35,722 nt of DNA, from positions 1 through 35,722 of the forward strand of contig JABANN010000358.1 in the NCBI GenBank assembly GCA_013115125.1, read 5' to 3'. Shown here in pieces: positions 1 through 35,722 of the stretch. Both the position numbers and the translations under genes were made by a program. The number at the start of each line of letters is the position of its first letter. The first letter of the stretch is position 1. This DNA is from Perkinsus olseni. Its lineage: Eukaryota. The notes under the pieces were generated by a model, which saw only the letters and a program-made list of their open reading frames with translations, was not told the origin of the DNA and searched no databases.

Positions 1-441
1 CAGCGGTAGAGTGGGACTTCAGTCTTCCTGCAACTTGCGTAAAGCCTTGCACGCAGACCCTCGTCCAGAACACCAGTGTCCATCCGGTGTACAGCATTGT
101 CGTCTTGACTTATCCGCAATGCTAGAGCATCCGTGCCACATCACCTAGCACAAGGGCCTCTCTGTTTTAGGCTCAACGTGAAGGACTTGTCCGATCACGA
201 CGAGTACTTCACAGTTCCTAATGTGTATGGTAAGTGCTACGGCCGACTGGCGGCCTTCCTCCAAGCTGTGATAAGGAAGGAGGCTAGGAGATACTCCCTG
301 CACGATAGGCTGATCGATGCTTTCTACAAGGCCATCGAGGACGATCTTGATGCGAAGGACAGCTCCACGGCAGACCCGTTCGAGATCACCGGTTCTAACA
401 CTATTGCATCTTACGCTTTGGAGATCCTTCATGCTGTCTAG
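1..441 (+). CDS. 3' part of a multi-exon hypothetical protein gene (5' end outside window)
   Basis: Last exon reads ...LNVKDLSDHDEYFTVPNVYGKCYGRLAAFLQAVIRKEARRYSLHDRLIDAFYKAIEDDL...EILHAV* and follows a GT..TTTTAG intron (~133-170). Only a weak by-eye resemblance to SABATH methyltransferase C-termini. Confidence 0.45.
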
Positions 442-469
442 CCGCATGTGATGTCGGTCACCTGTCTGC

Positions 470-470
<1 letters not shown>

Positions 471-521
<51 letters not shown>
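471..521. repeat. (GTT)17 microsatellite
   Basis: Perfect trinucleotide run, counted directly; intergenic. Confidence 0.97.
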
Positions 522-523
<2 letters not shown>

Positions 524-846
524 GAAAGCGAAAGCTTTGTGTTATAGTTTGAAAGTGGCTTCCAGCGAGGAAAGTAGCCGCAACCCCGGTCAGCATCGTC
601 CCGGTGCTTCCCGCGAGTTGATAACCCTGGCCGCAGCTTGACTCTACTCTTACATCGCCGAGAGTGTATCCGTGTTGTTGGGGTGATTGCCGTGAAGCTA
701 ATCTACGCCAACGGAATGCCTCATTCTCGTTCTTTCGATGATATTTCCTTCGAAGTCGCATCAGGAGGCCCCAGGTGGCTTCCAGTGAGTGAGCTGCGCG
801 TAAGTGCAGATTCCCTTCATTCGGGAGAAGGTGAGGTTTTCTGTAC

Positions 847-1949
847 ATGTCTGGTAGCGACGATAGTAGAGTATCCCGACTATGGGGGAGACGGAGGCCT
901 GCTGGTTACGCTCAGATAGACGACGAGGAGAAGGTCGACCTCAGTCGAGATCGTTTTCCGTACTACTGCTGCCACGGCTCACCACGATGACGGTGTGGTC
1001 AGGTATTGTGTCGTGTGGACTCCCCTACCAGTATTGTCATGGTTAATACCATTCATCGGCCATGTTGGGATATGTGACAGCGAAGGAAGGGTGATGATCA
1101 TGATCATCGTCATCATCGCGGAGCCAGCTGTCTGCTATCCTGCATTATCTAGCGTTCGGGCATAGGCATTGGAGAATTAAGATATAAAAAATCAAAAATG
1201 AGTCAGGAGAAAAAAAAATAAGGGATTAAGATACGTTTCGGAGGATCTTCATCAGCACGTGTAGCGTACTACTCCCGTGTTATTAACCAGCGGGAGAGCA
1301 GTTCTAAAGGACGTTGAGAGCGTTAATGAGCACGAGTCACGAAGGCGTATGTGTGATCGTTGCACGCGTCCCGACAAACACAATCTTCAGTTCTTTTCCA
1401 GTACGAGTGGATTGCCCATGCCGAACTGTTCTAATTATGATAGGTCCACGACTTCGCCGGGCCCTATTGTGTCTCAGTGGACGCCATGGCCTTCGCTCGG
1501 CCGATGAGGTTTATGCTCATGTACCCGACTGAGAGGGAGCGAGAGGGGTGGGATGAGGCGGTAACCACACGGCCTGCTCGACAGGCCTCAACTCCCTTTT
1601 TGCAGATACAGGAAGGCGACTCTATCTTCCGACAGCGTCTGCACAACCTCTTCTGTAACAATTGCCATCATCATGTAGGGTTCACCATCCGGGAGTACTC
1701 CCACTGGTTGATTCGGTATGTTAGGTCGTTAAGTGTTTGAACCACCTGCGGTACGGAGGGACCCGGGACTGGAACCAAATCAGTCTTTGCTGGCTACTGC
1801 TCATTAACGGCCGCAATGTCTCCCGCAGGGCCACCGTAAGAGAAATCTACTCGAAATCGGCAATCTGGGTTTTACGTCAGATTCAGATCTGGGCGCCCTT
1901 CATTCTCGTACTTGTGATGATGCTGCTTTTCATTATGCGCTTTCTATAG
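847..1949 (+). CDS. TMEM222: TMEM222 / RTE1-like (DUF778) membrane protein, multi-exon
   Basis: Spliced reading [53 protein letters not shown]...WDEAV...[12 protein letters not shown]...LNHLRYGG matches family motifs. GT-AG introns present; hydrophobic C-terminus ends at TAG 1949. Confidence 0.9.
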
Positions 1950-2047
1950 AAAACAGCCCTTCGAGTTAGTGAGTCAATAACACTTCTCCACGCCGTGGCT
2001 GCGGTTCCTCGATCGTCTTCATAACGGCACCCCAGTTGGATCTTCCC

Positions 2048-3682
2048 ATGTTGTGCACGCGTGCAACTCTCTTTATCGGGCTCGTAGGAGTGGTGCAACA
2101 GAAGGAGTTACTTTGCTTCCCAACCGATTTATACAATCCTCATCAATCTAACATTCTCACCTTCGCTCCGCCTGCCTTCAGCGACTGTGTGAAGTGCTAC
2201 AGCTCTCCAGAGGGTCAATACTACATAGGAAGCGCCGTGAAGGGCCACGACAGAGAGGAAGTCGAAACGGTCGGAATATGTGTGCCGAAGACCTGCCTTC
2301 AGTGGGAGATCAAATTATTGGGCAAAGCCCTGAACAACATCACGGCCGTTATTGACCTGAGGGAAATCTCTCCTGACTGTCGAATCCCCTCGGTCGCGGG
2401 AGGGAAGAGAGTTGCTGTTTGCGTTGAGGGTCCCTTCGGGAGGGCGGATCTGAACGTGTTGGACTCCGTCAGGCAGAACGTCGTCCGGCCTCTCAACGCC
2501 GAGGCTCTCCTCGTCACTGACTTCGAGAAAGGCTCGAACTCCACCCTTGATGGTGTCTTGGAGTTCATAACCCTTGGCGTAGGGAAGGTACATGCTTACG
2601 ATATCAGAGAGGATATTACACCCGCTGAAGCAATGGATGAGTTTTTTTCCGAAGGAGGGTCGAGGAGGGTCTTGAATGATGGGGGGATGACCGGAAGGGA
2701 ACTACTCAATCTCAGAGGGAAACAGAGGTGTCTCAAACTGATAGAAAAAGTGGAAAAATCATCTTCATCTGGATTCGATGACGTAGTTTACACGCGAATC
2801 GATCTGATGTGGCTGGCTGAGCACCCTCCCTTGGAGGTCCTCGCCGAGGCCGTTGCAAGTCCAACAGTGTGGGTGCCGGACAGCGAAGACTGGCGAGGCC
2901 TGAACGATCGAGCAGCCTTCATGCCGAGGCAATTGGCGGATATTTACTTTAATCGTTACGAGGCGTTCATTAACGGCGTGGCCGCGGAGTATTTTTACGG
3001 AATGAATGGTATGGCTGTCACGAGAGGGGAGGTGGGCGATGAGATCTTCGACAAGATTGACTTTAGTATCAACCCCGAGATGATACTCAGAAGGCACCTC
3101 TCCCAGCATGAGGTTCGAGTAGAACGGTACCCGACGGTAGCGGCGGTAGCAGCCTGCCAAGCGGGTCCTCAATGCATCGGCAAGCCAGCCCCTCTGAGCA
3201 ACGGGTTCAGGTTTGCCGCGGAGCAAGCAGTGGCTCGCGGGAATGCGTACCTTTTGAGAGTGTTGGGTTGGCGATGGTCTCTGGAAGCCTCGTCGAAGCT
3301 CTCCCCTCCCTGCTTCGAGGCGGATGAGGATCGTCGGCATTGCTGTAGCGAGGCCGCCTTCTATGGGAAGACTCTGTGTTATCTGGATGGTACCTATTCC
3401 TTCGACCGATGCTGCAAGAACATGGTTATTGGCCTTCGAAAAGCGGATGATGATGATGACCATGACACTCTTCCTCTGTGTATCGACGTGGCTGATGTTA
3501 ATCTGTGTTACCATTCGAAGTGGCTCGGTAGCGTTTGCGTTGCCTGCAGGGGTGCCTCCGAGCTCTTACATGGTCCCTTGCCGTCCACTGTCCTTTCGGA
3601 AAGGGGCATTAGCTATCCGCGTTCGGTCGCTGTTCGTATTGAACGAGCTCATCTACGAATAGTCGAAGTTCCTATTGGATGA
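2048..3682 (+). CDS. Intronless secreted/type II membrane glycosyltransferase-like protein with Cys-rich module
   Basis: ORF of about 544 codons from ATG 2048 with a hydrophobic N-terminus. Motifs RVAVCVEG, FDDVVYTRIDL, GLNDRAAF and NPEMILRRHL, plus CFEA...CC...G..LCY.DG.YSFDRCC. The function is inferred. Confidence 0.7.
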   Translation: MLCTRATLFIGLVGVVQQKELLCFPTDLYNPHQSNILTFAPPAFSDCVKCYSSPEGQYYIGSAVKGHDREEVETVGICVPKTCLQWEIKLLGKALNNITAVIDLREISPDCRIPSVAGGKRVAVCVEGPFGRADLNVLDSVRQNVVRPLNAEALLVTDFEKGSNSTLDGVLEFITLGVGKVHAYDIREDITPAEAMDEFFSEGGSRRVLNDGGMTGRELLNLRGKQRCLKLIEKVEKSSSSGFDDVVYTRIDLMWLAEHPPLEVLAEAVASPTVWVPDSEDWRGLNDRAAFMPRQLADIYFNRYEAFINGVAAEYFYGMNGMAVTRGEVGDEIFDKIDFSINPEMILRRHLSQHEVRVERYPTVAAVAACQAGPQCIGKPAPLSNGFRFAAEQAVARGNAYLLRVLGWRWSLEASSKLSPPCFEADEDRRHCCSEAAFYGKTLCYLDGTYSFDRCCKNMVIGLRKADDDDDHDTLPLCIDVADVNLCYHSKWLGSVCVACRGASELLHGPLPSTVLSERGISYPRSVAVRIERAHLRIVEVPIG

Positions 3683-4269
3683 CCCAACAGCCGCTGATCG
3701 CCTCCGAGTTTGCTTCGAAGGGAGTCGTCTCGAAAGAGGCCTCCGCCATCAACTCCATCACAGTCGGTGACATCAATCACCCTCCGATTGCATCAGAGCA
3801 TCTTCACGCTCCCTACAAGTTGGTTCCTCTCCTTCAACCTGCTGCTGTCCGCCCGGCCGCCTCGGTGATAGTCATCATCATCAGTCCCTCTCGAGGCCGC
3901 ATCGATTCAGTTATCATACACCACCCGTTTGACCCCCCGCACTCTGCCATCGATCGCCTCGAATTGGATGTCGTCAGCGTCACTCCACCGGCCACTTTGC
4001 TGTACTCAAGTCCACCCGTAGTCCCTCAAATCCTGGTCGTTCGTAACTCCGCCATTTTCAGTGAATTTATCAATCCCTTGGCCCCTGTCGCCCGCTTCAC
4101 AAGCCAAACGGTGAACTACCGGCCCTCGAACTTCTTCTTGAGTTGTTTTTTATTGCAGGACAGCCTCGCGCGATTACCATCAACGTCAGTCCCGATCCGA
4201 CCGAGTGGACGAGCGACGAAGGAAGGGGACGATTCGCTTGACTTGAATTGGCGTGTCACCGAGACGAGA

Positions 4270-5705
4270 ATGTTGAGCCTGCAAATTGACTTCAGTAACG
4301 GTGGCTTCCTGATAGACGGTAATTATCAGCCTTTTTTGTAAGCTTGACTATCCCCTCACAGGCACTCCCTTGATTTTGCATCTCGATCATCCCACTGCTC
4401 CCGGAGAGACCGGTCTTCGAGTATGGGACGCCGGAATTTGCATGGCCAAGTGAGTCGGCCCTCTCCGATGAATCGCTATGCTCTTGGCAGATATTGGGAG
4501 TTGAAATTAGAAGAAGTCCGGAAACAAAGGAAAGTGGATCGATTGAGGGTGAGGATCTCCAACCAGTTGGCGACTCTCCGTCACTTCCGCAGATCCTGGA
4601 GCTTGGCTGTGGCAGTGGCGTGGTCGGTCTAGCCTGTTGCCTCACTTCCACTCCTTGCGATGTTATCCTGTCTGATAGAGCTGTCATCAAACCACGGACT
4701 CAGTTGAACGTGAGAACGCCGGCCGAATTCGGGCTTAGCTGCACTTCCCTTGTGCAGATCAGTGCCAATGCGACGGCGATTGCAGAGAGAGGGAATACCT
4801 GTTCTTTTAGAGTACACTATGATGCGCCGCGGCGTTCCTTCACAGTTGCGTCCATATCGATCAGGTGATCGATTGGACGGACCTCGATAATGCCGAGTAT
4901 GACTGTACTGTCACCCCACCGCCCGATCTAGTCATCGCCAGCGATGTTCTCTGGTCGCATGTAAGCCCGGGGCTTACTCCGGTGTGTGTGAGTGTACAGT
5001 CCAACGCCGGTCTCGAAGCTGATGTGCTCAGTTGGGGGCTCTCCCTAGCGCTGGCACGCAATGCAAGCAGACGGTTCGTGAAGTGGCCGTACTGGCAAGA
5101 AGTCGTTACTTCGTCGGTGTCCGTCTATTAGGTATTTGTTAAGCCCTTCGTCGCGGCTTTGTTGAAGGCCTGTCCAGACGCCACCACCGATCTCTACATC
5201 TGTCAGAAGACTCGAAACAACAATTTGGATGATCTTTGGATGGAGGAAGTGTCGAGACATTTTGAGGTGGGTCATCTGCCTTCGCTGAATTCCATCGAGA
5301 AAAAGCTTAGCGTTAGATTTCTGGTTTTTGAATCGTTTTTTGGTCATCAACTCTCCCTCCTGCATACAAATCGACATATCATTCGCTCACATCACTGAAT
5401 GGTCCGAACGCGCATTCCTGAGGGCGGCATCTGTCACTCATTATGATCGTCTTGTGCATGCGTGCTAATTCCTCTCGGGGCTGTAAGCTTTAAGTAAGTA
5501 GGTAGACCTCTGTAGTGTCCGCACCTTCCTTCTCGCGTTGACTATGAGCAACAACGGCGAAGCGACGGCATCGAGAGCGAACACTACCTTGAAGCGATCT
5601 TGTATTCAGTTACTTGACAGTTGCTGTACTGAGGACGTCCTTCCTGCGGAGTACCATCACCCCAAGATTCACATACACCATTTCAGAAGGTATCTTCCGA
5701 GGTAA
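4270..5705 (+). CDS. METTL21-like protein-lysine methyltransferase (Methyltransf_16 family), multi-exon
   Basis: Spliced exons give GETGLRVWDAG, motif I ILELGCGSGVVGL, VILSD, IDW and DLVIASDVLW, then a terminal exon ...VLPAEYHHPKIHIHHFRRYLPR* (TAA 5703-5705). Confidence 0.85.
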
Positions 5706-6053
5706 CGAAGCTGCGTTTGCGGCCAAGTCGTGATCCTCAGACGACACAAGAGCGGTTGAATGCTGACCAGCTACGATGCACATTCCCTCAATAATAGAAG
5801 CAGGGTTAATTATATTCACACCTGTTGAGTTGGCCTCAGTCCAGCGACCTGGTGAGCTATGAACGCCACAGTGAAACGGTTTGTGATCATTATCGTTACT
5901 CGGTACGGTTATGCAGTATGGTCATTCAATCGGAATCGTAGCAGCAGCACGAAGAGGGTCTCCAACTGAAAGTATGACGGAACGGTCGAAGACTGACGAG
6001 AAGTCAAGATTCCTTCAGTACACCGCTTCCCGTGCAAGTTTGGCAAGTGAGCA

Positions 6054-6439
6054 GGCAAGATTGACAAGTGCCCATCCAAGTTTGACAGCGCGTCAATAGA
6101 AGCGGCTTTCGAAAAGCCCAGGCGCAAAGGCTTTACTCAGCCCGAGGAACCAGCTCATCTACTCACTCCGTTTGACCCACTAATTGCGTATTTAATTTGG
6201 ACCCCTAACGGTAGCTGTCGAGCATCTCTGTTCACCCCCGAGTCCGTCTGGCGATACACTCTCCTCATTTTATCGTAAGAGACTAGTTGGTCTCTTGACG
6301 AATGCTTCACGCACAGTCTGGCACTGTAGTCGTGGGGCATTGTGGTTGTCGAATGAACCACCTACGTACTGCCGATTATATGCTGCTGTATCTTCATCGA
6401 CCCGCTGTCAAACTTGGACGGGCACTTGCCAATCTTGCC
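6054..6439. mobile_element. MITE-like non-autonomous element with terminal inverted repeats
   Basis: 6054-6090 GGCAAGATTGACAAGTGCCCATCCAAGTTTGACAGCG is the reverse complement of 6403-6439 at 35/37 positions, and the match extends imperfectly ~12 nt inward. No coding content; no clear TSD. Confidence 0.7.
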
Positions 6440-6634
6440 CGTGTATCGTTGGAATTGGTTGTGATCCTTTCCTATTTTTCACGATAATTCAGCCCACCCT
6501 GCTGGCTCGAGCCTCGGCCATGTTACGTGATGATTCCTTCCATCCCAATGTTGGTGACACTAGACGCGACAGTCTGCTTGTCCAACACGAACATCAATCA
6601 CAGCACGACATGTATAACGTTCTCTTGAATAAAA

Positions 6635-7497
6635 TCACGCCAGCTCCCATCCACTCCTAATTCCAATCAAATACTGGCGGAGCCACGGCAGCCCCTGTTC
6701 ACTCCTGAATTTCCCGTGGGGATTTCTCTCGATGTAGTCAGCTACGCTCGAGCAGATCTTTTCATTCACACCGTTTGCGAGGAGGCCCATGATGGGCTTG
6801 AATATTGAGGAGAAAGGATACTTGGCGGCTTCGTTTCCGATGATTGAGTGTCGTTTGTGCTTAACGTGATGAATCCACTCGTTGTTCTCCTCATCCTTTA
6901 TGTTTGCTAGTAGCAAACGAACACGTAGTACGTGTTCACACTCGAAGGTGCCGTTGGTACTGAAGGAGGAAACAAGGATTACTCGACACGTGTGTCCGAA
7001 CTCCACGCGAATCGATCATTGACTTCGGTCACCGACGGCGATAAATGCCTCCTCATAGAACAGCATCAACTGTGGCCCTCGAAGATGCTATCGGTAGACT
7101 GACTGCTCGCCCGAAACTGGTCCGGCCGTTCAATAGACTGCTGCCTCTCCCGGATTCCAAAAGGGCTCCCAGAATCGTTTTCGTCACGTTGAATTCAACC
7201 CTGGGAGTGCTCCGGAAATTCGGGAGAGACAAAAGAGCTCCTCGGCGATAGAAAATCTCACATGTATTTCGCCCTGACCATCTCGCTGTTTTTTGTCAGA
7301 GTGGCTTCAATAAACCTGTCTTTAACCTTGTTGGACTCGGAAGCCTTGAATATCAACATGTGATGCGCGTAGCGGAGGGTGCAGGACTTCGAGGCGCCGT
7401 GTGTCTCCCAGGACATGCTGTCAGGTGCGCTCCTGAGACCCATCACCGACGCCGCAACCGAAGCCAACGTGAGGGTAAAGTGGGAGAAGGCGACCAT
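6635..7497 (-). CDS. Uncharacterised secreted protein, paralogue 1 of local family, multi-exon
   Basis: Signal-like MVAFSHFTLTLASVAASVMGLRS. C-terminal YPFSSIFKPIMGLLANGVNEKICSSVADYIERNPHGKFRSEQGLPWLRQYL is shared with the genes at 14319 and 16158. Middle exons uncertain. Confidence 0.7.
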
Positions 7498-8525
7498 TTG
7501 GAAAGAGGGTGACGCTGAAATTGGTTCCGTGTGGAAGGGTCCACGTAACTGTATGCTATCCTGAAAGGTCTCACCGGAGAGGGCCGCTAGTGGCGAGCAC
7601 AGCAATTGCGCTCGGTTACCGAATCGGTGCCCAGCCTGTCATGGTCGATCATACAATCACCCATGATAGACAAGTACCACTCATAACCCATACGGCCCTT
7701 GTGATTGCCGTTCATCGACCCTGGCAGCGTCACCAAGCTGAGCTATCATAGCCAGCACGCTCACCTCATTGGTCAGTGATTTATGCAGCACAGTTTACTA
7801 GTAGCTGATGGTGTTCACTGAGTGAACACCAACCTGAACTTCACTCACCGAGCTTCAGGAGACCAATTATTGAACTCGGAGTCCACCCTGAGTCCCAGAT
7901 TCAATTGTTGATTACAACGGATTGATCGGAGGGCGCTCGAGGAATCGCAAGATTGCAAGATTCTCATGTGTGCGGCAGCTAGGCCGAAACGCAGCACGCA
8001 TGCACCGCCGCACATTTCGGAATTGCTTTGGTCACGACAGCATTTCCACTCCAATTCCATCATCCTTTGGAAGGGATGGATAGTCGCTTTGGCCCATTCA
8101 AGTGTTGGCCGCCATTCTCACTCAATAAGAATCGTCTATGACTTGAGAGTTGCCAAAGAGATGGTATGAGGCCTCTTCCCTTGGTTTAATGCTTGCTAAC
8201 AAGGGTATACGGCTTTCGGGATACTAATGACGTTGTTTTTGATTTTTCTTGGAGGATGGGAATCTGGGTTATCGTTTGACTACGAAAGGGTCATCTAAGA
8301 ATTTTGTGGAAAATTCTTATAACGGTGACGTCCAAGGTTGGAAGCCGCTGTTAAACAATCTCTTGGCGCAAGCAAACGAGCTCGGGAAGACTTGGATAGT
8401 TCACGATTTGCTTAATTCACCAATATTGAAGCGCAGAGTAGAGGATGGGGTTTCACAAGAATCTCTGCAGTTGCTGCTGCTGCTGCTGTTCTGTCTTCTT
8501 CGTCTTCTTCCTCCTGTCCTCGTTT

Positions 8526-11373
8526 ATGAATGAATATCGTTTACTGGGTAAAAAGGGCGAGGGGACATTCTCGGAGGTCCTCCTCGGGCGGCATATGAGT
8601 AGCAATCGTGAAGTAATAACAACCGAATAGACGAGAGCTCCGCGATGATGAGCTCTCTGCAGGTGGCGATAAAATACATGAAGAGCAAATTCCAGTCGAT
8701 AGACGCGGTCAACTCCTTTAACGAGATCAGAGCACTGCGGAGACTAACGGGTATTTTTTCTCGCGTATCTTTCTAGCATCAACCTAAGATTCCCCTCAGA
8801 GCATCCTAATATCGTGAAGTTGTTGGACGTTTTATACGACTCTAATACCGGCAGCTTAGCATTAGTACTCGAACTGATGGACATGAACGTTTATGAGGCG
8901 ATAAAAGGGAGAAAGTAGAAAGACGAGAAGGGGAAGTTGTGGTATGCCCAATACCGATAGGCACTACTTCCCTGAAAACCGGGTTGGGCGGTGGATGTCA
9001 CAATTGCTCTTCGCTGTGGAGTATCTTCACGACAAGGGAATCTTTCACAGGTGAGGTCGCCTAAGTTGCTACTCTCGAAGAGGTAGTCTATGCAGGGATA
9101 TCAAACCGGAGAATCTTTTATTATACCAAAACGAAACGCTGAAGTTAGCGGATCTTGGCAGCTGCAAAGGTGCCACATCGACAGCGTATCTTTCGCCTCA
9201 TCAAGTTCGGGTTTTCGCCCCAGGGATGGACTCTAAGCAACCATTTACGGAGTATATCTCCACGCGATGGTACAGAGCACCGGAGTGCATGCTCACGGAT
9301 GGATATTATTCAACAGGGATGGATATATGGGCGTAATATAGTGTCGGTTCTGGGATTCGTACCCGGGTGCGTCGGTTGGGAGTCTTGGACGTTATCCGTT
9401 TCAGTATCGGATGTGTCTTTTTCGAAGTCCTCGCGTTGGTACCCCTCTTTCCTGGGAAGAATGAAGTCGATCAGGTTAATAAGATTCACAAGGTAGTATC
9501 CACGACGGCTCCTACCGTTACTACCGGGAATTTGCAGTGAAGCATCTTTGTAGTAATGGTGGCATTAGAAATTGCAGTATGAACCCAGTATCAAATCTAA
9601 TTCGTAAATGGCGAACAGGTGGCAGAATCGTGCAGCAAAGCGGATATAGGAGTTCAATACCATGCGGGCGTCAAGAGCGAGACCATTCCCCAGTGGTGAG
9701 GTATAATGGTCGTCGCAGTAGTAGTGGTAGTAGTGATGGGGCATCACTAACGATCGCGAACAGACTGCAAGTGTAGTGCCACAACGACTATGACTTCTGC
9801 CACTAACATGCCTCACTCGCAGGTTATGGGGTTACCGCCTGACGACTTATTAACGTATTTTAAGAAGTCTTGTAAGTCGAAGAGTGGTAAAGGTAATAGA
9901 CCACTGAGGGAAATGGACAGGAAACCTCATAAGAATGCGGGGAAAAGTAAACAACAACAGCAGCATATCCAACGGGACCAACAAGATCGGGGGCTCAGGT
10001 ATCGACAGTTGGCTGCACAAATGCAAAATCTCCTATGAAGCGATCGACACCATAAAGGTTCTCCTAACCTATGATGCTGAGCAGAGGCCCAGCGCTACTG
10101 AGGTCGGCTAGGAGTTCCCCTGTCCCGCTGCTGCTAGTCCGTGTTGTGCAGGCATTGAGGCTGCCTTACTTCGACCTATACCGAGAGGCCTACACTGGTA
10201 GTCAGGGTTCAACTCATGTCCGGTTCATCGGCATCACCACTCTCGTAGGTATGACACCATCGACCTGCTCCACCAATGCCGTTCGGTCGCCTCCTTACCC
10301 GAGCGATAGTGAAGGGAGTGAGTTTACACGGACTGTTGTTTACTATTATTTCTGCCACCCAGATGAAACTGTAGAAACGGCGTCTTCTAAGGGGCCTACG
10401 ACCCATCTCGAGGTAAAGGTCTTCTTCGATATTTAACCAACTTCCCTTCCATGTAGGCTGGCAGCGCACGTTTGCCCTCGGATGATTACAAAGCTCGCAG
10501 CCATCGATCGGGCTTCCTAGAGTATGCTCATCTCCTGATTGTTCTGGTGACCGCTGGATTCTTTGCAGTGCGGAAGATTCCTCTCCCCATCTGCATCACC
10601 ATCGAAGCGGCGGTGGTCGACCAGCGGGGAACAAACGCGTGAATGGTTTCCTTTCCCCTGGATCCATCAGCGGGCTACTAATACGACAGAATCGGCCGCC
10701 ACTACTACCACAACAACAGCGTCATCGCTCGCTGGCGGCCGCTGGGGCCACGTTGATGAGCGGCTTTGGCAGACAGAATGACGTGCGACCAGAGCCAGTG
10801 GAACATCCGTCGAACACTACTCGACTGCCACCGATACAGCAGGGGGTCCGTCAACACCACCAACAGGTTAGTACCACTCCTACCATTAGTGAGCTCATCA
10901 GCTTTTGTAGCAGGGGAACGCAGCGGCTCCGATGCTCCTCCACAACTCAGCCCGATCGAGAGTGGCTGGGAGCCTGAGTGGCAGAAGTGCTCGTCATCAT
11001 TATCATAGCAATGGACCCAACCCGCCCGACCAACGGGGTCCTCAACCCAGCGGCAGGCAAGCTCTCACGTTGTAGGCCGTCACGCTGGCCACCTGCGCGT
11101 CCGCATTATCGTTGTTGTAGTTACGGTAGAGCGCCGCCACTACAGTCAGGGAGACCACGGATGCCGGCCTACTTGCAAGGGCCCGGCGGCAGAGACCATC
11201 ACCACAGCGCCAGAGAGACCCACTACGGCAGCCTCCAGCCAAGTCCGTCTTCGCTCAGCCGAACCATGGGCCACTTCTCCCAGCAGCAGCAGCAGCAGTC
11301 GACCATGATGCCCGTCTCTGGAAGGGCACACAACAGCGCTCGGCGGAAGATCCGAAATGTTGGGTATCCCTAA
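8526..11373 (+). CDS. MOK: MOK/RAGE (LF4-like) CMGC/RCK serine/threonine kinase, multi-exon
   Basis: MNEYRLLGKKGEGTFSEV, VAIK, HPNIVKL, GIFHR|DIKPENLL, LKLADLGSCKG, PFTEYISTRWYRAPECMLTDGYY, PLFPGKNEVDQ. Kinase domain ends near 10190. The low-complexity tail and the 3' end are approximate. Confidence 0.9.
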
Positions 11374-11478
11374 GTTGCTTGCCTCTTGTTGTTGCCGTGT
11401 ATCATAGTCCTCGTCGTCCTCACCAGTTGTGGTCGTTGCTGTAACCCCCTCGTACAATTGGCTTCTGCCGCTAAAACC

Positions 11479-13796
11479 ATGCCGTTGTTCATGATCCAGC
11501 AAGGTTGCTGTTGTGTTGGCCACCACCATCAGGACGCCTTTTCGGGCACGGTTCAACCCCTCGCCCAATCCCGAACGGGACACTACTGAATTGAGGAGAA
11601 TCCGAGGTTGCATCGCCAAGAGAGGGTTGATGCAGTTCCCTGTAGTTGAGGCCATCCATGGGCTCCGCGGTGGCAAGCAAACTGTCCTTCTCGAGGTCCA
11701 GGGAGGACCCCGATGTAATACCATCACCAGCAGCTGCTCGCTGTCATCATCATCATCATCCCCATAGGTTGCTCGGAAGGTGGTGTACGGCAGCCCGCCC
11801 GAGTGCGGTGTCGAGTACGCGAAGGCCTTAGCGGCCCAGGTAGAAGAAGATGGTATGGTTGGGAGCATAGGTGAGGGCAGCTGGTGGGGAGGGGGGGGGA
11901 TGATGAGCGTATCTTAGCTGCTCATATCTAGCAAGCTTCGACCTTGGCAGCGTGTAAACTCACTTTTCTGTGTGCAGGGCTGCTAGTGGAAGAGCTCTCC
12001 AGACCCGGGCCTCGCCAACGGTCACCACCCCCACCTCCCTTAGCGTTGATGGATGGTCAAGAGGAGGAGGAGGACGGCGACAGTCCTGCTGCGGCCACAA
12101 CGACTCTAGCGCTGGTGAGCTTGGGAATCTTCTCTCTGATGCAGGGGTTTGCTGACTGCAGGCTAATGAAGAGGCGACTAAGATGGAAGAGAACGCCATG
12201 GTCCTGTAGTAAGTAACGGTACCTCCGGTGCCTTTAATATCGAAGCAGTTGTTTTGGTTGCTCGGAGATCTTCCGGCTTCATACCACTCTTCCGCAAAAT
12301 CATGTCAGTGACGTGTAGAAGAGAGATCGTCCTGAACTCTCAGTACTAGCGGCAGTCCTCCCTCAGTTCTCCTCTGACCCCTGCCTCCCCCGCCAACCCT
12401 CATGATGATAGCGTGCGTGCTAAGGACCGCCTGGCGGCAGCGTACGAGCTCCAACTCTCCCCCTACAGCAAGGCCGTCAGGCAGCTCGAACTCGTCAACT
12501 ACGTCGAGCAGGCCACGGGAGGTGAGCCTAGCAGAGGCCAACTTCTTCTTCGCACGCTTCCTTGCAGACACCTTCCACTCCTTCGAGATCATAGCGGCCG
12601 CTGAAAAGCTCCAAGTTGATGCGGTAGACTTAGACTTAGCTAGGTACACCTAGCAGAGTCCTCTTAGGTACGAGCGCTGTTAGAGGCAGGAGCGGACCCA
12701 AACTCTCTCGGCCCGGCGGTGCGAGTTGCTCTCGATACTCGAGGTGGATATACTCAGTCGCCCATCAAGGGATCATCCCAGGTACGGTAGGGGGTCAGAG
12801 AATAAGATGTTGAGTCGAGCTTTCTTCGGCGAGTTCGATCCCGTGTCGAACTGCTGGGTTACTCAGGTTACGGCTCTCCACGTCGCAGCGGCGGTACGGA
12901 AGAATAGAGGCGATCGTGTGAAGGACTTGATTGACACTCTGGTTGAATACAAGGCTGATGTCATGGTGAGAACACTAACCCGCCTTCTTTTTGGAGTTGT
13001 TGTGACGATCTCAGAAAGTTACGCCGACCAACGCCGAAACGCCCCTGCATCTGGCCTGCTACTTCGGAAATGCAAAAGCCGTGAAAGCTCTCCTCAGCCA
13101 CGTTGGGAGGAAGAAAATCCGAGGGTGAGTCCACGGCCGACGTTCCGGTATGATGGTGTTGAAGATACGTGAATCTTCGGAGCAGCTGGGGACACACTGC
13201 CCTCACCTTGGCGGCTTCTAGAGGGCATGGGGAAGTCTGTGAACTCCTCCTTCGGAATGAGGCTGACCCGACTGCGAGGTGGGCGGGGTGTGGTACTCTC
13301 ATGAGTCCTGTTGCGACATGGTGAGGGCCATTGAAGTAGATGAGTATCTTTAAATGCATGAGGTTACAGCTTCAACCTAAGATACGTGCAATCGGAGTTT
13401 ACCAGTTGTTGTTCCTTTCAGAGTACCATCAGAGGGCGATAGGTCGGCTGCTGAGATCGCCCTCGTGAGCGGCTTCAAGAAGCTCAGCGCCAAGCTGGGG
13501 AATGCACAGCCCTTGCCCCCCATCGCTGTGGATGTCTATAGCAACGTAGGCGTATCTTACTGTCGACCATGCAGATTGCAGAATAGGTTCGTCGACCTTC
13601 GGCCAAGGCAGCGGTTGAAGCTGCAGGGGGATCACAAACCGACCCCGACGCGCTGTGGGTGAAGTTGGAGCAGCCGAAGAGCCCCACAGGGATGATATGG
13701 TATCAACGGCCCGCGTCGGCGTCTCCTTCTGCTGTGGAGCTTCTCTTCAGGTACAACAAACTTTCGGGCAACTACCACGTGGCTGAGAACAATTAA
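11479..13796 (+). CDS. Ankyrin-repeat protein with a C-terminal WW-like motif, multi-exon
   Basis: Exons encode LEAGADPN, VTALHVAA, ETPLHLACYFGNAKAVKALL and GHTALTLAASRGHGEVCELLLRNEADP. Terminal exons give LWVKLEQPKSPTGMIW|YNKLSGNYHVAENN* (TAA 13794-13796). 5' start uncertain. Confidence 0.7.
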
Positions 13797-14318
13797 TAAT
13801 GACAAACTGCTTAGAAATATGCAAACCCGCATGGGGTGATGTGTTGCTCTGCTGTTGCTAACAGTCTGCTTGTGTTGGATCATGATGAGCTGAAGATTCA
13901 TGGTGGCCACGGGTCGGTGGCCGGGGCCGAGCACCGGACTCGTGGTAGTTATTTCGGGGGAAACCTGAAGAAGGTCGTAGGCCGTAGAAGCGGACAGCGC
14001 AACAGTCGCAATAGTACATAATTAATCGCTTCTGGTAGTAGCTCAGCACCGAGCTATCACTTTCTAGGGGAGGACTTCGGCTGGGAGTGGTTCCTGCCCT
14101 TTTCAGATTCGAAGGGCTCTCTCAAAGACTCTAGAGGAGGTCGACCTGGACCTTGTTTTCGGGGTGATGCTGTCACCCGTTACGTGCATCAACAATGGCC
14201 GCCGCCGCCAGCCGTGGTGGTTGTTGTTACTGCTGAGCCGCTTTCGTTTTACCTCGAGACATATAGACTACGGTGTTGTTGCTCATCGTTATCCTTACCT
14301 ACTGACCTTTTTTGTCTA

Positions 14319-15014
14319 ATGACGATGACCTCTACCCTATTCGCCCTCTCTCTGATGTTGTCGACTCTGACCTCCACGGAAGCTCTCAAGGCTGCCAAAC
14401 AGGTGGGCATGACTCGCCAAGGGGAAGGGCCATCTTGAACCACATTCTAGGTCGCTCCGTTCGACCCAGCTGTCACCGTAGAAAGGCTTCAAGAGTCCAT
14501 GGACTGTGAGATTGAATATGAGTCCGCGTATGTGCGTGTCTCCAAAGCATCAAGCTTCCCGACAGAGGACAGCGACATCTTCGCCCGCACTACAAAAAAC
14601 GGAAAAAAATTCATGGCGACATTCGAGTAAGACAAAATCTGTTCAAGAGATTCTGTTGGCCCTCATCAGTAGCGTTCGCTTCGACCGATGCTTGTCCTCA
14701 GCGGATACAGAAGCCTCATATTCCGGGAAGACGGCAGCAGCAACGTGTATCATTTCGATCAATACGGCGGAGCTCTTTACAAGAATGAGAAAACCTATTG
14801 GCTGAGCGAGAAGTTCGCGGCCGACCATCCCTTCTCTTCCCTGTACGAGCCCATCATGGCCATTCTCGAGAAGGGCGTGACGCAAGAAGCGTGCGAAGAA
14901 GTGGCCGATTACATTGTTAAGGATCCTCGCGAACCGTTCAGGAATGAGGGGAAGTCTCTCTGGCTTGACCAGTTCCTACTGGAGCCCGAGAGATCGGAGT
15001 ACCACAAATATTAG
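14319..15014 (+). CDS. Uncharacterised secreted protein, paralogue 2; 3 exons
   Basis: Signal peptide MTMTSTLFALSLMLSTLTSTEA. Introns 14403-14450 and 14627-14701 give a continuous frame ending HPFSSLYEPIMAILEKGVTQEACEEVADYIVKD...WLDQFLL...KY*. Confidence 0.85.
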
Positions 15015-16157
15015 CTCAAGACTTGGTAGACGGGAGCGGATGGCGGTATCATGATCTCATGTGGTGTTGGTGCGTTGTCTGATGTCAGTCTACTCTACGC
15101 TTCGCGTTCGATGGTGAGGACAGTGGCATACAACAACACTTAGAGGAAATCACCCGACTAGGGCGGCTTATGCTGAGTAAACGGCGTCACGTGAGAAACG
15201 CAAAGTGTGGTATTCGGAGAGGGCCTCTACTGGGACGGACGATTTCCACTGACAACATCGACGCAACTCGGGCTATAGAAGAACGAGAGATCTGGAGGAC
15301 AATCGTGAGATGAATCGACTAGTATCGGCTCCATCGAGTGGGTGAGATGGCGGCACATCGCCATGATCCTGCTTCGTGTCACACCGACGTTGTACGCTTG
15401 CACTGGGTCCCGGAGCATCCCGATGGGCAACGAGATGGATGACCAGTTGGCGGCCCAAGGCGGAAGCCTCTCTGAGGTGAGCGCTGAAGGGTGCGTCAGT
15501 TGTCGACCACTCACTCGTTACTTGAAGGAGCGAATGGCCACCTGCTGCTGCTGGTGGTCTGGTGAGCGAGCCCGGCTGGGGACTGCCATCAAAGAGTTCT
15601 TCTTCTGCGTCTCCCGCACATCACCGTCGATTCGTTGTATAAAATTGGCGTGACGGCTGCCGGCGGCGGCGCCCTTTGTGCTGACTGAAGAGCCTCGACA
15701 GGATCGCCGATATCTGTGCTCGAGTGTGATGATGATGGACTCACTGAGACCAAGCGTCGCTGCTCCCCTGTAAATGGCCCACCCCTGGTGGATGGCGCTA
15801 AGGAATCTCGACTGAAACGCTTTACATCACTCAATGACGATCAGGAAGGAAGATGCAAGAGAATCGACCGATGAACTCACACGAGGACCATGATTGCAAC
15901 CTGCACTGTCGAGCGCTGTCAGAATGCGTCACGGAAATCGCCATCATCCGTCATTTTTCTTCTCGCCATCTTGGCACACTTCGAGCGTTTCAGAGGCTTT
16001 TCCGGTTTGTTTTCATTCCTTCCCACACAAGAGCTGTCCACGCGAAGGCGATAGTCTTCGGAAGCTCCACTGTGTGTATAACCCAGATCGTCTCAAACAG
16101 GAAAGCGTCGTGTGGACATCCAGTTCGAGTAGTCTGTGCAGTAGCTTTGCCCCACTA

Positions 16158-16266
16158 ATGGCCGCTTTCTTTACTCGCACCGTTTCGATCCTCCCCTCAG
16201 TTATGGCTCTAAGGTCTGCCTCCATGGTAACGCGAAGCTCTTGATGGGCGTCGTTAGGCCAACACT

Positions 16267-16303
<37 letters not shown>

Positions 16304-16832
16304 CGTTTCAGGTTGACCTAGTCAAACCGGCCGTCGTCGTGGATAACACCGAAGCTACCGAACTGACCTGCGTGATCAGTTACGGATCACTGGATGTGAG
16401 CGTCTCCTACTCGGACGCTCGTGAGAAGTGCGCCATTGAAGCGATGGCAACAGGCAGATGCTTGAGTGCCCGATTCGAGTGAGACATAATATCATCGGTC
16501 ATGCGGATCCACCCAGCTTGCTGCTCTCAATGAGTTTCATTCTCAGCGGCAATGGAACCCTCGCGCTCGACAATTGTGGACTGGACATCGGAAAACAGCA
16601 GCTCACCGCGGACCAATTTTCCGACCATCCCTTCGCCTCTCTGTTTGAACCTCTTATGGCCATACTTCAGAACGGGGTCTCCCAGAATACATGCAGAGAG
16701 GTCGCTGACTACATCTTGAAGAACACCCGTGGGACATTCAAAAATGTTGGACGGACACCGTGGCTTCGTCAGTATTTGCTGGGCCTCTGGCCAGAATCAC
16801 AGGGTGACAAGTATGTGTCGTTTTCCTCCTAG
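16158..16832 (+). CDS. Uncharacterised secreted protein, paralogue 3; 3 exons
   Basis: Starts MAAFFTRTVSILPSVMALRS. Introns 16227-16311 and 16479-16546 sit at the same positions and phases as in paralogue 2. Encodes HPFASLFEPLMAILQNGVSQNTCREVADYILKN...WLRQYLL. Confidence 0.85.
16267..16302. repeat. (ATC)12 microsatellite within intron 1 of paralogue 3
   Basis: Perfect trinucleotide run. Confidence 0.95.
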
Positions 16833-17600
16833 GACCGAAGGTGTGATGTATTCCCCATGTTACGACGCTGGTGTTCGGCAGCGCTGGTAGGGTTGTGTCG
16901 AGTACGATGTTTAAGAGACTTCAAAGTGCCAAACAGACGGACGGTTCGACCGTTATTCATTCGGCCACGGGTAGAGAAAGAATCGACTATTCAGAAGCTT
17001 CTAGAAAAAACCTGTTGGGACACAGGAAGTGCAGTCTGTAACGAGGGAAAAAGACAACGTGAAAACGTACGTCCGACGTTCCTTTCCATGGGGGATCAGT
17101 TCAGCCTGTTGAACAGGCTCGCTTCATCAAGCCAAGAAACGTTGATATCAGAACGAGGTCATCTTCATCAGCTGGGGCGCTTCCTTCCCACCCGGCAGAG
17201 TCCGCTTCCACAGGGGGCTGTGCACGACTACGAAACACTAGCGCCTCTCGCAGTGTGTCCATCACAAGCATCATCTCCGAAAAGTCCACCGGTCTCGCGC
17301 CACGTGGCCTCATTTTCGAACGTTGCACTCCTCTTTCGTTACGGACTTTATATGCTGTTGTCCGAATCACTCCCAGAGACAAAAGACTTGTGCAGGCGTG
17401 GTGCCCCAGTGCATAACAGGGAGTATCCACAGGAGTAAATGAAGTGGAGATAATAGTCAGACAGTTACAGACGAGGGTGGTTGAATCTTATGCTAATGGC
17501 AACTTACGTAATGGTCGTGGGTTTCTGCATGTTGAGCAACCCGACTCAAACCAAACCCGATAGTGGTCATAAAAACAGCAAAAAACAGCGATCGTGAAGT

Positions 17601-20600
17601 CTACGAAGAACTCTCTTTCTGACCGTCATTCGGCGGCGCTTCTTCGTTCGGTGGTGTGATGCAGATCGATGCCGTCTCCTCGAGGACTCCCTCGTTCTGA
17701 GCTACTTTCGGTGGGCCGGCAGGCCTCGCGTCGGCGTCCACTTCCGCATGCTTCAGGACCACCAAGGCATGGCGATACCTGTACCTCACTGAAAGCTCGT
17801 CGTCAACGAAAGCAACCTACAGCGACTCGATTCTCTCTCCCTCCAGTCTGAACGTCTCAACATCAATCTTGGACTTCAATGGTTGAACAAAATCGATGGC
17901 CGCTTGCCGACACGCCGACAGCCGCCGTGAATCCTCAAACAGTTGTGATCGTATCTGTAGCATGAAAATCATCCTGAAGGCCACAGCCCTTTCGCCTGAC
18001 CTGCTCAATTTGGTCCATCGTGGCTTCGTTCGTCCGGGCCGTGTACGTGTTCAATACGTTGGAGTCGCCATCAGCAGAATCCACTCCCGTGATGGCGGCG
18101 GCGGATGTAAACCTGATACCATCTCAAGCTGAACTTCCTCTACATCGCATGATGTGGCCATGTGCCTGCCTGGCCTTTACCCGGCGAGCATCGCAGCACT
18201 GCCGTTCTGAAGGGCCTCCTTCTGTTGCGCCAACTTCTTCACGTTACTCGACACGCTGTTCATGCGGTCCTCGATGAACCGCAGATGCTCACGACAAGTA
18301 CCGATGTATCTGCTTCTGGTATGACCTTCCTTCTCACAAGCAACCAACCTACGCTTGATTGATTTGTGACAGCTTCTTCTTCAACTCTACGCCAGCCTTG
18401 TCATCGGTCTGAGCCACGGCCTCCTTCGAGCTGCCAGCCATCGTGGCCACCTTTCCACCAACTTCAAGGACTGGGCAGCTGCGGGAACGGCTCACCTCGT
18501 CAAAACGGTCGTGCAGGCGGTTGAACTTCGTCTCTGCGGCTTCGGCTGCCTTAATCGACTGGTTGTAGGACTCCTTCGTGTCGGCCAGACTCTGAATGGC
18601 AATGAGAACTCCGCCGCAAAATGATGAAGTAGCCTTCTAAATCAGAATCTTCGGATATCCAAAGTTCACTGCGTCTACTCAAGATATCAGTATCTTTCCC
18701 ACCACCCAAGTAATATGAAGACTTCTCCGACGACCTTACTGCAAGCGCGTGCCGGACGGAGTGATAATAACAACCCCCAACTGATGTCACCTTCCTAACA
18801 CTCTCTTCGCGTTGCATGCACAGCACCTGCTGCCGCTGGGCCTCCACGAGGTCTTCTGATACCTTCTCCAGCTGCAGCCGCAGCGACTGCTTCTTCGCCT
18901 ATCCTCAGCGCACTGAGGCCGACCCGCCTCGTCCTGTGGTCACCTCCAGGGCCGCTATCCGGGCATCAACTTCCTTCCTGTCCGCCATCATCGCCTTCAT
19001 CTGCTCGTCCACGCGCTTCTCTTGGGACGCCAAACCCGCAGCATCGCGACTCTGACCAGACCCGTGGCCCACACCCAACCCACCCGCGGACTCACCTGGG
19101 CATCCTGCTGGGTGGTCACCATCGAAGACGCTCTTTGCGACGAGGCTGTGGACGACTGGACCTGCATCGGAAAGGCCTCCCACACGGTCCTTAGAGAAAA
19201 GGTTCCCACCATCCGATCACATTTACTCGCAACTTTCTTCTCATGCTCTGCCCGACTGTCGATAGAAGTCTTAGCGTGATCGTTAAGTCGCCCCCACAGG
19301 CGGACCAGACCTTCAGATTGGGCCAGGCGCGCGTCAAACCACCTGATGGCGGATCATGCCCATCCCCCACCGTACGCGACCTGATCGTTACCTGTCCCAG
19401 TCGCCATCCTCAGGTCGCTTGTTCGCCGCCACCATCAGCTCCTGTCGACGGCAGTCCGCTTCTATCTGTCAGAGATTCCGCTACCGGGGATCGAACCCGG
19501 GTCATTTATCTCACCCCGTTGCGCTTCATCTCACAAATCAGCCACTCTGTATTCCAGTCCTTCTTCAGACAGTCGGACAGTATACTCAGGGACCTGCGCA
19601 AACCCATGGAGAGGAAACCAGAGGAGGTTAGCCGGGTTCTCACCATGCGCAACCATCTCCCCCATCCCGAGCTTTCTCGAAAGATTCAACACCCGGAGTC
19701 CGACAAGACGGCGGTGCTGCATCATTGTTGTCGAAGTAAAGGTACTCGGGATTAGTCGACAGAAGATGGGCCACCACCGGCTCCCAGACAGCCGGGCTGC
19801 CGTTCAGCAGACCTGAGGGTGACGCAATGACACCTAGGCTGTTTCCGAAGACCGACGTTCGGGAGCTGAGAAGATTTCGCGTGTGCAATACCAAATTTCA
19901 CACTACTCGCAATCATATTCCTCGATAGAAACTTTCCTTTTCCTTCCCGAAAAAAAAGTCAAGCCTCAAACAGACGGCTAAGCGACCACTACTAGAAACT
20001 TTCGAGAATAAGATATTCGGGTGATGACAGATCGGGAGCTCCGCACACCTACGAGTAAGAAGTTCATGCAGCAGCACTGCCGCCTCGCGTTCCATCTCTT
20101 CCGCCGCTTCCACCAAGGTCCTCTCCTTGGCCACTGACGGGCCATCATCGTCAACTGTAGGGGAGGAGGATCCTGATGAGAACGACGCATGATCGAACGC
20201 CGTGCGCTGTGAGGGGTCACCTGACGATTTCCCACTCGACCGGCTTGAGGCTGTCTGCGGCGGCCAGTTCTTGCCTAAAATACCCAACCATGGGCGAGGA
20301 CTCGTCCACCTCTCAGGACTCACTCAGCCCCACTGCAATCGTAGTGTGGATCCGCGGTCCTGAGGCGACCCTCACGGCCGAGCATAGCGTCTCTTCAAGA
20401 GCCCGTGACCGCAATAAAACCTGGAAGCAGAAATTCGAAACGGAGGCAGCTGCGGTGGGAAAGATCCCACCTGAGTGAAGTTGAGTTGCTTGGGCCGTCC
20501 GAAAGCCTCATCGCTTGGGACGCTCTCAGTGTACATCGGCGCAAGCGACCGAGCGACCTCTTGGTCAGGGATGAGATGATTCACACTTTCTTCAGCCTTT

Positions 20601-20961
20601 CTTGGACGGAGCGATGCAGAACAGCAGAGGGAGCAGCTCTCCTCCCACCTCATTAATAGCCGCCAGCCACTCCCTATACAGCGCCACCAAGGCCTGTACG
20701 TTCCGGACTTGTGCCGCCCTCATCTCCAATGCCTCCTAAAGGGACACAACTGATGCCAGGCTTCGACCGGGGAACCTTACGATGGCAGCCTCGACGGTCG
20801 ATGCACTGCGGCCCCCTACGCGAACTTGGGAGACCTGATAGGCCCTATGACGACGAAGAAGAAGAAGACGGTCAGCTGCTGCTGCTGCTGCTCACCCTGT
20901 GCCGAAGGGTTGTGCTCTTCTCCTTCACGCTTTCGAACGCTCCTCGAATCCAGCTTGACAT
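17601..20961 (-). CDS. Large multi-exon coiled-coil hypothetical protein
   Basis: ATG at 20961 (MSSWIRGAFESVKEKSTTLRHR|GTGAG). Many short GT-AG-bounded exons with heptad-like content (EKRVDEQMKAMMADRKEVDARIAALE|AKKQSLRLQLEKVSEDLVEAQRQQ). Last exon ends ...GQKESSS* at 17601. Could be more than one gene. Confidence 0.55.
19476..19507 (-). other. tRNA 3'-half-like fragment (T arm plus 3' acceptor strand, tRNA-Glu/Asp-like) inside a 49-nt intron
   Basis: Minus strand AAATGACCCGGGTTCGATCCCCGGTAGCGGAA: perfect CCGGG/CCCGG T stem with a TTCGATC loop (B box). No 5' half nearby. Confidence 0.55.
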
Positions 20962-21592
20962 AAATTATGAGAAAAAATAATCAACTGCTACCACTCGAAC
21001 TCCCTTAGGGAAGTTACTCAGTAAAGGGGAAGAACCAATCCGCTGGGCTGTGCCCCTGATCTCGCCTGGCAAGCCACTAGGATTCCGGTCATCGCGGTCG
21101 ACGAGAATGGTAGAGTTGCCGAGCCTTGAGATGTTCTTTCAACCATCAATGAGGGTACGCATGAGGAGTTTCAATAATAGCAAGGGGTGTACGGTCGCGT
21201 ACTGAATGATATCCTGAGGTTTATATTCATACCACACCTTCCCGAAGTTATCGTGCTGCTAGCCCCCCCCCAAGCATTGACAGCTCTTGTGTCGTCAAAC
21301 TTCGGAAGCTAGCGGTTAGGTCTCTTAGCAAAGTCGAATGATCATCTCCATCGCAGGAGAGATATTTCGCCCAGTGCCATGGTCAAGATAAGATACGCAT
21401 GATGACGATATTTGGTATCAACTTTCAACATCCCCGAGAGAAGGAGCCCCGCGCGTCGAGCTGTCCCAATTTTGTGTCAAAAATCAGCCGTCTCTGTGGC
21501 CAAGCCAAACAGCCAATCTCAAGTGATGGTAGAAACTCGAAAATTAATTTCAATAATGAATACTACAGCAAAGAAACTACACACAGTCGCTA

Positions 21593-23707
21593 TCAATCCG
21601 CTGTGAGCAGTCGTTGTGTCAAGTGTCCCGTAACGCTAGTGGCCATCTGGCGGCCGTAGGGGATGTATGTGAGAGCATACCACAGTATGGCAAGGAGCTG
21701 GACGATGACAGCGATGAGGATCAGCACTCGACGGTGAGGAGAACGGATACAGGTGTACAGGGTGGAGAACATCGCCAGGAGGTATCTAAGGTTGAACAAT
21801 GAAAGATACGAAACAGCCACAGATCAAAACCGGCGATACGCATGTCGGTGGTTCAACTGATGATGCGTGGTAGGCTATGAATGCTATCAATCGATTAGAG
21901 ACGCTGCACTGTTGAGCGCCTGAATTCCGTCATTGCCCATGGTCGACCTAAGATACCATTGAGCTTAACCTCATCCTCAACGCACTCGCTGGGATTCGGC
22001 ACGTGATGGCAAAGAAGGATTACCACCATATTCATAAGGACGAAGTTTTCGACCAATTGCTGTCGGATAAGTTGCAATCAAGATTTCGGCAGGTGTGAGA
22101 ATCAGATTGATCACAGTTGAGGCGCCACCAAGAGGCATTATCGTAACGGTTAAGAAGTACGGTCATCCCTAAAGTCCTTCCCTCCCCGCTCACATAGCCG
22201 CAGCCATCGCCCTATTATCTTTGAACATGTTTTTGAATTGCCGTACAGGGCCAACCAAAAACATAGTCGACAACAACTGCAGTACGTTACCGATGGTGTA
22301 TCTGAGACAGAAGAGAATACACCAATTCCGAATCGGTCGAATAATTCCTGGCACCGCCGACAATTCGACAAGTCTCAGATCAGAGGAAATCTATTCTGGT
22401 CGAGCACTAAAAGCTTATCCCAGAGTTCCTTATTCTCCACCACCAGAGGCGAGGGTACTGTGCGCTACCCCCATGCTCGGTGATATGACCAAAACTGTGC
22501 GATCGTGAAATCGATAATCAACTGCGCGACAGAAATATTCTCTCACGGCTTTTCCGAAGGCAGTACTGATAATAATAATACTTTTCGTGCCTACATCCCG
22601 AGCCATTGCGAGGTACCATGACGAGTGAAACGCGACAGTTCTATTCTCAGAGTTGCCAGAAGCTCTCATCGAGAGAAGCATGATTCAACCTAAGATACCA
22701 ACCAGAGGAAAGAGTGCTGTATTATGATAAGAAAATTGAGGAGGAGAGAAACCATCTCCAAGACCTCTACTTCGAGTGTTGTCAGGTTGAACATGATCTC
22801 TGCGGGTTGTTGCTACAGCGACCTTCCACGTCAGTTTTTCGTTTACAACTTTTACTTCTAGTTTCACGCGTTCGACTCTCGATTCACAACGCGTAATGTT
22901 TCTCCTAACGCCTGAAACACCCTCGTTCAACACAACACGAGCGCAGCTCCGTTAAGCCAGCCCAAAGGGCAGCAGGGTGGGCATCAAACTTATGCCATCA
23001 ATCGGCTTGCGAACTCTTCAAGGTTACTAACCTCATCCCTAATGAGGATAGCTTTTTCCGGGCTCTTTCGAATTATTTTCTCTAATTTTCGAATATTTTC
23101 GCAGCCAAATTCGGTTATTTTCAACACTCACAGTGTAGTTTCGTCCACTGCACGGATGGCGATAATTAAAAACATTTTCCCTTCTAATTTTCCACTTTTG
23201 CAAAATGGAAACCACATTTTCAGTGTTTTCCACTTACGGTCTAAAACGTGAATTTACTGACCCCCCGTTTAATAAAGTAGTTCAGTAACCCAGAATCAAT
23301 TTTTAGACGTAAAAGGCGGTTCCCGAGACGATTCTGAATCTCAGAATTGGCTTATTAAACGACCCAGGAGTCTTGAGATCTCACAACTCAGATGCAAGTC
23401 TTCGCGCTTTGCGATGACACCTGCCCAAGTACTACGCTAAAGCGAAGCGTGTTGGTCGTCCCAGTAGTAGTAGAGTGAACGATCCGAACGATCCGATGCT
23501 GATGAGGACCCCGGCTGTGAAGCAGCAAGCCCACCCAAAAACCTGGAGGGAGCGGAGGAATCTTAGGTTGAAGGTTGCACGTTATATTACCCGCTGTTTG
23601 ATAGTCAGGCTCGGGAAGAGGCTGTCATCATGATCCGACAGACCGAGTGACTGTGCCCACTGGCTGGCGAAGGGAGATCCACCGGAAGGGGGAGAAGGAG
23701 GGGACAT
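21593..23707 (-). CDS. SFT2: Vesicle transport protein SFT2 (Got1/Sft2 family); 4 exons
   Basis: Exons 23707-23591, 23542-23436, 22301-22194 and 21785-21593 splice to ...PSLTIKQR|VFGWACCFTAGVLISIGSFGSFTLLLLGRPTRFALA|YTIGNVLQLLSTMFLVGPVRQFKNMFKDNR...|...LWYALTYIPYGR. Confidence 0.92.
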
Positions 23708-24026
23708 TCTTCGACTGTTCACTTTACAATGGTCACTGCTTCGACGATTATATATGAGTGAATTTTACGAAAATGGGCGAAAAGTTCCGACGTTGTGCAT
23801 AATCAGCGAAGTTTCAGTTTTTCCTTTCACCGGAGATGTCTCGTCTTCTTCTACTGCTTCCACTTCTTGTGGTATTAACCTCTTCTCAAAGACCCCAGGT
23901 CCTGTGGGCGCAGAGCTCTGCTTGGCTGCAAGTAACTGTTAAATACGAGAAAGGACCGCCCCACGCTGTGAAAATAACCAACACGTAGGGTGGCACAACA
24001 GCACGGCTGAGAAGTATCTTAGGTCG

Positions 24027-27000
24027 ATGCTGGTTACTAGCAAATATAACAACTATGAGATGACTATTGACCTACTAAGACCGATCGATGAATCGTCCGC
24101 GAGTGTTGACGATCGAAGGCGAGGGGTGACCGTTGTGAAGGTTAGAAAACGGCGCCGAGAGGCGTGCTGGAAATGGCTCACTAAAACTAGGGTAAAAGCT
24201 GATGCATAGCGAGATGGATGGGACTCACTTCTTTATGTAGTCGGATAAGAAATATCTTTGGTTGAAGCGAGACCATGACAGTTGGAACAGCGATGATTGC
24301 CAATTCGCAAAGGAACAGTGGAGAAGCTCTTACTTGTACCACACCAGCTCGATCAGAGCGCGATTAACCAACCCCCCCCCCTCAGCTACAGTATCCTCTC
24401 CAAGAAAGAAGTTCTCTGAACGATTACTCGATCTCGCCAAGCTGCGCCTTTCCAGCCCGTACTGTTGTGTCGTCAATTCTGCAGTAGCAGCATCATCATA
24501 CTGGAAGGTGCCGTGAGTACCATCAGTATTTGTAATGGTAGTGCGACTTGAACCTGGTTCGGAAGGCTCTGAACCCGACGGTAAGGTTGATAGCAGTGAC
24601 ATCATGACAGGTGAGTGACGTACGGTCGTTTCTGGGTGTTCGTATCAGTGATGGCTGTATTGGTCACCCACTGTGTCCCTCTGCACGATGCCACACGGGC
24701 CGGATTCGACGGCTGTGGAAGAGGGAATGTTCTTCCTCATCAGTTTAGAAAAAAAACTACTTCTTCAGATGCACCCGCCGTAGGGTTCTTCTCGTGTGCT
24801 TTGTCGCTGACTGAATGAATTCCATTTCCACTTGGTGAAGAAATTTAGATTTGAACTCCGCTGATGGCACCAATCAGGTTGTGATGAAGAGAAGGGGGAG
24901 AGGGAAGGACACTCTCCTCCCAGTCCTGGTGGCAGTGAAAAATTCGACCCGCAGGCGGAGCGATGTGAGATGCATACAGTTAGACCAACCTTTTCTGAGT
25001 ATCCCAATCTACAATGGTCGATCGACTAATAGTAGCATACGAAATCCCGAAAGATATCACTAATAATTTCGTAAAAAAGCGCACCTCGGATCGAAGCACG
25101 CGTGATATACTAATACCGTCTTTTCGGATACTCGTAATCACCGGCCTGCCCAGGACGGCTCCCTGAATCGCTCATGACTTACCGACTTTCACGCTTAGAA
25201 GGGGCTTCTGCAATTCAAGTGAAAATTTTGGCGGATTGTGAAGAATGTAGTCTTTTGGGTAGCCGTCAAGCTTACCACTGGTAACACTAGGCCACGAAGG
25301 GAGGGAGTAAGAATTGCACCTATGCATGTATCTGCTTGCAATGGTTGTCTACGCTATAAGAGAAATGGATCACTACTGCGCAATAAGCTGTACGCGTACA
25401 AGACTGTGGCACTATGCTCTATCACAGCATCAGTTCTGCCAGGTGCAATGCTGGAGTTAAGGCTGTTGCATCACGCAAGAGAGATCGAGTCACTCAGGGA
25501 ACAGCTCGGTGAGCGACGAGCGGTTGATAATGGAAAGGTAGCATAAAATTCTTGTGTAGCTATAGCGGAGTTGAATGGCCCGAAAGACGAGTTGAAAGGA
25601 CGCCTGATGGAGATGGTCAAGAAGAATCGGAGTTTGACGGTGGGCTTGAAAGGAGGGGCGTCAACCATTGGGGACTCTAGGGCGAAATGGTTAGTAAAAT
25701 CCTGAAAATTTCAGGAAAATCATAGCGGAGATATTTTCTCCACAATTTCAGGCGTGTGAAATCTAATTTTTGACCTGTTGTATCTGCATCACCAACGATT
25801 TAGCTTAGCTTTAGCATGGCTTCTTATCGGGGCAAGATAGAATCAGCGATATATACATCATAAAATTATATGTTCATCAACCCTGATCAAGTCATTCACT
25901 ATCGTCAACCCCAACGGGCAGCACCGTGAGTAGGTGTCGCTGAATTCTAAGGAAGCACGTATCAAGGCGCTGATGGTGGAACTTGCTACTGCGAATGAAG
26001 GGAAGGGGAAAGACGAAGGCGTTGATGTTGTGGAGGCCAACGAGTACAAAAATAAGTACATGAAGATGGCCAATGAGATGCAGGGCCTCCGGCAGGATCT
26101 CACCAGCGCCAAAGGGCAGGGTGAGACGGGCCAGTCTGCTGCTATTCGGGAAGGTGATGACACCCCATCATTTCTCATCAATTTTGATGTAGATTTTCTC
26201 GTAACTGCAAATACGATTTTCTCAGTGTCTCGGATGAGGAAGATATTGCTGGCGGAAATAGGCGACCAGGTGACTGTGGAAGAGGTGAGATGCTTTCGAG
26301 GAACAGATCCCTCGGGGGTTTTGGAGATTGGTATTAAGTAATAGAAGTTGACAATGCAATATTACAATATGTAAAGCTGGACAGGTATCGATTTTGTGAT
26401 GATCGATTTCAGCTAGCGGCACGTGTGCTCATACTTCCTCTCGACAGGCTCCTATCAGTCCAGTTGCATACTCATATCATTGCCTCACAGCAGCTTGGTG
26501 TTACGCGAATTTGACGTAGTTTCGTTGATCCTGTGATAACGTACGTATTAAGTGAAGTAAGATGTCTAACATGAGGACAACGCGACGCGCTGAGAGTTCT
26601 TTTCCTCATCGCCTTGAGGTCATCTCCGGTGGGTCGGCGGGCGAAGGTTATGAGGGACGTGCGAAGACGATAGCGAGGTTGAAGCGTGAAGTGAGAGCCC
26701 TGAGGATGCAGTTGAAGTTGCTGAAAGATAAAAGTGTGGACCGCCGCAGTAACGCTCGGGACAGCTCCTACGCAGGCCCTACTGGAGAACAGCGGCCTCG
26801 CCCATCTCAATTGGGGTGAGGTTAGAGTGTCTTCGGTGCTGTTGTTGTGACTGTGGTGGCTGCAGATGGGAAGGCTCGGATAAGTCGATGAGCATCGGTC
26901 GACTGGCTGAGGAGAGAAGGAATCAGCTCAGCGAACTGCAGAGGAAGGTGGTGGAGTTGAAGGGCAGGTTGAAAGAGGCTCAGAAAATTGGCGAAGCGGT

Positions 27001-28355
27001 GAAAAGCCGCAGTCGAACCCTGACGGAGCGAAACGCCGAGTTGAAAGAACAAGTATCGCGGCTGCTCCGATAGGGTGATGAGGAATGGATGGTGGTCAGA
27101 TAGCGACGCTACTGGAGAAGAGCGATGGTGATGATAAGTTGATCGCGGAGATGAGGGGCTATCTGGACCGCAAGATCGAGCGTGCTGATCTCCCTTCCTT
27201 TCCGGCAGAGGGTGACGCTGACGGCCGAACAGTGTGAGTGGGGCGATGCAGGCGGTGCAGGTCGGGTAGGGAAAGTTCAGCGGGCTTGTTTATCATATTG
27301 TAGCTCGACAGACGGTACCGATAGTGAGTCTGAGGATGTTCGAAGCATCGTTCCTCGATCTTGGGGGAGTCTTGTTGTTCCTCCACCGTTATCATCTGCA
27401 GTGGCGGTTATTGGGAGACTGCCAGCTTCTACTGGGTGACTCCGTCACACAAGAAGGAAGACAGCCAGGGGTGACGGGAGACACCTTGTGACCACTAGTT
27501 TTTTTTGTAGTAGCGCTTGTGTCCTGCAGCAACGTAGATCTCGTAGTTGTTTCCCTCTAGCACGAGTCCAAGTAGATGAGCTGGGCCTAGCGTGGATGAC
27601 AGAGTCCTAGGGGGTAGCGTAGAGGTCGATAGACGAGATCTCACGAGTAGTAACAATTGGCCTGGGCTTCTAGCTCTCAGCTATGGTACAGAGAAGGCAC
27701 ATACGTACGGACGTCGGCTTGGTGATCATTGCTTCACTGAGGTCTGGACCCTTCGAACGGAGTAAATTTGGCCGCAGAATTGAAGTGTGTTTAGCACCCA
27801 TCCTGCTGGACAGGGCCAACCCTTCTCTCGCATTATCTCCACTCCGCCGTCGCTCGTGAAATTAACAATGATTGGCTGGAAGTTGATATTTACGTTGAAC
27901 AGAATAGGTGCTATCCTGAGCTGGAACGGCTAAGGTCGGAGAACGAGACGCTGAAGGAACAGTGCCGAACACAGAAGACAATAATTGAAACGGTAGGGTG
28001 CAGATCATCCTAGGGTTCTGTCGGTCGACATGGGATGACCCTTCTCTCGTTGTAGTGCGTAACTTTCATGACGTTTCACGCTGAGTTTAACACGTGATGA
28101 TATGTTGTCAAGCAACGCGCGATCGAATGCTACCTGCGGGGGCCTAGGGAAATTGTTTGCAGGGAGAAAAGTCGTGCAGAGGTGACAAAGAGGCGTGGAT
28201 TTCGAAATGACTGAATATTTGTGATTAACACTAGCCGAGTGCATGATGCACTCATGATCCAACTTGATGGCCGAGTAGCCGTGTCTTAACGATACTTTCC
28301 GCAGCTGAGCACCAAGCGACGGCAGAAGAAGAAATGTGATCTGGAGGGAGGATGA
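24027..28355 (+). CDS. CCDC13: CCDC13-like coiled-coil (cilium/centriolar satellite-associated) protein, multi-exon
   Basis: RLMEMVKKNRSLT, LLAEIGD...GYEGRAKTIARLKREVRALRMQL and SRSRTLTERNAELKEQ|IATLLEKSDGDDKLIAEM resemble CCDC13 blocks as I recall them (WRGRAQQI..., LVEKGRHDDELI). Likely last exon LSTKRRQKKKCDLEGG*. 5' exons uncertain. Confidence 0.65.
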
Positions 28356-28567
28356 CACCCATGGCGCTTCGACCTCGTCGTTTCTTTCATTTCCTGCTTT
28401 GCGTTGCATAACATGGACCGTCGCTCGTCTCAACCGTACCCGCGCCATTGAGGTGCTGGTGAACAGCATTGGCCGCGAGCTTAAAAGCGAAAATTCATAG
28501 GCGGTTCTTTTATCGGCGATGAGCCGCGAGTTCCGGAGGCACCGATTCGGGAACGGTAAATTTAGAA

Positions 28568-28640
28568 CGATCTCGGTGGGACTCGAACCCACAGTCTGTG
28601 GTCCCGAAGATCAATACCTTATCCGTTAGGCCACGAGACC
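28568..28640 (-). tRNA. tRNA-Arg(TCG), degenerate, probable pseudogene
   Basis: GGTCTCG TG GCCT AACGGATA AGGT A TTGAT CTTCGGG ACCAC AGACT GTGGG TTCGAGT CCCAC CGAGATC G. Acceptor and T arms and the A/B boxes are intact; the anticodon stem has two mismatches. Confidence 0.8.
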
Positions 28641-30433
28641 TCTGTCTGAGTTTAGTTAGACCTACGCCCTCGACCAACTACTCTTATTAAAGGACGTAAT
28701 TCTATCTCTGTAAGGGCCCCTGCTTTGGCAATTCTCCCTCGTTGAAGTCTATCGTTTTCTCGCGTGAGATTCTCACAGTGAGCTACGTTGAAGCATCACC
28801 GATCTTCCCGCTAGGGTTTTCATTAATCACTGCCTCCATGCATCGGGTACTACCAGCCACTCAAATGCCCGAGGTCTACGAAAGAAGGATCTTCCCTTTC
28901 GCTCCGTCCCCAACACCTTCGGCGCGGATTCTTAGTGGCCACTCAAGCGGTGAGGGCGTGTCGCTGTTCGACTTGACCAGTCGTCGGAGGCCTACAAGGT
29001 GCAGCCGCCCTCAGGTCGGAACAGCCGCAGGCGGTCAACTTCTGAGCCTCGATCCGCTCGAAGAGGGAGGGTTTCCATGGCCAGAATAGAGGCTGATCGA
29101 ATCATCGAGAAGCCCCAAATGACCATCGGAGGTCGCGAGGCGGTTGGTTGTCGCATCTTGCACGACGGGAGAGTCCCTATTTCAGGTTGGGAGGCGACCA
29201 TCCCCGGCCCAGCAGGACAGGGCACCCTCGGCAGCAGAGCTCAAGGATACCCAGAACACCACTACGGGGAAGGGAACGAGTAGCCATTCACCTTCATGGG
29301 CTTGCCTGTAGCGGTGTTCAGGACCTAAACTTTAGGTTCGGTCATTGGTCAACAGCGAATGATGTGCATCCTCTGATAGCGTATGGGCAGCTAGGCAGAT
29401 GGAGCCTCTCTAACAGAGAGTATGGAGGACATTATTATCATCCCGAGCAAGAGTGAGTATCTTAGGTTTAACCTGGCTCCTCGTAACAGTGCACCCTGCA
29501 GGTATAAAGTGGCACAAAATCCCCGAATGCCGAACCTTGTGGTGAGTCGAAGTCAGCTGGACAGGTTTCGGACCGATACCAATCTCATGTTTGACTGATG
29601 ATACTGTACCAGCCGCTCGTTGTGTCCCTCAAAGAGGTGTTCAGTTGAGTGGCAAACAGCAATAGTGAGGGCAATGGAGATTCGCCTGAAGAGCGTCTCT
29701 CAGTGGGAGCCCTAAGGATTCATGCGGGACCAGTTGATAACCGTTGCAAACCTAGGCTCGATCGCTGCTCTCCGCCCAAAACTCAACTCGCACTGTCCTG
29801 CCGATCGAACCTGAGCCGGGCATCCGGTTGCCATCCACAAGCTGGTAATTGGCACGTTCTGTTTAGGGTATCAAACAAGGTGCTCCACACGGTTCCGCAG
29901 AGGCACCGACTGGAAACCCTCTTCTCGACACAGAGTTTACGTTATTCAAGTTGAATGATCCAAGTTATGTTGCTTGATTCAACATCTATATCACCGGTTC
30001 GCATGTACTATTTGAACTGTACTTGCTCGTCGGAAATTTTCGTGCAGCCAAATGCTACCATTCGAACACTGACCTTCTAAAGGTCACCTTCACCTCAAGA
30101 GTACAAAACACTCTGAACTCGCTAAACAGTGTCCTTCGCGTGTTTGAAGCATCGCACCCTCCGTAGGATTTGCTGTCAGACAGTCTACGAGTTTTCATCC
30201 GTTGCTGGATGGTTCTTTCTTGCGGAGCAGCAATATATGACGAACAAGGCAGCGCGCAGCCAGGACCGAACTCTTGAACTATCCTATTAGTTCCGAGCAG
30301 TCACTAAAACTATCCCCACTTCAAACGCAGTAACTGCTGAGATGACACACTGCGTTGAACATGCAGTAAACTTATCGAACAACGACATCGGTGGGGATCC
30401 AACGCTAGCGGAATCAGCACCATGGTAGAAAAG

Positions 30434-31204
30434 CTATTGGGTATCCAGCCTTGGCCTCTTCAAAGGCGGTTCCTCGTCTTGTTCAGCGGATGGGCCCCTC
30501 TCTATGTGAGACAGTTGATCGGCCGTCTGCTGCACAATTTCTCTGAAACCATTTTCTGCGTATCTAAGCGCGATACTTGTCGAACCGAGCTGAAGGTGCC
30601 AGGAATTGACGTAACTAAGGACGATGCTATTGGCGTGTAACCCTGCAAGATTGAACACCCTCGCAGCGGCTGCGACCGAGGCTTGAAGTGTACCGGCATC
30701 CAACGATGTATCCAATTGCCAGAAGCCCTTAGTGTCCAGACCGGGTACCTTTTGTTCTACGCTACGGTACACCAGCGGGAGGGGTGGAAGCGAGAGGCTA
30801 GCAACGTACAAGGGCAATATCCCACCAGGTTTTGTGTACTTCATGTAAGGGACGTTGTGAGTGGGCACTATCGGTTCTATCGAGAGATGATGGAGATCTA
30901 GCTGTGCTCGCGCTTCGTCCAGGCTGGTCCTCGTGATGTTTAAGAACACGCCGTCGACTTTGCCAACCGCACCAGCACTTACCATGAGACCGGGCACCGG
31001 TAGGAGGAAGCGGTTCAGTACGAGAGGGATACGTGAAGCACCCTGCCGTGGTTCATTCGCCGAGGCCACGACGGGTGAAGTGGGACTCGATGGCGCCGAG
31101 TACTCGAGCTCAACCGGCAGTACGAGCTCAACTGAACTGCGCCTCACCACCACCACCCCCACCCCCACCTTCCTTCCCAAGAAGAGGACCCAACTCGCAT
31201 TCAT
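30434..31204 (-). CDS. Hypothetical 256-aa protein divergent from gag, possibly an accessory gene of the retroelement
   Basis: Long uninterrupted ORF with no recognised domain. Ends in an NLS-like PPLKRPRL. Confidence 0.55.
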   Translation of the reverse strand: MNASWVLFLGRKVGVGVVVVRRSSVELVLPVELEYSAPSSPTSPVVASANEPRQGASRIPLVLNRFLLPVPGLMVSAGAVGKVDGVFLNITRTSLDEARAQLDLHHLSIEPIVPTHNVPYMKYTKPGGILPLYVASLSLPPLPLVYRSVEQKVPGLDTKGFWQLDTSLDAGTLQASVAAAARVFNLAGLHANSIVLSYVNSWHLQLGSTSIALRYAENGFREIVQQTADQLSHIERGPSAEQDEEPPLKRPRLDTQ

Positions 31205-31542
31205 TCGACATATGGCGATTCTAGTTCTCGCGAAGATAACTTGTTATCGTATGTTAAATACGGGGACGCGAGCGGCGCTTCAGTGCGTGGCTGACGGGGA
31301 CATGTCACACACTCCGCGTGCGCAACCGTGGGTCGGCGTTTCGCGCACGCGTGCAAGATGCGCATGCGAGATCCACCATGGAGCTGTCAAGGTACCCTTA
31401 TGACATGTGCATAGGTCATTTCTCGTAAACGTTACGAGTCGTAAGGTCACCGAACCTAGGTGAGTAGCATTCCGCTAACGTCTTCAGTCCAAGACGTGTT
31501 AGTTTTGCTGCAGCTTTGGTCTGTCTCCAGTACCCACGTTAA

Positions 31543-32703
31543 ATGTCCACCAGTGACGGTGATCGCAGCGAAGCGGCGAGCCTAGCCGACAGCATGGCCG
31601 AGGGCCCCGCTGAGTTCGAGGTCAACGGTATCCGTCCGCCTGACGAAGCCGCTGCCAACAACGCGGCCCCTTCCGAAGCTGGTACTCCTCCCGAGGCTCA
31701 GGCTCAGCCTGCTCTCCCGGCCGAGGCCCTGGACTTCATCAACGCGTCCATGTCCAAGGAGGCCGCCGCCGACGTCGTCGCTGTCCTGAAGAGGCGCGGT
31801 GTAACCACGCCCGCTATGCTCGAGTCGCTGGACCCCGATAACTGCACTATCTTAGCCGATGACCTAGCTGACAAGGCTAATCGTCTGGGTCTGCGTGCCG
31901 TCGGTCGTTTCTACGAGGAGAAGGCGGCCAAAAGGCGCCGCACGGTTGCTTCCACCAAGGAGAGAGATTTCGAGACCCTCCTCAGACGACTTCAGGATGA
32001 GTGTGCCGGCAAGTATGACGGGTTTCGTGTACCAGGCCGTTTCCTTCTGCCTCCTAACTTATTCTTCCGCCTCCAGAAAGGAGAAGAGGTTCACTTGGAC
32101 CAGTTGCTGGTGAGCTCTGCCGCGGCCGGCGACACCAGCCACAAGTTCACCTTCGATACGGAGGCTCAGACTTTTAAGGTCGAGGACGTCAGTGGCAAGT
32201 CCAAACCCCCGGTATGCCAGAGTGCCGGTCTCATGCTGTCCATGGCCAGATGGGGTTTGTCAGCCTCGTTATTGAACCAGCTCCAACCCATCCATGCCTT
32301 GTGCTACATGGCGAGGGTGGCGGAAGCGTGTCTCAACTGTGCCGGCGGCATCTCGGTGATGAAGGCCATAGACATCGACATGCGCTCCGAGGCACGTCGC
32401 GGTTCGAGCACGAGTCCCCTGGGGGTGCAACTGACCCAAGAGTTTGGCGACATTGTGGCTCGTCACTCTGCTGCCGGTCAAGTGGCAGCTTGTCTGTCTA
32501 CCAGCAGTCGGACTCACTCGTCTGACAAGAACGGATACTCGGGTTCTGGTCGTGGCCACAACCAAGACCGGCTCTGTCACTACTTCCCGCTTGGGAAGTG
32601 CCATGCTGGTAACAGATGCAAGTTTAAGCACGTCACGCCCGAGCAGCCAGCGGGGAGGAAAGTTAATGGCCCGAAAGACTCTCACCAGAGATCGGGTAAT
32701 TGA
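31543..32703 (+). CDS. gag: Gag-like ORF1 with C-terminal CCCH zinc finger
   Basis: 386-aa ORF. CHYFPLGKCHAGNRCKFKH = C-x7-C-x5-C-x3-H. Basic KAAKRRR motif. Lies directly upstream of the RT ORF. Confidence 0.8.
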   Translation: MSTSDGDRSEAASLADSMAEGPAEFEVNGIRPPDEAAANNAAPSEAGTPPEAQAQPALPAEALDFINASMSKEAAADVVAVLKRRGVTTPAMLESLDPDNCTILADDLADKANRLGLRAVGRFYEEKAAKRRRTVASTKERDFETLLRRLQDECAGKYDGFRVPGRFLLPPNLFFRLQKGEEVHLDQLLVSSAAAGDTSHKFTFDTEAQTFKVEDVSGKSKPPVCQSAGLMLSMARWGLSASLLNQLQPIHALCYMARVAEACLNCAGGISVMKAIDIDMRSEARRGSSTSPLGVQLTQEFGDIVARHSAAGQVAACLSTSSRTHSSDKNGYSGSGRGHNQDRLCHYFPLGKCHAGNRCKFKHVTPEQPAGRKVNGPKDSHQRSGN

Positions 32704-32825
32704 TATTACACGGCATATGCGCCTACGGCTCTTCGTTCTCTTTCGTCTCTCGTCTTCTGAGCTCCAATGTGAATGAGTTCGTTGATTTGGCGATGATTGT
32801 CCGTTGACACGGGTAGTCGAGTAGT

Positions 32826-35138
32826 GTGGTTCCTAGTCCAATCCGACAACACGCTATTGTTGAGTTTATAGATACGGGGGCAAGCGCGAGCCAATCTGCG
32901 ACGGACAAGCGGTCGGGGGCCACGAAGAGGAGGCGCACGACAGACGAACCTACCCACCGCGACCTGGCAAACGATGAAGAGGCACACCAGCTCGTGCAGG
33001 TAGTGGAATCCTGGTGTGACCAAGCTCGGCGAGCCGTCCAAGAAGATCTCTTCAACGATGAGAACTACAAGGACGGAGGTTTCAGTACGCTACCGGACCA
33101 AGAACTCCCAGCGGGGGTCTCGGAGAAAGCCCTCCAAGTGGGGTCTGAGATTGGCGAGATCATTCTCGAGGAGGCTAGGGGCAAGGGCCTCACGGACGTT
33201 CTCCGTTCCCTGCAGGGCGCCCCTTCGGAAGAGCAAGCGGCGACGCTGAAACGGAAAGCCGACAGCGTCGCTGAGAAGTGCAGGGGCAGAATAGCCCACC
33301 TACTACAAGCGCCCAACTCGCCGCCAAGCAATGGTAACCACATCCACTGTGACATCCTGCAGGCACTGGCTGTAGCTCTCGGGGACCAAGACGTTCAGTT
33401 TGCGAGCCTCTGCAAGGACGGGCTGCCCATTGGTATCACTGAAGAGATCCCTCCTTGCTCGTTATACCCGGCGTACCATCCCAAGCCCCAGCAGGTGTAT
33501 GAGAAACCGGGAGAACACCGGAACTACAAATCCATGAACGACTCCGAGGCCAGGGACTGCGTGGAGAAAACCCTGGAAGAAGAGCAACGGTGCGGCTTCA
33601 TCCGGCGTCTATCAGAAGAAGAGGCCAATGATCCCGGGAGGACCTTCACGCCACGGGCAGCTTTGCCGAAGGGCGAGAAGGCCTCCGATGGGTATAGGAT
33701 TATAGATGATTTTCTCAGATCAAACACGAATCTGGCGGCCGCAGTGCCAAACACTAACACCTTGCCGGGTGTTCGGGACCTAAGAAGGCTGGCCGGCTCC
33801 CTGTTGGATCGTTTCCCGGGCTCGGAGGTGGCCCCCTTCAAGCTAGATCTGAAATCAGCGTACAGGCAGCTAGGCGTGCGGCCGTCCGAACGTAAGCACC
33901 TCTGCTTCATGCATGAGTTCGGGGATGGCACCAAAGCATGGTTCGAGAACCTCTCACTCCCATTCGGACTGAATTCGTCCGGATATTGGTTTGTGAGGTT
34001 TGCCTCTCTGGCACAAAGGTGCATAACAGTTGTGCTAAAAGGGATCATGAAGCACCGGGGCATCCTCCCCGCCATAGGGGGCCTACAATACGTCGATGAC
34101 GGCTTCTGGCTCCTGTTGAAGAGCTTCTACTACGAGGCAGCGACAATAATCATCATGATGTGGCACTTGATCGGGGCCCCGGTAAGCTTCCCCAAAGTAA
34201 GGATGGGGGCGAATACGGTGGACTGCATAGGAGTCACGGTGGAGGTCACAAGTACAGCCAGGATGTCCTTCTCCATAAGAGAGGCGAAAGTCTCGAAGCT
34301 CAGGGCTATGCTGGCAGACCTGCTTAGGTCCGAGAGGGTCTCCCTTCGAGATTTACGCTCCATCACTGGGAAGTTGACACACTACACACAGCTACAGATC
34401 TTCTTGCGGGCCTACACTCAACCCTTTCACGCTCTAGAGGCGGCCATGACCCGGAAAAAGCTTATCGTGGCGAAGTGCCCAAGGAGTAGCGAGATCGGCT
34501 GCATTGCGGGATTCTTCCACCGACTCCTGGGAGAAGCCCGCTCCCTAGTTCCTGTGGGGCCCCTGGGATTCAGGACTTGTACCAGGGCTTCGACCGTCAC
34601 CATCATGGCCGACGCTTCCACCCGCGCCGTTGGGGGGGTCCTTGCCCGGTGCGCGGGCGAACCGTCGGACTACGCGGTGGAGGCAACGCCAAAGCCAGAC
34701 GTGGTCAAGTACTTCCAGTTGGAACTATCAGCATCTACGCTGGGTGAATGGACATGCCTGCTTAAAGATCCGACCATCCCGGAGGAGAGCAGGAACATCA
34801 CAGCTTTCGAGCTCGTGGCTGTTTGTTTGTCCCTGATCACGCTCGAGCGGGAGTTCGGACAGTTGGGATCTTTCAACGTGGTTATCTACACCGACAATGA
34901 GGCCGTACGCCACATCCTTTCCCGTCTCTACTCCAGGACGCCGGCTCTGGCGAAGCTACTGCGGTGCATGGCCGGGGTGCTGGCAAAAATGTCGACCACA
35001 GCTTTCGTGACTCAGAGGATCTCTACGGAGGAGAACACTGCCGCAGACATGCTCTCGCGGGTTCGGACGCCGAAGCTACCGGATACGTGGGAGAAGGTCG
35101 ATGTCAACTTGGCCCTCATAGAAGGGGAGTTGACGTAG
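32826..35138 (+). CDS. pol: Reverse transcriptase / RNase H (pol) of DIRS-order element; true start likely supplied by splicing
   Basis: RT motifs YRIIDD, KLDLKSAYRQL, LPFGLNSS and QYVDDG. RNase H motifs IMADAS, ITAFELVAV, IYTDNEAV and ENTAADMLSR. No frameshifts or internal stops. Confidence 0.95.
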   Translation: MVPSPIRQHAIVEFIDTGASASQSATDKRSGATKRRRTTDEPTHRDLANDEEAHQLVQVVESWCDQARRAVQEDLFNDENYKDGGFSTLPDQELPAGVSEKALQVGSEIGEIILEEARGKGLTDVLRSLQGAPSEEQAATLKRKADSVAEKCRGRIAHLLQAPNSPPSNGNHIHCDILQALAVALGDQDVQFASLCKDGLPIGITEEIPPCSLYPAYHPKPQQVYEKPGEHRNYKSMNDSEARDCVEKTLEEEQRCGFIRRLSEEEANDPGRTFTPRAALPKGEKASDGYRIIDDFLRSNTNLAAAVPNTNTLPGVRDLRRLAGSLLDRFPGSEVAPFKLDLKSAYRQLGVRPSERKHLCFMHEFGDGTKAWFENLSLPFGLNSSGYWFVRFASLAQRCITVVLKGIMKHRGILPAIGGLQYVDDGFWLLLKSFYYEAATIIIMMWHLIGAPVSFPKVRMGANTVDCIGVTVEVTSTARMSFSIREAKVSKLRAMLADLLRSERVSLRDLRSITGKLTHYTQLQIFLRAYTQPFHALEAAMTRKKLIVAKCPRSSEIGCIAGFFHRLLGEARSLVPVGPLGFRTCTRASTVTIMADASTRAVGGVLARCAGEPSDYAVEATPKPDVVKYFQLELSASTLGEWTCLLKDPTIPEESRNITAFELVAVCLSLITLEREFGQLGSFNVVIYTDNEAVRHILSRLYSRTPALAKLLRCMAGVLAKMSTTAFVTQRISTEENTAADMLSRVRTPKLPDTWEKVDVNLALIEGELT

Positions 35139-35347
35139 CTGCACCCGTAGCCGGGGCAGTCAGAGCGGCGCTGTGGCGGGTCTCAAGTGTGACAGAAGCT
35201 CTTCTCCCGTTTCTTGCTGGAGCATGCTGTCGTGTTATCGTAACCAGTTGGGGAGCAGGTCGGATTCACAGACTCGGCCTCACCTCCTCACACTCGGGAG
35301 ACGGGGCGGTGCCTGTAGGTTCCTAGTTATTTCTATCCATCATACAG

Positions 35348-35722
35348 ATGGCCGCACGCCGCCGGAAAGCGAGCATGTTCGTCCGCGAGGCCCAGGCACA
35401 AGGACGAAGCCTCGAGGCGGAGGTAAATGAGTTCGTGGGGAGCGCCCTGGCCAGCTCCACAAGAAAGGGTTACACAGCGGCTGAGAACCTATTCGTCAAG
35501 ATCATCTTCGGAGAAGGGGCCGTCGGCGGCGAGATCTATCCACTGTCCGGGAACCTGCTCCTACTATACATATATGTAATGTCCAAAGTGGGCTACGCGG
35601 CTTCAACGATCCGGACCTACGTGGCGGGCTTGAAAACCCGAAACATCGAGAACGGTCACAGGCTGAGTCGTCTAGCGTGCGAGAGGGCCCGGCGGGCGGT
35701 GAGAGCTGCAGAGAGACACTGC
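35348..35722 (+). CDS. Tyrosine recombinase N-terminal (core-binding) region, 3'-truncated
   Basis: Frame is open from ATG 35348 to the window end: ...SALASSTRKGYTAAENLF...LLLYIYVMSKVGYAASTIRTYVAGLK... This is typical of the YR N-domain of DIRS-order elements, and the ORF follows RNase H. Catalytic RHRY residues lie outside the window. Confidence 0.8.
   Translation, partial: MAARRRKASMFVREAQAQGRSLEAEVNEFVGSALASSTRKGYTAAENLFVKIIFGEGAVGGEIYPLSGNLLLLYIYVMSKVGYAASTIRTYVAGLKTRNIENGHRLSRLACERARRAVRAAERHC

Follow-up and report, generated by a model that had tools for sequence, protein, structure and literature searches.

A candidate spliceosomal intron of 176 nt lies between gag and pol of a retroelement of Perkinsus olseni, a clam parasite, and is partly supported as the best conventional route to the Pol protein. 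It occupies positions 32696..32871 of the plus strand in the 35,722-nt stretch of DNA that was analysed (contig JABANN010000358.1, referred to below as the window). The best explanation of the surrounding stretch is a low-copy, Ngaro-like tyrosine-recombinase retroelement whose gag-pol junction lies here. When 32695 is joined to 32872, the product is an in-frame Gag-Pol of 1139 amino acids, which reads ...HQRS-D-TGAS... at the junction. A preliminary description of this DNA had proposed the same phase-1 removal of 176 nt; we recomputed it and found it to be correct, and the coordinates given there for the gag end, donor, acceptor, stops, spacer ATGs and pyrimidine tract all hold. In our judgment, the chances are about even that a gag-only mRNA ends within the intron and that rarer, longer transcripts would be spliced to encode Gag-Pol.

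The retroelement and its reading frames

The gag ORF encodes 386 amino acids (31543..32703, plus strand) and ends with TCG GGT AAT TGA, the stop being at 32701-32703. Residues 1-384 of the GenBank model P0009 (KAF4661328.1, from the same contig) match it with 100% identity, and the gag of P0025 from P. chesapeaki is 67% identical to it. A search with gag among shorter proteins returned two matches. The C-terminus of gag has a CCCH zinc finger (32575..32631, plus strand), with matches to Pfam zf-CCCH (E 0.0012) and Torus (E 6e-06) that are both below the curated cut-offs. In the relatives P0016 and P0005, the CCCH domain passes or nearly passes the Pfam cut-off. The Perkinsus proteins of 1100-1450 amino acids named 'C3H1-type domain-containing' in GenBank are Gag-Pol gene models of such elements, with predicted junctions.

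The RT/RNase H frame (32872..35138, plus strand) is open from 32817 and stops at TAG 35136-35138. The YVDD motif of reverse transcriptase is at 34089-34100. Three further motifs, at 34611-34631, 34890-34907 and 35034-35060, are presumably RNase H-like, and the frame stops 26 codons beyond the last of them. Pfam RVT_1 gave an E value of 0.12 for this copy and of 1e-4 to 1e-3 in close relatives, and it is above the cut-off in the more distant relatives P0006, P0007, P0046, P0047 and P0123. The element has, in this frame, the reverse transcriptase domain of the DIRS order. A protein search of the whole library found 863 relatives at E<=0.001. The first in-frame ATG of pol is at 33534, where the preliminary description had placed it; its codon number, however, is 240 counted from 32817, and not 237. 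The 239 codons before this ATG are conserved as protein, with 36-39% identity in other (paralogous) Perkinsus families. We also considered FIDTGAS as a retropepsin motif and rejected it: the residues that follow are hydrophilic and of low complexity, and no protease family was matched.

Next comes a tyrosine recombinase ORF, of which only the N-terminal part lies before the window end (35327..35722, plus strand). A CAG immediately precedes its first ATG, at 35348. Compared with the segment of P0029 that follows RT/RNase H, this ORF has 37% identity (E 1e-20), and its last 20 residues match residues 740-759 of P0002 (E 1e-4). The C-terminus of P0002 matches Pfam Phage_integrase with E 2.5e-05 (24.6 bits, below the cut-off of 27.1); the catalytic part of the present ORF lies beyond the window. 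These protein and Pfam matches of the relatives support a tyrosine-recombinase retroelement of a Perkinsus species, in agreement with the earlier assignment to the DIRS order.

Within that order, Ngaro elements have the structure A1-[gag, RT/RH, YR]-B1A2B2, as described in passages of PMC8547959, PMC7192593 and PMC3783388. The present element has the same gene order, gag, RT/RNase H and tyrosine recombinase. The two are also alike in domain content, since no methyltransferase match was found in pol at E<=10 in Pfam and no protease or integrase (DDE) family was matched in pol; this gene order without a methyltransferase domain is that of the Ngaro superfamily. A repeated terminal segment, a feature of Ngaro, is hinted at in the present element. 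The CCCH finger in gag is a difference. Neither a methyltransferase nor inverted terminal repeats with an internal complementary region, the features of DIRS1-like elements, were found in the partly visible structure of the element, which is cut by the window end. The sole inverted repeat of the window (6054-6439) is distant from the element, and no direct repeats were found within the window. The 3′ end of the element is beyond the window end.

Among the assemblies compared with the window, X7 is DNA, and X9, X10 and X12 are RNA, with joints that the X7 DNA lacks. All of the joints listed (15 of 41) are minus-strand GT..AG introns of this kind. A possible 5′ terminal repeat, or 'A' segment (31230..31425, plus strand), was delimited from contig breaks and loose ends. 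Upstream of 31230, the X9 and X10 RNA contigs have unlike sequence, and one X9 contig has unlike sequence beyond 31425. In the X7 DNA, contigs are interrupted at 31202 and 31406. Neither of the 30-letter loose ends at 31230 and 31425 occurs in the window, even when up to 3 mismatches are allowed. Together with the contig breaks, these loose ends suggest a second context for the 196-nt segment.

The X7 DNA depth over the element is 33.4, similar to that of the flanks, and each isolate assembly has about one full or fragmented model of the element. When five relatives were compared with the window by tblastn, this element alone was matched. Over 4317 nt, X7 differs from the window by 41 substitutions with no gaps, the two haplotypes being about 1% apart.

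The candidate intron and the RNA across it

gag and RT/RNase H are in different frames, with pol in the -1 frame relative to gag and a 113-nt spacer between them. Stops are found at 32701, 32758, 32770 and 32794 in the gag frame, at 32697 (TAA), 32805 (TGA) and 32814 (TAG) in the pol frame, and at 32774 and 32783 in the third frame. Because there are stops in all three frames, a single frameshift or a single read-through cannot join gag to pol. Owing to the last two pol-frame stops (32805..32816, plus strand), the ATG at 32793 is cut off from the long ORF.

The candidate intron, cgg/GTAATT...TTTATAG/ata, has its GT at 32696-32697 and its AG at 32870-32871. The phase match alone means little, because 189 in-frame, stop-free GT..AG pairs exist for donors in 32400-32703 and acceptors in 32780-33100. 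We scored the splice sites with a weight matrix from the 15 RNA-confirmed introns of the window, a small sample of 15 sites. The donor scored 5.4 bits, which ranked fourth among 100 GT in 31543-33100, and the acceptor scored 6.4 bits, which ranked fourth among 112 AG. In leave-one-out scoring, true donors ranged from 0.0 to 8.8 and true acceptors from -2.3 to 10.1, and the two candidate scores fall inside these ranges. The quality of both sites is better than chance. The confirmed local introns are all GT..AG (15 of 15), and five of the 15 have AG/ata; the borders and site context of the candidate match them. Canonical GT/AG borders of Perkinsus introns are also reported in a passage of PMC3101222. 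The GC content of the candidate is 46%, compared with 60% in gag and 58% in pol. Its length is atypical, as 12 of the 15 confirmed local introns are 42-50 nt long.

Two RNA contigs from two studies, X10 record 6 (31230-32847) and X9 record 23 (31396-32841), span gag with 0 differing letters, and both are unspliced across the donor (32695/32696). Record 23 was aligned over its whole length and ends at 32841; record 6 ends, at its first letter, at 32847. These contig ends (32841..32847, plus strand) are 24-30 nt before the acceptor and might mark the 3′ end of a gag mRNA; they have no poly(A) and give a weak hint of an RNA end. The X7 DNA contig, record 19, continues to 35722. As the RNA contigs end inside the intron, the gag-only RNA appears to be a separate message that has a 3′ end of its own. 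The preliminary description had attributed Gag to intron retention. Unspliced gag RNA was indeed found, but with ends at 32841 and 32847 it does not correspond to simple full-length retention. The joint 32695^32872 was not among the 15 of 41 joints listed from the RNA assemblies, none of which falls within the element. The two X9 contigs listed within pol, records 24 and 25, reach mean word depths of 4.5 and 3.69, compared with 75.3 for the gag contig, although contig depth is a poor gauge of level. No contig of X10 or X12 covers 32848-35722, and in X9 the uncovered part is 35066-35722; this lack of cover is not evidence of silence.

In the mechanism that we propose, the assembled RNA would be a gag-only mRNA with its 3′ end formed within the intron. 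Transcripts that pass this end into pol would be rarer, and ordinary GT..AG splicing would remove 32696-32871 from them, yielding the 1139-residue Gag-Pol. The Gag:Pol ratio might be set by competition between intronic 3′-end formation and splicing, and unspliced full-length RNA would be retained for replication. The idea in the preliminary description that the spliceosome sets this ratio is an inference. A broader proposition is held only tentatively, as we rate it somewhat below an even chance. It states that a Ngaro-like element makes Pol only as a spliced Gag-Pol, with the gag stop and the mRNA 3′ end both intronic; that competition between 3′-end formation and splicing, and not frameshifting, sets Gag:Pol, in an alveolate host with spliced-leader trans-splicing; and that the arrangement is conserved across several Perkinsus families.

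The Gag-Pol intron model is not new, as it is present in the GenBank annotation of the contig: KAF4661328.1 already has the junction described above, with exactly this intron. The GenBank models P0009, P0015 and P0001, from three isolates, have an identical junction; over 1139 residues, P0009 and P0015 show 10 differences. The agreement of the models is weak evidence, because they are gene-finder output and are discordant at the junction within families (P0013 versus P0009, P0003 versus P0016 and P0030 versus P0172).

Other lineages seem to have an interrupted junction too. The contig of P0025 has 1440 nt, of which 1230 are coding, so that 210 nt are unaccounted for. The same subtraction leaves 305 nt for P0030, and just 26-85 nt for five partial models that lie wholly inside gag or pol. 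From this arithmetic on gene models, the junction in the lineages of P0025 and P0030 seems to include 200-300 nt that do not encode protein. By eye, the gag C-terminus of P0025 (KDSNQKA/DT) follows that of the window (KDSHQRS/DT) residue for residue, whereas in the MAFFT alignment the 'DT' of P0025 and that of the window fall in different columns.

A 'DT' at or near the junction was also seen in P0025, P0026, P0016/P0003 and P0005. P0002, P0029 and P0030/P0172 lack it, and the alignment there is ambiguous. We do not count the motif as evidence. A search with the junction region among shorter proteins returned two NCBI models and none from the RNA assemblies. A scan with an alignment of four of seven sequences (P0003, P0002 and P0025 not included) gave matches to 378 stretches of metagenome contigs and 42 of viral contigs, none of which was a relative by tblastn.

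Other routes from gag to pol

It is possible, but in our view unlikely, that the intron is unused and that this copy, whether a domesticated or merely surviving gag gene or an element that is silenced, makes Gag only. The gene finder would then have created the GenBank intron by bridging two open frames, and Pol would be untranslated. All of the RNA found to bridge the donor is unspliced gag, as would be expected of such a copy. The low copy number, seen in the X7 depth, the single model per isolate and the lack of a repeat in the window, is consistent with it, and so are the discordance of the gene models at the junction and the many chance in-frame GT..AG pairs. However, the 773-codon pol frame is intact in both haplotypes despite their divergence, and the splice sites rank among the best locally. 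The non-coding junction spacer also seems to recur in lineages that are 40-60% diverged (P0025 and P0030), which argues against recent decay. In addition, two short X9 contigs among those listed (records 24 and 25), which may come from transcripts, lie over pol. Five X9 bins elsewhere in the window (27062-28395 and 29063-31063) have no depth.

Separate mRNAs for gag and pol seem improbable. In such an arrangement, the gag message would end at about 32845, a spliced leader would be joined at the AG of 32870-32871, much as polycistrons are processed, and Pol would be made from its own mRNA, from a non-AUG start or from the ATG at 33534. Spliced-leader trans-splicing is described for Perkinsus in parts of PMC3101222 and PMC9399869. 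The geometry fits as well, since a good acceptor lies a short way downstream of the RNA contig ends, and the ATG of the recombinase ORF likewise follows a CAG. Nevertheless, the two leader sequences given in the relevant part of PMC3101222 have no ATG, so they would supply no start codon to Pol. A start at 33534 would leave out 239 codons whose protein sequence is conserved from family to family, and no leader-bearing contig at 32872 was found among the loose ends listed.

Translational recoding from gag to pol on unspliced RNA, by frameshift, stop read-through or both, is very improbable. Frameshifting is the usual solution of retroelements according to a passage of PMC3735527, and pol is in the -1 frame here. 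The stop map brings this explanation close to refuted, however: with the three stops of the pol frame (32697, 32805 and 32814) and four in the gag frame, at least three separate events would be needed. The spacer RNA also has no unusual or stable structure (z = +0.92).

A spliced leader at the AG of 32760-32761 with a tiny ATG exon joined to 32872, the rival offered in the preliminary description, is scarcely credible: the pyrimidine tract with AG (32729-32761) and the spacer ATGs (32773 and 32793), each followed by GT, are present, but the model calls for two more splicing events and for micro-exons some 10-30 nt long, and in both studies the RNA contigs continue unbroken from gag past 32762 as far as 32841 and 32847. 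The linker of P0002 (P. chesapeaki), which has two Met, had been considered for a pol ATG homologous to 32793. It was dropped, as its scores against the three spacer frames (34, 30 and 21) are at the level of noise.

Precedents in other systems

For the reading in which an intron between gag and pol is spliced out of the longer transcripts, the closest precedent, by analogy, would be the Ogre retrotransposon of legumes. In this Ty3/gypsy LTR element, the intron between two ORFs is removed by splicing, as summarised in a passage of PMC3735527. Both elements have two ORFs split by a stop-containing GT..AG spacer that splicing would fuse, and in both the unspliced RNA must remain as the template of replication. 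Ogre has LTRs, a protease and a DDE integrase, whereas the present element encodes a tyrosine recombinase. Splicing of Ogre was shown by experiment; here it is predicted, and the assembled RNA ends inside the intron. The element may work like Ogre, yet it is not an Ogre member, as it has no protease or integrase match.

In copia of Drosophila and BARE1 of barley, a Gag-only mRNA is made by splicing (also in PMC3735527, in part). The likeness would be a dedicated, more abundant Gag RNA, with the ratio tuned at the RNA level and without frameshifting. The roles of the two RNAs would be reversed: in copia and BARE1 the spliced RNA is Gag-only, whereas here the short unspliced RNA would be Gag-only and the spliced one would encode Gag-Pol. 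A competition between intronic polyadenylation and splicing underlies the switch between the secreted and membrane forms of immunoglobulin mu. There, as proposed here, a stop codon and an RNA 3′ end are just inside an intron, and use of the donor skips both. Immunoglobulin mu is, however, a cellular gene and not a mobile element, and the present case has a putative poly(A) site and a putative splice.

The balance of Gag and Pol in elements of the DIRS order is poorly known. The parts of PMC3783388, PMC8547959 and PMC7192593 that deal with these elements make no mention of a natural intron or of splicing, the last describing an artificial reporter intron. If the splicing is genuine, an Ogre-type solution would extend from LTR elements of plants to tyrosine-recombinase elements of alveolates, with the added twist that the gag mRNA would end inside the intron.

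Frames, candidate splice sites and public models at the gag-pol junction

The gag frame of the Ngaro-like element occupies 31543-32703 on the plus strand (386 aa, with its TGA at 32701) and carries a CCCH finger at 32575-32631. The pol frame on the same strand is open at 32817-35138, with stops before it at 32697, 32805 and 32814. The preliminary description proposed that an intron from the GT donor at 32696 to the AG acceptor at 32870-32871 is removed, fusing Gag to RT/RNase H, and all its junction coordinates held when the window was rechecked. It also placed the first pol-frame ATG correctly at 33534, but this is codon 240 counted from 32817, not codon 237. Its 176-nt intron and 1139-aa product correspond to the junction of P0009 (KAF4661328.1 / FOL46_005776, 1139 aa), the GenBank protein for this locus. 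In a tblastn search, residues 1-384 of P0009 matched 31543-32694 and residues 385-1139 matched 32871-35135, each with 100% identity, and the protein reads ...KDSHQRSDTGASASQ... at the junction. Since P0009 matches the window across the junction, the intron and its product are already the public gene model. GenBank annotates P0009 as a 'C3H1-type domain-containing protein' and nothing more.

Phase compatibility by itself was no better than chance, as 189 GT..AG pairs (donors at 32400-32703, acceptors at 32780-33100) give in-frame, stop-free fusions. Splice-site quality, unlike the phase match, exceeds chance, as judged by a small local matrix. The matrix was built from 15 introns on the minus strand (17775-23589), all GT..AG and all confirmed by RNA contigs. 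By this matrix, the candidate donor (5.4 bits) ranked fourth among 100 GT and the acceptor (6.4 bits) fourth among 112 AG, both within the leave-one-out range of true sites. The candidate intron has a GC content of 46%, compared with gag at 60% and pol at 58%. Its 176 nt exceed the usual local size: 12 of the 15 listed introns are 42-50 nt, and the longer ones 68, 199, 408 and 1134 nt. Very short introns are numerous in the minus-strand genes at 17080-23589; RNA contigs from three runs confirm the listed ones, which are useful for training splice-site models locally.

When the pol frame is read unspliced, 32850-32885 encodes AIVEFIDTGAS, which resembles the retropepsin active-site motif. We rejected this candidate, as nothing protease-like lies behind it and no protease family was matched. 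The proposed splice would divide its D codon.

Relatives and classification of the element

The P. olseni protein P0001 matches the pol frame at 100% identity; the frame contains YVDD and has weak similarity to RVT_1 (Pfam, E 0.12). A protein-library search returned 863 relatives of pol at E<=0.001; all 10 that were looked up were Perkinsus gene models. RVT_1 is present in the relatives, and RNase H families in some of them. At 35327-35722 lies an ORF that matches what follows RT/RH in the related model P0029 (E 1e-20) and leads into the part of another, P0002, that finishes in a Phage_integrase match (E 2.5e-05). A domain search of gag and pol found no methyltransferase, protease or DDE integrase. 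The Ngaro arrangement, according to the portions consulted of PMC7192593 and PMC8547959, is gag, RT/RH and YR without a methyltransferase; the present element has the same order, with a putative YR, and no methyltransferase match. It is a low-copy element: the depth of the DNA run X7 is about that of the flanks, and each isolate assembly has about one model, whole or fragmented. No second copy was found within the window.

The comparison across relatives used gene models only. P0009, P0015 and P0001 share the same junction. P0013, from the same element in another isolate, is spliced differently there, and models of other families also disagree (P0003 vs P0016; P0030 vs P0172). Because they conflict at junctions, the GenBank models are to be read as predictions. 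By eye, the P. chesapeaki model P0025 corresponds residue for residue to the gag end of the window (KDSNQKA/DT vs KDSHQRS/DT); in a MAFFT alignment, the 'DT' residues of the two fall in different columns. If models partial at both ends are assumed to span the whole contig, the non-coding remainder is 210 nt for P0025 and 305 nt for P0030, compared with 26-85 nt in five partial models lying inside gag or pol alone. This arithmetic suggests that a non-coding spacer at the gag-pol junction may be a trait of several families.

Several of these retroelement models (P0013, P0003/P0016, P0030/P0172, P0002) are annotated as ordinary host proteins, and they conflict at both the gag-pol and the pol-YR junctions. 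P0002 skips from RNase H to the middle of the recombinase. P0024, a partial GenBank model (FOZ62; contig of 685 nt), begins with the codon at 32847, the place where the RNA contigs of runs X9 and X10 end.

RNA at the junction and possible routes to pol

Runs X9, X10 and X12 behave as RNA, each containing all 15 listed joints, none of which occurs in X7. Two assembled contigs, X10 record 6 (31230-32847) and X9 record 23 (31396-32841), align without mismatch and cross both the donor (32695/32696) and the AG at 32760-32761 unbroken. They end within the candidate intron, 24-30 nt short of the acceptor, and have no unlike sequence at that end. An X7 DNA contig extends as far as 35722; it carries 41 substitutions and is gap-free. 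That RNA contigs from two studies end at one place hints weakly at the end of an RNA. New beyond the GenBank model is the state of the assembled RNA, which runs unspliced and stops within the 'intron'. In X9, the two listed pol contigs (records 24 and 25) had depths of 4.5 and 3.69 versus 75.3 for the gag contig; five bins elsewhere in the window had zero X9 depth.

The main product would be a gag-only mRNA with its end inside the intron, which the RNA contigs support, and Gag-Pol would come from longer transcripts spliced at 32695^32872. We infer this splicing from the stop map, the conserved ATG-free N-terminus of pol, the quality of the sites and the recurring spacer. The interpretation is plausible, and its gene model is already in GenBank. 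A precedent for splicing between retroelement ORFs is Ogre, and Gag-only RNAs arise by splicing in copia and BARE (both from the part of PMC3735527 consulted). The portions of literature surveyed, which lie outside Poulter and Goodwin's primary papers, do not mention a natural intron in tyrosine-recombinase elements; a record could be in print.

It is also possible, if doubtful, that the splice is unused and the locus makes Gag alone. Contigs of two runs cross the donor unspliced, and neither 32695^32872 nor any other joint in the element is among the 15 joints listed; a rare 32695^32872 joint may lie among the 26 others. That pol has an mRNA of its own, trans-spliced at 32871, is improbable; the lack of an ATG in the leaders printed in the consulted part of PMC3101222 weakens this reading. 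Recoding from gag to pol has very little probability: the spacer has stops in all three frames and its RNA folded no better than shuffled sequences (z = +0.92), so neither frameshifting nor read-through is a realistic route. Least credible of all is the rival model of the preliminary description, a spliced leader at 32762 followed by a tiny ATG exon, because the X9 and X10 contigs run straight through 32762.

Element edges and other observations

Before 31230, RNA contigs of X9 and X10 have unlike sequence, as does one X9 contig behind 31425, and X7 DNA contigs are interrupted at 31202 and 31406. One possibility is that 31230-31425, a segment of 196 nt, forms a terminal repeat with another copy at the far end, like that of the A1...B1A2B2 arrangement of Ngaro; the 5′ boundary of the element would then lie at 31230. 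Within the low-complexity N-terminus of gag, X7, which is from another strain, has 5 letters in place of 31606-31706.

The pol stop (35136-35138) and the recombinase frame (open from 35327) are separated by a 189-nt gap, and the first recombinase ATG, at 35348, stands directly behind CATACAG. Here, as between gag and pol, the frames do not overlap; an acceptor-like site lies immediately upstream of the start codon. Unrelated to the element, an inverted repeat of 44 nt (6054-6097 / 6396-6439) has arms that are 91% complementary and 298 nt apart.
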